This document shows, in pieces, positions 1 through 64,000 of a DNA stretch of 64,000 bases; the first letter of the stretch is position 1; every line of letters begins with the position of its first letter. Origin of the DNA: an uncultured Gammaproteobacteria bacterium (GTDB lineage Bacteria > Actinomycetota > Acidimicrobiia > Acidimicrobiales > Aldehydirespiratoraceae); NCBI GenBank assembly GCA_964196195.1, contig CAXMSE010000032.1, positions 801 to 64,800 on the forward strand, in the 5' to 3' direction. Made by a program: the position numbers and the translations under genes. Below the pieces are notes generated by a model. That model did not search any database. It had not been told where the DNA came from and saw nothing but the letters and a program-made list of their open reading frames with translations.

Positions 1-988
1 TGGAGTTGAACCCGACTGCCACTCGACCGTTGCCTGCAGCTTCCATCGGGCCCAGAAGTTCGGGAGCCACCTGGAGGTTCCATGCGTAATCGGCTTCACC
101 GATCTCGAGCACCGAACGAGCCGAGGCCTCGGCGTCGCCGCCACCCTTGATCGTAACGGTGCCGAAGAAGGGCTGGCCATCGGCGTTGCCGCGGTACAGC
201 GGGTTGTACTCATAGAGCACCGTGTCTTCGGGACGAAGCTCGGTGACCATGTACGGGCCGGTGCCGACCGGGGCGAAGTTCTGCTCGGTGCAGGACTTCG
301 CAGCGTCTCCCTGGCACTCAGCGAACTGGGCGCGCTGGATTACCGGGTTCGTCGCTCCGACGTAGGGCTGGAACGGGAACGGCTGCGGTGCGTCGAACGT
401 GACCTTGGTAGTCAGCTCGTCGATCGCTTCCACCGACACAACCGTGGTGTACGCGTCTGCGGAACAACCAGTGAGTTCATCGGTGCAGTATTCCCAGCTG
501 AACACAACGTCGTCGGACGTGACAGGAGTGCCGTCGTTCCACAACAGACCCTCTTGCAAGGTCCAGGTGATCTCGGTGAGATCAGCGGAGATTCCGCCAT
601 TGGCGGCGGTGGGAATCTCTGCGGCGAGAGCCGTCAGAATCTGACCCTCCGGGCCCCACCATGCCATGGGCTCGAGCACGAGCGAACTGGCCTGGATGTC
701 TTTGGTACCGGTGGACAGATAGGCGTTGGCCTGTGAGGGAGCTTGCCACTGCAGGAGTAGCAGCTCTCCACCCTGACCCGCCGTAGACGCTGCAGCGTCG
801 TCGCCACCGTCGTCGACGGCATCATCACCGTCATCAACGGCATCATCACCGTCATCGACGGCATCGTCACCGGCATCATCAACGGCGTCGTCGCCAGCTG
901 ATGTGTCACCGGCGTCACCGTCGTCGTCGCCGCAGGCTGCAGCGAAAAGTGTGAACACTGCAAGCAGTGCTAAAAGTTTCAACTTCAT
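1..988 (-). CDS. Peptide/oligopeptide ABC transporter substrate-binding lipoprotein (family 5), 3' end outside window
   Basis: Not in the ORF track because it runs off the edge. Manual translation from ATG 988: MKLKLLALLAVFTLFAAAC (lipobox), Asp-rich linker, then family-5 motifs TWTLQEGLLWNDGTPVTSDDVVFSW and PVGTGPY. GGAGGG SD upstream. Confidence 0.9.
   Translation of the reverse strand, partial: MKLKLLALLAVFTLFAAACGDDDGDAGDTSAGDDAVDDAGDDAVDDGDDAVDDGDDAVDDGGDDAAASTAGQGGELLLLQWQAPSQANAYLSTGTKDIQASSLVLEPMAWWGPEGQILTALAAEIPTAANGGISADLTEITWTLQEGLLWNDGTPVTSDDVVFSWEYCTDELTGCSADAYTTVVSVEAIDELTTKVTFDAPQPFPFQPYVGATNPVIQRAQFAECQGDAAKSCTEQNFAPVGTGPYMVTELRPEDTVLYEYNPLYRGNADGQPFFGTVTIKGGGDAEASARSVLEIGEADYAWNLQVAPELLGPMEAAGNGRVAVGFNS
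795..932 (-). repeat. Imperfect ~21-bp coding repeats encoding a (G)DDAVDD acidic linker
   Basis: gtcatc(a/g)acggcatc(a/g)tcacc-like units; translation GDDAVDDAGDDAVDDGDDAVDDGDDAVDDGGDD. Confidence 0.8.
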
Positions 989-1129
989 ACTCTCGGTTCT
1001 CCCTCCTAGGTCGGTCTATTGACCGATGGGGCCGTCATGTTAGGGGCTGATTAACGGGTTTGCTAGTGACCCCGCCCGCGTGGACGGGTCGTCATCCCCT
1101 GATTTGCTGAATTTTGTGCCGTTGGACCT

Positions 1130-2161
1130 TCACCAGCCGGGTGTGTCCGCGAAATGGCAGGAGACCCAATGGCCGGGTTCGATTTCTCGCCACTCGGGTA
1201 TGTCCTGTGAACAGCGCTCCTGGGCCACGGGGCAACGGGTGTTGAACCGGCAGCCGGGGGGTGGATTGCTCGGACTGGGAATGTCGCCCTCGAGGATCAC
1301 CCGAGGCCTAACCGCCTCGATCACCGGGTCGGGCACGGGAACCGAGGAATGCAAGGCGCGGGTGTAGGGGTGCTTCGGATCATCGTAGAGGGTCTCTACG
1401 GGAGCTAGCTCCACCAGGGTGCCGAGATACATCACTGCCACACGGTCGGCGATGTGACGGACCATGCTCAGGTCGTGAGAGATGAAGAGGTAACTCAGCT
1501 CGAGAGAGTTCTGAAGGTCTTCGAGCAGGTTGACCACCTGGGCCTGAATCGACACGTCGAGAGCGGCGATGGGCTCATCACACACGATGAACTCGGGGTT
1601 GAGCGCAATTGCTCGGGCGATTCCGATGCGTTGGCGCTGGCCGCCGGAGAATTCATGGGGATAGCGGTTGGCGTGGGTGGGATCAAGCCCCACCAGGCTC
1701 AACAGCTCCTCGACCCGTTCCTTGCGTTCGCGACCCCGAGAAGCCTTGTGCTCGAGCAGGGGCTCGCCGATGATCGACGCAACCGTCATCCTCGGATTGA
1801 GCGAGGCATGAGGGTTCTGGAAAACCATCTGCATACGGGGTCGCAGCTTGCGCACCTGCTGGTTCGACAGCTGGGTGATGTCCTGGCCATCGAAGGTGAC
1901 ACTGCCATCGGTGACTTCCTCGAGCTTCAGGATCGCCCTTCCGGCGGTGGACTTGCCCGAGCCGCTCTCGCCGACAAGGCCCAGAGTCTCGCCGCGGTAG
2001 ATATCGAAACTCACGCCGTCGACGGCGCGCACCGAACCGACCTCCCTACGGAAGACCCCCTTCATGATCGGGAAGTACTTCTTCAGGTCGGTGACGCTGA
2101 CCAAAGGCTTCTCTTCGGGTTCGGCCGGAGAGTCGGCCCCCTTCGTGAATTCAGCCACCAT
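1130..2161 (-). CDS. Oligopeptide ABC transporter ATP-binding protein (OppF/AppF-like)
   Basis: Walker [17 protein letters not shown] signature, CDEP Walker B, HPYT and GCRF..RC C-terminal domain; ATG 2161 overlaps the upstream stop. Confidence 0.93.
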
Positions 2162-3152
2162 TGCGAGCCACCCCCTCACGTGTGTCCCACCAGCAGGCCA
2201 CCCGGTGTTCGGGTCCGACCTCCTCGAGCTTAGGAACTTCCTTGACGCAGCGTTCGTGCACGTATGGGCAACGGGGAGCGAACGAACACCCTTTGGGGGC
2301 GGCGTACATGCTGGGAGGCTGACCCTCGATGCTGTGCAGCTCCTGGCCCTTCTGGTCGAGCCTCGGGATGGACTCCAACAGACCCTGGGTGTAGGGATGT
2401 TCGGGTTGGCCGTAGAGACTCCTCACCGGCGCCTCCTCCACGATCTGGCCTCCGTACATCACCAGAACACGGTCGGCGAGCCCGGCTATGACCCCAAGGT
2501 CGTGGGTGATCCAGATCACCGCGGTGTCGAGCTTCTCGCGAAGATCTCTCACGATCTCGATTATCTGTGCCTGGACCGTGACGTCGAGCGCGGTGGTGGG
2601 TTCGTCGGCGATGATCACCTTGGGTGAGCAGGCGAGGGCGATCGCGATCATCACCCGCTGGCGCATGCCTCCTGAGAGCTCATGGGGGAAGGCCCTCACC
2701 CGCTGGTCGGCGTCGGGGAGACCCACCATGGTGAGCAGCTCGGTGGCCTCGGCGCGTGCCTCCTTCGCGTTCATGTCCTTGTGGAGCCGGAGCGACTCCT
2801 CGATCTGGCGACCCACTGTAAACACAGGGTTGAGTGAGGTCATCGGGTCCTGGAAGATGAAGCCGATCTTGCCGCCGCGCACCTTTCGGAGCTCATCGAG
2901 GCTGATGTCGAGGAGGTCCTGGTCGTCGAACATGGCTGTGCCGTCGGTGATCTCGCCCGGGGGCATCGGGATCAGGCGAAGCAGCGACATCATGGTGACG
3001 CTCTTGCCCGAGCCGCTCTCGCCGACGACACCGAGGAACTCGCCGGCCTGAAGGTTGAAACTCACATCGTTGACCGCATGAACCACGCCGTCCTGAGTGT
3101 GGAATCTCGTCGTCAGACCCGAGACGTCGAGGATGGGTCGATCCGTGATCAA
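2151..3152 (-). CDS. Oligopeptide ABC transporter ATP-binding protein (OppD-like)
   Basis: [39 protein letters not shown]; TTG start. Confidence 0.93.
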
Positions 3153-3184
3153 TGTGATTCCACCCGTGGTGTGAGCTCCAACAT
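3149..3184 (-). other. Candidate leaderless 11-aa uORF ([11 protein letters not shown]) overlapping the oppD start
   Basis: TAGGCT (3198-3193) lies 8 nt before ATG 3184; its TGA overlaps the oppD TTG as TTGA. Confidence 0.35.
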
Positions 3185-3297
3185 GGCTGCGCAGCCTAGC
3201 CGCGTGAGCCGCGCTGAGGTATACAAACCTTGTCGGCTGAGCCTACGCGATCGAATCGCACCGATCAGCGCCCGTCCGGCTCGATAGTCTCCATCCG

Positions 3298-6200
3298 ATG
3301 AATCGGGACTCGGTGGAGCGAAGGCGGGCGTCGGTACCGCCCATTCGGTACCCCGATGAGTTACCCATCACCGCACGCCGCGATGAGCTGCTGAGGACCA
3401 TTGGCGACAACCAGGTGGTGGTGGTTGCCGGCGAGACCGGTTCGGGCAAAAGCACCCAGATCCCCAAGATCTGTCTCGAACTGGGTCGCGGCGTGGAGGG
3501 CCTGATCGGCCACACCCAGCCTCGCCGCATTGCAGCGCGTTCGATCGCAGAGCGCATCGCCAGTGAGATCGGCACCACAGTCGGGGGGCTCGTCGGCTAC
3601 ACGGTGAGGTTCACCGACGAGGTGAGTGATCAGACTCTCGTGAAGCTGATGACCGACGGAATCCTCCTGGCCGAGATGCAACGCGACCGCGAGCTCCGTC
3701 GTTACGACACGATAATCATCGACGAAGCCCATGAGCGCAGCCTCAACATCGACTTCCTGCTCGGCTATCTCCGCCGCCTGCTTGATCGGCGCCCCGACCT
3801 CAAGGTGATAATCACCTCCGCCACGATCGACACGGCTCGCTTCGCCGCTCACTTCGCCGATGCTCCGATCGTCGAAGTAGCGGGACGCACCCATCCGGTG
3901 GAGGTGCGCTATCACCCCCTGGGCGATCCCGACGACCCGGACGCTCCCGTTCTCGACCAGACCGAAGGCATTGGTCGTGCCGTCAGGGAACTCCTCAGAG
4001 ACCAGCCCGATGACATCCTTGTCTTTTTGTCCGGTGAGCGTGAGATCCGCGACGCCGCAGACCATCTCGGCGAGCTCCGCCTGCCCGAGCTCGAGGTGCT
4101 GCCGCTGTACGCCCGCCTCTCCCCTACCGAGCAGCAAAGGGTTTTCGCGCCCCACCGCAATCGTCGGGTGGTGCTGGCCACCAATGTGGCCGAGACCTCT
4201 CTCACGGTGCCCGGCATTCATTCGGTGATCGACACCGGCACTGCCCGGATCTCACGATTCAACCGCCGCACGAAGGTGCAGCGCCTGCCGATCGAGGCCG
4301 TCTCGCAGGCCTCCGCTGAGCAGCGGGCCGGCCGGTGTGGTCGGCTCGGACCCGGCGTTTGCATCCGCCTGTACGCCGAGGACGACTTCGACAACCGGCC
4401 CGAGTTCACCGAACCGGAGATTCAGCGCACCAACCTCGCCTCGGTGATCCTCCAGATGGCCTCCCTCGGCCTCGGCGAGGTTGAGTCGTTCCCCTTCGTC
4501 GACCCACCCGATCACCGGGCAATCCGTGATGGCATCCTCCTGCTCGAGGAGCTCGACGCGGTCGACCCGACTCGGGAGGGCACCCATCGATGGCTCACCC
4601 CGCTCGGGCGTCAGCTCGCGGCCATCCCTGTCGACCCTCGTCTCGGCCGGATGCTCCTCGAGGCCGACGACCATGGCTGCGTGGCTGAACTCCTGGTGAT
4701 CGTGTCGGGTCTATCGATCCAGGACCCGCGGATCAGGCCCACAGGAGTCGGGAGTGGAGCAGCACAGCAGAGAGCCGTGGAGTGCCACGCCCGTTACACC
4801 CATGAGGATTCCGACTTCCTGTCCTACCTCCAATTGTGGAAACACGTCCGCGCCGAGCGGACGGCTCGGTCGGGCAATGGCTTTCGCCGCATGTGCCGCG
4901 ACGAGTATCTGCATTACCTCCGGATTCGCGAGTGGCAAGATGTTCACGGCCAGTTGAGGAGGGTTGCGACCGACCTTCGCCTACGCGTCAACGACAACCC
5001 GGCCGACCCCGATTCGGTGCACCAGGCCCTCCTGGCAGGTCTGCTTTCCCATGTCGGATTCCTCGACTCGGAAAGGCGCGACTATCGAGGCGCTCGCAAC
5101 GCACGCTTCGTGGTGGCGCCCGGCAGCGCCCTGAAGAAGCGAACCCCCAAGTGGGTGATGGCCGGTGAGCTGGTGGAGACAAACCAGTTGAGAGGGCGCG
5201 TGGTGGCCCCAGTCAATCCCCAGTGGCTGGAGCGGTCGGCCTCGCATCTACTGGCATGGAGCTACAGCGACCCCTGGTGGAACTCCCAACGAGGCTCGGC
5301 CATGTGCGACGAACGAGCGTCTCTCTACGGGCTCCCCGTGGTTCCCAACCGGGCGATAAATGTGCACGGGGTCGAACCCGGCTTGGCACGCGAGCTGTTC
5401 ATCCGCCACGCCCTCGTCGAGGGCGACTGGGATACTCACCACCGCTTCTCGGAGCACAATGCCGAGCGGGTGGCCGAGGTCGCCCAGCTCCAACTCCGCC
5501 TGCGCCGCGACGACCTCCTGATCACCGACGATGCCCTCGCCGAGCTCTACTCATCGCGGCTGCCTGATGAGATCGTGTCGGTGCGCCATTTCGATCGCTG
5601 GTGGAAGCGCCACGGGGCCGACAATCCTTCCCACCTGGACTTTCGCGTCGAAGACCTGATCGATCCCGCGCTCGGGCCGATGTCAGCTGATGATTTCCCC
5701 GAGTCCTGGGCCTACGGCGACCTCGACCTGGAGCTGCACTACGAACACGATGCGGCGAGTCTCACCGATGGGGTCACCATCGATGTCCCCCTCGACGCTG
5801 TCAGCCGTATCGACTCCCGGCGATTCGACTGGCTTGTCGCGGGCCTCCGTCGCCAGCTGGTCACCGAACTCCTGCGCACCCTTCCGAAGCCGATCAGGCG
5901 GCTCCTGGTGCCGATCCCTGCGACAGTCGACACGATCCTGCCCGGTCTCGACCCCGACTCCGACGACACCTTGCTCGACCAACTCCGCGACGAGGTCGTG
6001 CGAATGTCGGGCGAAGGGGTGCTTCGAAGAGACTTCAGGCCCGAAGATCTAGACACCCATCTTCGTCCTCATTTCCGCATCGTCGACCGGGGCGAATCGA
6101 TAGCCGAAGACGACGATCTCGACCTTCTCAAGCGCCACCTGCACGAGCAGGCACGAGAACTGCTCAACGAGACGAGCCATGAGCTCGAAACGACCGGGCT

Positions 6201-7050
6201 CACATCGTGGACGATCGGCGAGCTTCCCCGGTTGGTCGAGTCGTCGGGCCTCGGTCAGCTGGTTCGCTCCTACCCCTCACTCGTCGACGAGGGTGAATCG
6301 GTGGCCGTGCGACTCCTCGCCACCGAGGCAGAACAACACGACACGATGTGGGTGGGCACTCGGCGGCTCCTTCTGCTCAACCGACCGGCTGTGGCGTCGG
6401 TATTGAGATCCCTGCTCACCGACGATGTGAAGTTCGCCATCATCGGGGGTCCGTATGAGTCCCCCGGTGCCTGGTTCGAGGATTGTCTCGTGGCGGCCAC
6501 CGACGAACTTCTCCACCGGTTCGGGGGTCCGGCGTGGGACACCGACTCGTTCCAGCGCTTGCTCGGCTCGGTTCGAGAAGCTCTCCCCGAAGCAGTAATG
6601 GAGGTGGCCAATTCCGCGATCGACGTGCTGGTGTCGGCTCGCCGGCTGCGCCGCCTGCTCGACAACACGAGTGCCCAACCTCTTCAAGACGCGGTAGCCG
6701 ACATGGCTGCTCAGCTCGACAGGCTGGTCCATCCGGGGTTCATCGCCGGCGTGGGTGCTCATCGTCTCGATGATGTCGACCGCTACCTACGGGCCGCATT
6801 GTGGCGCGGCGAGCGTCTGGCGTCGTCTGTCGCCCGCGATCGGGACCGGATGACGAATATTCGCCGGCTCGAGGCGGCTCACGACCGACTCACCGACGCC
6901 CATGGTTGGTCGCCCCGGCTGGAAGCGCTCGTATGGCAGCTCCAGGAGTTGAGGGTGAGCCTCTTCGCCCAGCAGGTCGGGGTCGAGGGAACCGTGAGCG
7001 TGAAGCGCCTCCGGGAGGCGATCGACGACACTGAACGCGCCCTCGGCTGA
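3298..7050 (+). CDS. hrpA: ATP-dependent RNA helicase HrpA
   Basis: GETGSGKST, TQPRRIAA, DEAHERS, SAT, TNVAETSLT, QRAGRCGR; C-terminal ELRVSLFAQ (DUF3418-like); TAGTCT -10 7 nt before ATG. Confidence 0.95.
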   Translation: MNRDSVERRRASVPPIRYPDELPITARRDELLRTIGDNQVVVVAGETGSGKSTQIPKICLELGRGVEGLIGHTQPRRIAARSIAERIASEIGTTVGGLVGYTVRFTDEVSDQTLVKLMTDGILLAEMQRDRELRRYDTIIIDEAHERSLNIDFLLGYLRRLLDRRPDLKVIITSATIDTARFAAHFADAPIVEVAGRTHPVEVRYHPLGDPDDPDAPVLDQTEGIGRAVRELLRDQPDDILVFLSGEREIRDAADHLGELRLPELEVLPLYARLSPTEQQRVFAPHRNRRVVLATNVAETSLTVPGIHSVIDTGTARISRFNRRTKVQRLPIEAVSQASAEQRAGRCGRLGPGVCIRLYAEDDFDNRPEFTEPEIQRTNLASVILQMASLGLGEVESFPFVDPPDHRAIRDGILLLEELDAVDPTREGTHRWLTPLGRQLAAIPVDPRLGRMLLEADDHGCVAELLVIVSGLSIQDPRIRPTGVGSGAAQQRAVECHARYTHEDSDFLSYLQLWKHVRAERTARSGNGFRRMCRDEYLHYLRIREWQDVHGQLRRVATDLRLRVNDNPADPDSVHQALLAGLLSHVGFLDSERRDYRGARNARFVVAPGSALKKRTPKWVMAGELVETNQLRGRVVAPVNPQWLERSASHLLAWSYSDPWWNSQRGSAMCDERASLYGLPVVPNRAINVHGVEPGLARELFIRHALVEGDWDTHHRFSEHNAERVAEVAQLQLRLRRDDLLITDDALAELYSSRLPDEIVSVRHFDRWWKRHGADNPSHLDFRVEDLIDPALGPMSADDFPESWAYGDLDLELHYEHDAASLTDGVTIDVPLDAVSRIDSRRFDWLVAGLRRQLVTELLRTLPKPIRRLLVPIPATVDTILPGLDPDSDDTLLDQLRDEVVRMSGEGVLRRDFRPEDLDTHLRPHFRIVDRGESIAEDDDLDLLKRHLHEQARELLNETSHELETTGLTSWTIGELPRLVESSGLGQLVRSYPSLVDEGESVAVRLLATEAEQHDTMWVGTRRLLLLNRPAVASVLRSLLTDDVKFAIIGGPYESPGAWFEDCLVAATDELLHRFGGPAWDTDSFQRLLGSVREALPEAVMEVANSAIDVLVSARRLRRLLDNTSAQPLQDAVADMAAQLDRLVHPGFIAGVGAHRLDDVDRYLRAALWRGERLASSVARDRDRMTNIRRLEAAHDRLTDAHGWSPRLEALVWQLQELRVSLFAQQVGVEGTVSVKRLREAIDDTERALG

Positions 7051-7071
7051 CCAGCGCCATGCGGAATCGCT

Positions 7072-7560
7072 TCAGGAAACGTCGAGCACCAGCGCCTCGA
7101 GGGTGAGGCTTTCGAGTTCGCCGGCCCCTGCCGCGATCGCCTCCACCGTTGTCTTCCAGGTGCGCCACGCTCCCCCGTTGTCTCGAACGATCCCTTCCAG
7201 GGCGACAACCAGTCCCATCACCTGGGCGGGGCGAGCCAGGTCGAGATGGCCTCGCCTAGTGGTGCCATCTACTTCCGCGCCCGGCCCCGTAAACCAGGAG
7301 CCGGGTCCGGTGACGCGCTCCACCACCAAGCGCAATTCGATCAGATCGTTCGGCCCCGACACCACCGTGGGACCACGGGAACCTCCTGTCGCCACGGTCT
7401 CATCGACGGTGGCGCTCGGGCGGAGGTCGGTGGCACCGAACTCGGCCACCAGGGCCCCGACCGGGTCGGCGCGGCCCACGAGTTGGGTGTAGGCGCGCCG
7501 AGCGCGGGCCCAGTCGGCGCTGGTACTCAGGCGGCCTTCTCCAAGATGTGGATGCCACAA
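7072..7560 (-). CDS. Hypothetical protein (start uncertain, possibly CTG at 7530)
   Basis: Fills the gap convergent on hrpA; CTG 7530 overlaps the stop of the upstream mini-ORF; no recognisable motif. Confidence 0.5.
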   Translation of the reverse strand: MWHPHLGEGRLSTSADWARARRAYTQLVGRADPVGALVAEFGATDLRPSATVDETVATGGSRGPTVVSGPNDLIELRLVVERVTGPGSWFTGPGAEVDGTTRRGHLDLARPAQVMGLVVALEGIVRDNGGAWRTWKTTVEAIAAGAGELESLTLEALVLDVS

Positions 7561-7622
7561 GCCGAGCCGAGCCCGATCACGTGGGCGAGGCCGACCTGGG
7601 CTGAGGGCATCTTGGCGGCCAT
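7527..7622 (-). pseudogene. 31-aa remnant of an SCP-x-type thiolase / lipid-transfer protein gene
   Basis: MAAKMPSAQVGLAHVIGLGSACGIHILEKAA*; VGLAHVIGLGSAC..HILEK resembles the C-terminus of actinobacterial lipid-transfer thiolases (recalled); preceded by GGAG SD. Confidence 0.65.
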
Positions 7623-7672
7623 GGGATTCTCCGGCTCATGGTGTGTCGAGATCCCACCGTAGTCATGCCACT

Positions 7673-7692
7673 ATGTGAACGCACGCTCACAT
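7673..7692. promoter_or_regulatory. Dyad operator overlapping the -35 region of the thiolase-remnant promoter
   Basis: ATGTGAAC-GCAC-GCTCACAT (7 of 8 arm positions symmetric); minus-strand -10 TACGGT at 7661-7656. Confidence 0.45.
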
Positions 7693-7700
7693 CCCAGGCC

Positions 7701-8303
7701 TCACCAGGCGCCCCGGTGCACAATCGCGTCGAGCGTCGGGTGCCGACGACCCGCCGATTCCGACCGGCGATGAGGCGCCGGGTGACCGATGGCGATGGCG
7801 CCCAGGGCGCGACGATCACTCGGTACCCCAAACTCTTCACGCACCGCAGCCTCATGGTCGAACAGGCCGAAGAGTAGGGCACCGAGTCCTTCGGCCTCAG
7901 CCCCGAGAAGCAAGAGCATGGCAGCCGCTCCCCCGTCGACGAACCAGTACGGCACCGACCACGCTTGCTGACCTGCCCCCAGGCCCGTGTGGGCCTTGTC
8001 TCTCTCGGAGTAGCGATCCACATAGGCTGTCGGATCGAGCCACGGCACGAGGAGCACCGGTGCGTTGAGAAGCTCGGGCCAGGGGAACGAGGAACGACGC
8101 GGCTCTGGAAGGGTGACGTCCCAATACCGGGCGGTCTGGGTCGAACCCTCGAGCACGAGGAACTCCATCGCAGCCGTGTTGCCCGCCGATGGGCCGTGTC
8201 GAGTGAGGGCCAGGAGTCGGTCGACAACATCGGCAGCCACCGGCGCATCCGTGAACGCCCGCGTCATCCGTCGACGGCGGGCTAACTCTGAATAGTCCGA
8301 CAT
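7701..8303 (-). CDS. Nitroreductase family protein
   Basis: RRRRMTRAF, GPSAGN, DGGAAAMLLLLGAEAEGLG, IAIGHP; start moved to ATG 8303. Confidence 0.88.
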   Translation of the reverse strand: MSDYSELARRRRMTRAFTDAPVAADVVDRLLALTRHGPSAGNTAAMEFLVLEGSTQTARYWDVTLPEPRRSSFPWPELLNAPVLLVPWLDPTAYVDRYSERDKAHTGLGAGQQAWSVPYWFVDGGAAAMLLLLGAEAEGLGALLFGLFDHEAAVREEFGVPSDRRALGAIAIGHPAPHRRSESAGRRHPTLDAIVHRGAW

Positions 8304-8326
8304 CGGCCCGCTCCCGCGGGGCCGGC

Positions 8327-8995
8327 TCAGAGGAGCTTCTCGAGGTCCTCGGCCATCGCCCAACCGAATGCGATCAGGGTGTCGCCCTTGGGCTTGTCGA
8401 GATCGTCGAACTGGGCGGCAACCTCGGCCGAGATCTTTTCGGGTTTGGCGCTGCAGTGGTCGAGTACGACGGCCTGATCGCCGTCGCCGCGAACGGTGAA
8501 CGCACGGTCTTCGTAGACGCTCGCGCCGATTCCGAAGCGCTTGGCGAGGCGACGCCCCCACGCGCGCTCTTCACCCGATGCCTTGTGGTCCGGGCGGGGC
8601 ACGATGTCGTCGAGTGCCTTGTAGGCCTCGAAGGCACCGGGGTCGTTGATCTGGGAGCCCACCAGCACATCCTCATCGGGAAAGGCCAGAACCGAGCGCC
8701 TCATCTGATCGGTCATGATCGCCCTCAGGACCGTGTCGCGCTTGGTGTTGCGACAGATATGGCCGGCACCGATCAGCACGCTCGGCGTACCTCCGATGCG
8801 CTCGAGGGTGCAGAACGAGAAGCCGCGGACCTTGCCGCCCTCACTGGCTACGGTGCAGAGAACCCATGCCTCAGCCTGCTTCGACAGGAGACCGACTTCG
8901 AATGCGTTGGGGGAATCCGCACACAGGTCGGCCATCTCGGCCAGCTCGGCATCACTGAGGGCTGTGCAGTCCTTGGTCTCGACTTCGATCGCCAT
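8327..8995 (-). CDS. Conserved-looking hypothetical protein, possible GNAT-like fold
   Basis: Clean globular alpha/beta composition (GKVRGFSFC beta-hairpin); start MAIEVETK at 8995. Confidence 0.75.
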   Translation of the reverse strand: MAIEVETKDCTALSDAELAEMADLCADSPNAFEVGLLSKQAEAWVLCTVASEGGKVRGFSFCTLERIGGTPSVLIGAGHICRNTKRDTVLRAIMTDQMRRSVLAFPDEDVLVGSQINDPGAFEAYKALDDIVPRPDHKASGEERAWGRRLAKRFGIGASVYEDRAFTVRGDGDQAVVLDHCSAKPEKISAEVAAQFDDLDKPKGDTLIAFGWAMAEDLEKLL

Positions 8996-9076
8996 GCGCT
9001 GCAACATCCCCACGTACTCGCCCAATAAGACCAAACCAGTTTTCAAGGTTTCGACGCGAATCGCAACCTCGGATGC

Positions 9077-12000
9077 TCAGACAAGGATGGAATCTGGGCC
9101 GAGAAGCACTCTCAGCTCGGCCACGATCCCGTTCGCGTTGTCGACGGCGTAGTCGTCGGGGAGCCTCAAGACCTGCCGTTCACTCAGGTGAAGCTCCACC
9201 GGTGAGTCGCCGGGATGGGCCGAAAGAATCGACTTGAGCTCGGCTATCCGGTCGTGATGTTGGTGCTCGGGGGCAAGCCGCACCCGCACCGGCGAATTGT
9301 CGGACAGGTCTTCCACGATCTCGATGTCCTGGGCGAAGAGCTTCGGTAGATCGTCGCCGTTTTCGGTGCGTGCTCTGACCAGCACGATCGTGTCGTCGGC
9401 GAGCTTCGGCCCGTGCTCCTGCATCGTGCGGGGGAACACCATCACCTCGACGGACCCCTCGAGGTCTTCGAGTTGGAACACCGCCATCAGATCGCCCTTG
9501 CGGGTCCACTTACGTTGGAGGTTGGTGATCACACCTCCCACCTTCACGATCGCACCGTCGGGGGTCTCGGCCAACTCGGCCACCGAGCAGTCGGCCCTGC
9601 GTCGCACGTGGGCCTCGAAACCGAGCAGTGGGTGATCGGAGATATACAGCCCGAGCATCTCCTTTTCGTGAGCGAGCTTGGGCATCTTGTCGAACTCGAC
9701 CTCGGGCACAGCGGGACGCTCGTCGAATGTGGGCCCTTCCTCCAGCGCGCCGAAAAGGGACTGAACCCCCATGTCGTGTTCACGACGACGTTGGACGGTG
9801 AGGTCGATGGTCTGCTCGTAGACCTGCAACAGCCCCTTGCGGGGGTGGCCGAGAGAATCGAAGGCTCCCCCCTTGATCAGGGACTCGATCGTTCGCTTGT
9901 TGAGGGCCTCGAGGTCGACGCGTTCGACAAAGTCGACGAACGACTCGAAGGGTCCTCCAGCATCGCGGGACTCGATCACCTTGTCGACAAATCCACCGCC
10001 CACATTTCGTATCGCCGACAGGCCGAAGATGATGTGCCCGGGCGATGCGGCAGCGGCGTCGAGATCAGGGACGGGAGTGAAGTCCGATGCCGAGCGATTG
10101 ATGTCGGGCACCTCGACTTCGATACCCATGAGCCGACACTCATTGAGATAGACCGCCGCTGATTCCAGCTTGCTCTTGACACTGGTGAGAAGGGCCGACA
10201 GATACTCGACCGGATAGTTCGCCTTGAGATAGGCGATCTGGTAGGCCACATAACCATAGCCGTAGGAGTGGCTCTTGTTGAACGCGTAGTCGGCGAACTG
10301 GGCGATGATCTCGAACATCTCAACGGCGAGGGATTCCTCGTAACCATTGGCCACGACTCCTGCGCAGAACTTCTCTCGCTCCTTCTCCATCGCCTCGCGG
10401 ATCTTCTTGCCCATCGCCTTTCGTAGGGAATCGGCCTCAGCGAGGGAGTAGCCCGCGAACTTCTGCGCCATCCGCATGACGCTCTCCTGGTAGATCATCA
10501 GCCCGTAGGTGTCGCCGAGCAGCTCCTCGGCATCGGGATGGATGAACTCCACCGGCTTGCGACCATTCTTGCGGTCGGCGTAGTCGTTGTGCATGTTGGC
10601 CGCCATCGGACCCGGCCGGTAGAGGGCCACCAGGGCCGCGACATCGTCGAACGAGGTAGGGGCCAGTGAACGGATCAGGGCCCGCATGGGGCTCGACTCG
10701 AGCTGGAATACGCCGATGGTGTCGCCTCGCCCGAGCAACTCGAAGGTCTTTGCGTCGTCGAGCCGCACTGAATCGATATCGACCACTTCGCCTCGAGTGT
10801 GTTGGACCAACTCGAGACAGTCGGAGATCACATCGAGGTTTCGCAGGCCGAGGAAGTCCATCTTGAGCAGGCCGAGGTCCTCCACCCCGTGCATCTCGTA
10901 TTGGGTGACCACCGGCGCCTCTTCGATGGTCTTGCCCTGCTCGGGCTTGCGTTGGATCGGCAGGTACTCGGTGAGGGGCTCGTTGGTGATCACCACAGCG
11001 GCGGCGTGGATGCCGTCTTGGCGGCGCAGACCTTCGAGTCCCTTGGCCACCTCCACCACCCGGGCGATGTCGCTGTCGGAAGCCACCATGTCGCGCAGCT
11101 CGCCCGCCGACTTGTAGCCGTCGGCATACTTCGGATGCTCTTCGAAGCAGTACTTGAGCGGGGTATCGCGGCCCATGATGAGCGGCGGCATGGCCTTGGC
11201 CACCTTGTCACCCACTGCGTAGGGGTAACCCAGAACCCTAGCGGCATCGCGCACCGCAGCCCGAGCCTTGATCTGGGAGAAGGTGACGATCTGGGCCACA
11301 TTGTCGCGGCCATAGCGTTCGGCCGCGTAGCGAATCATCTCGTCGCGGTGACGAGTGTCGAAGTCCATATCGATATCGGGCATCGACAGGCGCGACGGGT
11401 TGAGGAAGCGCTCGAATAGAAGGTCGTACTTGATCGGGTCGAGGTCGGTGATCAACAAGCAGTAGGCCACCGCGCACCCTGCGGCGGAGCCTCGGCCCGG
11501 ACCGACCCGGATATCTCTGTCGCGGGCGTACTTGATCAGGTCCCAGGTGATGAGGAAGTAGGCCGAGAACCCCATGTTGTCGATCACGCCGAGCTCATAG
11601 TCGAGGCGCTCCACGACCGGAGCGGGGAGCTGCCCGCCCCACCGCGACTCGGCCCCTTCCATGGTGAGATGTCGGAGGTATTCGGTGTCGCTCGTGAATC
11701 CAGCGGGAAGGGGAAACTCCGGAAGCTTGGGGTTGCCGAACTCGATCGTGACGTCGGCTCGCTCGGCGATCCAGAGCGAATTGTCGCAGGCCTCGGGAAT
11801 CTCGCTGAACAAGCGCCTCATCTCGCCGGCGCTCTTCAGGTAGTGACCGTCGCCGTGGAACTTGAAGCGATCGGTGTCGGAGAGCAAGGACCCGGTCTGC
11901 ACGCACAACAGGGCATCGTGGGCTTCGGCATCGTGTTGGTGGGTGTAGTGGCTGTCGTTGGTGGCGAGGATGGGGGCCTGGATCTTCCTCGCGATCTCGA

Positions 12001-12613
12001 GGAGCTGGGGGTTGGTGCGCCTCTGTTCGGCTATCCCCTGATCTTGTAGCTCGATGAAGAAATTGTCGCGCCCGAAAATATCCTGGAATCGGGCCGCCTG
12101 TTCGAGTGCCACCTGCTCCTGACCCTGCAACAGCGACTGCAGGACGTGCCCTCCCAGGCAGCCCGAGGTAGCGATGAGTCCTTCGGAGTACTGCTCCATG
12201 AGCTCGAAGTCGGCGCGTGGCTTGTAGTGGAACCCCTCGAGAAAGGCTCGGCTCGAAATCTGGATGAGATTGCGGTAGCCCACATTGTTCTCGGCCATCA
12301 AGATGGCGTGGTAGTAGAGCTTCTTACCGCCGCCGGTATCGCCCCCGGAGTCGTCGGTGCGGCCCCTCCGATTTGGACGCTCGTGACGCGACTCGTGGGC
12401 CAGATAGATCTCGGTACCGATGATCGGCTTAATGCCGATCTCGTTGCAGCCGCGGTAGAAGTCGAGGACCCCGTACATGTTGCCGTGGTCGGTGATGGCG
12501 AGGGCCGGTTGCCCGTCGCTGGCCGCTGCTGCAATCACATCCTCAAGGCGCGATGCCCCGTCGAGCATCGAATACTCGGTGTGAACGTGGAGATGGGCGA
12601 ACGAGTCCCCCAC
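9077..12613 (-). CDS. dnaE: DNA polymerase III alpha subunit (DnaE1 type, PHP metal ligands apparently intact)
   Basis: HLHVHTEYSMLDG, TDHG, NDSH, GPGRGSAAG, PDIDMDF, KMDFLGL, AFNKSHS, C-terminal OB fold; no intein. Confidence 0.97.
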   Translation of the reverse strand: MGDSFAHLHVHTEYSMLDGASRLEDVIAAAASDGQPALAITDHGNMYGVLDFYRGCNEIGIKPIIGTEIYLAHESRHERPNRRGRTDDSGGDTGGGKKLYYHAILMAENNVGYRNLIQISSRAFLEGFHYKPRADFELMEQYSEGLIATSGCLGGHVLQSLLQGQEQVALEQAARFQDIFGRDNFFIELQDQGIAEQRRTNPQLLEIARKIQAPILATNDSHYTHQHDAEAHDALLCVQTGSLLSDTDRFKFHGDGHYLKSAGEMRRLFSEIPEACDNSLWIAERADVTIEFGNPKLPEFPLPAGFTSDTEYLRHLTMEGAESRWGGQLPAPVVERLDYELGVIDNMGFSAYFLITWDLIKYARDRDIRVGPGRGSAAGCAVAYCLLITDLDPIKYDLLFERFLNPSRLSMPDIDMDFDTRHRDEMIRYAAERYGRDNVAQIVTFSQIKARAAVRDAARVLGYPYAVGDKVAKAMPPLIMGRDTPLKYCFEEHPKYADGYKSAGELRDMVASDSDIARVVEVAKGLEGLRRQDGIHAAAVVITNEPLTEYLPIQRKPEQGKTIEEAPVVTQYEMHGVEDLGLLKMDFLGLRNLDVISDCLELVQHTRGEVVDIDSVRLDDAKTFELLGRGDTIGVFQLESSPMRALIRSLAPTSFDDVAALVALYRPGPMAANMHNDYADRKNGRKPVEFIHPDAEELLGDTYGLMIYQESVMRMAQKFAGYSLAEADSLRKAMGKKIREAMEKEREKFCAGVVANGYEESLAVEMFEIIAQFADYAFNKSHSYGYGYVAYQIAYLKANYPVEYLSALLTSVKSKLESAAVYLNECRLMGIEVEVPDINRSASDFTPVPDLDAAAASPGHIIFGLSAIRNVGGGFVDKVIESRDAGGPFESFVDFVERVDLEALNKRTIESLIKGGAFDSLGHPRKGLLQVYEQTIDLTVQRRREHDMGVQSLFGALEEGPTFDERPAVPEVEFDKMPKLAHEKEMLGLYISDHPLLGFEAHVRRRADCSVAELAETPDGAIVKVGGVITNLQRKWTRKGDLMAVFQLEDLEGSVEVMVFPRTMQEHGPKLADDTIVLVRARTENGDDLPKLFAQDIEIVEDLSDNSPVRVRLAPEHQHHDRIAELKSILSAHPGDSPVELHLSERQVLRLPDDYAVDNANGIVAELRVLLGPDSILV

Positions 12614-12664
12614 GGGGTTTCCTCAGGCTCTGTTGGGAATGGAAACTTGTCGGCCAGGGGTGCT

Positions 12665-12695
12665 TGTGGATGGCCTGTGGACACCGTGTGGACAA
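12665..12695 (-). promoter_or_regulatory. Three tandem DnaA boxes at 11-bp period upstream of dnaE
   Basis: Plus strand TGTGGATGG 12665, TGTGGACAC 12676, TGTGGACAA 12687 (last = TTGTCCACA, the actinobacterial consensus). Confidence 0.7.
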
Positions 12696-12752
12696 ATCAC
12701 ACGACTGTTATTTCGAAGATACCCGGCTCGACGAGGGTTCGTCCAGAGCAGC

Positions 12753-13274
12753 TCAGAGATAGGTGCCCGGTCGATCGTCGGGGGCCACCACTTCGCCGGC
12801 GGGAGGGCCGGGATTGCCGGGGCCAATTTGTCCTCGCATCGCTTCGAGCTGGTGCTGGGCGGCCATCTGTTGGGCGAACAACATCGCCTGCATCCCTTGC
12901 ACGAGCCCTTCGAGCCAGCCCACGAGCTGAGCCTTGGCTATCTGCAGTTCCGGAGCCGTCGGCGTATCCCCACCCGAGAACGGCAGGGCGAGCCTCCCGA
13001 GCTCATCGCGAAGGTCGGGCGAGAGGGCGGAACCCAGCTCGTCGACCGATGTCTCGTATATGTCGCGCAGCCGCTCACGGCTGGGCACGTCGAGCTCGGT
13101 GGAGCGCAACTCCTCCAGGAGCTGCTTCATCATGGTGCCGATCCGCATCACCTTGGCAGGATGATCGACCGTCTCGTCGACATCATCGCCGGTGTCGGCC
13201 GGGCTTACATCGACCACCTCCACCGGAGGGCGTTCGATGGGGGTGTCGGTCGGTTCATCAAGGGGATCGGTCAA
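12753..13274 (-). CDS. bpa: Bacterial proteasome activator (Bpa/PafE, DUF2587)
   Basis: PAKVMRIGTMMKQLLEE, AQLVGWLEGL, LFAQQMAA, C-terminal GTYL (GQYL-like HbYX motif). Confidence 0.92.
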   Translation of the reverse strand: MTDPLDEPTDTPIERPPVEVVDVSPADTGDDVDETVDHPAKVMRIGTMMKQLLEELRSTELDVPSRERLRDIYETSVDELGSALSPDLRDELGRLALPFSGGDTPTAPELQIAKAQLVGWLEGLVQGMQAMLFAQQMAAQHQLEAMRGQIGPGNPGPPAGEVVAPDDRPGTYL

Positions 13275-13304
13275 CAGGAGTTCCTCATATCTGGGTGAAC
13301 AGGT

Positions 13305-14402
13305 TCAAGAATGGAAAGAGACGAGGGGCACGAGCATTTCCTCGGGCGTCAAGGAGCCATGACGGCCGATGAGTTTGGTGCGGTTGGACTCGGCGGGATC
13401 GACGAACCACCAGTGGTCGTGAGCGACGAGGGCGACATCACCGAGGCGTGCACGAGCCACATCGGTGGTGTCGGGTCCGAACCAGCACTCGTCCAGCACC
13501 TGCTCGACCGATCGTACCCAGGCCCGGTCGCCGTGCTTGTCGGTGGCGGCGGCCAGTAGCTCCTTGGCGTAGCCAGACTCAGCATGCAGCCAACGAAATC
13601 GAGCCTCGCCGGATTGGCGATCGATCATCGCGGCGACCGACGCGTCGAGGCTTGTCTCACCGGAGCTGCAGTCGACCGTCCCGTGATCGGCGGTGACCAC
13701 CAGCGCAGTGCCCCGCGGGAGCAGCATCATCAGGTCGGCGACGAGCTGATCAACCGCGGCAAGCTCGGTGTCGTAGTGCTCACCGAACCCGTGGACGTGG
13801 GAGATCTTGTCGATCCCGTCGTAGTAGGCGTAGACGAAAGGCTCACCAGCCGCTACCGCCCGCCGTATCTGCACCGGAAGCGTCGGCAGGGTCCAGTAGC
13901 CGTGCTGGCGGGTGTCGGCGAGGTGCGCTCGGGTGAACGGGGTGCGCATGAATGCGCCGTTCTGCACCACCACCGGTCGCTCGCCGAGGAAAGCCGGAAT
14001 GGTCTGGAACTTCTCGGGAACGATTCTTTCCCGGGCGTCGCCGCGAGAGGTGCGCCAGGCAAGCATGTTGAGAACATCACCCTCGACGTCGATCCGGTAA
14101 CCCACCACTCCGTGCTGACCCGGTGGTGTGCCAGTGGTTAGTGAGGTGAGCGCAGCCGCAGTGGTGGAGGGCGCCACAGTGGTGATCGGGCCACCCGCCA
14201 ATGAGTTGAGCGTGGGGGCCAGGCTCGCCCGCTCCTGGAGTTGGAGCCAACCGAGTCCGTCGAGAACCAGCACGACCACGCAGGACGCGTCGACCACTTC
14301 CGACGGCAAGAAGTGGTCGTCGGGGCCTGGATCGAGAAGGGCGGGTACGAGGTCGGCTATGCAGCCGCCTCCCCAATTGGGTGTGATGGGCGCAGGGGCC
14401 AT
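13305..14402 (-). CDS. Alkaline phosphatase superfamily nucleotide pyrophosphatase/phosphodiesterase
   Basis: LDGLG, PSTT nucleophile, DKISH, TADHG, HGSLTPEEM; start 14402 with TAGAGT -10 7 nt upstream. Confidence 0.85.
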   Translation of the reverse strand: MAPAPITPNWGGGCIADLVPALLDPGPDDHFLPSEVVDASCVVVLVLDGLGWLQLQERASLAPTLNSLAGGPITTVAPSTTAAALTSLTTGTPPGQHGVVGYRIDVEGDVLNMLAWRTSRGDARERIVPEKFQTIPAFLGERPVVVQNGAFMRTPFTRAHLADTRQHGYWTLPTLPVQIRRAVAAGEPFVYAYYDGIDKISHVHGFGEHYDTELAAVDQLVADLMMLLPRGTALVVTADHGTVDCSSGETSLDASVAAMIDRQSGEARFRWLHAESGYAKELLAAATDKHGDRAWVRSVEQVLDECWFGPDTTDVARARLGDVALVAHDHWWFVDPAESNRTKLIGRHGSLTPEEMLVPLVSFHS

Positions 14403-14474
14403 GATCGGGACTCTAGCCAGCACCCACCGACGCTGGTGGCAGGAGTCACGCCAACTTCGCCCTAGAGTCGGCTC

Positions 14475-14921
14475 ATGCGAGTGTCCACCCGTGGCGACTA
14501 TGCGGCCCGTGCCCTTCTCTCGCTCGCGCTCCACACCGAGCAGACGCCGACTTCGGTGAGGGAGATCGCCGAACGCACAGCACTCCCGCAGCCCTATCTC
14601 GAACAGATTCTTCTCGCTCTCAAGGGGGCGGGGATCGTGAGATCCAAGCGCGGAGTGGGCGGCGGCTATGTGCTCGCGCGAGAAGCGGCCGATATCCGGC
14701 TGTCGGAGATTGTGCGGGCGGTCGATGGGCCGATCACCGCTGGCGACTTCCGCGACCCTCACACCGACGGGGCCTGCGACCATGAGGGCCAATGCGTGCT
14801 TCTGGCCATCTGGGGCGCGGCGGGTTCGCACATGCGGGAGTTTCTCGACTCCTATTCGCTCGCCGATATCGCCGGGATGTCGCGTGGGCAAGCGTTCTGG
14901 CCCACAGTCGATACCGCCTGA
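14475..14921 (+). CDS. Rrf2 family (IscR/CymR-like) transcriptional regulator
   Basis: STRGDYA, YLEQIL, VRSKRGVGGGY, CDHEGQC; TAGAGT -10 6 nt before ATG. Confidence 0.92.
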   Translation: MRVSTRGDYAARALLSLALHTEQTPTSVREIAERTALPQPYLEQILLALKGAGIVRSKRGVGGGYVLAREAADIRLSEIVRAVDGPITAGDFRDPHTDGACDHEGQCVLLAIWGAAGSHMREFLDSYSLADIAGMSRGQAFWPTVDTA

Positions 14922-14928
14922 TTCCAAC

Positions 14929-15867
14929 TCAATCGGTGTTTTCGGCGATCTCACACACCGCCAAGATCTCCACCAGGTCGACCGGCAGTGGTGAGACTGC
15001 ATCAACCTGCTCTCCGGTGACCGGGTGGCGGAACCGGAGCTCTCCGGCATGGAGGAAGGGCCGGCTGGCATCGAGCCCCGGGCGACCACCGTCGTAGTCT
15101 CGGTCGCCCACCACCGGATGCCCGATCGCCTTCAGGTGGACCCGGATCTGATGGGTGCGGCCTGTTTCGAGGCGGCACGTGAGCAGGGCCACCCGCTTGG
15201 GGTGCTCGTAGCGCTCATCGACCACATAGTGGGTGACGGCGCGTCGGCCCTGGTCGGTGACGGTCATGCGGGTGGGCTGGCGGGCCGATCGGCCGATCGG
15301 GGCATCGATGGTGCCGGCGTCGCTCGCGGGATGGCCCCAGGCGAGCGCTCGGTAGATCCGCTCGGGCTCATGAGCCGCCATCTGCTCCACCAGTCCGGCG
15401 TGAGCAGCCCCAGTTCGTGCCACCACGAGCAGGCCCGATGTACCTCGGTCGAGTCGGTGAACCAGGCCAGGGCGATGGGGCTCACCCACGTCAGCGATCT
15501 CCGGATACCGGTGAAGAAGACCGTGAACCAGGGTGCCGCCTCCGTGGCCCGCACCCGGGTGGACGACCAATCCTGCGGGCTTGTCGACCACCACCAACGA
15601 ATCATCCTCGTACACCACAGCGAACTCGACATCGCGGTCGGGTGTAAGTCGGGTGTCGATGGGCGGCGGTAGCTCGACCTTCACGATCTCACCCAATGCG
15701 ACACGCCGAGACGGGCTCTCCACCACGGTCTGGTCTACCGAGACTGCCCCCGACGCGATCAGCTTCGCCACCGCCGAGCGGCTGAGATCGGCGAGCATCG
15801 CGACGGCCCGATCGACCCGCTCGCCGTCGAGCCCGTCAGGAACCTCTTCCTCGAGTCGGTCGGTCAT
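14929..15867 (-). CDS. rluD: RluA-family 23S rRNA pseudouridine synthase
   Basis: N-terminal S4 domain, VDKPAGLVVHP, HRLDRGTSG, TGRTHQIRVH, FLHA. Confidence 0.9.
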   Translation of the reverse strand: MTDRLEEEVPDGLDGERVDRAVAMLADLSRSAVAKLIASGAVSVDQTVVESPSRRVALGEIVKVELPPPIDTRLTPDRDVEFAVVYEDDSLVVVDKPAGLVVHPGAGHGGGTLVHGLLHRYPEIADVGEPHRPGLVHRLDRGTSGLLVVARTGAAHAGLVEQMAAHEPERIYRALAWGHPASDAGTIDAPIGRSARQPTRMTVTDQGRRAVTHYVVDERYEHPKRVALLTCRLETGRTHQIRVHLKAIGHPVVGDRDYDGGRPGLDASRPFLHAGELRFRHPVTGEQVDAVSPLPVDLVEILAVCEIAENTD

Positions 15868-15881
15868 GAGGGTTACCGGAA

Positions 15882-16532
15882 CTATGGGCGGCCGAGGCCA
15901 CCGACCTTGTATTCCACCCGCTGAGCAGCCCAGGGAATCGCTTTGAGACGTTCTTGGGGAATCGGCAGTTGGGAGGTGACGCAGAGTCCGTAGGTGCCGG
16001 CCGCGATCCGGTCCAAGGCGGCGTCGATCTGGTCGACCGCCGTTCGCGCCTGAGCGGAGAGGGCAAGATCGCGTTCACGCTCCACCGCGACGGTGTCGCC
16101 ATCGCCTGACTCCTCATCGAACTGGACATCGCCTGGCTCGCGCCCTTCGATAAGGGAGTCGGCCTCGGCGCGATACTCCTCGGCGGAGTGCAGATACTTG
16201 GCTCTCTCGCCGATGAGACGAGCCTTCATTTCGTTGGTGAACTTCTTCCCGAAGGGAGACTTCAGCTTCTTGGTGGCCTTCTTCGCTGAGACCTTCTTCG
16301 CTGAGACCTTCTTCGCTGAGACCTTCTTCGCTGAGACCTTCTTGGCTGCGGTCTTGTTGGCCGGTGCCTTCTTCGCTGGAGCCTTCTTGGCTGCGGTCTT
16401 GTTGGCCGGTGCCTTCTTCGCTGAAGCCTTCTTGGCCCGCGCTTTCTTGGCTGCGGTCTTGTTGGCGGCAGCCTTCTTTGCCACAGCCTTCTTGGCGGCA
16501 GTCTGTTTGGCTGCCTTCTTCGCAGTCGCCAT
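15882..16532 (-). CDS. TraR/DksA-family protein with a histone H1/HupB-like Lys/Ala-rich N-terminus
   Basis: ~90 aa of AKK repeats, coiled coil with acidic tip [24 protein letters not shown]...[11 protein letters not shown]. Confidence 0.88.
16277..16470 (-). repeat. Coding tandem repeats: 4x 15 bp (KKVSA) plus 2-3x ~45 bp ([12 protein letters not shown])
   Basis: ccttcttcgctgaga x4 at 16277-16336; ccttcttggctgcggtcttgttggccggtgccttcttcgctg at 16337 and 16382. Confidence 0.9.
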
Positions 16533-16665
16533 TTCGGCAGGTCCTCTCGGTCCGGCAACCGGACACGGCCCCGGTTAGGCGGCGCAGTTTACGGGTGTTG
16601 TACCCGAAAGACGCGTATCCGGGTTTGATACTGGGGTTCGGCGAATCGACCGGCAACTCGGGGGT

Positions 16666-18120
16666 TCAGCGCCGCTTCCCGAACCAGGATCGTTCTACGT
16701 CGTCATCGTCCTGATCGAAGAAGGCCGACAATGCATCATCACCGAGTACGACCTCGTCATTGCCGGCAACCGCTTCGCGGAGCTGGGCGAGGAAAGGATC
16801 GACCTGCTCAAGGCCTGGGTCGGGCTCGCTGAACAGCGATGCCTCATCGATGACCGGCATCGGGGCCGTGGCGGGGCCCGGATCCATTGCAAAGGCCATC
16901 GGCGTCGACGCCTCCGCTGGGTCGAGGTCGGAGACGGTGATCAGAAGGGGCGGGAACGACGCCATCTCGGCCTCTGGCGCGAACGTGGCGCTGAGTTCGG
17001 GCACATCGTGGGTTTGTGGGGTGGAGGAATCCGCCGGCCTGATTTCTTCGGTGGATTCGTTCATTGACTCGGCGAGCACAGCCTCCACCGGTGCGATGGT
17101 GAGATCGATCGGTGAATCGGGTGCAAACACTGGCTCGTCCCAGGCCGAGACGGGAGCGGGTTCGGGGGTGGACTCGCCCTCGTCAGCATCGTGCACCCCG
17201 TCGACCGGGGTCACCTCCGCCAATATTTCCTCCATCACCGGTAGTTCTTCCACCGCATGTAGTTCTTCCACCGCCAGAACTTCCTCGACCATCGCTTCTT
17301 CCTCGACCGCGATCACTTCCTCGACCGCGATCACTTCCTCGACGACTGGCATCTCTTCCTCGACCGCGATCACTTCTTCCACAGGCGCCATTTCCTGGTC
17401 GGTAGTGGCCTCGGCCGCCATGTCGCTCTCCTCCAGCGGCAGGGACTCCACGGTGAGTTCGAGTTCGATCCCACTGGTGGCCGGCGCGGGCGCGGCCCGG
17501 AACGTCTCGGGCTGATCCACCAAATCGGTGAGGATCGTTACCGCTGCAGCCAACACGTTGCGTTGTTCGAGCAGGTGACGTTCGAGAATCTCGACATCGT
17601 CACTCAGGAAGCCACGATATTGCTCGAACTCGGCGATCTCGGAGGCCAGCCGATCGTGCTCCGACGATGCTGCCGCCTCGGCCACGGCCTCGGCATCAAA
17701 GAGAATGCGACGCTTGTCGGTCTCTGCTTCGGCCATCACCCGCGAGGCGTTCTCGTCGGCAGCTTTGGTGGTGGCCGAGGCTTCTGCCTGGGCGACACGC
17801 AAAGCCGCCTCGGCTCCAGATTCGGCGCCGGCCACGATGAACGCGGCCTCTTCTTTGGCTTCGGCCACCGCGGCGTCGGCGGTGCGCTGGGCCAGTATCA
17901 GGGTGCGGGTGAGGGTCGCTTCGGTTTCGCTCGAGCCCCCGGATTCCATCGCTCGGGCCTCTGCTGCCTCGGCCCTCTGCTGCAACTCGCTGAGGCGGCC
18001 CTGTACGAGGGCGGCCGCCTTGGCGACACGGTCGACATAGGCATCGACCTCGTCTGGGTCGTAGCCCCGGAATCGTTCGTGAAACTCGATGTCCTGGAAC
18101 AGTAGGGAGAGCTCATCCAT
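16666..18120 (-). CDS. divIVA: DivIVA-domain protein with a long acidic low-complexity C-terminal half
   Basis: IEFHERFRGYDPDEVDAYVDRV, TLILAQRTAD coiled coil; position after yggT; TATCGT -10 7 nt before ATG 18120. Confidence 0.85.
   Translation of the reverse strand: MDELSLLFQDIEFHERFRGYDPDEVDAYVDRVAKAAALVQGRLSELQQRAEAAEARAMESGGSSETEATLTRTLILAQRTADAAVAEAKEEAAFIVAGAESGAEAALRVAQAEASATTKAADENASRVMAEAETDKRRILFDAEAVAEAAASSEHDRLASEIAEFEQYRGFLSDDVEILERHLLEQRNVLAAAVTILTDLVDQPETFRAAPAPATSGIELELTVESLPLEESDMAAEATTDQEMAPVEEVIAVEEEMPVVEEVIAVEEVIAVEEEAMVEEVLAVEELHAVEELPVMEEILAEVTPVDGVHDADEGESTPEPAPVSAWDEPVFAPDSPIDLTIAPVEAVLAESMNESTEEIRPADSSTPQTHDVPELSATFAPEAEMASFPPLLITVSDLDPAEASTPMAFAMDPGPATAPMPVIDEASLFSEPDPGLEQVDPFLAQLREAVAGNDEVVLGDDALSAFFDQDDDDVERSWFGKRR
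17280..17382 (-). repeat. 18-bp coding repeats (EEVIAV)n in DivIVA
   Basis: tcctcgaccgcgatcact repeated about 3 times plus degenerate copies. Confidence 0.75.
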
Positions 18121-18172
18121 GGCCGAAACGATAGACGCCACGGCTCCCCTGGACGGGGACCATGCCCAGTGC

Positions 18173-18433
18173 TCAGCAGCCGATCACTCCGGAAAGAATC
18201 TGGATTCCGATGATGAGGATGATCGGCGATAGATCAAGAGCCACCGAACCGATGCGAAGCGAAGGGATCGCCCTGCGAAGGGGACCCAGGACCGGGTCGG
18301 TGATGAGGTAGAGCAACCCCGCCAGGGTGGCCCAGAAGCCGTTGGGGTCGAGGGGGAACCAGCTCAGCAGGATCCGCGCGAAGATCGCGATCAGATAGAG
18401 CGTGAGCGCTACACAAACTATGTCGAGAAGCAA
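18173..18433 (-). CDS. yggT: YggT family membrane protein
   Basis: ARILLSWFP, TDPVLGPLRRAIP, LDLSP. Confidence 0.92.
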   Translation of the reverse strand: MLLDIVCVALTLYLIAIFARILLSWFPLDPNGFWATLAGLLYLITDPVLGPLRRAIPSLRIGSVALDLSPIILIIGIQILSGVIGC

Positions 18434-18448
18434 TGGGATCCGTTCGAA

Positions 18449-19036
18449 TCAGTCGATGGCCCGTTGGGCATCGGCGGTGGACACCACCACGTCTGGCGGA
18501 GTGAGCAAGTACACCTGATCGGCGACCCGATCCATTTTGCCACCGATGGCGTAACAAAGTCCGCTGGCGAAATCCACCAATCGACGCCTGAGGTCGCGAT
18601 CGACTCCCTGGAGGTTGATGATCACCGCGCGGCCGGCCTTGAACCGGTCGCCTATCGCCTGGGCCTCATTGAATGAGGTGGGACTCAGCGCGTGGGGCTG
18701 GGCCGAGGGCGCTTCCACGATCCTCACCGCGGAAGCGGCCTGGCCCGGATCTGCGCGGGCCGGACTTATCGCGCGGGGTGCGGGTGCGGGCGTCGACTGT
18801 TGGGCCGGGATGGCTCGCACGGAGCCCGACGGGTTGGCGGGCGACGCAGGGATCGGGCGCACCGTGGACGACGTGGACCGCGGCGCGGGTTGACCCGACA
18901 CGGCACGCACCGTGGGCCGAGCACCCGCGAGTGTCGGCTCGCCTTGACCAACCGACCCCGAAGCGGGCGCGTACTCGTCGTATTCCTCGTCGGGGCCGAG
19001 GCCCAGATAAATCAAAGTTTTCTTCAGCATGGACAC
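18449..19036 (-). CDS. sepF: Cell division protein SepF
   Basis: N-terminal KKTLIYLGL, FNEAQAIGDRF, RRLVDFASGL, YLLTP. Confidence 0.93.
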   Translation of the reverse strand: MSMLKKTLIYLGLGPDEEYDEYAPASGSVGQGEPTLAGARPTVRAVSGQPAPRSTSSTVRPIPASPANPSGSVRAIPAQQSTPAPAPRAISPARADPGQAASAVRIVEAPSAQPHALSPTSFNEAQAIGDRFKAGRAVIINLQGVDRDLRRRLVDFASGLCYAIGGKMDRVADQVYLLTPPDVVVSTADAQRAID

Positions 19037-19118
19037 CGTCTTCCCTCCTCATCACGAGGATATCTCCCAGCGGCGTCCCGACGGTGTCATATCACCGCAA
19101 GGACCCTTCTGACCTGCA

Positions 19119-19766
19119 TTAACGCGACCTCTCACCAAAGAGATCGCGCCCGATTCTCACTATTGTCGCCCCCTCACCCACCGCCACTTCCAGGTCGGCG
19201 CTCATACCCATCGAGCACTCCTGCAACCCGAGTTGGTCGACAAGGGACCTCAGTTCCCGAAATCCTGGACGTGCCGCTTCCGGCTCGGCGAGCAGGGCAA
19301 CCCCCATCAAGCCGCACACGTCGAGGTCGAGATCGGTGAGTGCGCCCACGAGCTGGGGCGTATCGGCGAGCGGACACCCACCCTTGGTTTCCTCCCCGGA
19401 GATGTCGACCTGCACCATCACCCTGGCCCCCGGCGCTCGCTTGGCGATCTCGCGACCGAGCTCGAGTCGATCGACGGTCTGCCAGACATCGATGAGCCCG
19501 GCCAACTGGCGGACCTTGTTGCGTTGTAGTCGCCCTATGAAGTGCACTGTCGGATCGGTGCTCGTCTCTGCCAGTTTCGCCACACACTCCTGGGCGTAGT
19601 TTTCGCCCACGTCGGCAATCCCGGCACCGACGGCGGCATCGATCGCCGCCGCGGGGAAGGTCTTGGTGACTGCCACAATGCGCACATCGCTGCCCCCGGC
19701 GCGGTCGAGGCGCGCCCGCACCACGCCAGCTCGCTCAGCCACCACGGCGGAGTCGATACCGGTCAT
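19119..19766 (-). CDS. yggS: YggS/PROSC PLP homeostasis protein
   Basis: VAVTK, GENYAQE, HFIGRLQRNK, SMGMSAD, VRIGR..FG; ATG 19766. Confidence 0.92.
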   Translation of the reverse strand: MTGIDSAVVAERAGVVRARLDRAGGSDVRIVAVTKTFPAAAIDAAVGAGIADVGENYAQECVAKLAETSTDPTVHFIGRLQRNKVRQLAGLIDVWQTVDRLELGREIAKRAPGARVMVQVDISGEETKGGCPLADTPQLVGALTDLDLDVCGLMGVALLAEPEAARPGFRELRSLVDQLGLQECSMGMSADLEVAVGEGATIVRIGRDLFGERSR

Positions 19767-20440
19767 CGGGGCACCAATCGAACCGCGGTGACCTGGCGGC
19801 CGGCGTCGCCCCGGGTGCGATGGGAGAACCATCCCTCGTCGGCGGTGTCGCGGTCTAGCTTGCTAACCCTCGTGACGCCGGCATCGGCGAGAACCAACTC
19901 CACAGCCCCGGCCATATCGAGACACGGCCGGCCCGCCGCGTTGGTGGTGCGGACACCGGGGCCGGCAATCGCTTCCACCTGGCTCAGCTCCGGCTCTCCG
20001 AATTCGTAGCCGGCCGGCCCGATACAAGGCCCGATCACGGCCTCCACCGATGCATCACTGAGCCGACGAAGTGCGGCGACGGCGGAAGGCACTACACCTT
20101 CTACGACGCCACGCCAGCCCACGTGGGCAACACCTACGGCATCGGCACCCACGAGCACGACCGGAACACAGTCGGCGGTCTGGATGGAGAGCACTGCGCC
20201 CGCCACGTTGGTGACGCTGGCATCGGCCTCGGTGCCCGCATGCTCACCAGCGGTGGTGACTTCCACCACCTCTGAGCCATGGACCTGGCGCAGCCAGGTC
20301 CATTTACCGGGCATCAGGGCCTGGCGCGACTCAGCCAGCTCATCGGCCGGCCCATCGATACGAAAGTCGCCGTCGCCACGGTCGGTGAAGCAGATCTCCA
20401 CGGCTGTAGCGCGCCCTGCAGGCAGACGCCGTGTGAGCAT
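19763..20440 (-). CDS. pgeF: YfiH/PgeF family (laccase-domain) protein
   Basis: QVHG, TADCVPV, AHVGWRG, GPCI, FSHR. Confidence 0.88.
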   Translation of the reverse strand: MLTRRLPAGRATAVEICFTDRGDGDFRIDGPADELAESRQALMPGKWTWLRQVHGSEVVEVTTAGEHAGTEADASVTNVAGAVLSIQTADCVPVVLVGADAVGVAHVGWRGVVEGVVPSAVAALRRLSDASVEAVIGPCIGPAGYEFGEPELSQVEAIAGPGVRTTNAAGRPCLDMAGAVELVLADAGVTRVSKLDRDTADEGWFSHRTRGDAGRQVTAVRLVPR

Positions 20441-20442
20441 CG

Positions 20443-21555
20443 CTATTTCAGGAACGAGGGGACGTCGAAGTCGTCGTCGCCGAGATCGAGGTCGTCGTCG
20501 TCGGTGGCGAATACGTCGACGATCGGCACCTCGCCGGTGGGCGCTCCTCCGTCGTCGTCGAAGTCCGGGCGGCTGAGGGGACGCGGGGTGGCGCGGACGC
20601 CGCCCTCGTCCCAGCGATCGAATCCGGCGGCGATCACAGTGACACGGACGTCGTCGCCCATCTCGTCGTCGATCACCGCACCGAAGATGATGTTGGCGTC
20701 CTGATGGGCGACCCCGTGGATGATCTCGGCCGCCTCGTTGACCTCGAGCAGGCCAATGTCGGGGCCGCCGGAGATATTGAGAAGGATGCCGCGCGCGTTT
20801 TCGATCGAAGCTTCGAGGAGAGGGCTGGAGATGGCATCTCGGGCGGCCGATATGGCACGGCCCTCACCGCTCCCATGGCCGATCCCCATGAGGGCCGATC
20901 CGGCATCGGTCATGATTGTGCGTACATCGGCGAAGTCGGTGTTGATCAGGCCAGGCGTGGTGATCAGGTCGGTGATGCCCTGCACTCCCTGGAGCAGGAT
21001 TTCGTCGGCCATTTTGAACGCGTTCAGCACCGATGTGTCGTTGGTGGCAACGGTGAGGAGTCGATCGTTGGGGATGACGATCAGGGTGTCGACCTTCTCC
21101 TTGAGGCGCTGGATGCCCTGCTCGGCCTGCACCGACCGGCGACGGCCCTCGAACGCAAACGGGCGCGTCACGACACCGATGGTGAGAACTCCCTGGCTCT
21201 TGGCCACTTCGGCGATGACAGGAGCCGCACCTGTGCCGGTGCCTCCGCCCTTTCCGGCGGTGATGAACACCATGTCGGCGCCCGCGAGGGACTCGCGGAT
21301 CTCGTCTATGTGCTCCTCCGCGGCCTGGCGACCGATCTCGGGATCGGAGCCCGCGCCCAAGCCCCGGGTGAGATCGCGCCCGATGTCGAGCTTCTCATCG
21401 GCATCGCTCATCAGAAGCGCCTGAGCATCGGTATTGGCCGCGATGAACTCGACGCCTTTCAGCCCGGCGTCGATCATGCGGTTGACGGCGTTTACGCCAC
21501 CTCCACCGACACCGATGACCTTGATGACGGCGAGATAGTTCTGCGGATCAGTCAT
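20443..21555 (-). CDS. ftsZ: Cell division protein FtsZ
   Basis: [27 protein letters not shown]-terminal DVPSFLK; start [10 protein letters not shown]. Confidence 0.98.
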
Positions 21556-21692
21556 CGCGTATAAGTCCTTGTTACGAGATTTCGGATTGGATCGCCCCGC
21601 GCGAGCCACGGTACAGCCGGCGATCAAAGGCTGACGGTATACCCGGGAATGCGATCGCGTGCGGACGCTGCGGGCACATCGGAGGGGGCTGG

Positions 21693-22529
21693 TCATCCTG
21701 CGGCTTCGACTTCGTCGGCATCGGCACCGTCCAAAGCAGCGTCACACGCGGGGTCGCGAGTGATGGTGCTCAGATCTGCGACCCGCACATCGATCACTTC
21801 TATACACCGCAGATCGGCTCCCGCGAGTACCGCGCGGACGGCGTCGAGCTTGTCGACGAGCAGGGATTCGTCGCCCAGGTTGACCACGGCACCACCCACG
21901 AGATTGAGGCCCAGCCGGGCATCGGGGTCCGAACCGCTGACCGTGATCGTCTCGATCCACGGGTCGAGGTCGGTCGGCATGGCTTCCACTACGGCCAACG
22001 CCGGGGAGCTCATCGCCTGCACGGTGCCGAGCTCGCCCTCGGCGGCGACGCCGATGACGGGGAGGGCGCCGACCTCTTCGCCGGCAATAGCTGCGATGGC
22101 CACCCCTCCGGTATCGACAGCTACAAACGACCCATCACCGGCGGGAAGTGCCGCTACTGCAACCCGTTCGACGACATCGAGCCTGAGTGTTCCCGGCCAG
22201 TCCCTGCTCGCGTCGACCGTCTCGACCCAGGGCAGGGAAGCCACCTCTGCTTCTATAGTCGCAAGGTCGAGGTCGAGAAGGGGCGTGCCCTCGGCCGCCC
22301 GCACGGCAACATTGATCTTCGCGGCCGACGCTGCATCGACCCCTTCGATCCTGACATGGTCGAGGTCGAGAAGGGCCGAGCGCGAGGCAGCCCATGCGCC
22401 CGCCACCAACGTGGCAACGACGAATCCCCCCACCAGGAAACGGAGTCGGCGTCGCCCTTCGGCGCGCCGAACGTCGATTCGGCGGGCCCGCAACCGCGGA
22501 TCGATCCTCACGGCGGCTGAGGTCATCAC
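21693..22529 (-). CDS. ftsQ: Cell division protein FtsQ/DivIB
   Basis: Basic N-terminus, one TM helix, POTRA ([21 protein letters not shown]), IDVRV; position before ftsZ. Confidence 0.85.
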
Positions 22530-23467
22530 CGGGTCTCGGTGTCGTCGGCAAAGCCGACCAAGTGGGTCTCGGCGTGGAGTTCGATTCCATGGGTGTCGAG
22601 CACGAGGCGCTTCACTTCACGCATCACGGCCAGAATGTCGCCCGCCGATCCGCCATCGTCGGCCTGGATGAAGTTGGCGTGTTTGGTGGAGACCTCGGCC
22701 GAACCGACCCGTAGTCCCTTGCCACCGGCGGCGTCGATAAGTCGCCCGGCGCTGTCTCCCGGTGGATTCGTGAACACCGAGCCGGCGTTTTGGCCACCGG
22801 GTTGATTGGCCCTCCGCCACTGGACGATCTCGGCGAGCCTCGTCTCCCCGTCACCGACGTCGCCCACCTCGAGATCGAAGCGGGCCCGCACCACGAGGTC
22901 GGACGCATCAAGGGCGGAGAATCGATATGAGAGGGCGAGATCGGCGGCGTCGCGCTCAACGAACCCGCCCGCCCGGAAGTCCAACATCTGGACGACGGCC
23001 AGTGAGTCGACCACTTCCGCGCCGTGTCCTCCCGCGTTCATCCGAACCGCTCCTCCCACCGAGCCCGGCACGCCGACCGCCCATTCCAGACCGGTTAGGC
23101 CCGCTTGCACGGCTTGACGGGCGACAACCGGGAGTTTGGCGGCGGCTCCGGCCCACACCCTGGTGCCTTCGATCTCGACCGACTCGAAGTGCTCACCGAG
23201 CCGAACGACGATGCCTGCGAATCCGGCATCGGCGATGAGGAGGTTGGATCCCCTGCCCACGACGAGGATCGGCACATCCGTGCCGGCCAGCACCGAGGCG
23301 ACCGAAGCAAGGGTGGAGTCGTTGCCGGCGGTAATCAGCGCCGCTGCCGGTCCCCCGACTCGGTAGGTGGTGAGGGGGCCGAGATCAGCGTCGCGCTGCA
23401 CCTCGCCGCCGATCTGATCGACGAGCTCATCGATGACCCGCTCCAGCACTCCCGTCACAGTGTTCAC
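22526..23467 (-). CDS. murB: UDP-N-acetylenolpyruvoylglucosamine reductase
   Basis: TTYRVGGPA, GRGSNLL, PGSVGGAVRMNAG, AGSVFTNP, KHANF. Confidence 0.95.
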   Translation of the reverse strand: MNTVTGVLERVIDELVDQIGGEVQRDADLGPLTTYRVGGPAAALITAGNDSTLASVASVLAGTDVPILVVGRGSNLLIADAGFAGIVVRLGEHFESVEIEGTRVWAGAAAKLPVVARQAVQAGLTGLEWAVGVPGSVGGAVRMNAGGHGAEVVDSLAVVQMLDFRAGGFVERDAADLALSYRFSALDASDLVVRARFDLEVGDVGDGETRLAEIVQWRRANQPGGQNAGSVFTNPPGDSAGRLIDAAGGKGLRVGSAEVSTKHANFIQADDGGSAGDILAVMREVKRLVLDTHGIELHAETHLVGFADDTETR

Positions 23468-24846
23468 GCGGCACCACGGGTGGAGAGGCGGCCGATCACG
23501 AGATCGGGAAGTGAGGTGAGGTCGCCCGCACCCAGGGTTAGGCACAGGTCGCCAGGGCGAAGTCGGAGGGCCAGCCAGTTGGCGACCTCGTCGAGTCGGG
23601 GGAGCCAGGCCACCGACGACCACGGATCAGCATCCAACACCGCGTCGACCACGAGCTTGCCGGTGATACCCGGGCGAGGGGTTTCGCCGGACGAGTAGAT
23701 GTCGGTGATGACCACTTGATCTGCTTGTGAGAACGACCCTGCAAAGTCGCGCCAGAGGGCCGCCGTGCGGCTGTATCGGTGAGGCTGAAACACACAGATG
23801 ATGCGCTTCCAGTCGCCGTCTCGCGCCGCCGCCACGGCCGCCTCGACTTCGGTGGGAAGATGGGCGTAATCGTCGACGAAGGTGATGCCGTCGACCTCGC
23901 CACGGAACTCGAAACGCCGGGCGACTCCGCCGAACCGGCTCAAGGCCCGCGCTGCTGCCTCGGCGGGCGCGCCGAGCAGGATCGCGGTGACCGCTGCCGC
24001 CGTAGCGTTGCGGGCGTTGTGCAGCCCAGGCGTCGGTAGATCAACACCGACGACGTCGGATCCCTCGTGGCGGATGGTGAAGGAGATGCAGGCCCGGCCG
24101 GGCTCGACATCGACCATCTGGTAGTCGGCCGCTCCCGTGGTGCCGTAGGTGATTCCACCAGTGATTGCCGCGACCGCCGCAGCGCCCTCGTCGTCGGCGC
24201 AGAACACTCGAACCGATGCGGCGCTGGCGAACTCGACGAAGGCCTCCTTCAGTTTCTCGGGGTCGTTGTCGTAGGTTTCGAGATGGTCGGGCTCGACGTT
24301 GGTGCCCACCGCCACCTCCGCTCCGAGCGACAAGAACGTGCGGTCGGACTCGTCGCCCTCGATGACGAACCAGTCGCCATCGTCCCACACCGCGCCCGAG
24401 CCGATCTCGTTGACATCGCCTCCGATGATGAACGAGGGCCGCATCTCGGCTTCCACCAGAATGAGAGCCAGCATCGAACTGGTGGTGGTCTTGCCGTGGG
24501 TGCCGGCGATCACCACAGTCTGGCGCTCTGCGGAGATCGCGGGGAGGATGTCGGCCCGGCGCAACACCGGCAGCCCAGCTTCGCGAGCCGCGACGACCTC
24601 AGGATTGCGGTCGGGAATCGCCGTACTGATTGCCACCAGTTCAGCGTCACCCAGATGGGCCGCGTCGTGGCCGATCTCGACCGCCATGCCTTCAGCCCGC
24701 AGGCGCTCGGCGACCGGGCCGTCCTTGAGGTCGGACCCGGTGACCTCGTGGCCCATCGCGTGGAGGACTGCGGCGATCGCCCCCATCCCGGCGCCACCGG
24801 CACCGACGAGGTGGATACGTCTGGGTGTGCTCAGATCAGGAGTCAT
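23464..24846 (-). CDS. murC: UDP-N-acetylmuramate--L-alanine ligase
   Basis: GAGGAGM, GTHGKTTT, EGDESD, DDYAHLPTE, FQPHRYSRT. Confidence 0.96.
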   Translation of the reverse strand: MTPDLSTPRRIHLVGAGGAGMGAIAAVLHAMGHEVTGSDLKDGPVAERLRAEGMAVEIGHDAAHLGDAELVAISTAIPDRNPEVVAAREAGLPVLRRADILPAISAERQTVVIAGTHGKTTTSSMLALILVEAEMRPSFIIGGDVNEIGSGAVWDDGDWFVIEGDESDRTFLSLGAEVAVGTNVEPDHLETYDNDPEKLKEAFVEFASAASVRVFCADDEGAAAVAAITGGITYGTTGAADYQMVDVEPGRACISFTIRHEGSDVVGVDLPTPGLHNARNATAAAVTAILLGAPAEAAARALSRFGGVARRFEFRGEVDGITFVDDYAHLPTEVEAAVAAARDGDWKRIICVFQPHRYSRTAALWRDFAGSFSQADQVVITDIYSSGETPRPGITGKLVVDAVLDADPWSSVAWLPRLDEVANWLALRLRPGDLCLTLGAGDLTSLPDLVIGRLSTRGAA

Positions 24847-25987
24847 CGGGTTCTTCAGTCTCGATCGGACGACGGGCGTGGGCTTCTACGAGATCTGCTA
24901 CTGCAGCGGCGGCATCGCGACGCGCGACCGAGTGAGCCGCCGCGCTCATCTCGGCGAGAAGTGAGGGGTTGGAAAGGAGGCGATCGATCTGCTCCACCAG
25001 GCGGGCACCGTCGAGGTCCTCATCGCTCACCATCACTGCCGCGCCGGCATCGACGAGGGCCATGGCGTTGGCTGTCTGATGATCGCCAGGGGCTCCCGGC
25101 AGGGGAACCAGAACCGCGGGCATTCCCGCCACCGCAAGCTCGGCAACCGAACTCGCGCCCGATCGGCAGAGCACCAGGTCGGCGGCTGCGTAGACGGTCG
25201 GCATGTCGTCCTCGTACTCAACCAGGTCGAACTGGAGGGCATCTTCGGCGCCCACCGGCACCCTCGCGGCAAGGTCAGCGTGGTCGCGTCGCCCAGCCAC
25301 GTGGCGGATCGCCAAATCAGAGCGTTGGCGCCAGCCTGTGAGTGCCTCGAAGAGGCTTTCATTGATCCGTCGGGCTCCGAGCGAGCCGCCGAACACCGCC
25401 AGCAAGGCCCGATCCTGGGCGACGTCGAGGGTGACTCGCGCCGCGGCGCGTCCGGCGTCGCGATCGATGGCAAGCACCTCGGGTCGGACGGGGTTGCCGG
25501 TCCAGGCGGAGCGAGGCAGGTCGGTGTGGGGAAACGACACCGCGCAGGCCTTGGCGAACCGGCCGGCAAGTCGATTGGCGGCTCCGGGAACGGCGTTTTG
25601 TTCGGCGACCACGATCGGTATGCGCCACACGACCGCGCCGATCACGCAGGGCACCGACGCATATCCGCCGAGACCCACCACAACAGCCGGGCGAAGGCGG
25701 CGAACCAGTACGACGGCTTTCGCCACCGCACGAAGGAGTCCGATGATCGACCCGATGTTGGCAACGGTCAGGCGGCGCTGGATCCCTCGTCCGGGCAGAA
25801 CCGTGAGGGGGTAGCCGGCTTCGGGCACGAGTCGGGTCTCGATCCCGCGCTCGCTGCCCACATAGTGGATTCTCGACGCGGGAACCCCGCGGGCTTCGAG
25901 CTCGGTGGCTATCGCCAGCCCGGGGACGACGTGTCCTGCTGTGCCGCCGCCGGCGATCACGACCCAGGCGCCCCGTGAGCCGCTCAT
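24836..25987 (-). CDS. murG: Lipid II GlcNAc transferase MurG
   Basis: GGGTAGHV, GGYAS, EQN, GNPVR, GGSLGA, HQTANA; real start ATG 25987. Confidence 0.95.
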   Translation of the reverse strand: MSGSRGAWVVIAGGGTAGHVVPGLAIATELEARGVPASRIHYVGSERGIETRLVPEAGYPLTVLPGRGIQRRLTVANIGSIIGLLRAVAKAVVLVRRLRPAVVVGLGGYASVPCVIGAVVWRIPIVVAEQNAVPGAANRLAGRFAKACAVSFPHTDLPRSAWTGNPVRPEVLAIDRDAGRAAARVTLDVAQDRALLAVFGGSLGARRINESLFEALTGWRQRSDLAIRHVAGRRDHADLAARVPVGAEDALQFDLVEYEDDMPTVYAAADLVLCRSGASSVAELAVAGMPAVLVPLPGAPGDHQTANAMALVDAGAAVMVSDEDLDGARLVEQIDRLLSNPSLLAEMSAAAHSVARRDAAAAVADLVEAHARRPIETEEPDDS

Positions 25988-27183
25988 CGGCCCTGCCTGG
26001 CGACGTTGAGCAATACACCCATCGCCGCCATCATGACCACCAAGGAGGAGCCGCCGAACGACAGGAACGGCAGGGTGACACCCATGACGGGTAGCAGCGA
26101 CATGACGGCACCGAGATTGAACAGAGCCTGCCCGACGGTCCAGGTGGTGATTCCGACGGCGAGCAACATGCCGAAGCGATCGGGGGCTCGGAGCGCAGCG
26201 ACGAACCCCGCCACGGCGATGACCACAAAGGCGAGGATTACCGAAGCGGCGCCGATGAGCCCGAGCTCTTCGGCCACAATCGCGAATATGAAGTCGGTGT
26301 GAGCGTAAGGAAGGAATCCCCACTTGGCTCGGCTCCCGCCGAGACCGACCCCACTCAAACCACCCACGGTTATCGCGTGGAGCGACTGCAGGGGCTGGTA
26401 ACCGACACCGACAGGATCGGCCCAGGGGTCGCGAAATGCCAGGAAGCGCGCCCTTCTCCACGCCGTCGACATCACCATCACCGCGGCGGTGGCTCCCCCG
26501 GCGAGGGTGAGCCCGGTGAGGTGGAGGAGGGGCGCGCCGGCGAGGAACATCATTGCGAATGCAATCGAGGCGATGACCAGGATGGCGCCGAGGTGGGGTT
26601 GGGCGGCGAGGAGGGCCACCATGAGCCCGGTCACCACGGCTACCGGCCGAAACGTGATCCGCGTGTTGTCCATCGGCCGCGAGGGCCGCGCCAGCAGATC
26701 GGCGATGAACAAGATGAGGGCGAGCTTGGCTACCTCCGAAGGTTGGAAGCTGAGGGGGCCGATTCTCAGCCACCGGGTGGCCCCGTTGGCGGTGATGCCC
26801 AAGCTCGGTATCTGCACCAACAGAAGAAGAAGCAGGGATCCGACCACCGACGGAACGGCAAGAATTCTCCAGCGGTGGTAGTCGACGCGTATGGTGATGA
26901 GAAGGGCGACGAATCCGACCGCCACCCAGACCAGCTGGCGTCGGAACAGAGACCATGCACTGTCGGACTCGCTGATACTCACCGCCGCGGATGCAGACAG
27001 CACCATGACGACACCGAGCAGCACCAGGCTCACCACGGTCACAAAGAGGATCAGGAACACCGGCGTTCGGCGACCGGCGGGACGGCTCGGTCCCCTACCG
27101 TCGGGGCGTGCCTTCGCGGTTGGGTGGCGCCGCTTCGCGGCGGTGCGTTGTTGGCGTTTGGGTCGACGTTCGGTGGCGGTCAC
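25984..27183 (-). CDS. ftsW: SEDS peptidoglycan polymerase FtsW
   Basis: NGATRW, FQPSEVAK, LPYAHTDFIFA..EELG, LPFLSFGGSS. Confidence 0.95.
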   Translation of the reverse strand: MTATERRPKRQQRTAAKRRHPTAKARPDGRGPSRPAGRRTPVFLILFVTVVSLVLLGVVMVLSASAAVSISESDSAWSLFRRQLVWVAVGFVALLITIRVDYHRWRILAVPSVVGSLLLLLLVQIPSLGITANGATRWLRIGPLSFQPSEVAKLALILFIADLLARPSRPMDNTRITFRPVAVVTGLMVALLAAQPHLGAILVIASIAFAMMFLAGAPLLHLTGLTLAGGATAAVMVMSTAWRRARFLAFRDPWADPVGVGYQPLQSLHAITVGGLSGVGLGGSRAKWGFLPYAHTDFIFAIVAEELGLIGAASVILAFVVIAVAGFVAALRAPDRFGMLLAVGITTWTVGQALFNLGAVMSLLPVMGVTLPFLSFGGSSLVVMMAAMGVLLNVARQGR

Positions 27184-28532
27184 GATGCACCCACCGTTCG
27201 GGCCTGGTTGACGATGCGGGCGAAGTCGTCGCCTCGTTCGCCGTAGTTGCGGTACCAGTCGAAGGAGGCGCAACCCGGCGACAAGAGCACCGGGGTTCCC
27301 CCGGCCGCAAACTCCGAGGCTAGGCGGACGGCTTCCTCCATGTCGTGAGCCAGCACCACCGGATGAGTGGCGTCGAACACGACACGTATGTCCTCACCTG
27401 CTTCACCGATCGCCACCACCGCTTTCACCGTGTCGCCCCCTGTGGCCAGCGCCGAGAGGTCGATGCCCTTGTTGCGGCCTCCGGCTATGAGCACCACCGA
27501 CGAGAACCCACGAAGGGCTGCGAGGGTTGCGTGTGGTGTGGTGGCCTTCGAGTCGTCGTAGTAGATCGAACCTGCGATTTCACCGACCGGGTCAACCCGG
27601 TGGGCGAGGCCGGGAAACTCCGCCGCAGCGGCGGCAACGGCCTCGCTGCTTGCTCCCACAGGCGCAACAGTGGCCGCGACCGCCAGGACATCTTCCACAT
27701 CGTGGGGAAGGCCTCGCCACAGGCGGTCGACCGTGGTGAACACGCCGGCCGGGCCCGACAGCTGGTTGCCGTCGCTCCACCAGTCGGCCGTCGGGGCACC
27801 GAAGGTGACGATCTCGCGCCCCTTCGGAAGCCGTGACATCACAACCTCGTCGGACGCGTTGGCCACCACCACACCGTGGGGCGCCACCATCGCGAACAGG
27901 CGAGCCTTGGCGTCCTCGTAGCTCCGGAGATCAGCGTGGATGTCGAGATGGTCGGGAGCGAAATTGAGCCAGGTGCCGACAGTCGGGGCGAATTCCGTGG
28001 AGCTGGCAAGCCGGAACGATGAGGCCTCTACCACAAACACTTCGGTGGCGGGATCGTCGATCGCCGCCACCAATGGCAGGTCGTTGTTGCCTGCGGCCAC
28101 TGCCACGATCCCCGACCGACGAAGAGAATCCACTGCGAGCTCCACCACCGTGGTCTTGCCGTTGGTTCCGGTGATGGCCACGATGCGACGCTTGTCCCAC
28201 GCCGCGGCGAGATCGAATTCGCTGACGATCGGCCTGGCTTCGGCGAGCGCTAGATCGAACACGGGATGTCGTTCTGGGAGCCCGGGAGCGGGACACACCA
28301 TGTCGACGCCGGCCACGAGGGCGGCCAGTTGTTTTTCGTCGGGCGCACCGACGAGTTCGAAGTCGAGTTCCGCTACGGCCTGGCGCAACTCCTCGCCGGG
28401 GTCGTCGTCGACGGCTACGACGAAGTGGTGGCGGCGAAGGAGGGCGCCGGCCACGGAACGATTCGTCACCCCCATCCCCACCAGCAACACGCGCTGGGGT
28501 CCGGATGCCAGGGCTTCGGCGACGCCACCCAT
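27180..28532 (-). CDS. murD: UDP-MurNAc-L-Ala--D-glutamate ligase
   Basis: ITGTNGKTT, SSF, PDHLD, DDSKAT, LLSPGCASFD. Confidence 0.95.
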   Translation of the reverse strand: MGGVAEALASGPQRVLLVGMGVTNRSVAGALLRRHHFVVAVDDDPGEELRQAVAELDFELVGAPDEKQLAALVAGVDMVCPAPGLPERHPVFDLALAEARPIVSEFDLAAAWDKRRIVAITGTNGKTTVVELAVDSLRRSGIVAVAAGNNDLPLVAAIDDPATEVFVVEASSFRLASSTEFAPTVGTWLNFAPDHLDIHADLRSYEDAKARLFAMVAPHGVVVANASDEVVMSRLPKGREIVTFGAPTADWWSDGNQLSGPAGVFTTVDRLWRGLPHDVEDVLAVAATVAPVGASSEAVAAAAAEFPGLAHRVDPVGEIAGSIYYDDSKATTPHATLAALRGFSSVVLIAGGRNKGIDLSALATGGDTVKAVVAIGEAGEDIRVVFDATHPVVLAHDMEEAVRLASEFAAGGTPVLLSPGCASFDWYRNYGERGDDFARIVNQARTVGAS

Positions 28533-29566
28533 CAGGCGGTGATCCCTGCGCTGATCGCGTCGGCATAGAAGAGGCCGAGGCCCACTGCGGTGCACAGGCC
28601 CGACACCAGCCAGAGGCGTACCAGAACCGTTGTCTCGGGCCAGCCGGCCAGCTCGAAGTGGTGGTGAATCGGTGCCATCCGGAAAAGGCGCCGTCCCCCG
28701 AAACGGCGGAACACCACAACCTGCAGGATCACCGAAAGGGTCTCCAACACAAAGAGTCCGCCGACGATAGCGAGGAGGAGTTGGGTGTGGCTGGCGAGCG
28801 CGAGCGCGGCGAGACCACTACCTATGGCCAGGGATCCGGTGTCGCCCATGAAGATCTGGGCCGGCGGCGCGTTCCACCAGAGAAAACCGATGATGCCGCC
28901 CACCATGGCCGAAGCCACGACGGCCTGATCGAGGGCATGGGGGTTGCCGTACACCTCGATATGGCGGAACTGCCAGAAGCCGATGAACATGAACGCGGCA
29001 AAGGCGAAGGCACCCGCCCCGGCCGCGAGACCATCAAGACCGTCGGTGAGGTTGACCGCATTGGTCGTGCCGACGATGAGGAGCACGGCCCACAGCATCC
29101 AGAGGATGCGACCTATCTCCCAGCCGGGCGAGTCGAACCGGGTGAAGCTGATGGAGGTGTGAACGTTGGTGAACTCGGTCATCAGGAAGGCGAAGCCGAC
29201 GGCCACGATCAGTAGGCCCACCATCTTGGCCTTCTTGTTCAGGCCGAGGTTGCGGGCGGCGACGACCTTGATCCAGTCGTCCATGAGGCCCACCGCTCCC
29301 CCACCAATGATCGCCAAAAGGACGAATATGCCGCTTCGGGTGTAGATGCCGCCAAACAGATCCGACACGACGTAGCCCGAAACGGTACCGGCCACTATTG
29401 CCAGGCCGCCCATGGTGGGTGTGCCCGCCTTGGTGTGATGCCCTTCGGGTCCGTCGTCGCGGATGGGTTGGCCCACTCGGTGATGGGTGAGCCAGTTGAT
29501 GAGCGCCTTGGTGCCGAACAGCGAGATCACTCCGGAGATGGCACCAGCGAGCAGGAGGCGGGTCAT
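28532..29566 (-). CDS. mraY: Phospho-MurNAc-pentapeptide transferase
   Basis: KAGTPTMGG, NAVNLTDGLDGL, FMGDTGS, MAPIHHHFE. Confidence 0.97.
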   Translation of the reverse strand: MTRLLLAGAISGVISLFGTKALINWLTHHRVGQPIRDDGPEGHHTKAGTPTMGGLAIVAGTVSGYVVSDLFGGIYTRSGIFVLLAIIGGGAVGLMDDWIKVVAARNLGLNKKAKMVGLLIVAVGFAFLMTEFTNVHTSISFTRFDSPGWEIGRILWMLWAVLLIVGTTNAVNLTDGLDGLAAGAGAFAFAAFMFIGFWQFRHIEVYGNPHALDQAVVASAMVGGIIGFLWWNAPPAQIFMGDTGSLAIGSGLAALALASHTQLLLAIVGGLFVLETLSVILQVVVFRRFGGRRLFRMAPIHHHFELAGWPETTVLVRLWLVSGLCTAVGLGLFYADAISAGITA

Positions 29567-30972
29567 GAGGCTGCCCCCAGAAGGCGTTTCAGTTCCGCAC
29601 GGGCCACGAGGCGGTCGTCGAAGTCGTGGGCCGTCTCACCGATGGTCTGGGTGGCTTCGTGTCCCTTGCCTGCGATCAGCACGACGTCGCCTCTACGGGC
29701 GCCTGCCAAGGCGTGCCTGATGGCGGTGCGCCGGTCGGGTTCAATCAGTTCGGGTGGGCGATCCATCCCCGACACGATGCCCGAGATGATGGCCTCTGGG
29801 GGTTCATTGCGCGGATTATCGCTGGTGACCACCACGCGGTCGGCGAGGTGGCGCACCACATCACCCATTTGGGGACGCTTGCCGCGATCGCGATCTCCCC
29901 CCGCGCCGAACACCACGATGAGAGATTTTGTTGTCACCCCACGCGCCGCCTCGAGTACGGCTTCGAGCCCATCGGGAGTGTGTGCGTAGTCGACGATGAC
30001 GGTGAAGGTCTGGCCCTCGTCGATCGACTCGAAGCGTCCGGGGACGGCGGGGACCCTGGCGAGGCCTTCGGCCACCGCCGACGGGGAGCGCCCGAGAGCG
30101 ACGACGATCTCGGCCGCAAGTACGGCGTTGGCGACATTGAAGGCGCCCCCGAGGGGGAGTTCAACATCGAAATCACGCCACTGGAAGCGGCTGGTGAGGG
30201 GTCCGAGATGGGTGAGGTCGGTGGCACCATCGTCGATTTCCACCACCGGGATGGTGAGTCGATCGGCAAGGCGCCGGCCTTCGGGGCTGGCGACGTTGAC
30301 CACCGCCATCTCGCTCAGGGCAGGGTCGAAGAGGCGCGCCTTGGCCTCGAAGTAGGCGTCGAGACCACCGTGGTGATCGAGATGGTCGACCCCGAGATTG
30401 GTGAAGGCCGCCACCTTGAATCGGGTGCCGTCGACGCGGTGGAGATCGAGTGCATGGCTCGAGACCTCCATGGCGACCACGTCGTGGCCGGCGTGCTTGG
30501 CCGCGGCCAGATGACGCTGGAGCTCGGGTGCCTCCGGTGTGGTGCGGACGCCGGTGAGGGTGCCGATCTCAGCGGCTGACCCACCGAGCTCATCGACCAG
30601 TGAGGCCACCAGTCGAACGGTGGTGGTCTTGCCGTTGGTGCCGGTCACTCCAACCACGTCGAGTCCCCGACTGGGATCGCCGTGCACCATCGATGCCACC
30701 AGGCCAACCACCTTGCGAACGTCGTGGACGACTATCTCCGGCACTCCCAGGGCCAGGGGACGTTCGACCAGGAGGCCAACGGCTCCGGCCTCCACCGCCT
30801 TGGCCGCGTGGAGGTGCCCGTCGGTGATCTCACCGGGGATGCAGACGAACATCGACCCCGGTTCGACCTGCCGCGAGTCGTGTTCGACATCGTTGATAGC
30901 GAGGGCCGACCGATCGGCGCCGACAACCGCATCACCGAGAGCAGCGGTGATCGCATCGAAGCGGGCACTCAT
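29563..30972 (-). CDS. murE: UDP-MurNAc-dipeptide--diaminopimelate ligase
   Basis: GTNGKTTT, TTPEA, MEVSSH, DYAHTPD, DNPR (DAP specificity motif), AGKGHE. Confidence 0.96.
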   Translation of the reverse strand: MSARFDAITAALGDAVVGADRSALAINDVEHDSRQVEPGSMFVCIPGEITDGHLHAAKAVEAGAVGLLVERPLALGVPEIVVHDVRKVVGLVASMVHGDPSRGLDVVGVTGTNGKTTTVRLVASLVDELGGSAAEIGTLTGVRTTPEAPELQRHLAAAKHAGHDVVAMEVSSHALDLHRVDGTRFKVAAFTNLGVDHLDHHGGLDAYFEAKARLFDPALSEMAVVNVASPEGRRLADRLTIPVVEIDDGATDLTHLGPLTSRFQWRDFDVELPLGGAFNVANAVLAAEIVVALGRSPSAVAEGLARVPAVPGRFESIDEGQTFTVIVDYAHTPDGLEAVLEAARGVTTKSLIVVFGAGGDRDRGKRPQMGDVVRHLADRVVVTSDNPRNEPPEAIISGIVSGMDRPPELIEPDRRTAIRHALAGARRGDVVLIAGKGHEATQTIGETAHDFDDRLVARAELKRLLGAAS

Positions 30973-32792
30973 GTTTCGCCAACTTCCTCGGAAGGCTCGT
31001 CTTGCACCAGCGCCGAGGCGGCCGTGGCCCGCACCCGATCACCCCCGTCGGCGCCACTGGCGGGCGGGATACGGAGCTGGCGGACGGCATAGCCGGCGAT
31101 CTCGGCGAACACCGGGGCAGCCACTGCGCCACCACCGGTCGAGCCCTGAGGATCGTCGACTATCACGATTACCGAGAGCTGGGGGCCGAGGTCGTTGGCC
31201 ACTATGCCCACGAAGCTCGCCGTGTGGTGGCGGCCACCGTCAGCGCAGAGATACCCGGGAGCATCGTCGCAAGGCTGCCAGGCCGTACCCGTCTTGCCTG
31301 CGACCCGGTAGCCGGGGAGTTCGGCGCGGGTGCCGGTGCCCTTTTTCACCACCGATTGCATCATGGCAAACACTGCGTCGGCGGTTTCCTCCCTGATCAC
31401 CCGTCGAGGAGTGCTCTCGCCGACATCGTCCATCACCAGGACCGGGTCGACGTGCAGGCCACCGTTGGCGATCGTGTTGTAGGCCTGGAGCATCTGGATG
31501 GCGGTCACCGCGACGCTCTGTCCGATCGCCACATTCGACAACTCCAGCACATGGGTGTCGAGCCGATCGAGAATGCCGCTGGCCTCACCCTTGAATTCCA
31601 GCGCCGTCTGGGCGCCGAGACCGAAGCTGGTGAGGGTCTCGTAGAGGCCGGCGGCTTCCAGCCGCTCGGCGAGGGTGATCATGCCGATGTTCGACGACCT
31701 GGTGATGATCTCGGTGGGTGTGTAGGTCGACTGCTCGTGAGCGAACCAGTCCACGTAGCGCTTGACCTGACCATCTTCGATCGGAATCTCGATGACCTCG
31801 CGCAGCGCGATCGTCTCGTCGGGAGTTGTGAGGCCGGCCTCGAGTACTCCCGACATGGTGAGGGGCTTCACGATCGAGCCTGGCTCGTAGGACCAGATCG
31901 CGGAGAGATTGGTGGTGGTGCAGCCCACCAGACCCGTCTCGGGGTCGCGAAGCACGTTCGCTGCCGCGATGATCTCGCCGGTGGAGGGCACGGTGACGAT
32001 GGCGATCCCGAGTGAGCCGCCTGAGGCATCCACCGCGTCGGCCAGGATCTGTTCGGCCTGGTATTGCACGTTGCGGTCGAGGGTGAGCCGGAGGTCGGTG
32101 CCCGGCCGGGCCGGCTTCACGACCTGCTCGCCGCCGGGGATCGTGAGGGAGCCGTCGGCGCTCGCCTCTCTCACGCTCTGCCCGCTCACTCCGGTAAGCG
32201 ACTCGTTGTACGACTCCTCAAGCCCACTGATCCCGATGTGGTCGATATCCACCCGGCCGACAACCGCCACACCCGAGCAATTACCGTTCGGGTGCTCACG
32301 ACGGGCTTCTTCTTCGATTCGGACACCGGGCAGATCGAGGTAGTCGATCTCGGCCCCGATCTCGGTATCGACCTGGCGATCGATGTAGGCAAAATGGGCG
32401 TCACTCAACAGGCGACGGGTGAGGACCTCCGGTGGTGTCGACACGAGTGGCTCGAGTCGGGCCACCAGATGCGGCACCTGCTCTTCGGCCACGAGTCGGG
32501 GGTCGACCACGACCGTCGGGGCCGGGAGTGAGAGGGCGAAGGTACGACCCCATCGATCGAGGATATCTCCCCTGGGCGCAGCCAATTCGACCGTACGAAC
32601 TCGGTTGCCGATTCCGGCGGCGAGGGCGGGGTCGGGGGTGAGTTGGAGATCGACCAGGCGGTATCCGAACAGTCCGAAGACCAGGGCGAGACAGAGCGCC
32701 ACCGCGTAGACACGATGGCGGCTCACAATCGGACGGGCGGGAACGACTGTTCGCGATCGATTGGTTGTGGGGCGACGAGCGCGTCCCGTCAC
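30969..32792 (-). CDS. ftsI: Class B penicillin-binding protein (FtsI/PBP3)
   Basis: RGDILDR, GLEESYN, EPGSIVK (SxxK), SSN, KTGT. Confidence 0.92.
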   Translation of the reverse strand: MTGRARRPTTNRSRTVVPARPIVSRHRVYAVALCLALVFGLFGYRLVDLQLTPDPALAAGIGNRVRTVELAAPRGDILDRWGRTFALSLPAPTVVVDPRLVAEEQVPHLVARLEPLVSTPPEVLTRRLLSDAHFAYIDRQVDTEIGAEIDYLDLPGVRIEEEARREHPNGNCSGVAVVGRVDIDHIGISGLEESYNESLTGVSGQSVREASADGSLTIPGGEQVVKPARPGTDLRLTLDRNVQYQAEQILADAVDASGGSLGIAIVTVPSTGEIIAAANVLRDPETGLVGCTTTNLSAIWSYEPGSIVKPLTMSGVLEAGLTTPDETIALREVIEIPIEDGQVKRYVDWFAHEQSTYTPTEIITRSSNIGMITLAERLEAAGLYETLTSFGLGAQTALEFKGEASGILDRLDTHVLELSNVAIGQSVAVTAIQMLQAYNTIANGGLHVDPVLVMDDVGESTPRRVIREETADAVFAMMQSVVKKGTGTRAELPGYRVAGKTGTAWQPCDDAPGYLCADGGRHHTASFVGIVANDLGPQLSVIVIVDDPQGSTGGGAVAAPVFAEIAGYAVRQLRIPPASGADGGDRVRATAASALVQDEPSEEVGET

Positions 32793-33214
32793 CCTGTGCT
32801 CACTCCTGCGAACGGGTCGACCGAGTCTGGACCGACAAGGGCGCCGACCGGCACGGGGGCGAGCATCACGACGTCGGCGGCGGGAACGAGTCCCGCCGCC
32901 AGTGCGAGTTCTTCTAGTCCCTCAGGCGAGTCGTGGGAGGCCTGGGAGGCCAGAAGACGGTTGCGCTGTACTTCCAGCGCACTGTTTTCGGTGTGGATCG
33001 CGTCGATCTCAGCCTGGGTCTGTACGAGGACGGCATGGAGTCCGGCCACGGCGAAGAGGGTGGCGAAAATCAGTACCACGAAGACGGTGCTCATCACACC
33101 GACGGTGCGCGCCCGATCGTCGGGCCGGACGACGCTGAGCGGGGCTTGCCGGGGCGCGGGCTGGCGGGCCGGACGAGCGCCAGTGCGCATGGGGGCGGGT
33201 CTGGCCTGTGCCAT
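32789..33214 (-). CDS. ftsL: FtsL-like cell division protein
   Basis: One TM helix plus short coiled coil, located between rsmH and ftsI. Confidence 0.7.
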   Translation of the reverse strand: MAQARPAPMRTGARPARQPAPRQAPLSVVRPDDRARTVGVMSTVFVVLIFATLFAVAGLHAVLVQTQAEIDAIHTENSALEVQRNRLLASQASHDSPEGLEELALAAGLVPAADVVMLAPVPVGALVGPDSVDPFAGVSTG

Positions 33215-34194
33215 CAGGCCGCCTCCACCAATTTCTCGACGGCACGAAAGCGGGCCGCCTCAGAGCGCGGGTTTCGATCGATCTCCGCGGTGGTCGGCTT
33301 GGCCGCTCCGCGCCAAAGCAGGCGTACGTCGGCTACGACACCGGGCGGGGGCGGGAGATCGGGTCGGGGAGGTGGCACCTCGCCCGCCGCGTGTCGAAAC
33401 AGGCGCTTGACGATCCGGTCTTCTCCGGAGTGGTAAGCCAGCACGGCACATCGGCCTCGCGGCGCGAGCAGGCGGAGGGCCTGGCCGATCGCGTCGGCGA
33501 GAATCGCCAGCTCGTCGTTGACTTCGATTCGAATCGCCTGGAAGGTGCGCCGGGCCGGGTGACCACCCTTGCGTCGCGCCGGCGCAGGAATAGCGTCGCG
33601 CACGATCTCGGCGAGTTCGGCGGTGGTGGATATCGGCCGATTGGCCACGATCGCCCGGACGATACGAACGGCATGACGCTCGTCGCCATTGTGGCGCAGG
33701 ATTCCCACGAGAGTTCTCTCGTCGGCGGTGTTGACGAGATCCGCGGCAGTACGGCCTCGGCTGCGATCCATCCTCATGTCGAGGGGGCCGTCGTTGCGGA
33801 AGCTGAAGCCCCTGTCGGCCAGATCGAGTTGGGGTGAGCTGACACCGAGATCGAACAAGCAGCCCGAGACACTCGTATGGCCCAGGGAGCGAACCGTTGC
33901 TTCCAACTCATCGAAACGGGCATGACGAAGGGTGACCCGATCACCTTGCGAGGCGAGCCGCGTCGCAGCGGCCTGGAGAGCCATCTCGTCGCGGTCGAGG
34001 CCGAGGATCGAAAGGCGGTCGTTGGACGCGAGCAGGGCGGCGGCATGGCCCCCACCGCCAAGTGTGGCATCGACCACCAGACCGGCGGGTACATCGCTGA
34101 GAACGTCGATCACCTCGTCGCACATCACTGGGATGTGCTCGAAACGAGGCGAGGGCTCGCTTTGCGCCTTGGGGATGTCGCCGCTGTCGGTCAT
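33214..34194 (-). CDS. rsmH: 16S rRNA m4C1402 methyltransferase
   Basis: HIPVM, DATLGGGGH, DLGVSSPQLD, LDMRMD, FQAIRIEVN, HSGEDRIVK, NPRS. Confidence 0.96.
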   Translation of the reverse strand: MTDSGDIPKAQSEPSPRFEHIPVMCDEVIDVLSDVPAGLVVDATLGGGGHAAALLASNDRLSILGLDRDEMALQAAATRLASQGDRVTLRHARFDELEATVRSLGHTSVSGCLFDLGVSSPQLDLADRGFSFRNDGPLDMRMDRSRGRTAADLVNTADERTLVGILRHNGDERHAVRIVRAIVANRPISTTAELAEIVRDAIPAPARRKGGHPARRTFQAIRIEVNDELAILADAIGQALRLLAPRGRCAVLAYHSGEDRIVKRLFRHAAGEVPPPRPDLPPPPGVVADVRLLWRGAAKPTTAEIDRNPRSEAARFRAVEKLVEAA

Positions 34195-34205
34195 CGGTTC
34201 AAAGC

Positions 34206-34389
34206 ACCAACCAGGTCGAGTGGACGCAAGGATCGAATCGAACATCTGCAGTCTCCCGACCAGCGGCGCACGCCGGGATTTCTCCCCGGTCGAGCTAATG
34301 GCAAGCGGGCGGAGTACGGGTCTTCCATTTGCTGATCGGAAGACTGCAGATGTTCGGGTCGTTCGTTGCGGCTCTACGCCTTGGTTGGT
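34206..34389 (-). ncRNA. Putative structured cis-regulatory RNA between mraZ and rsmH (long branched hairpin)
   Basis: 34331-34356 pairs with 34239-34264 over 26 bp; the two non-Watson-Crick positions are G-U only on the minus (mRNA) strand; further stems extend to 34206/34389; GAAA-capped inner hairpin. Confidence 0.7.
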
Positions 34390-34441
34390 TCCTCTCGTCG
34401 TGGGTGGTGTCGGACACCAGCGGATCTGCCGGCGCAGGTGG

Positions 34442-34879
34442 TCAGTTGGGGCCCAGGCCGTGGCCGCGTTCGATGGCCGCAGCCAACTTCTCGGCTCCGT
34501 CGGGCGAGACACCCGACCAGCGGTCGGGGTCCCAGATCTCGATTCGGCGTAGTGCGCCGGTGACGATCACGTTGCGGTCGAGGCCCACCAGGTCGCGAAG
34601 ATGGGGAAGCAGCCTCACCCGTCCCTGTGAATCGGGCGTGACCTCGTCGGCCTGGCTGGCGAAGTGGCGAAGAGCATTCACGCCGACCTCGCCGGCAGCC
34701 ACCTGCTCCTGGAGTCGGTCGGCCATACGGTCGAACTCGTCGGCAGGGAGGATCGCCAGGCAGTGGTCGAGTGGCGTGATGAACGCTCCCTCGGCCAACT
34801 TCGCCCGAAATGAGGCGGGAAGGATCAGGCGGCCCTTGTCGTCGATCGTGTGTTCGAAATTGCCCACGAATCGTGCCAT
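34442..34879 (-). CDS. mraZ: Division/cell wall cluster transcriptional repressor MraZ
   Basis: FVGNFEHTIDDKGRLILP, DSQGRV, IEIWD; ATG 34879 with GGAGAGGAGG SD. Confidence 0.96.
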   Translation of the reverse strand: MARFVGNFEHTIDDKGRLILPASFRAKLAEGAFITPLDHCLAILPADEFDRMADRLQEQVAAGEVGVNALRHFASQADEVTPDSQGRVRLLPHLRDLVGLDRNVIVTGALRRIEIWDPDRWSGVSPDGAEKLAAAIERGHGLGPN

Positions 34880-34905
34880 TGGATCCCTCCTCTCCTGCCT
34901 TGCGG

Positions 34906-35033
34906 CCCCACTTCGAGTCCCGGGAGTTCCAGGTGTCCCCCGAAGACCCCCTGGGCCTCCTAGGTACTCCCTGTTCCTCCACTGTCCTCCACTGTACCCC
35001 TTTTCCCTCCCACGTCGCAAGTATTTCCTCCAC
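34906..35033 (-). promoter_or_regulatory. mraZ/dcw promoter with an extended MraZ-box array
   Basis: -35 TTGCGA (35020-35015), 18 nt, -10 TACAGT (34996-34991); GG(A/G)(G/A/C) cores recur every 10 bp from 34920 to 35010, including two GTGGAG. Confidence 0.75.
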
Positions 35034-35045
35034 GCAGAGCGCGAA

Positions 35046-35059
35046 CGAACGCACGTTCG
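35046..35059. promoter_or_regulatory. LexA (SOS/Cheo) box upstream of the mraZ promoter
   Basis: CGAAC-GCAC-GTTCG, exact match to CGAACRNRYGTTCG, intergenic. Confidence 0.65.
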
Positions 35060-35107
35060 GCGCGAATCACTCCCCGACGTGGAACCGTCGACCTCTGGGA
35101 AGTCCGG

Positions 35108-35782
35108 CTAGGCGGGAAGGGAAGCCAGCAGGGCTTCGGTGACGGCCCAGTCACCCACAACGCCCACCACCGAAGCCAGCTGGGCCGTGGCATCACGTCG
35201 CTGGTCTGCCGCCAGCTCCAGTGCCGCCACTGCGAGGCTGGGGCGGAACCGGCGATGCACCATGGTTTGGACACGGATCCACTCTCGTGTCCGACGCTGG
35301 CTCACGCCCACGTACTTGTGAGCGCCGACGAACACCTCTCCGGGGCCGAGTCCCGCGAAGCACACCAGCTCAGACCATGGCCGTGTCTCGAGCCCGCCGC
35401 GATGCACCTCGAGGTCCGTGCCCCCGCAGCTCTCCAGCGCCCGGGCCCAACTGTCGCCCACCCAGTCGGCGCCCCGAGCCACGTCGTCGTGCCAGAGAGG
35501 GTCGCCCTGCGGGATCCAGATGTCGATCCAGACGTGCTCACCCGGCACCAGCAACACCGCTCCACCCCCACTGCGGCGCCGGGCCACGACCAGACCAGCG
35601 AGCGAAGCCGCGGCGGGATCGACGATGTCGTCACGTTGGGAACTTCCCAACACCAGTGTCGACTGATCGACCTCGAGCAGCCGAACCGTGCGGACGGCGC
35701 CGTCGGGAGCGAGGGGTTGGTGGAGGGTCGCGGCAGAACCCGAGGCCGTCTCGACCGTCCAGCCCGGCAGGGAGGAGGTCAC
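35108..35782 (-). CDS. Lipoate-protein ligase family protein (BPL/LplA/LipB catalytic domain only)
   Basis: [31 protein letters not shown]. Confidence 0.85.
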
Positions 35783-36285
35783 GCCGATCGGCGCTGATCC
35801 CGGAGATAGGGCTCCCAGGAATCAGGAATCGACCCGACGGCCACCTCGATCCATGTGGATGGCGGCGGAGGCCCCGGGCGAGAAACGAGTCTCATCGCGG
35901 TGTCGGCCAGCAGGCGATCGCGCTTCACCGCATTGCAGCGGCGGCAGGCCGCAACGAGGTTTTCCCAGGTGTGCAGGCCGCCCCGACTGCGGGGAACGAC
36001 ATGATCGAGTGTCTCGGCCGCGGCATCGCAGTATTGGCAGCGATGGCGGTCGCGTGCGAAAACTCCACGCCGGCTGGGCGACCGATGGCGTTGATAGGGT
36101 ACCGAGACGAAGCGAGCCAGCCGGACGACCGACGGCTCTCTCAGGCTGAGGCGCTCACTGCGCACCAGGCGACCGCTGCTGGCGATCAGTTCGACTCGTT
36201 CGGAGAGAACCAGGCAGATCCCACGAGGAATGCTCACCACGGCGAGTGGCTCGTAGGTTGCGTTGAGAACGAGCACTCCGGCCAT
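35779..36285 (-). CDS. HNH endonuclease (stand-alone, actinobacterial type)
   Basis: [44 protein letters not shown]; TAGTTT -10 6 nt before ATG. Confidence 0.92.
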
Positions 36286-36300
36286 TGGGAGAAACTAGCC

Positions 36301-36561
36301 TCAGGCGCGACGCTGATTCTCGGACTTGCACCATCGGAGCCAGGCAACCAGGTCGCCTACCTCCGGCGGATGCTCAGGGTCGCCGTACTGGGTGACCGCC
36401 CGGAAACGCAGCAGCGCCGGATCGGGAACCGGTAGGAAGGGCTTCTGGCGCCACCACCCGTCGGGAGCGAATCGACGCGCCTGGCCGATAGCGATGCGCC
36501 AGAGGCTCGGATGGAACAGCACGGCACGAACCCCCACCACAAAGGTTTGGGCGGGTCTCAT
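36301..36561 (-). CDS. Small hypothetical protein
   Basis: ATGA-coupled to the ROK gene; aromatic motifs GWWRQKPFLPVP, FRAVTQYG, WLRW. Confidence 0.7.
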   Translation of the reverse strand: MRPAQTFVVGVRAVLFHPSLWRIAIGQARRFAPDGWWRQKPFLPVPDPALLRFRAVTQYGDPEHPPEVGDLVAWLRWCKSENQRRA

Positions 36562-37427
36562 CGCACACCCACGTCATGGCCGAGGCCGCGGAACCCCACC
36601 GCGGCAGCGCCGACGATCGGCCCGTCGCTTCCCAGGACGGCCGGGATGATTCGCGTGCCGACAGAGTGCTGGAGCGCGGCGACACGATCCACCTCGGCCT
36701 GGGCGGCCGCGAAGAAGGGATCGCCGAAACCGAGCGCCACCGATCCTGCCACCACCGCCAAGGAGAGATCGAGGAGGTTCGCCACTGAACCGACGGCTCG
36801 ACCGACGAGGGTGCCGGCGCGCTCTATCTCATCACGTTCGGCCTCAGCTGCGGGCCGGCCCGTCCTGAACGCGATCGCGGTACCCGACGATTCTGCCTCC
36901 AGCACCCCGGGAACATGGTCGGGTAGTGGCGTGCCGTCCGGCACAACCACCACATGGCCTATGTGTCCGGCGTTGCCATCATCGCCGTCGAGAAGGCGCC
37001 CGTCGAGAACTATCCCGCCGCCCACACCGGTGGAGACCACCATGGCGATGAAGTTCTGTTCCCCCGTAGCGGCCCCCTTCCATGCCTCAGCCAGGGCGAG
37101 AGCCTTGGCGTCGTTGTCGACGAAGGTCGGGAGTCCGGTGAGTTCCGCGAGACGGGGCTGGAGCGGGAAACGATCCCAGGCCGCGATGTTGAGAGGCGAG
37201 ACCTCGAAGCCGCCGCGGATCATGGGGCCACCGGAACCAACACCGCAGACCACCGTGTCGCTGGAGTCGATCTGCTCGAACAGGCCGGCGAGTCTGGAGA
37301 ACAACTCCTCACTATCGGCCGCGCCCACCGATCCGACCCTCAGCCGATCATGGATGACGCCATCGGCATCAACCGTAGCGACCTCGAACTTGGTGCCGCC
37401 GATATCGATTGCGAGGGCTCGGTCCAT
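36558..37427 (-). CDS. ROK family sugar kinase
   Basis: LAIDIGGTK, DNDAKALALAE, STGVGGG, GNAGHIGH, DGPIVGAA; TAAGGT -10 8 nt before ATG. Confidence 0.9.
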   Translation of the reverse strand: MDRALAIDIGGTKFEVATVDADGVIHDRLRVGSVGAADSEELFSRLAGLFEQIDSSDTVVCGVGSGGPMIRGGFEVSPLNIAAWDRFPLQPRLAELTGLPTFVDNDAKALALAEAWKGAATGEQNFIAMVVSTGVGGGIVLDGRLLDGDDGNAGHIGHVVVVPDGTPLPDHVPGVLEAESSGTAIAFRTGRPAAEAERDEIERAGTLVGRAVGSVANLLDLSLAVVAGSVALGFGDPFFAAAQAEVDRVAALQHSVGTRIIPAVLGSDGPIVGAAAVGFRGLGHDVGVR

Positions 37428-37553
37428 GATGCAGGACCTTACGCCGGTAGGTCGCGGGTGGAGGCGGATCAATGACCGACCAGGCGGGGCGATCGCAACG
37501 ACACCTCGCGACGCTCTACGCTGACAGCCGGATCACAGAGGCCCGGAGGCGAC

Positions 37554-38579
37554 GTGACTACTACTGAACACTCGGCAAACGATGCCGTCAGCAATGGGGC
37601 CGACGAGATGTCGGCGGAGCACGGAGCGAGTCCGGGATTCGCCGAAAACTTCGCCTCGCTCACCACCAACATCGAGCGAGCCATAAAGGGAAAGCCCCAG
37701 GTAGTGCGCCTGATGGTTCTCGCCCTGATCAGCGACGGCCACGTTCTCGTGGAAGACGTCCCGGGTGTAGGCAAGACGAGCCTCGGCAAGGCCCTCGCAC
37801 GAAGTGTCGACGGCAAGTTCGGGCGTGTTCAGTTCACGCCAGACCTGCTGCCCACCGACGTCACCGGCGTGAGTGTGTGGGATCGAGCCGACGAAAAGTT
37901 CGAATTCCGACCTGGTCCGGTTTTCTCCAACATCCTGCTGGCCGATGAGATCAACCGCGCCTCGCCGAAAACCCAGTCGGCCCTGCTCGAGGCGATGGGC
38001 GAACACCAGGTCACCGCCGATGGCACCACCCATATCCTCGGCTCGCCATTCATGGTGATCGCCACCCAGAACCCGATCGAGCACGAAGGCACTTACCCCC
38101 TCCCCGAGGCCCAACTCGATCGCTTCTTGATGCGTATCGAGATCGGCTACCCGGACCGGGCCGCTGAAGTGGAGATCCTCGAAAGCCACGGCGACAGTTC
38201 CGAACCAGTCGACTCACTCCAAGCGGTGCTCAGCGCCGCCCAGATCGCCGACATGGCCACCTCTCTTCGCGACATCTATCTGGCCCCAGCACTGAGGACC
38301 TACCTCCTCGACCTGGCCGACGCTACGCGAAACCATCCCGCCCTGTCCCTCGGCTTGTCGCCGAGGGGGGTACTGGCTCTCCAGCGAGTCGCCCGGGCCG
38401 AGGCGGCGGCACAGGGTCGCGCCTACGCCACCCCCGACGATGTGAAGGGCCTCGCCCGGTTCGTGATGCCCCACCGCCTCCTGATGACCCCTGAGAGCCG
38501 CATGCGAGGTCTTCGACCCGCGGAGATCGTCGGCGAGATCGTCGATGCCGTTCCGATCCCCCGCCCCAGCGGCAGCTGA
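37554..38579 (+). CDS. MoxR family AAA+ ATPase
   Basis: EDVPGVGKT, QFTPDLLP, DEINRASPKTQSALLE, ATQNP, LPEAQLDRF, SPRG. Confidence 0.95.
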   Translation: MTTTEHSANDAVSNGADEMSAEHGASPGFAENFASLTTNIERAIKGKPQVVRLMVLALISDGHVLVEDVPGVGKTSLGKALARSVDGKFGRVQFTPDLLPTDVTGVSVWDRADEKFEFRPGPVFSNILLADEINRASPKTQSALLEAMGEHQVTADGTTHILGSPFMVIATQNPIEHEGTYPLPEAQLDRFLMRIEIGYPDRAAEVEILESHGDSSEPVDSLQAVLSAAQIADMATSLRDIYLAPALRTYLLDLADATRNHPALSLGLSPRGVLALQRVARAEAAAQGRAYATPDDVKGLARFVMPHRLLMTPESRMRGLRPAEIVGEIVDAVPIPRPSGS

Positions 38580-38581
38580 AG

Positions 38582-39748
38582 ATGCCCACCCGCGCCGGAT
38601 GGGGCGTGCTGGTCTCGGGGGCGGCATTCGTGATCGCCGGCCGCCTCTTCGGTGCTGTCGAATTCCTCGTCGCGGGTACGGTCGCGCTGGCAGCGGTGGT
38701 CATCGCCGTGGTGCTCAGGCGTGTCCGTCCATCCCAGATCGCGGTGGCGCGCCAGCTCACTCCGCCTCGAGTACCGGCGGGCGAGCCCGCACGGGTCGAT
38801 CTCGAAGTCATCAACCGCGCCGGCTACCGCACTCCCCTGCTCCGCCTCCACGACTCGGTCAGCGGCACACGAGGAGTTCACCTCTCACTCGCCCCGCTCG
38901 CGGCCGACGACGGCCGGGTCCAGGGCGCTTACCGGCTTCCCACGACGCGCCGCGGTGTGCTCGAGCTCGGGCCGATTCGGATCGATGATGTCGATGCCTT
39001 GGGACTCGCCCGGCGTAGTCACCGCGTCGACACCAAGGTGCGCCTCATCGTGCATCCGCCGATCGAGTCTCTCCCCCCCGTTCGCGTTCCCGCCGGCGAC
39101 GATCCCCTCCTCGGCGAGGAGCTGAGACAGTCGCTCGGCTTGAGCGACGAAGAGTTCGACGGTCTTCGCGACTATGTCCCCGGCGATGATCTCCGCAAGA
39201 TCCATTGGCCTTCGTCGGCCCGCCACGGCGATCTCCAGGTACGCCAGTTCCGGCCACCGCGCCACGGTCGTCTCTCGGTGGTGATCGACACTCGACCGCC
39301 CAGCGATTCCGCCATCGCTCTCGACTACACCACATCGATCGCCGGCTCGATCGCAGCCGCCGTTCTCGCCGCGGGCGACGCCACCCGGATCGACACCACC
39401 GATGGCCGCACTACGGAGATGCTCACAGGGGCATCCCAACTCGAGCCGATGCTCGAGTTCCTCGCCCTGCTCAAGGGAGGTAGCGGATCGATACACGCCT
39501 CGGTGCCCACGTCTCCGGGCAACATCGTGGCGGTATCGGCCGACCCGGCTCTCGTCAGCAATGCAGGGGCACGACGCCTCTTCGCCCAGCGCCTGCGAGC
39601 CTCTATCGTGATCACCGTCGACGCCGAGCGCTGGGGCAACTCAGAAACCGAGGGCAGCCGCACCGCCGACTGGCTCCACCTCACCGCCCCGGGCCAGCTT
39701 GCATCTCTGTGGCAACTGGGCCGCCAACGCCAGGTGGTGCGCCGATGA
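38582..39748 (+). CDS. DUF58 domain protein
   Basis: N-terminal TM helices, RRG, EFDGLRDYVPGDDLRKIHWPSSAR. Confidence 0.92.
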   Translation: MPTRAGWGVLVSGAAFVIAGRLFGAVEFLVAGTVALAAVVIAVVLRRVRPSQIAVARQLTPPRVPAGEPARVDLEVINRAGYRTPLLRLHDSVSGTRGVHLSLAPLAADDGRVQGAYRLPTTRRGVLELGPIRIDDVDALGLARRSHRVDTKVRLIVHPPIESLPPVRVPAGDDPLLGEELRQSLGLSDEEFDGLRDYVPGDDLRKIHWPSSARHGDLQVRQFRPPRHGRLSVVIDTRPPSDSAIALDYTTSIAGSIAAAVLAAGDATRIDTTDGRTTEMLTGASQLEPMLEFLALLKGGSGSIHASVPTSPGNIVAVSADPALVSNAGARRLFAQRLRASIVITVDAERWGNSETEGSRTADWLHLTAPGQLASLWQLGRQRQVVRR

Positions 39749-42069
39749 CCCCCCGTCGCCTTATCGGGTTTGTCGCCGAACTGGCTCTGTTGGGCCTCTC
39801 GGTTGCGGTCACTATCGGACTCGAACGCCTATTCGTCGATACGTCGTACCTCAACGACCTCATCGTCTTGGTGATCGCCAGCCACGGACTCGCCATCGTG
39901 GCCCGTCGGGCCGGTTTCGGCATGGCGGTGGCCGCGGCTGTGAGTGCGGCCGGCCTGCTCGTGGTGGGTAACATCCTGCTCTTCTCCGACGCTGCCGGTT
40001 CGATCATCCCGTCGGGCGAGACCCTCACGTTCCTGCGCTCCGACCTCCGTGAGGCCTGGACCATATTCTCGGCTGACTCCGCTCCTGTGGCACCGGTGCG
40101 GGGTTTCATCGTGGCCAGCGGATTCGCGCTCTGGTGGACGGCGTTCCTCGCCGACTGGGCCGCGTTCCGGCTCCGGTCACCCCTCGAGGCAGTGGCTCCC
40201 GCCACCGCACTGTTCGTGTTCGCGGCTCTGTTGGGAGCCGACGAGAACCAGATCGCCCACGGTGCGGCCTACGCGGCCGGCGTGGGCGGCGTACTCCTCA
40301 CGATGCGGGCCGATCGTCAGACCCGCGAGGAGGTGTGGGTGGCATCCGGCGCCGGGAAGGGAGTTTCCACCACCTTGCGCATCGGGGCCATGGTCGCCGC
40401 GCTTGCCGTGGTGTTCGGCGCGTTCGTCGGTCCGGCCATTCCCGGCGCGGGCGACGTGCTTCTCGACCCGAGCAACTGGGACAACGGTCCCCAGACCCGC
40501 TCGGTGATCAGCCCCCTGGTAGAGATCAACGCCTCCCTGGTCGAACAGTCCAACTTCGAGATGTTCTCGGTGAAGGTCGACGATCCCGAAGCCGACAAGA
40601 ACTACTGGCGGCTGATGGCGCTCACGGATTTCAACGGCCAGATCTGGAAACGCAAGAGCAACTTCGACAACATACGAGGCGCCGTCGGCACCGATGTGGC
40701 GGCCGATGTGCCGCGGCGCACGGTGCGCCAGGAGATCACCACCCGCAGTCTCGGCGGCATCTACCTGCCCGCCGCCTATGAGGTGAGCAATCTCGTCGAG
40801 ACCAGCAATGTCGACCTCGAATACGAGAGCGCAACCGGCGCCCTGGTGATCACCCGCGAGTCGGAGGCGCGGGCAGCCCGCGGCTTCACCTACGTTCTCG
40901 AGTCGGCCGTTCCCGAATACAGCCCCACCTCTCTGCCTGCCAGTGCCACGGCGGGGCTCGAGGCTTCGTTCGTGGAGGAACACACCTCCCTGCCACCCTC
41001 ATGTTCGAGCGGCGAGTCAACCCCGGGCGAGTGCTGGCCCGACAACGTCACCACGCTGGCTCAAGACATCACCGCCGGCGCCACCACCGACTACCAGCGT
41101 GTGCTCGCCCTCCAGAACCACTTCCTCGACCCCTCCAACTTCACCTACGACCTCGACGTGGCATTGCGTCACGATGTGAACGACATCGAAGACTTCCTGT
41201 ATGTCGTGCAGCGCGGCTACTGCGAGCAGTTCGCCTCCACCTTCGCCGCGATGGCCCGATCGATCGGGATCCCTGCCCGTGTCGCGGTGGGGTTCACCTG
41301 GGGCGACTGGGACGACGACCGCCAGGAATACGTGGTGCGAGGCGAACACGCCCATGCCTGGCCCGAGGTCTACTTCGCCGGCGTCGGTTGGGTGGTGTTC
41401 GACCCCACACCCGGCCGAGCACCCGCCCACGGTAGCGAGATCACCGGCCTTGTGCCGGCCCAGCTCAACGAGAACGACGCTTCCAACCGCGGCGGCGGAT
41501 CCGTCGCCGCACCTCCGAGCACGATCGCTCCCGGCATCACCGGCCAGCCCACCATCCCCGGCTTCGGCGAGGAACTCACAGTGCCCACCACCGTGCCGGC
41601 CGTGGGTACCGGCTCTGGAGACAGCTCCGGATCCGCTTGGCTTGTCCTGCTTCGGGCCGGCGTGGTGCTTGGGGCCCTCGCCTTCGCCTTGGGCGTCGTG
41701 CCCGCGCTTCGATTCCTTCTCCGCCGTCGCCGGCTTCACCGGGTGGCCGCCGACCCCTGTGGTCGTGCCGAACTCGCGTGGGACGATGCCGCCGGCGCCC
41801 TCTCACTGGTGGGCCTGGTTCAGGCCCCCCACGAGACACTCCCTGAGTTCATCAGTCGCGTAGGCCGCACCGGCACTCGGGTGGGGCCTCTCGCCCAGCT
41901 CGCGGGCGACGTCGGCGTATTGCGCTACTCCGTGCCCGCCGATCCCATTCCCCACGCCATCGCCGCTCAGAGCGCGGCGGCAGACGTGGTGCATACGTGC
42001 AGAGCTTCGCGAACGTTTACCCAGTTGTTCGTCGACGCCGTCGATCCCCGAACGCTCCGATTTTCCTGA
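39745..42069 (+). CDS. Membrane-bound transglutaminase-like protein (DUF3488/TgpA type)
   Basis: Multi-TM N-terminus, YWRL, GYCEQFA, HAWPEVYF, FDPTP triad; ATGA overlap with DUF58. Confidence 0.92.
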   Translation: MTPRRLIGFVAELALLGLSVAVTIGLERLFVDTSYLNDLIVLVIASHGLAIVARRAGFGMAVAAAVSAAGLLVVGNILLFSDAAGSIIPSGETLTFLRSDLREAWTIFSADSAPVAPVRGFIVASGFALWWTAFLADWAAFRLRSPLEAVAPATALFVFAALLGADENQIAHGAAYAAGVGGVLLTMRADRQTREEVWVASGAGKGVSTTLRIGAMVAALAVVFGAFVGPAIPGAGDVLLDPSNWDNGPQTRSVISPLVEINASLVEQSNFEMFSVKVDDPEADKNYWRLMALTDFNGQIWKRKSNFDNIRGAVGTDVAADVPRRTVRQEITTRSLGGIYLPAAYEVSNLVETSNVDLEYESATGALVITRESEARAARGFTYVLESAVPEYSPTSLPASATAGLEASFVEEHTSLPPSCSSGESTPGECWPDNVTTLAQDITAGATTDYQRVLALQNHFLDPSNFTYDLDVALRHDVNDIEDFLYVVQRGYCEQFASTFAAMARSIGIPARVAVGFTWGDWDDDRQEYVVRGEHAHAWPEVYFAGVGWVVFDPTPGRAPAHGSEITGLVPAQLNENDASNRGGGSVAAPPSTIAPGITGQPTIPGFGEELTVPTTVPAVGTGSGDSSGSAWLVLLRAGVVLGALAFALGVVPALRFLLRRRRLHRVAADPCGRAELAWDDAAGALSLVGLVQAPHETLPEFISRVGRTGTRVGPLAQLAGDVGVLRYSVPADPIPHAIAAQSAAADVVHTCRASRTFTQLFVDAVDPRTLRFS

Positions 42070-42105
42070 ACCGGCGCGGACGCCGAGAACCAAGAAGAGC
42101 GATAG

Positions 42106-42495
42106 CTACTCGCCGGGCTGATCTTCGGGACGGTTGAACCGGTCACGCATCCGGGCTCCAGCGCCTCCCACGACGTCGCGGAAACCACCGCCGCGCATGT
42201 TGGAAGTCATCTGCTCGAGGCCGGCACGGCCCAGCTTGCGGGCGTTGCGCTCGAACCAGAGCACGCTGGCCAACATCAGGAGGAAGCCGACGAAGGCGAA
42301 GGCGAACGACACCGAGAGCAGTAGGACCATCAGCACGACTCCACACAGGAAGCCGAACGTGGCCCACTTCAGGTTGCGGAAAGCATGGGTGTAGATCGTG
42401 GTTTGGGAGACCTCGCGCGCGAGCGCGGGATCGGATTGATAGAGATGATCCTCGATCTCGGTGAGGATTCGTTGTTCATCCTCGGAAAGCGGCAC
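42106..42495 (-). CDS. DUF3040 family membrane protein
   Basis: PLSEDEQRILTEIE..L..SDP, two TM helices; AAGGAG SD before GTG 42495. Confidence 0.88.
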   Translation of the reverse strand: MPLSEDEQRILTEIEDHLYQSDPALAREVSQTTIYTHAFRNLKWATFGFLCGVVLMVLLLSVSFAFAFVGFLLMLASVLWFERNARKLGRAGLEQMTSNMRGGGFRDVVGGAGARMRDRFNRPEDQPGE

Positions 42496-42570
42496 CGTTG
42501 TCTCCTTGGCCCGGTTGTCGTCTTGCTCCAGTGTCGCACAGCACCACCCCCTCAACAACGCGGTGGGTAA

Positions 42571-43854
42571 TCAAAGATTGCAGTCGGGACCCCATTGTTG
42601 TTGGCCACGTTCCATCCGTCTCAGCCCCGATCCGGGCCTCGAAAGGGTGGCCGGCCCGATCGCGTTGCCACCGAAGCGCTCTCTGATTTCATCGACGACA
42701 CCATCAGCATCACTCCAGGAACGACCCTCGACATCGTCGAAACTCAGCTGTTGAGCGTGCGGCTCCACGAGTTGGCTGGCGCTTACGCCGAGCAGGCGAA
42801 CACCGGGCGAGGTGTCGACTCGGGCGAGGAGGGCTCCCGCCTCATGGGCTATCGAACGCGCTCCATCGATCGGAGAGAGCAGAGTCACCGACCTCGTGAT
42901 GGTCGTGAAGTCGCCAAAGCGGACCTTCACGGTGATCGTCCGACCCGCGACATTTGCGGCCCGCAGCCTCGAGGCGACAGCGTCGGCCATCCGTACGAGC
43001 TCCCTCGACAGGCGGTCGTCAACGAAGATGTCGTGAGCGAATGTCTCCTCGTGGCCTATCGATTTCACACCCTGATCGACAATCACCGGGCGCTCGTCAC
43101 GGCCTTGGGAGAGGAGATGAAGATGGCGCCCCAGGGCCGAACCGAGGGCCGCGGTCACTCGCTCTTCGGGCTGGGCGGCCAGATCGCCGACCGTCTCGAT
43201 CCCCATACGCGAGAGCTTGGCGCCGGTGGCGGGGCCCACGCCCCAGAGCGCACCCACCGCCAAGGGCTGAAGGAAGTCGAGCTCTGTACCGGCCTTGATC
43301 ACGTGCACGCCGGTGCCGAAGATCGGACCGGTGGCGCTCGGCTTGGGCTTGGCTCGTCCGGTGGCGAGCTTGGCGAGGAACTTGTTGGTGGCAACCCCGA
43401 CCGAACAGGTGAGCTGCTCCTCGGCGAGTACACGAGCTCTCAGCTCGGCCGCAATCGTTGGGGCTCGATCGCGGCCGTGGAGGGCACCGCGCACATCCAG
43501 GAACGCCTCATCGAGCGAGAGCGGCTCGACCAGGGGCGTCACATCGCGAAACAGTGCCATCACCTTCCCGCTCACCTCGCCGTAATAGGCGTGATCGCCG
43601 GTGAGAAACACCGCGTGGGGACACAGGCGTCGTGCTCGGGTGGTGGGCATCGCGGAATAGATGCCATATGAGCGAGCTACATAGGAGGCCGCAGCCACCA
43701 CGCCACGATCGCCGGTGCCTCCCACGACGACCGGCTCGGCGATCAGCTCCGGTCTACGGCGCAATTCACAGGAGACAAAAAAGGCGTCCATGTCGACGTG
43801 CAGGAAACCCAAGCTTCCATCCGGAGCGCTTCCCTCGGACCGTTGGGAACTCAC
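42571..43854 (-). CDS. dinB: DNA polymerase IV
   Basis: HVDMDAFF, AASYVAR, SLDEAFLD, KFLAKLA, LWGVG, KSIGHEETF. Confidence 0.95.
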   Translation of the reverse strand: MSSQRSEGSAPDGSLGFLHVDMDAFFVSCELRRRPELIAEPVVVGGTGDRGVVAAASYVARSYGIYSAMPTTRARRLCPHAVFLTGDHAYYGEVSGKVMALFRDVTPLVEPLSLDEAFLDVRGALHGRDRAPTIAAELRARVLAEEQLTCSVGVATNKFLAKLATGRAKPKPSATGPIFGTGVHVIKAGTELDFLQPLAVGALWGVGPATGAKLSRMGIETVGDLAAQPEERVTAALGSALGRHLHLLSQGRDERPVIVDQGVKSIGHEETFAHDIFVDDRLSRELVRMADAVASRLRAANVAGRTITVKVRFGDFTTITRSVTLLSPIDGARSIAHEAGALLARVDTSPGVRLLGVSASQLVEPHAQQLSFDDVEGRSWSDADGVVDEIRERFGGNAIGPATLSRPGSGLRRMERGQQQWGPDCNL

Positions 43855-44342
43855 TCCGGGCGCCGCTCGGCCCGCATCTCAGCCGGATTATCTCCGTAGG
43901 CGGCATAACTGAAGTGCCGGGGCTGCGTCCATGGCTCGCTCGTCCACTCCCGAAGTGGTTCACTCACCCACAGAGGGCTCGCGTTCAGGCGACCGTCGAC
44001 ACCTGTGGGATCGAGGAACTCCGCTGCGGTGACGATCCCGTCGGGATCCTCGAGAACAACGGCACCCTCGAAGCCGGCGGCGAGGTGAACTTCGACGTCG
44101 AGAAGCGTCTCCAGCTCGACGAACTCGACCGCGACCGTCCAGCACAAGCGTGCCCAATTGGCGACGGTGAGGCCGGTCTCCTCGCAGACCTCCCTGGTGA
44201 GTGCCTCCACCGGTGTCTCGCCGGCATCGACCACACCGCCCGGAGTGGTCCAGTCGATGCTGCCACCACGGCGCCGGTTGGCGACCAGCAGCAGGCCCCG
44301 CTCGTCGACGAGAAGACCCCCGGCAACTCTCCAATGACGCAC
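43851..44342 (-). CDS. NUDIX hydrolase
   Basis: Nudix box GGVVDAGETPVEALTREVCEETGL; GTGA overlap with dinB. Confidence 0.92.
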   Translation of the reverse strand: MRHWRVAGGLLVDERGLLLVANRRRGGSIDWTTPGGVVDAGETPVEALTREVCEETGLTVANWARLCWTVAVEFVELETLLDVEVHLAAGFEGAVVLEDPDGIVTAAEFLDPTGVDGRLNASPLWVSEPLREWTSEPWTQPRHFSYAAYGDNPAEMRAERRPE

Positions 44343-44377
44343 CCGCTCAGCATGCCAGCTTCCGCAGGTGCCGGGTT

Positions 44378-45091
44378 CTAATCAGCGGCGGAATTCTCCA
44401 CAACGGCCGCGCCGTTTCCGAGATCGGTAGCCACAACCTCGGCTTTCACCACCGCTGCGGTGGACACCTCAGCTGCAGGCGAGGATGAGGGGTCCGGTGC
44501 CGGCTCGTTCTCGGCCACGAGAACGAGAATCCCGGTGGATGAAGCGGCGATCACCACTCCTACGAGGGGAAACAGGAGTCTGCGTCGGATCCGCTTCTGA
44601 TCGCGGGCGACCTCGTCCTCCTCGTCCATCAGGCGATTCAGCCGTGAGGCGACGTCGGAAGTCTCGATCTCCAGTGAGGTCGACAGAACCTCGAGGTCCA
44701 CATCACGAAGCGCGATCGGGGTACCAAGGGGGAGTTCGCGAAGGCGATACACGAGCGCGAGGTAGCGGGCGAGAACCGCGTCGGGGCCCGAAGCATCCGA
44801 CATTTCGACCCCGGACCGGCTGACCGCTATAAGGCCCTCGTCCAGATCTATGACCAGCTGAGAACGCTCGGGCATCAGTCCGGCATCTTCGACCCCGTAG
44901 AGCCTCACCAGCCCAGATAAGAGCTGGTCGTCGACCACCCGTCGACCATGTTCGAGATCGTCGAGTTCGACCACCGTGAAATCGGTGTGGTTGGCAAGCT
45001 CTTCCAGGTCCAGGCCTGCGGCCACCCGAGCTTGGCGAAGCAGGGTGCCCAAACGACGTGGCGGCACCAGCGTGGTGAGATCGGTTTCCAT
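44378..45091 (-). CDS. XRE-family HTH protein with a BldD-like C-domain and a C-terminal TM helix
   Basis: LGTLLRQARVAAGL..LEHGRR..LYGV HTH; LVIDL; LARY..REL-X8-RDVD; QKRIRRR then ~22 hydrophobic residues. Confidence 0.8.
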   Translation of the reverse strand: METDLTTLVPPRRLGTLLRQARVAAGLDLEELANHTDFTVVELDDLEHGRRVVDDQLLSGLVRLYGVEDAGLMPERSQLVIDLDEGLIAVSRSGVEMSDASGPDAVLARYLALVYRLRELPLGTPIALRDVDLEVLSTSLEIETSDVASRLNRLMDEEDEVARDQKRIRRRLLFPLVGVVIAASSTGILVLVAENEPAPDPSSSPAAEVSTAAVVKAEVVATDLGNGAAVVENSAAD

Positions 45092-45108
45092 GGGGTTTTC
45101 GTCGGCAA

Positions 45109-45831
45109 TCAGCGCCTGAATCTGAGGACGCGGTCGCGGAACCCCCACCAGGTGACCAACACCAATGCCTCCACCACGATCCAACTCGACATCTTGGAGG
45201 TTCCCCTGATTCGATCGGTGAACGAGATCGGGATCTCGGTGACCGAGCCGCCGGTGGCAAGAACCCTGTGAGCCATCTCGATCTGGAAGCCGTAACCGTC
45301 GGCTCGGATGGTGTGGAAGTCGATCGCGGCCAGTGCCTCGGAGCGATAGGCCCTGAACCCGCTGGTGGCGTCATTGACGCTGATGCCAAGCACCAATGCT
45401 GCATACCGGTTGCCCCACCTCGACAGGGCGCGCCGATACCACGACCAGTCCGGGATCGATCCGCCCGGCACGTAGCGACTACCGATGGCGAGATCAGCAC
45501 CCTCCTCGACTGCAGCCAGCAAGGTGGGAAGCACAGCGGGGTCGTGGGACAGGTCGGAGTCCATCTCCACCATCACGTCGAAGCCGTTGATCAGGCCCTG
45601 CTTGAAGCCCTCGCGGTAGGCCGAGCCCAGACCGGATTTCGCGGGGCGCCGCATCACCTCGACTACACCCAGCTCCTCCCCCACCCGCTCGGCGACGTCG
45701 GCCGTGCCGTCAGGGCTCGAATCGTCGACCACGAGCACTCGAGCATCCGGTGAGGCGGAGTGGAGTCGGCGGAGCACCTCTTCGATGTTCGCCGCCTCGT
45801 CGTAGGTGGGAAGAACAACCAAGACACGCAC
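45109..45831 (-). CDS. ppm1: Polyprenol monophosphomannose synthase (GT2)
   Basis: LPTYDEA, VDDSSPDGT, GLGSAY, EMDSDLSH, IGSRYVPGG, DATSGFR, GYGFQIE. Confidence 0.9.
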   Translation of the reverse strand: MRVLVVLPTYDEAANIEEVLRRLHSASPDARVLVVDDSSPDGTADVAERVGEELGVVEVMRRPAKSGLGSAYREGFKQGLINGFDVMVEMDSDLSHDPAVLPTLLAAVEEGADLAIGSRYVPGGSIPDWSWYRRALSRWGNRYAALVLGISVNDATSGFRAYRSEALAAIDFHTIRADGYGFQIEMAHRVLATGGSVTEIPISFTDRIRGTSKMSSWIVVEALVLVTWWGFRDRVLRFRR

Positions 45832-45896
45832 GGCCGTGAACTCTAGAGGCGGAGGCGCCACCACCACGCCACCGGCGTCTCGATAGGCTCGCGCCG

Positions 45897-46190
45897 ATGT
45901 CGAATTCGCAAGCAGGCCGTTCCCCCGACACCGCCGCTCCCCCCGTGTTGGCCCGCGCCCTCGCCCTGCTCGCGATCATGATCGCGGGCCTCTGCGGCGG
46001 GCTCATCGGGTTCGCGGTCACCGATCTCCAATGCAACGACGGATGCACCACCACGGCCGGGATCGTGGGCGTGGTCAGCGCGGCCGGAGCCGCCGTCGGC
46101 GTGGCCATCGTTGCGGTGCTCACCATGCGAGCGATGGCCGAATGGAAGGCCCAGGAGCTGCAAGAACAGGCCCGGCGAATTCAGGAATGA
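45897..46190 (+). CDS. Small two-TM hypothetical membrane protein
   Basis: Two hydrophobic helices around LQCNDGC, RAMAEW; TAGGCT -10 7 nt before ATG; ATGA-coupled to the IMPase gene. Confidence 0.8.
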   Translation: MSNSQAGRSPDTAAPPVLARALALLAIMIAGLCGGLIGFAVTDLQCNDGCTTTAGIVGVVSAAGAAVGVAIVAVLTMRAMAEWKAQELQEQARRIQE

Positions 46191-46975
46191 GTCCCGATCT
46201 GAATGAACTTGGGGCCATCGCCGACGCGGCGCTCGACCGAGTCGTGCCCGCCCTTCGCTCTCCGGATGCCCTCACCGATCTCGCCGTCGACACCAAATCG
46301 AGCGGCACCGACATGGTCACCGAGATGGATCGATGGGCGGAGGCCACAATTGTCGAGGTGATCTCCTCGGCCAGACCCGACGACGGTTTTCTGGGCGAGG
46401 AGGGAGCGGCGAAGGAGAGCCTCACCGGGGTCACCTGGCTGATCGACCCGATCGACGGCACCACCAACTTCCTCTACGACATTCCCGGCTATTCGGTATC
46501 GATCGCCGCTCGCCTCGATGGCGTCGATGTCGTGGGAGCCGTTCACGACCCCATCCGGGGCGAACGCTTCCGCGCCGTCAAGCACCAGGGTGCCACCCTC
46601 AATGGGTCGTCAATCTCGGTGAGCGACAAGGACCAACTCCCCACCGCCCTGGTGGCCACGGGCTTTTCGTATGAAGCCGGCAGGCGCCGGGCCCAGGCGG
46701 AGGTGCTCACCCATGTCCTCCCCGCTGTACGCGACATCCGCCGCTTCGGCGGCGCTGCGCTCGATCTGTGCTCACTGGCGTGCGGGCGGGTCGATGCCTA
46801 CTACGAGCGTGGACTCAACGAATGGGACACCGCCGCCGGTGCCCTCATCGCGGCCGAAGCGGGGGCTCTCATCGACGACCGGCAGCTTTCGGGGGGTGCC
46901 TTCGTCGGTGCCGCCCCCGGCCTGTTCGAAGCCTTGTCGCGCCTGCTCGACGGGGCCGGCGCGCACGAGGCCTGA
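46187..46975 (+). CDS. suhB: Inositol monophosphatase family (SuhB-like)
   Basis: DMVTEMD, GEE, WLIDPIDGTTNF, RRFGGAALDL, WDTAAG. Confidence 0.88.
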   Translation: MSPDLNELGAIADAALDRVVPALRSPDALTDLAVDTKSSGTDMVTEMDRWAEATIVEVISSARPDDGFLGEEGAAKESLTGVTWLIDPIDGTTNFLYDIPGYSVSIAARLDGVDVVGAVHDPIRGERFRAVKHQGATLNGSSISVSDKDQLPTALVATGFSYEAGRRRAQAEVLTHVLPAVRDIRRFGGAALDLCSLACGRVDAYYERGLNEWDTAAGALIAAEAGALIDDRQLSGGAFVGAAPGLFEALSRLLDGAGAHEA

Positions 46976-47032
46976 ACTTTGATTCGTCCCGCGCGTCGCA
47001 TCGCGACCGAGAACATGGCACCATCTCACTCA

Positions 47033-47713
47033 ATGGGTACGCGAATTCTCACGGTGGAAGACGACGAACGAATCCGCACAGCCGTCAAGTTGGCCCTCGA
47101 GGATGAGGGCTGGGACGTCGAAGAGGCGGATAGCGGGGAGGAGGCCCTCAACGCGTTCACGCGCCAAGCGGCCGATGTGGTGTTGATCGACATCATGTTG
47201 CCCGGCATCGACGGCTTCGACGTGTGCAGGGCGATTCGGCGCGTCAGCGACGTGCCGATCGTGATGGTCACCGCTCGTGCCGACACCCACGACGTCGTGG
47301 CCGGGCTCGAAGCCGGCGCCGACGACTACCTCACCAAGCCGTTCGCCCCCAAGGAACTCTCCGCCCGCATCCGGGCTCTGCTGCGCCGAGCCCGCACCTC
47401 CGAGCCGGGGGCGCCTCAGATGATCTTCGGCGATCTCGAGATAGTGCCCGACGAGGGGGTCGTGCGCGTCGGCGGCGATGAAGTCCACCTCACCAAGACC
47501 GAATTCCGCCTCCTCGTCGAACTCGCCTCCAGCCCCGGCCGAGTATTCAGCCGGGAGGTGCTCCTCGAACGAGTATGGGGCTACGGCTACTTCGGCGATG
47601 GCCGTCTCGTCGACGTCCATATCCGTCGCCTGCGCACCAAGGTCGAGTCCGATGCCGCCAACCCGCGCCATGTCGTCACTGTGCGGGGACTCGGCTACAA
47701 GCTCCAAACCTGA
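47033..47713 (+). CDS. OmpR-family response regulator (MtrA/AfsQ1/CseB group)
   Basis: VEDD, DIMLPG, GADDYLTKPF, LTKTEF, VDVHIRRLR, TVRGLGYK. Confidence 0.95.
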   Translation: MGTRILTVEDDERIRTAVKLALEDEGWDVEEADSGEEALNAFTRQAADVVLIDIMLPGIDGFDVCRAIRRVSDVPIVMVTARADTHDVVAGLEAGADDYLTKPFAPKELSARIRALLRRARTSEPGAPQMIFGDLEIVPDEGVVRVGGDEVHLTKTEFRLLVELASSPGRVFSREVLLERVWGYGYFGDGRLVDVHIRRLRTKVESDAANPRHVVTVRGLGYKLQT

Positions 47714-47725
47714 GCGAGAGGTAGC

Positions 47726-49123
47726 TTGAGAAAAGTCTGGAGACGGCTCGGCCTGAGGGCCCGAATCACCCTGCTCTTCGCGCTCGGAGGTCTGCTCTTG
47801 TCGGTCACCATCGCGGTGGCCACCCTCACCCTGGCCCGCCAGAATCTGCTGGCCGACCGCGAAGATCGTGCCTTTTCGGTGGTCATCCGCAACGGAGACC
47901 GAGTGGCGCAACGCCTCACCGAGGAGACCGACGCCGAGGAGGTGGGCGCGATCTTCGATTCCCTCACCATCACTGAACGTTCCCACCCGCTGCTTCGCGT
48001 CGACGATGTCTGGACCGCCAGCAATCCCCAGGTGTTCAGCAACGAAAACGTGCCGAGCGTGCTCGTCGCCGCGGTCGAGAACGGGCACGCGGCGCGCATC
48101 CGCACCCGCCTCGACGACAAGCCGGCCCTGATCACCGGCATTCCCATCCCCAACCTCGATGCCGACTACTACGAGGCGGCTCTCGTCGACGATGTCGAAG
48201 GTGCGCTCAACACCCTCGGCATCATCGTCATCGGCGTGGCCACCGCCGCAACCCTCCTGGCCGCCGCCATCGGTTCGTGGGCGTCCAGGAGGGCGCTCAC
48301 CCCTCTGGTGGAGGTGCGAGCAGCCGCTGAATCACTCGCCGCCGGAGAGCTCGACACCCGCCTCGACCCTCCAGCCGATGCCGACCTCGCATCCCTCACC
48401 GCCTCCTTCAACGGAATGGCCCGCTCGCTCGAGGACCGCATCGAACGCGACGCCCGGTTCGCGTCGGAGGTGAGCCATGAGTTGCGCTCGCCGTTGATGA
48501 CGCTCAACGCCTCTGCCGAGGTCCTCAACAACAGCCGCGACGACCTCTCCGAGCGCAACCAGACGGCCCTCGACCTGCTTACCGACGACATCGGGAGGTT
48601 CACCGACCTCGTCGAAGACCTCCTCGAGATCAGCCGTTACGACGTCGGGTCGGCGGCTCTTCAGGCGGAGCCGATCGACCTCGTCGAATTTGTCCGCCAG
48701 GCGGTTGCCCACGGGCGCTACCCCGACACGAGCGTCAATGCCGAGACGCTGGAGTATCTGGTGATCGAAGGCGACAAGCGTCGCCTTGCCCAAGTGGTGG
48801 CCAACCTCCTCGACAATGCGGCCAAGTATGGCGAGGGCCACGTGGGCATCGAAGTTCGCGAGCGCCGCGACACTGTGCAGATGATCATCGAGGACCAGGG
48901 GCCAGGTGTGCCCTACGAAGAGAGAAGCGTGATCTTCGATCGTTTCTCTCGGGGTAGTGCCGGAGGAAGCCGGGGCCAGGGCACGGGATCGGGGTTAGGC
49001 CTGTCGTTGGTGACCGAACACGTCGGGCTCCACGGCGGACACGTGTGGGTGGAGGATCGCCCCGATGGCGGCCAGGGCGCTCGCTTCGTGGTGTCTCTTC
49101 CCAAGACGGATCCGATCGAATGA
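47726..49123 (+). CDS. HAMP-domain sensor histidine kinase
   Basis: Two TM helices, HAMP, SHELRSPL, NLLDNAAKY, DQGPG, GSGLGL. Confidence 0.95.
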   Translation: MRKVWRRLGLRARITLLFALGGLLLSVTIAVATLTLARQNLLADREDRAFSVVIRNGDRVAQRLTEETDAEEVGAIFDSLTITERSHPLLRVDDVWTASNPQVFSNENVPSVLVAAVENGHAARIRTRLDDKPALITGIPIPNLDADYYEAALVDDVEGALNTLGIIVIGVATAATLLAAAIGSWASRRALTPLVEVRAAAESLAAGELDTRLDPPADADLASLTASFNGMARSLEDRIERDARFASEVSHELRSPLMTLNASAEVLNNSRDDLSERNQTALDLLTDDIGRFTDLVEDLLEISRYDVGSAALQAEPIDLVEFVRQAVAHGRYPDTSVNAETLEYLVIEGDKRRLAQVVANLLDNAAKYGEGHVGIEVRERRDTVQMIIEDQGPGVPYEERSVIFDRFSRGSAGGSRGQGTGSGLGLSLVTEHVGLHGGHVWVEDRPDGGQGARFVVSLPKTDPIE

Positions 49124-49794
49124 GGCGCCTGGTGGTTTCCGCCCTCCTCATATCGCTCATCGTGGGAGCATGCTCGCTCCCCACCGATGAGTCGGCCCAG
49201 GTGATCAATCCAGATGAACTGCCCGATGGTCTGCGTAGCGACCTCACCGCCACCACAACCACCATCGAACCGCCCTCCGCCATTCCGATCGGGATCTTCC
49301 TGATCGACCTCGCCGACGAACGGAAGATCGTCGTCGAGGTGACCCGGGAAGTGGAGACCACCGCCTCCCTCTTCGATCGACTCTCATTCCTCTTCGGCGA
49401 CGAGGTCCGCACCGAGGCCGACCGCGAGTTGGGCTACAGCAACCCGGTGGGCGAGTTCACCCTCACCAGCGTGGAGCGCAACGACAACGACGTCGCCATC
49501 ATCGATATCATCGCCGTCGACGAAAACGGAGCCGAGGTGGCAGTAAGCGGCGACGTGCTGCGAGATGCCGCGGCCCAACTCGTGTACACGGCAACAGGCT
49601 TCAGCGCGATTCGAGCGGTCCGTATCCTCATCAACGGTGAGAGGGTGGTGCTACCCACCACCACCGACGAAGGCGATACCGAAGACGTCGTGAGCCGCGG
49701 CGACTACGAGCGCTACCTGCCCGAATTCGTGGTGGTCACCACCACCATTCCCGAGTCCACCACCACGGTGGCTCCGGATGAAGGCGGCGGCTGA
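49120..49794 (+). CDS. GerMN-domain lipoprotein (LpqB-like two-component accessory)
   Basis: Lipobox IVGAC, AQLVYTAT, VRILING; ATGA overlap with the kinase. Confidence 0.82.
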   Translation: MRRLVVSALLISLIVGACSLPTDESAQVINPDELPDGLRSDLTATTTTIEPPSAIPIGIFLIDLADERKIVVEVTREVETTASLFDRLSFLFGDEVRTEADRELGYSNPVGEFTLTSVERNDNDVAIIDIIAVDENGAEVAVSGDVLRDAAAQLVYTATGFSAIRAVRILINGERVVLPTTTDEGDTEDVVSRGDYERYLPEFVVVTTTIPESTTTVAPDEGGG

Positions 49795-49797
49795 ACC

Positions 49798-50826
49798 TCA
49801 AGCGAAGAAGGTACGAGCCGTTCGCAGGAGGTTCGGACTCGTGTACTTGAGCGAACCGACCGCTTCGGCGAGCGGCACCGTCACCACCTCGCCGTTGCGA
49901 AATGCCACCATCGAGCCGTATTCGCCCTCGTGTACCGCCTCCATGGCGGCCACCCCGAACCAGGTGGACAGCACCCGGTCGAACGAGGTGGGGGTGCCGC
50001 CTCGCTGAACGTGACCGAGGACGGTCACTCGCGTTTCGAAACCGGTGCGAGCCTCGATCTCCGAGGCAACGACGTTGCAGATCCCGCCGAGTCGCTTGTG
50101 GCCGTACTGATCCACCGGAGGTTCTTGCACCTCGATCGTTCCCTTCTTCGGCAAGGCTCCCTCGGCGACCACCACGATCGACGCGTAGCGACCCCGGCCG
50201 TGACGCCGAGCCAAGGCGTCGCACACCTCATCAATGTCGAAGGGCTCTTCGGGCACGAGGGTGACCGTGGCACCCCCCGCGATACCCGCCCACGTGGCGA
50301 TATGGCCCACGTGACGACCCATGACCTCCACCACCATTACCCGGTCGTGGGACTCTGCGGTGGTGTGCAGGCGGTCGATCGCATCGGTAGCGATCTGTAC
50401 GGCGGTGTCGAATCCGAACGTGCGCTCCGTGCCCGCCACGTCGTTGTCGATGGTCTTGGGCACGCCCACAAGCGGTATGCCCTCCTCGTGGACTCGGTTC
50501 GCGGCCGAGAGTGTGCCCTCGCCCCCGATCACGATCAGTGCGTCGATGGCGTTGCGTTCGAGGTTGGCACGAACCCGACTCATCCCGTCGTCGTACATGA
50601 AGGGCTGATATCGACTCGTGCCGATGATCGTGCCACCGCGGGGCAGCAGGCCCCGACACTCCTCGACCGTCAGGGTCATGGTCCTGTCGTCGAGCAGGCC
50701 ACTCCAGCCGTCGAGAATGCCCACCATCTCGTATCCGAACTCGCGTTCTCCCTTTCGGACGACCGCGCGAATCACCGCGTTGAGGCCCGGGCAGTCGCCG
50801 CCTCCGGTGAGTACTCCAACCCTCAT
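49798..50826 (-). CDS. pfkA: 6-phosphofructokinase (actinobacterial group III, probably ATP-dependent)
   Basis: TGGGDCPGLN, GTSR, GGEGT, PKTIDND, EVMGR, LGHVQRGG. Confidence 0.95.
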   Translation of the reverse strand: MRVGVLTGGGDCPGLNAVIRAVVRKGEREFGYEMVGILDGWSGLLDDRTMTLTVEECRGLLPRGGTIIGTSRYQPFMYDDGMSRVRANLERNAIDALIVIGGEGTLSAANRVHEEGIPLVGVPKTIDNDVAGTERTFGFDTAVQIATDAIDRLHTTAESHDRVMVVEVMGRHVGHIATWAGIAGGATVTLVPEEPFDIDEVCDALARRHGRGRYASIVVVAEGALPKKGTIEVQEPPVDQYGHKRLGGICNVVASEIEARTGFETRVTVLGHVQRGGTPTSFDRVLSTWFGVAAMEAVHEGEYGSMVAFRNGEVVTVPLAEAVGSLKYTSPNLLRTARTFFA

Positions 50827-50899
50827 CGATCCTCCCGAGAATCGTCCCCTGCCAAGCTACCGACCAAGCTCCGAGAGCGAGCGGGTATCGTCGCCGACC

Positions 50900-52384
50900 A
50901 TGGGAATAGTGATAGCCATCGATGCCGGAACAACGGGTGTTCGCTCCTTCGCGGTCGACGAGTCGGGTACGCCGCTCGGATTCACCTACCGGGAGTTCAC
51001 CCAACACTTTCCCCGGCCTGGCTGGGTCGAGCACGACGCCGACGAGATCTGGGACGCGGTGGTGGCCACCCTGGCCGAACTGGTCGCCACGATCGATCAG
51101 CCGGTGGCTGCGATAGGCATCACCGACCAACGCGAGACCGTCGTGGCCTGGGACAAGAAAACGGGCCGCCCCCTGCACCGGGCGATCGTGTGGCAGGACC
51201 GCAGAACCGCAAGCCGCTGCGAGGCGCTGGAGGCGGCCGGACACCTCGATGCGGTGCGATCCACCACCGGCCTGGTTCTCGATCCCTATTTCTCCGGCAC
51301 CAAGTTCGAGTGGCTCCTCGGTGAGGGAGGCGTGGAGGTGGGCCCCGATCTCGCCTTCGGCACCGTCGATTCGTGGCTCATCTGGAACCTCACGGGCGGC
51401 TTGCACGCCACAGACTCGTCCAACGCGAGCCGAACCCTGCTCTACGACATCGGTGCCCACCGCTGGAGCCCCGAGATGTGCGACTTGTTCGGGGTCCCGG
51501 CGAGCACCCTTCCCGAGGTGCGCGCTTCATCGGGGCGGTTCGGCGTCACCACCGATGCCATCCCCACCGGGCCCGGAATCCCGGTGAGCGGTATCGCCGG
51601 CGATCAGCAGGCCGCCCTGTTCGGACAGGCATGTTTCCAGCCGGGCCAGACCAAGAACACCTACGGCACCGGAAGCTTTGTACTGATGAATGTCGGTACC
51701 AGCTGCCCCGAACCCGTGGAGGGCCTGCTCACCACCGTGGCCTGGACTCTCGACGGGCCGAACGGATTGGAAACGACCTACGCCTACGAGGGGGCGATAT
51801 TCGCTACCGGCGCCGCAATCCAGTGGCTGCGCGACGGACTCGGAATCATCGATGATGCGGCGGAAACGGGCCCCCTGGCCGAGTCGGTCGCCGACAGCGG
51901 CGGGGTCGTCTTTGTTCCCGCCCTCACCGGCCTCGGCAGTCCCTACTGGGATCCACGGGCACGAGGCACCATCCTCGGCCTCACCCGCGGCACCGGTCGA
52001 GCCGAGATCGCACGAGCAACCGTCGAGTCGATGGCCTTCCAGACCCGCGATGTGGTCGACGCAATGGCCAACGCCAGCGGTACCGGCATCACCGATCTGC
52101 GCGTCGATGGAGGAGCCTCAGTGATGGACCTGCTGCTCCAGATGCAGGCCGATCAGCTCGGAGTTCCCGTCATCCGATCGGCGGTGGCGGAGACCACCGC
52201 TCTGGGTGCCGCCTATCTCGCCGGACTGGCCGAAGGGGTGTGGTCGTCGCAGGCTGAGCTGGCCGACCACTGGGCGGCCGATGCCACCTTCTCCCCCGCT
52301 GATCACCGCGACGGCTGCGACGACGCCTACGCCAACTGGAAACGGGCGGTGGAGCGCAGTCGGCATTGGGACCTCAGCGACTGA
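50900..52384 (+). CDS. glpK: Glycerol kinase
   Basis: AIDAGTT, PGWVEHD, QRET, WQDRRT, GDQQAALFG, KNTYGTG, DGGAS, ETTALGAA. Confidence 0.95.
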   Translation: MGIVIAIDAGTTGVRSFAVDESGTPLGFTYREFTQHFPRPGWVEHDADEIWDAVVATLAELVATIDQPVAAIGITDQRETVVAWDKKTGRPLHRAIVWQDRRTASRCEALEAAGHLDAVRSTTGLVLDPYFSGTKFEWLLGEGGVEVGPDLAFGTVDSWLIWNLTGGLHATDSSNASRTLLYDIGAHRWSPEMCDLFGVPASTLPEVRASSGRFGVTTDAIPTGPGIPVSGIAGDQQAALFGQACFQPGQTKNTYGTGSFVLMNVGTSCPEPVEGLLTTVAWTLDGPNGLETTYAYEGAIFATGAAIQWLRDGLGIIDDAAETGPLAESVADSGGVVFVPALTGLGSPYWDPRARGTILGLTRGTGRAEIARATVESMAFQTRDVVDAMANASGTGITDLRVDGGASVMDLLLQMQADQLGVPVIRSAVAETTALGAAYLAGLAEGVWSSQAELADHWAADATFSPADHRDGCDDAYANWKRAVERSRHWDLSD

Positions 52385-52392
52385 GCACCCGC

Positions 52393-53571
52393 TCAGCCCA
52401 GGCGGGTGAGAACACTCCGCATATTACGAACCGCTTGTTGGGTACGTTGCTCGTTTTCAATGAGGGCGAAACGAACGTGACCCTCGCCGCCCGGCCCAAA
52501 TCCGACACCGGGTGAGAGCGCCACATTGGCCTCCTTCACCAGCATCGAGGCGAACTCCACCGACCCCATCTCGTGGTACTCGGGGGGTATCGGAGCCCAC
52601 ACGAACATGGTGCCCTTGGGTGGTTCGATGTGCCAGCCGATTCGAGCAAGCCCGTCGCACAGGGTGTTACGGCGGCTCTCGTAGATGGCGCGAGCCTCGC
52701 TCGGGTATTCCGGCGCCTCGTTCATGGTGACGGTGGCAGCGATCTGCACCGGCTGGAAAGTTCCGTAGTCGAGATACGACTTGAGCTTGGCCAGGGCCCC
52801 GACCACTTCAGAATTACCGGCCATGAAGGCCACCCGCCAGCCCGCCATCGAGAACGATTTGGTCATCGAGTAGAGCTCGACGGCCACCTCCTTGCCGCCA
52901 TCGGCCTGCAGGATCGACGGCGGCAGGTAGCCGTCGAACCCAAGATCGGCGTAGGCGAAATCGTGCACCACGATCACATCGCGTTCTCGCGCGAAGTCGA
53001 CCACCCGCTGCATGAAGTCGAGGTCGACGCAGGTGGTGGTGGGGTTGTGGGGAAACGACAGAACGATCACCCGCGGACGGGGCCACGAGTACTCGAAGCG
53101 GTCGGTGAGGGTGTCGAAGAAGTCGTCTTGACTGGTGGTGAGGGGCATCTCGCGAACATTCGCGCCTGCAAACAGAGGCGCAAAGAGATGGATGGGATAC
53201 GAGGGCGCGGGCACGAGCACCGAGTCGCCGGACTGCAACAGCACCCACATGAGGTGGCTGAACCCCTCCTTGGCCCCAATGGTGTTGATCACCTCGGTCT
53301 CGGGATCGAGATCCACGTCGAATCGCCGCTTGTAGAGATCGGCGAGCGCCTCACGAAGCTTGGGGAGTCCACGGCTCGCCGAGTAGCGATGGTTGCGAGG
53401 ATTACGGGCAGCCTCGATCAGCTTCTCGACGGCCACACTCGGCGAAGGCAGATCGGGGTTGCCGAATCCGAGATCGATCACATCCGCTCCGGCTCGACGG
53501 GCCTCGACCTTGAGCGCATCGATGATGGTGAAGACGTACGGGGGCAGGCCGTTGATCCGGCGGAATTCCAT
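52393..53571 (-). CDS. alaC: Class I/II aminotransferase, AlaC-like
   Basis: LPPYVF, GNPD, YPIH, FPHNPT, HDFAY, SMTKSFSMAGWRV, KSYLDYGTF. Confidence 0.8.
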   Translation of the reverse strand: MEFRRINGLPPYVFTIIDALKVEARRAGADVIDLGFGNPDLPSPSVAVEKLIEAARNPRNHRYSASRGLPKLREALADLYKRRFDVDLDPETEVINTIGAKEGFSHLMWVLLQSGDSVLVPAPSYPIHLFAPLFAGANVREMPLTTSQDDFFDTLTDRFEYSWPRPRVIVLSFPHNPTTTCVDLDFMQRVVDFARERDVIVVHDFAYADLGFDGYLPPSILQADGGKEVAVELYSMTKSFSMAGWRVAFMAGNSEVVGALAKLKSYLDYGTFQPVQIAATVTMNEAPEYPSEARAIYESRRNTLCDGLARIGWHIEPPKGTMFVWAPIPPEYHEMGSVEFASMLVKEANVALSPGVGFGPGGEGHVRFALIENEQRTQQAVRNMRSVLTRLG

Positions 53572-53584
53572 GCGTCGAGACTAC

Positions 53585-55522
53585 TCAGACGAAGGCGTGA
53601 ACCTCGATGAATTTCACCGTGCCATATTCCTGGTCTGCAACCCACCCGGCAATACCCGGCGTGTCGCCGATCACGATTACCTGGACGTCTCCGGGCAGAC
53701 CGTGAAGGGCATCGAGCGCACTCAGCGGGGCGTCGCCCATGAGCACCACCAAGGGGATGGGACCGGCGAGACCACGCGGGATTCTCGATATCACCGACGC
53801 CATTCCACGAGGGCCAACCCTTGATTGGTGAACTTGATGCTCCGCCAGCCGCTCGAGCACCTCGGCTCCTTCTCGGAGTTGCAGCTTGGCGTCGTGCTCT
53901 TCGGCGACGGCGAGCTCGTTGGCGGCGAGCATGTGGAGCTCCAGATCGATGTGATTCAGCTCCATCAGCATCTTGCGGACCTCCGCCACCTCGGATTCGG
54001 CCTCGTGAACGGCGGCGCGCTCGGTGCTGAGACGATCAACACGAGAGATGTCACCGAGCAGCACCAGCGCATCCAGCTCGGTTCCCGCCCTCTCGCGATC
54101 TCTCAGTATCCGCACCGCTGCAGTGTCGGCGGAGGCGAGCACGGAGAACCAGGTCTCGCCGAGGGCGACCAGGGCCCTCTCGGAATGAAGATCCTGATGG
54201 CCGATCGAGCCGCAATCATCGAGTATCGATCGAAGGTGAGCAAACGCATCGCCGGGAGCGGCGCCCACCGACCCCGCATCGACCGTCACCGCGAGGAGAG
54301 CCTCGGTGATCAGATCGGGATTGTCAGATTGGCCATCTTTCATAGGATCGTGACCCAGGAGTTGCACCGCACGGCTGGCGGCAACATCGATCGCGTCGAG
54401 CACCGTTTGGAGATCGGTGTCGCGCTCGAGCCTGGCCATCAGATCTGCCCATTCGAGCTCGGCCGCCTCGAGATCGACCACGCTTTTCTCGTAGGCGGTG
54501 ACTCGTTCGCTACTCACAACGACCATGCCGTTGCCCATGCGAAACGCGGCCCACGTGGGGTAGCCGACCCCATCGAGAGCCTCGTTGAGTTCGCCCTTGG
54601 CGAGCTCGAACGCTCGACGTGCAGCGCCTCGGCGGATGGTCTTCCCGACCCGACGGTCGAGTTCGAGCACACGGTCCTGGAGAGCCGCTAGCTCGGTGGC
54701 TTCATCGGGCAGGACGTTGCGGGGAACGGCGGCATCCTCGGCCGAGCCTGCTGCGGCACGTGCCGCGTCGAGCCGGGCGGCGACAGCCTCGGTGCCGCCA
54801 CCGGCAGCCTCCATCCGGGATTCCAAGCCCACGACTCGCTGGTGCAGAGAGGTCCAGGCCGCCGCGAGAGCCACTGCTTCCGGGCACGGAACGGGACCCG
54901 TGGAGACCGAGCTTCGAGCGGTGGCCAGCGCCGCGGCCAGGGCGGCTCTGTCGCCCGAAGCCAGACCAGAGAGCTGGGTGTCGAGCTCATCGACGAGCGC
55001 CTTGAGTTCGCTGATGCGCTCCGGTACGTCGTCCATACCGGTCCACGGGTCCGGTCGATCGGCGAAACGAGCGGCTCGGCCGAGTGCGCCGTCGGCGAGG
55101 TCGAGCCTCAGTCCTGCTCCGTTGTCGAGCCGGGCAGTAGCCGAGGCGAGCCTTGCCTGCATCTCGGAGCGGATCCGGGCCGCGCCTCCCAGTTCCTCCG
55201 CCAGTTCAGCGATCTGATGATCGATCTGTTCGCGAGCACCAGATGCGGGGTCCGCGGCGATATCGAGCAGGCTTTTGGCCTCGATGATCAGGGCGGCATC
55301 AGCGGTGGCACCGATAATGTCGAGAGCGCTGTCGAGGGTCATCACGACCCCGTGAACCTCGGCCAGGCCCGACCAATCGAAGGCGTCTCCATCGGCTATC
55401 GAGTGGAGGAAGCCGACGACCGCGACGCGAGCGGCGGGGTTGAGGCCGTGGAGGATCGTGATCCTTGGGTGCAGCTCAAAACATTCGCGCGATGAATCGG
55501 GCCTGAGTTCAACAAAACGCAT
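53585..55522 (-). CDS. Long coiled-coil protein with degenerate SMC/Rad50/YhaN-like head segments
   Basis: N-terminal LHPRITILHGLNPAARV, ~500 aa of helical Ala/Leu/Glu-rich sequence, C-terminal PIPLVVLMGD..QVIVIG. Confidence 0.7.
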   Translation of the reverse strand: MRFVELRPDSSRECFELHPRITILHGLNPAARVAVVGFLHSIADGDAFDWSGLAEVHGVVMTLDSALDIIGATADAALIIEAKSLLDIAADPASGAREQIDHQIAELAEELGGAARIRSEMQARLASATARLDNGAGLRLDLADGALGRAARFADRPDPWTGMDDVPERISELKALVDELDTQLSGLASGDRAALAAALATARSSVSTGPVPCPEAVALAAAWTSLHQRVVGLESRMEAAGGGTEAVAARLDAARAAAGSAEDAAVPRNVLPDEATELAALQDRVLELDRRVGKTIRRGAARRAFELAKGELNEALDGVGYPTWAAFRMGNGMVVVSSERVTAYEKSVVDLEAAELEWADLMARLERDTDLQTVLDAIDVAASRAVQLLGHDPMKDGQSDNPDLITEALLAVTVDAGSVGAAPGDAFAHLRSILDDCGSIGHQDLHSERALVALGETWFSVLASADTAAVRILRDRERAGTELDALVLLGDISRVDRLSTERAAVHEAESEVAEVRKMLMELNHIDLELHMLAANELAVAEEHDAKLQLREGAEVLERLAEHQVHQSRVGPRGMASVISRIPRGLAGPIPLVVLMGDAPLSALDALHGLPGDVQVIVIGDTPGIAGWVADQEYGTVKFIEVHAFV

Positions 55523-55562
55523 CCCCGTCCCATCGGCACACGGGGTGCCCGTTTCAAGCCCC

Positions 55563-55820
55563 CTACTCCTCGCTGTCGTCGGCGGTGGCGGCGTCTCGAC
55601 CGTCGTCCATGAACCCGGTGGTGAAGGCCTCCACCACGGATTTCCCGGTAGAGATCACCGAATCGAACGCCGCTGGGTCCTCTACGACCCGTTCGGCGGC
55701 TTCGAGAAGTTGACGAAGCGAAACCACGACCGCGCCCGCAGCGGCGCGGATCTCATCGAAGGGATCGTCGGCTGGGTTCGATTCCTCGGACTCGTCGCGG
55801 TTGGGCGACGGGTCGGTCAC
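55563..55820 (-). CDS. Small acidic hypothetical protein
   Basis: GTGA-coupled to the SRPBCC gene; two amphipathic helices. Confidence 0.65.
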   Translation of the reverse strand: MTDPSPNRDESEESNPADDPFDEIRAAAGAVVVSLRQLLEAAERVVEDPAAFDSVISTGKSVVEAFTTGFMDDGRDAATADDSEE

Positions 55821-56269
55821 TTCATGCCACTCTCGATGTGACGAGTGAAATCGTCGAGTGCGGTGCGTACTATCCGGGCTTCGGCGCGGCGCTTGACAAA
55901 CCCGGGAAGAGGCACGGAGAGGTCGACAGCCAGGTGGTAGACCACCTCGGTGGATCCGGGATCGGATGCGACCGGAAGGAACTCGTATTCACCGTCGAGT
56001 CGGCGGGTGATGTCGCCGGCTTGGAGCCGCCAGGCGATACGACGAGGATTGGACCCGTAGAAGTAGCGAAGGGTGTAGGTGGTGGACCTACCCATCGCCG
56101 CAGCACGGAACTCGACATCGACGGCACGGCCCTCGTCGTCTCGCGACAAGATGCGAGCCATTTTCACATCTGAGGCCCAGTCCGGGTAGCGCTCGAAGTC
56201 GATCGCCGCGGCATAACACAGGTCGGGTGATGCGGCAATCGTGGTGCGCTCGGTGGCTTGATCGACCAT
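55817..56269 (-). CDS. SRPBCC/polyketide cyclase family protein
   Basis: DFERYPDWA, YTLRY, LDGEYEF, PLPGFVKRRAE. Confidence 0.9.
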   Translation of the reverse strand: MVDQATERTTIAASPDLCYAAAIDFERYPDWASDVKMARILSRDDEGRAVDVEFRAAAMGRSTTYTLRYFYGSNPRRIAWRLQAGDITRRLDGEYEFLPVASDPGSTEVVYHLAVDLSVPLPGFVKRRAEARIVRTALDDFTRHIESGMK

Positions 56270-56328
56270 CTCGGCTCGTTTCGTGCTGTGGTGAACCCGA
56301 CACTAACAACTCGGCATGGCTCCGCGGT

Positions 56329-56775
56329 TCACGTCGGTTCACCGGGAGGGTCGGTGGGCTCGAACGTGCCGTAGCGAGCGCACCACAGACCGGTGAATCC
56401 AAGCGCGAACAGGGGAACGAGCGTGCCGAAGGCCAGCGTCGTGAAGGTCCTCAGCGAGGCGGTGACGACGCCGACACCCAGTTGGGTGGCCTGCGCCCCG
56501 AGGAAGTGGCGTCGAACATCCGGAGGGGCGCTCCCCGCCCCGAAATAGAGCCCGCCGATGCCGATTGCATCAACCCTGCTTCGTTCGACCGCCAACGCAA
56601 ATGCCCACAGCATGGTGACCATCCCGACTGCGAAGAGGGCGAGCGCCACCGCCAGAGCAGGGAATTGGAACAGGCCGAGGTCGATGGTGGCTCCGATCGC
56701 GGTGATGGCGAAAAGCCCGGTGCCCCACCACAGCCAGACAATGAGCCGGCGTCCGTCGGTGGAGATACCGCTCAT
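56329..56775 (-). CDS. Hypothetical membrane protein (about 4 TM helices)
   Basis: Hydrophobic helices, AVERSR, LAFGTLVP, ARYGTF; ATGA overlap with the GT4 gene. Confidence 0.75.
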   Translation of the reverse strand: MSGISTDGRRLIVWLWWGTGLFAITAIGATIDLGLFQFPALAVALALFAVGMVTMLWAFALAVERSRVDAIGIGGLYFGAGSAPPDVRRHFLGAQATQLGVGVVTASLRTFTTLAFGTLVPLFALGFTGLWCARYGTFEPTDPPGEPT

Positions 56776-57902
56776 GGCGTGGCCATCGCGTTGATCGCTG
56801 ACTCGAGACGGGCCGCGAGCACGTCGTAGCTGAATTCAGCCTCGGCACGAGCCCGGGCTGCTTTCCCCATCCGGTCGCGAGCAGACCGGTCGTCGAGAAG
56901 TTCGATGATGGCTTCGGCCGTGGCGTCGGAATCGTCGGGATGGTCGACGATCAGCCCTGTCTGGCGATGGGCGACCGCTTCGTGTGCTCCTCCGCTCCGT
57001 CCCGCCACCTGGGGAACACCGGCGGCAGCCGCCTCCACGAAGACGATGCCGAATCCCTCCTGCTCGAGCCCACCCCATCGGGAGCGACACATCATCGCGA
57101 AGACGTCGCCACAACCGTAGAGAGCAGGCATCTGCTCGTCGTCGACTCTCCCGAGGAGATCGACGGGGGCGCCGAGCTCGCCGATCAGCTTGCGCAGTCG
57201 CTTCTCGTCACGACCCCGGCCGGCGATCGCCACCCTCACCTCGGGATGACGTTTCCTGATCATCACCGAGGCCCGGATAAGGGTGTCCATGCCCTTGCGC
57301 GGCACCAGCCGCGAAACCGACACCACCAGAGGCCCAGCGGCGGCAAGACCGAGCTGTTCGCGAGCCGTTCGACGCTGGTCTTCGTCGAGAGGCACGAATC
57401 GGTCTATGTCGACCCCAGGAGGCACGACCGTGGTGGCTAGCTTGCGGCCGAGAGATCGTTCCCCCTCGACCGCCGGGTAACCCCCGGCAGCGATCACTCC
57501 CGATGCGCCGGACAGCACCCGGTTCAAAAGTTGACGGGTGCCAGGCAAGCGGCCGGGGATCGTGACCTCCGCTCCATGCAGGACCACCGCATAGGGAAGA
57601 TCGAGGTGAGGACCGATGAGGCCGGCCGGCACTGCCGGGTCGATGATCACCACCTCCACCGAATGGTCTCGGGCAAGTCGGTTGACCCGTCGGATCAGCG
57701 CCGGCTGGGGCAACAGCCAGGGCTCGGGACTCCGCACGATCGTGTAGGCCTGAGCGGCGTCGAACTCCTCGGCGCCCGCATATGGGGTGGTGTGAACCAC
57801 GACCTCGTCGGCGGGCAGGCGGCGCCACAGTTCCCACAGATAGTTCTGGATTCCACCGATCTTCGGGGGAAAGTCGTTGGTGACTAGCAGGTGCCGAACC
57901 AC
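56772..57902 (-). CDS. GT4 glycosyltransferase, PimB'-like phosphatidylinositol mannosyltransferase
   Basis: LLVTNDFPPKIGGIQ, HGAE, SRLVPRKG, EGFGIVFVEA, GRSGGA. Confidence 0.88.
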   Translation of the reverse strand: MVRHLLVTNDFPPKIGGIQNYLWELWRRLPADEVVVHTTPYAGAEEFDAAQAYTIVRSPEPWLLPQPALIRRVNRLARDHSVEVVIIDPAVPAGLIGPHLDLPYAVVLHGAEVTIPGRLPGTRQLLNRVLSGASGVIAAGGYPAVEGERSLGRKLATTVVPPGVDIDRFVPLDEDQRRTAREQLGLAAAGPLVVSVSRLVPRKGMDTLIRASVMIRKRHPEVRVAIAGRGRDEKRLRKLIGELGAPVDLLGRVDDEQMPALYGCGDVFAMMCRSRWGGLEQEGFGIVFVEAAAAGVPQVAGRSGGAHEAVAHRQTGLIVDHPDDSDATAEAIIELLDDRSARDRMGKAARARAEAEFSYDVLAARLESAINAMATP

Positions 57903-57911
57903 GGGAGGACC

Positions 57912-59000
57912 CTAGGGGCGAGCGAGTTCGACCTGCACCTCGGCACTCGGGTCGTGGGCGACCGGGGCGAGGAGGTGCTCAAGACCGAGACGGCGAGCGG
58001 CCCAGACCGCATGGGATCGGATCATTGGCTCGGGGTGAGCCAGGGAGAGTTCGATGGCATCCACCACGCGCTGATCGCCGGGGTCGGCGGTGTTGGCCAG
58101 TACGAGCAGGGCATTGCGCCGCAGGTAGAGAGGGTTGCGACGTGGTATGTACCACCGTCCGAACCTGTCGATCAGCGAGTCATCGTCGGCTGCGAGCATG
58201 TCGAGCACCGACACCCACGCCTGATCGGCTCCCGCCGCCGACGGGCGGCGCCGTCGAATCTGGTTGGGAGGGCACACGTCCTGGCAGTCGTCGCAGCCAT
58301 AGATGCGATCGCCCATCGCTTCGCGATATTCGATGGGAAAGCTGCCCTCCGCTTGAACCAGCCACGCCAGACAGCGACGGGCGTCGACGACTCCTGGCGC
58401 GATTATCGCGTCAGTGGGGCACGCGGTGATGCACTTGGTGCAGGACTGGCACCCATCCTCAACCGGAGTGATGTCGTGGATCTCCAGCGGTGCATCAGTG
58501 AGCACCGAACCCAACACCACCAGGCTGCCCACCCCCGGAACAAGGATATTGCTGCTCTTACCCCACCATCCGATACCGGCCCGATGGGCCGCAGCCCGGT
58601 CGACGAGATGGTTCTGGTCGGCGAGCACCACGGCACGGTGCCCATCCTCTCGCAGCCTGACCGCGATCGGCTCGAGAGCCTCGCGCAGGTGTCGATAGTG
58701 GTCTTCCCAAGAGTAAGCGGCCACGCGCCCCAGCGGCTCTCCGACAAGCTTCGGGGGCGCTTCGCGCTGATAGTCGTAAGCCCCGACGACAAGAGCTGTC
58801 GCGCCGGGCAGGGTGCGACTCGGGTCGGTGGAACGAGCCGGATTGCGGTAGGTGAACTGCATCCGGTCGTGCAGACCGCGGTCTCGGCGTTCTTCGATGG
58901 TGGCGCGTACATCTGCGAAAGGCTCGGCTGACACGACTCCGACTGCGCAGAGGCCGGCATCGAGGCCGAGTTGGCGGAGTTGTTCGACGCTGGCCGGCAT
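57912..59000 (-). CDS. queG: Epoxyqueuosine reductase
   Basis: VAAYSWEDHY, AGIGWWGKS, CQSCTKCITACPT, IYGCDDCQDVCP, C-terminal HEAT-like repeats. Confidence 0.93.
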   Translation of the reverse strand: MPASVEQLRQLGLDAGLCAVGVVSAEPFADVRATIEERRDRGLHDRMQFTYRNPARSTDPSRTLPGATALVVGAYDYQREAPPKLVGEPLGRVAAYSWEDHYRHLREALEPIAVRLREDGHRAVVLADQNHLVDRAAAHRAGIGWWGKSSNILVPGVGSLVVLGSVLTDAPLEIHDITPVEDGCQSCTKCITACPTDAIIAPGVVDARRCLAWLVQAEGSFPIEYREAMGDRIYGCDDCQDVCPPNQIRRRRPSAAGADQAWVSVLDMLAADDDSLIDRFGRWYIPRRNPLYLRRNALLVLANTADPGDQRVVDAIELSLAHPEPMIRSHAVWAARRLGLEHLLAPVAHDPSAEVQVELARP

Positions 59001-59026
59001 CGGGCCATGGTGGCACGCCGGTGTGC

Positions 59027-59287
59027 TCAGGCCACCCCATGGCGGCCGCGAAACCGCGAGGGGGGCACGAGTCCCGCCTCGGCGAGCAGTTCGACCGCGC
59101 GCCGTTCATCGCCGTCGAGTAGCACCGGCGTGCCGGGTTCATGGTTGACCAGATAGCTCACTACGCAGTCGTCGCACGAGTCGGTGAACTGGGCGACGCA
59201 CGCGTCGCAGTCGATGGTGAGGACATGATCATCGCGATCGAGATGATCGGCGTCGGCGACAAGGCGGAGATGTGGTTGGCGAGCCAT
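59027..59287 (-). CDS. Small four-Cys actinobacterial protein (Rv2190A-like)
   Basis: IDCDAC-x6-CDDCVVS, ERRAVELLAEAGLVP; syntenic position near the Rv2191-like gene. Confidence 0.8.
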   Translation of the reverse strand: MARQPHLRLVADADHLDRDDHVLTIDCDACVAQFTDSCDDCVVSYLVNHEPGTPVLLDGDERRAVELLAEAGLVPPSRFRGRHGVA

Positions 59288-59294
59288 GTACCGG

Positions 59295-59316
59295 ACACTA
59301 GGTAGGGGGTGTGACA
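59295..59316 (-). promoter_or_regulatory. PafBC / RecA-NDp-type promoter, leaderless
   Basis: TGTCAC-N10-TAGTGT, then 7 nt to ATG 59287. Confidence 0.65.
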
Positions 59317-59369
59317 CTCCGGTGGGGAACCGACGCTGCACCCGCCCTATTCATGCCAAGCTCTGAGCC

Positions 59370-60200
59370 ATGATCATCCTGCTGCTGCATCCAGGTGCGA
59401 TGGGAAGCTCGCTCGGAGCCGCATTGATGGCCAATGGGCACACCGTGCGCTGGGTCGCCGACCGACGTAGTGCCGCAAGCCGCGCTCGCGCCGAGGCCGA
59501 CGAGTTCACCACCTCAGTCGATCTCAGAACTGGCCTCGACGGGGCCGAGATGGTGCTGTCGGTCTGTCCACCGGCCTTCGCCCATCAGGTCGCCGGCGAA
59601 GTGGCAGCCGCCGACTACCGGGGGATATATGTCGATGCCAACGCAATATCGCCCGAAAGCACCCGGGCGGTCGCTGCCGTGGTCACCGAAGCCGGGGCCA
59701 CGGCGGTCGATGCCGGCATCATCGGGCTGCCCGCGCGCGCTGATGCTCGGCCTCTGCTCTATCTGTCCGGCCCCCAAGCCGCGGCGGCGACTGTTGCCGA
59801 GACGTTCGGCGACTCACGGGTCGAAGTCGTTTCCCTCGACGCGCCTGTGGGTGCAGCATCGGCCACCAAGATGGCCTTCGCAGCCTGGACGAAGGGCTCG
59901 ACCGCACTCCTCCTGGCGGTTCGTGCACTGGCCGAGGCGGAGGGGGTCACCGAGGGCCTCGACCACGCGTGGGACACCCTGATCCCCAACCTGCATGACA
60001 AGCTGACGCGAAGTGCCGCGGGGTCGGCTCCCAAGGCGTGGCGCTTCGAAGGTGAGATGCTCGAGATCGCCGCCACGTTCTCCTCGGTCGGCCTACCGGC
60101 GGGTTTCCACGAGGCTGCGGCAGACATCTACGGCCGCCTCGACGATCTCAGAGACCGAGACGACGTCAGCCTCGACGAGGTGATCACCCGACTCACCTGA
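59370..60200 (+). CDS. 6PGD/HIBADH-like NAD(P)-dependent oxidoreductase with DUF1932
   Basis: HPGAMGS, SVCPP, DANAISP, ASATKM..AWTKG, KAWRFEGEM. Confidence 0.85.
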   Translation: MIILLLHPGAMGSSLGAALMANGHTVRWVADRRSAASRARAEADEFTTSVDLRTGLDGAEMVLSVCPPAFAHQVAGEVAAADYRGIYVDANAISPESTRAVAAVVTEAGATAVDAGIIGLPARADARPLLYLSGPQAAAATVAETFGDSRVEVVSLDAPVGAASATKMAFAAWTKGSTALLLAVRALAEAEGVTEGLDHAWDTLIPNLHDKLTRSAAGSAPKAWRFEGEMLEIAATFSSVGLPAGFHEAAADIYGRLDDLRDRDDVSLDEVITRLT

Positions 60201-60217
60201 GCTGCCCGACACGATTC

Positions 60218-60273
60218 TTGACTCCGAACACTTGTTCGGCCAATCTTGTGGACCTTGAACGAACACCTGTTCG
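60218..60273 (+). promoter_or_regulatory. SigA-type promoter with two LexA boxes
   Basis: TTGACT-17nt-CAATCT; CGAACACTTGTTCG at 60225-60238 in the spacer and CGAACACCTGTTCG at 60260-60273. Confidence 0.85.
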
Positions 60274-61964
60274 CGGACCCGGTCGCCACTCCCCTACCTC
60301 CGGTTCCCGCCCCTCACCAACGCACCCTCGAGGATCTGGGCACCGCCCTTCACGAGGTCACCTTCGTGGTAATCGACCTCGAGACCACCGGAGGATCGGC
60401 AAGCAGCTGTGCGATCACCGAGATCGGAGCGGTGAAGCTACGCGGCGGCGAGTGCCTCGGCACCTACCAGACCCTCGTCGACCCTGGCTGCGCCATCCCT
60501 CCCGAGATCACGGTGATCACCGGCATCACCGAGGCAATGGTGATGCGCGCCCCCCGCATCGACAACGTCACCCCCTCGCTTCTGGAGTTCATCGGTGATG
60601 GCGTGATCGTGGGCCACAACGTGAGGTTCGACCTCTCCTTCATCAACGCCACCCTTTCGCACCAAGGCCGCAATCGACTCCCCAACCGCTCTGTCGACAC
60701 CCTCGCCCTCGCCCGCCGCCTCCTTCGCAGCGAAGTGCCCAACTGTCGCCTCGGCACCCTCGCCGACCGGCTCCGGCTGAGCCACCAACCCAGTCACCGG
60801 GCCCTCGACGACGCCCTGGCTACCGGAGATCTCCTCCACCTACTCCTCGAACGCGCCGGCTCGCTGGGTGTCACCGGCCTCGACGACCTCATCGCGCTAC
60901 CCACCATGGCCGGCAACGCCCAGGCTCAGAAGCTGCGCCTCACCGACCGCCTGCCGCGCGAGCCCGGCATCTACCTCTTTCGTGGGCGCACCGGCGACGT
61001 GTTGTATGTGGGCAAGGCGGCCAACCTGCGCTCCCGGGTGCGCAGTTACTTCTCCACCGATGAACGCCGCAAGATCGCCCAACTGCTTCGCGAGACCCAT
61101 CGCATCGATCACCGCGTCTGTCGCAACGGACTCGAGGCGGCCGTGCTGGAGCTGCGCCTCATCCACCAGCACCTGCCCCGGTTCAACCGCCAGGGAACCC
61201 GAAGCTCCAAGTATCCCTATGTGAAGCTCACCCTCGAAGAGCGCTTCCCCCGCCTCTCGGTGGTGCGCACGGTCCGCGATGACGGCGGGCTCTACTTAGG
61301 CCCGGTCTCATCGGCGAAGCGAGCCAAACGGATCGTGGAGGCGATCGAGACCGCCGTGCCGATCCGGCGCTGTACGGCGCGGTCCACCGGGCGCACGAGT
61401 CGCACCGTGTGCACACCCGCCCAGATCGGTGTGGCGTGTTGCCCGTGTTCGGGCCACACGCCCGAGGCCGACTATCGAGCGGTTGTCGACGATCTCGTCG
61501 CCGGACTCACCCTTCATCCCCAGCGCCTCCTCGCTCCTCTCCAGGCCCGTATTCTCATGCTGGCCGCCGAGGAGCGATACGAAGAGGCCGCCGATGTGCG
61601 CGACCGGGCCGAAGCGCTGGCCGGCCTCCTACAGCGTCAGCGTCGATTCGATCTGCTCCGCCGGGCCGGCCGCATGCGGATCAGGATCGGATCCGACTGG
61701 GCCGAGTTTGCCGGAGGACTTCTCAGCGGGTGTGGCTCGGTCGACGACCCACCCTCGCTGCTCGATCACGTCGATCGGTCCACCGCTGCTCACGACCTCG
61801 ACGATCGCCTCCCGGTTCCGAGCCGGCCCGACGCCGACGAACTCCTGTGTATCGCGCGCTGGCTCGACCAAAATGCCGGTCGAGTCGAGCTCGAGTTGGT
61901 GGAGGGCACGCTCGCCGAAATGCTCCCGCGTCTCCCCTCGTTCGCTGCCGGGAAGAGCCAATAG
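60246..61964 (+). CDS. DEDDh exonuclease + GIY-YIG/UvrC-like fusion (Rv2191-like); true start probably at or after TTG 60255
   Basis: VIDLETTG, GHNVRFD, HRALDDA; PGIYLF, YVGKA..LRSRVRSYF, UVR motif ERYEEAA..RD. Confidence 0.92.
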   Translation: MWTLNEHLFADPVATPLPPVPAPHQRTLEDLGTALHEVTFVVIDLETTGGSASSCAITEIGAVKLRGGECLGTYQTLVDPGCAIPPEITVITGITEAMVMRAPRIDNVTPSLLEFIGDGVIVGHNVRFDLSFINATLSHQGRNRLPNRSVDTLALARRLLRSEVPNCRLGTLADRLRLSHQPSHRALDDALATGDLLHLLLERAGSLGVTGLDDLIALPTMAGNAQAQKLRLTDRLPREPGIYLFRGRTGDVLYVGKAANLRSRVRSYFSTDERRKIAQLLRETHRIDHRVCRNGLEAAVLELRLIHQHLPRFNRQGTRSSKYPYVKLTLEERFPRLSVVRTVRDDGGLYLGPVSSAKRAKRIVEAIETAVPIRRCTARSTGRTSRTVCTPAQIGVACCPCSGHTPEADYRAVVDDLVAGLTLHPQRLLAPLQARILMLAAEERYEEAADVRDRAEALAGLLQRQRRFDLLRRAGRMRIRIGSDWAEFAGGLLSGCGSVDDPPSLLDHVDRSTAAHDLDDRLPVPSRPDADELLCIARWLDQNAGRVELELVEGTLAEMLPRLPSFAAGKSQ

Positions 61965-61970
61965 AGAAGC

Positions 61971-63005
61971 TCAGGCGCTGGCCACCAGAGCATCGAGTTT
62001 CGCCGCGGCGCGACCGTCGTCGATCGCCGCTGCGGCTCGAGTCACTCCAGCAGCCAGGTCGGGGACCACGCCGGACGCCCACAGACCGGCACCGGCATTG
62101 AGAACCACGATGTCGCGCGCAGGCCCCGGCTCGCCTGCGAAGATCTGTCGGGCGATCCTCGCATTGGTCTCGGCATCGCCCCCCGCGATGTCGGCGCTCG
62201 TCACTCGAGCCAGGCCGTAGTGGGTGGCGTCGATCTCACTCTCGGTGATCTCGCCATGGTCGAGCGACACGATCGTGGACGGCCCTGTGGTGGTGAGCTC
62301 ATCGAGGCCACCGGTGCCGTGAACCACTAGGGAGCGCAACGAGCCGGTGGCCCGCAGCACCTCGGCTATGCGGCGGATCGTGTCGACATCGGCAACGCCG
62401 ATCACCTGGCGGGTGAGCCGGGCCGGGTGCGAAAGAGGGCCGAGGATGTTGAACAGTGTTGGGATGCCGAGCTCGGCACGAACGAGGCCGACGTGTCGCA
62501 TGGCCGGGTGGAAGGTGCGGGCGAAGGCGAACCCGATACCGAGCTCGTTCACCTGCGACTCCAGGGTGGGCGTGTCGATATCGATCCGAACTCCGAGCGC
62601 TTCCAGCAGATCGAAGCTCCCCGATGTGGACGATGCTCTGCGATTGCCGTGCTTGCACACGGTTGCGCCCGCACCGGCCGCGACGAATGAGGCCATGGTC
62701 GACACGTTCAACGCCGCCGTGCGCCGACTCTGGGCCCCACCCACGCCTACGATGTCGATCGTGTCGGCCGGAACCACAAGCGGGCTCGCTGCCGCGATCA
62801 TGGCTCGCTGCAGGCCGGTCATTTCCTCGATCGTCTCACCCTTCAATCGGATTCCGACGATGAAGGCGGCGATCTGAGCATCGGTGGCCTGCCCCGACAG
62901 GACCGCGTCGAACACGGCTTCACACTGATCGGCACTGAGGTCGGAACCCGAGGCGATCACCGCGAGAATCGAGGACCATCCCCCGTATTGATCGATCGAT
63001 GCCAT
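61971..63005 (-). CDS. trpD: Anthranilate phosphoribosyltransferase
   Basis: DIVGVGG, NVST, KHGNR, FHPAM, FNILGPL, GLDE; GAGGAGG SD before ATG 63005. Confidence 0.95.
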   Translation of the reverse strand: MASIDQYGGWSSILAVIASGSDLSADQCEAVFDAVLSGQATDAQIAAFIVGIRLKGETIEEMTGLQRAMIAAASPLVVPADTIDIVGVGGAQSRRTAALNVSTMASFVAAGAGATVCKHGNRRASSTSGSFDLLEALGVRIDIDTPTLESQVNELGIGFAFARTFHPAMRHVGLVRAELGIPTLFNILGPLSHPARLTRQVIGVADVDTIRRIAEVLRATGSLRSLVVHGTGGLDELTTTGPSTIVSLDHGEITESEIDATHYGLARVTSADIAGGDAETNARIARQIFAGEPGPARDIVVLNAGAGLWASGVVPDLAAGVTRAAAAIDDGRAAAKLDALVASA

Positions 63006-63080
63006 TGTTTCCTCCTCGCAGTCGGCCGCCACCGGACCGGCTGGGGCCGGGTCGAGCGACGGCGGTACTCTAGGCGCCCT

Positions 63081-63476
63081 GTGCTCAACGACCTCGACCT
63101 CGACTTTTCGGCTATCCGCGCCGGCTCTCTCGTCTGCCTGCTGATCGCCGCTCCTGCCGCGATCATCGTGAACATTCTGGCCGACGGCGGCGGCACCGAC
63201 CAGAGCAACTGGGTCTACCTGGCCTTCATCGCGATCATCGCCGCTTACATTCTCGGTGGGGCCCAGGCCGGCCGACGAGCCCTTGAAGCTCCATTCGTGA
63301 ATGGTGCAACGGCAACATTCACCGCCTTCCTGGTGGTTCAGGTGATCGGCGGAATCGTGAGGGTGGCTCGAGGCGACAGCATCTCGCCGGTCGCCCTCAT
63401 CTTCAACGCCCTCCTCGCCGCTTCGATCGGAGCGGTCGGTGCATGGTTCGGGGCGCAACGAGGCACACTTGAGACC

Positions 63477-63500
<24 letters not shown>
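63081..63500 (+). CDS. Small 4-TM membrane protein
   Basis: Four hydrophobic helices; TACTCT -10 9 nt before GTG 63081; 3' end overlaps rnpB. Confidence 0.75.
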
Positions 63501-63838
<338 letters not shown>

Positions 63839-63880
63839 ACCCTGAAGACACATGGCAGATGGCCCTTACGGGACCACTCC

Positions 63881-63901
63881 ATGGAACACAGATGGAACAC
63901 A
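63881..63901 (+). repeat. Tandem 10-bp direct repeat ATGGAACACA (11-bp period)
   Basis: ATGGAACACA g ATGGAACACA, 43 nt downstream of rnpB. Confidence 0.7.
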
Positions 63902-64000
63902 CTGGCCAATAGCAACGGCCGAGTTCACGTCACCTTCTCGCGCAGAATCCCGGGCCGAACTCGACCGACGGTCACGCTCCGTAATGCCCTGTCACGGAGC

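Follow-up and report, generated by a model that had tools for sequence, protein, structure and literature searches.

A predicted membrane-anchored BldD-like protein family with a half-conserved c-di-GMP motif

The window analysed here, a stretch of 64,000 nucleotides, contains a string of four minus-strand genes in which the gene for a BldD-like protein (P0001) follows a ppm1-like glycosyltransferase gene and precedes genes for a NUDIX hydrolase and a dinB-type polymerase. The first-pass annotation had described this string, and Pfam matches and coordinates bear it out. The genes, and the features within P0001, are the following.

45109..45867, minus strand: ppm1-like GT2 glycosyltransferase, upstream (Pfam Glycos_transf_2, E 2.1e-27)
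44378..45091, minus strand: whole gene of the putatively membrane-anchored BldD-like protein P0001, 237 codons plus stop (ORF list and translation)
44882..45055, minus strand: XRE-type helix-turn-helix (HTH), aa 13-70 (Pfam HTH_31, E 2.1e-10, 41.2 bits, cut-off 27)
44612..44866, minus strand: BldD-like C-terminal domain, aa 76-160, three short strands plus helices (hhalign, NCBIfam BldD model)
44696..44740, minus strand: R118-E-L-X8-R129-D-V-D132, counterpart of the BldD motif RxD-X8-RxxD (BLASTP and hhalign register)
44579..44596, minus strand: basic juxtamembrane run KRIRRR, aa 166-171 (from the sequence; R169, R170 and R171 conserved in the family)
44513..44578, minus strand: predicted transmembrane (TM) helix, aa 172-193 (Kyte-Doolittle; conserved P175, G178, A182 and G187)
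44381..44512, minus strand: predicted extracytoplasmic tail, aa 194-237, a Pro/Ser/Ala-rich linker plus a terminal motif (topology from the positive-inside rule)
44399..44428, minus strand: tail motif TDLGNGAAVV, aa 222-231 ([DEN][LIV]G.G[AG][AV] in relatives)
43851..44342, minus strand: NUDIX hydrolase, downstream, adjoining in related loci as well (Pfam NUDIX, E 3e-14)
42571..43854, minus strand: dinB-type Y-family DNA polymerase, downstream (Pfam IMS, E 1.1e-46; IMS_C, E 1e-28)

The ppm1-like stop codon and the ATG of the BldD-like gene are 17 nt apart, the NUDIX gene begins 35 nt 3' of the BldD-like gene, and the dinB-type start and the NUDIX stop share 4 nt. The translation agrees with the initial description of a 237-aa protein with an N-terminal XRE HTH, and Pfam HTH_31 is found there. 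The start at 45091 matches the N-termini of homologues, and given this conserved start and the 185 homologues detected at E<=1e-3, the possibility that P0001 is an ORF artefact was ruled out. Co-oriented ppm1, BldD-like, NUDIX and dinB genes recur in four of 32 related loci (L009, L011, L013 and L015); some of these genes, or an inositol monophosphatase gene, are still nearby in nine further loci, and none of them in the other 19. This synteny is read as a conserved core-genome neighbourhood and not as a sign of common function.

Several observations concern the surroundings of the gene. One relative, P0199 (398 aa), is called as a single gene in which a NUDIX domain (aa 308-369, E 9e-13) comes after the anchored BldD-like part; the call probably runs on into the conserved neighbouring gene, a true outside NUDIX domain being less likely. 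Directly 3' of dinB in the window lies a gene for a DUF3040 protein (42106..42558, minus strand; Pfam E 1.4e-18), followed by a plus-strand gene (39709..42069) encoding a membrane protein of 786 aa in which Pfam finds TgpA_N (E 3e-27) and a transglutaminase core (E 8e-28). On the other side, at 46979..49123 on the plus strand, are two neighbouring ORFs of 244 and 465 aa which by eye resemble a response regulator and a sensor histidine kinase.

P0001 consists of an XRE HTH, a BldD-like C-domain, a basic run, one predicted TM helix and a 44-aa outside tail. Its two-domain cytoplasmic layout is common to the BldD of Streptomyces (NF050110; PDB 2ewt, 4oaz and 5khd). That it is a BldD paralogue, as had been proposed from the sequence, is upheld by comparisons with soluble BldD proteins. 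BLASTP aligns P0001 with the BldD encoded in the same genome (P0121) over 165 aa covering both domains (E 6e-8, 27 % identity). When a profile of 149 family sequences, trimmed ahead of the TM helix, was compared by hhalign with one of 35 soluble BldD sequences (26 from genome loci, eight metagenomic and P0121), the cytoplasmic parts matched at 99.1 % (E 4.7e-19, 144 columns) and the C-domains alone at 96.5 % (E 8.8e-10, 70 columns); column-shuffled controls for the C-domain comparison gave E 0.075-0.43 in 10 of 10 cases. The NCBIfam BldD model (NF050110) aligns with aa 12-153, beyond the HTH, with an E-value of 9.3e-6 and a score of 25.5 bits that misses the curated equivalog cut-off of 250 bits. 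P0121 too is below this cut-off, matching in two pieces of 90.7 and 54.4 bits.

Pfam BldD-like_C (PF21179; gathering score 27 bits) has no match in P0001 at E<=0.1, and among the 39 longest relatives it has three, all below the 27-bit cut-off (24.4, 23.4 and 19.8 bits). A search of PDB sequences with the family profile returned XRE HTH domains only, and up to an E-value of 10 no chain of the BldD C-domain was among the matches. In whole-protein fold searches the HTH took up both match lists, and aa 75-168 were therefore folded alone, from an alignment of 33 fragments. The resulting AF2 model of the BldD-like C-domain has a pLDDT of 84.5, and Foldseek matches to it are weak (E about 1), with BldD C-domains at ranks 2, 5, 6, 9 and 12. 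On sequence comparison, the C-domain of P0001 is homologous to that of BldD. The P0001 family is a separate clade in the BldD superfamily and not a BldD orthologue; in a quick tree, 48 anchored and 34 soluble sequences are parted by one branch (SH-aLRT 99). One relative, P0232, has a weak Pfam Peptidase_M78 (IrrE-like) match at aa 99-155 (E 3.2e-5), over the C-domain region and not the tail, which may be due to chance or to a remote link between the two helical modules.

A HMMER search of 1.84 billion cluster representatives at 50 % identity detected 1401 proteins at E<=1e-3, 564 at E<=1e-10 and 165 at E<=1e-30, and the 150 matches listed, together with P0001, make up the 151 family sequences considered below. 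In both the BLASTP and the hhalign register, R118, L120, R129 and D132 of P0001 lie opposite R114, D116, R125 and D128 of BldD, so that the counterparts of R114, R125 and D128 are in register with equal X8 and X10 spacing and the bipartite signature is left incomplete by a leucine in place of D116. The first-pass annotation had reported exactly this combination for P0001, and the same half pattern proves to be family-wide among the matches listed and P0001: R118 is present in 151 of 151 sequences and R129 and D132 in 150 each, alongside Y110 (151/151) and R76 (148/151), the latter two residues from the position aligned with BldD Lys84. At position 120, none of the 150 residues present in the 151 sequences is Asp; L, V, A, I, T, Q and M are among those found, whereas each of the 26 soluble BldD orthologues taken from other genomes has the full RxD-X8-RxxD. 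Between the arginines, the loop is also unlike that of BldD, with a Pro-Gly pair (P122 in 110 and G123 in 146 of the 151 sequences, again the matches listed plus P0001). The alignments confirm that the R-X10-R-x-x-D pattern is more than chance, being invariant or nearly so in the family and in register with the BldD motif.

The two proteins differ in layout in the C-terminal part, soluble BldD being a cytoplasmic protein of about 160-180 aa, and P0001 one of 237 aa with a TM helix and an outside tail. The hydrophobic segment at aa 172-193, originally put forward as a membrane helix, scores 2.27 on the Kyte-Doolittle scale with a 19-residue window, and the segment scores >=1.6 in 119 of 120 close homologues, the exception being P0107, which deviates at its C-terminal end. 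Over the close homologues, the mean number of K/R per 15 residues is 4.7 ahead of the segment and 0.4 behind it. This concentration on the N-terminal side should place the HTH and the BldD-like domain in the cytoplasm, and together with the hydrophobicity and the conserved residues it supports a predicted membrane tether of N-in/C-out topology. Among the matches listed and P0001, one TM-like segment is present in 140 of 151 sequences, two in five and none in six, most of these six being short or apparently truncated. The half motif and the helix are thus conserved together in the homologue survey, which covered these same 151 sequences.

The helix is conserved in sequence as well as in hydrophobicity. 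The family pattern is P-x2-G-x3-[AG]-x4-G, with P175 in 136, G178 in 143, A or G at 182 in 141, T184 in 102 and G187 in 140 of the 151 sequences (matches listed plus P0001). An anchor alone would not need this much conservation, which is compatible with packing between helices or with an intramembrane protease recognising the segment. The titles and abstract openings listed in full-text literature searches, mostly outside subscription journals, describe no membrane-bound relative of BldD, and within that scope the earlier statement that none has been described holds.

The tail had been called short and of low complexity, a description that stands for the Pro/Ser/Ala-rich linker but not for the conserved terminal motif, which occurs in 110 of 120 close homologues (as a single copy in 84 and in two to four copies in 26). 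The motif is present in three of 149 distant representatives, and other branches of the family have a related short motif at the end. A six-frame scan of the genome with a related broader pattern returned this gene and one unrelated frame only; since the motif is unique in the genome, its reading as a shared sorting signal was ruled out. Tail length across the 151 sequences (matches listed plus P0001) ranges from 0 to 431 residues. In 23 of the 149 representatives (e.g. P0151, P0175, P0187, P0193, P0197, P0200 and P0203), which form one clade in a quick tree, the outside part is a domain of 170-390 aa with an invariant HExxH and the consensus LAHE.GHA.D ... WW...G..DF..G.GDFAEA. Apart from one weak M48 match, no Pfam family was assigned to this domain at E<=1e-3, and in the ESM Atlas the long tail of one relative matched unnamed clusters at 0.87-0.89, the peptidase-like leads at 0.78 being too low for use. 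The domain looks like an undescribed outside zinc-peptidase-like module carried on a BldD-like anchor.

The HTH differs from that of BldD in charge, acidic in the anchored family and basic in BldD. P0001 has a net charge of -5 over aa 10-72; the family mean is -3.2, with 132 of 143 sequences at or below 0, against a mean of +4.2 for soluble BldD (n=35). In the helix aligned with the recognition helix of BldD, an invariant Lys of BldD is replaced by Ser or Thr and acidic residues are conserved, an acidic residue being common at position 42. Because the HTH is acidic, DNA binding by P0001 is doubtful, and judged from its composition a protein partner appears about as likely an output as classical repression. 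Bitopic one-component regulators such as ToxR, CadC and TcpP combine an OmpR-type winged helix with a single TM helix and a part that senses outside the cytoplasm. P0001 would share this bitopic logic, but has an XRE HTH and a nucleotide-receptor-type domain instead, with DNA binding in doubt.

The first-pass annotation had left it as a question whether the genome also has a canonical soluble bldD, and it does. P0121 (173 aa; contig C108, L001:1255-1773, minus strand) contains the complete RxD-X8-RxxD and matches Pfam BldD-like_C (E 1.9e-19), and its best PDB matches are the BldD structures 2ewt and 4oaz. Canonical copies of this kind end about 50 aa past the motif, without a TM segment. The genome also has 14 GGDEF matches and can therefore probably make c-di-GMP.

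The sources of the homologues are named as Acidimicrobiales, Acidimicrobiia or Actinomycetota. At E<=1e-15 the family was detected in at least five of 401 genomes across the phylum and at least 29 of 201 in the order, the genome of the window being included in both samples and the counts being lower bounds, as only six or 13 first-look candidates were scored per genome. Two members lie beyond the class-level group; each combines the half motif with a TM segment and a tail that is long and of low complexity. Several genomes of the order sample, among G472, G515, G547, G543, G588 and G424, have two to four family-profile matches, so that paralogues also exist within the anchored family. Closer to the window, all candidates were scored in three genomes of its own family, and the gene was found in none of them. 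In G554 (L073), about 70 bp separate ppm1 from NUDIX and no gene lies in between, and in G433 (L074) and G503 (L075) a DUF3040 gene is directly 3' of ppm1. The gene is subject to a presence/absence polymorphism at exactly the ppm1-NUDIX site, and is dispensable.

Canonical BldD-like_C proteins are more widespread, with matches in 150 of the 401 phylum genomes and 158 of the 201 order genomes (tallies that take in 12 and two unpublished genomes, respectively, none with the anchored family). They are present in 28 of the 29 family-positive genomes of the order sample, the exception being 91 % complete, and in 130 of 172 family-negative genomes, so that the former proportion is only mildly higher; given how common BldD is in the order, this co-occurrence is weak evidence of a link. 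Genomes of family f21 (e.g. G007, G052, G067, G095 and G382) have up to four or five PF21179 matches each, and the three BldD-like_C copies inspected there (in G052, G067 and G382) are soluble with a full signature. Long open frames around canonical BldD-like_C at L067-L071 were set aside as N-terminal read-through of a soluble protein without a TM segment.

An interpretation of the half motif can start from what is known of BldD. There, R114 bridges both c-di-GMP dimers, D116 touches the second dimer only, and the first dimer has its guanines read by R125 and D128; in the available portions of the two reports (PMC4151990, PMC5499655), these motif residues are solvent-exposed and described only as c-di-GMP contacts. 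According to the second report (PMC5499655), binding is ordered, with motif 2 filled first: the D116A C-domain still binds c-di-GMP at motif 2 (Kd 1.6 uM, 2:2 stoichiometry), and D128A abolishes binding. The half-loaded BldD dimer is described in the same text as loose in solution and monomeric at low concentration, and D116A as null in vivo. The residue pattern of P0001 equals that of BldD(D116A), seen half-loaded as BldD2-(c-di-GMP)2 in PDB 5tzf and 5tzg, with the motif 1 Arg kept, its Asp absent and motif 2 complete. The mutant is engineered, soluble, weakly dimerising and null in vivo, whereas the pattern in P0001 is natural, invariant in the family and joined to a TM helix.

The reading we favour, to which we give about an even chance of being right, is that of a half-site BldD paralogue held at the membrane as a c-di-GMP-bridged dimer and open to an input from outside. 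P0001 would be a bitopic protein whose cytoplasmic part corresponds to BldD in its entirety, in diverged form. It keeps the residues for the first dimer of c-di-GMP, namely the counterparts of motif 2 (R125 and D128) and of the bridging R114, with R76 near the position of the phosphate-contacting Lys84 of BldD, and lacks the motif 1 Asp (D116) that BldD uses for the second dimer only. Bridging by one dimer is proposed because the first-dimer residues are kept and this second-dimer-only counterpart is lost. Two copies could be kept close by the TM helix, with its small-xxx-small pattern, and a single c-di-GMP dimer might then bridge them at two proteins to two nucleotides, making the membrane state a natural equivalent of the half-loaded state of BldD(D116A). 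The variable outside part, a short motif here and the HExxH domain in some relatives, may provide a second, extracytoplasmic input. Given the 14 GGDEF matches, c-di-GMP is a plausible ligand; its binding, the 2:2 stoichiometry, the dimerisation and the output are all inferred for P0001, and the output is the least certain step. As BldD D116A is reported to be null and not stably dimeric (PMC5499655), the half site may be non-functional unless the dimer is otherwise held. A complex prediction with two copies of aa 76-198 and two c-di-GMP molecules scored 0.17 against a mark of 0.42, and reads neither way on dimerisation.

Rather unlikely, in our estimate, is that the architecture and ancestry are as described but that R76, R118, R129 and D132 no longer serve c-di-GMP, having been turned over to another ligand (a guanine nucleotide or a protein partner) or to fold stabilisation in a membrane signalling module. 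The incomplete signature of every member, with Asp at position 120 in none of 150 cases, is what such a change of use might leave, and the altered Pro-Gly loop, an identity to BldD of only 27 % and the null phenotype of D116A reported in PMC5499655 point the same way. Against this, the corresponding residues of BldD are exposed and, as far as the portions of PMC4151990 and PMC5499655 go, have no described part other than contacting c-di-GMP; their invariance and exact X10 spacing in so divergent a family fit a retained nucleotide site best, and GGDEF genes are plentiful in the genome.

It is improbable that P0001 is a transcription factor tethered to the membrane, inactive in that state and freed by a site-1 cut in the tail followed by an intramembrane cut, after which the released HTH and C-domain would act like a soluble BldD-type regulator. 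The conserved helix-destabilising residues of the TM segment (P175, G178 and G187, at the frequencies given above), the short conserved motifs in the variable outside parts, which are possible protease or ligand sites, and the HExxH domain of 23 of 149 relatives would all suit such a scheme. The Gly/Ala pattern suits helix-helix packing equally, though, and the acidic HTH tells against binding to DNA also once the protein is freed. In the window the BldD-like gene has no linked protease gene, its neighbours identified by Pfam being ppm1, NUDIX and dinB.

An extended form of the favoured dimer, in which P0001 would be a natural half-site c-di-GMP receptor whose membrane replaces the second dimer, would combine an outside signal with the nucleotide level and would also form mixed pairs with soluble BldD, is decidedly improbable as a whole. 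Such c-di-GMP-bridged pairs are conceivable because the C-domains of BldD touch through the nucleotide only, and they would hold BldD at the membrane, the anchored paralogue serving as a nucleotide-dependent anti-BldD decoy. Very improbable is a RodZ-like morphogenetic anchor whose HTH binds MreB or another protein and organises envelope synthesis: the layout equals that of RodZ (a cytoplasmic XRE-type HTH, which here is acidic, a basic juxtamembrane run, a single TM and a Pro-rich outside linker), two MreB genes are present in the genome while RodZ_C is without a match there at E<=1e-3, and a polyprenol-phosphate glycosyltransferase gene adjoins, but the RodZ-type HTH_25 (E 6e-4, 20 bits) is below its cut-off of 24.6 with HTH_31 fitting far better, the NCBIfam RodZ match is weak (E 0.096), P0001 lacks RodZ_C (PF13464) and has a BldD-type domain inserted ahead of the membrane that RodZ does not have, and the patchy distribution (at least 29 of 201 order genomes, none of three in the same family) disfavours a core shape factor, which would be expected to be more widespread.

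BldD is the textbook example of dimerisation through a c-di-GMP tetramer, and the forms described so far are all soluble and have the full signature. The anchored family combines an invariant half signature with an obligatory TM helix conserved in sequence and with exchangeable outside modules. The family is sizeable, with 165 clusters at 50 % identity matching at E<=1e-30, and comes here almost only from uncultured Acidimicrobiia-type genomes. If these proteins do not bind c-di-GMP, they would be an example of the re-use of a nucleotide-receptor domain. If they do, nature would have provided a test of the sequential-binding model: one intercalated dimer would be shown capable of acting as a working signal once the partners are pre-concentrated, and the c-di-GMP signalling of actinobacteria would gain a class of membrane-bound effectors.
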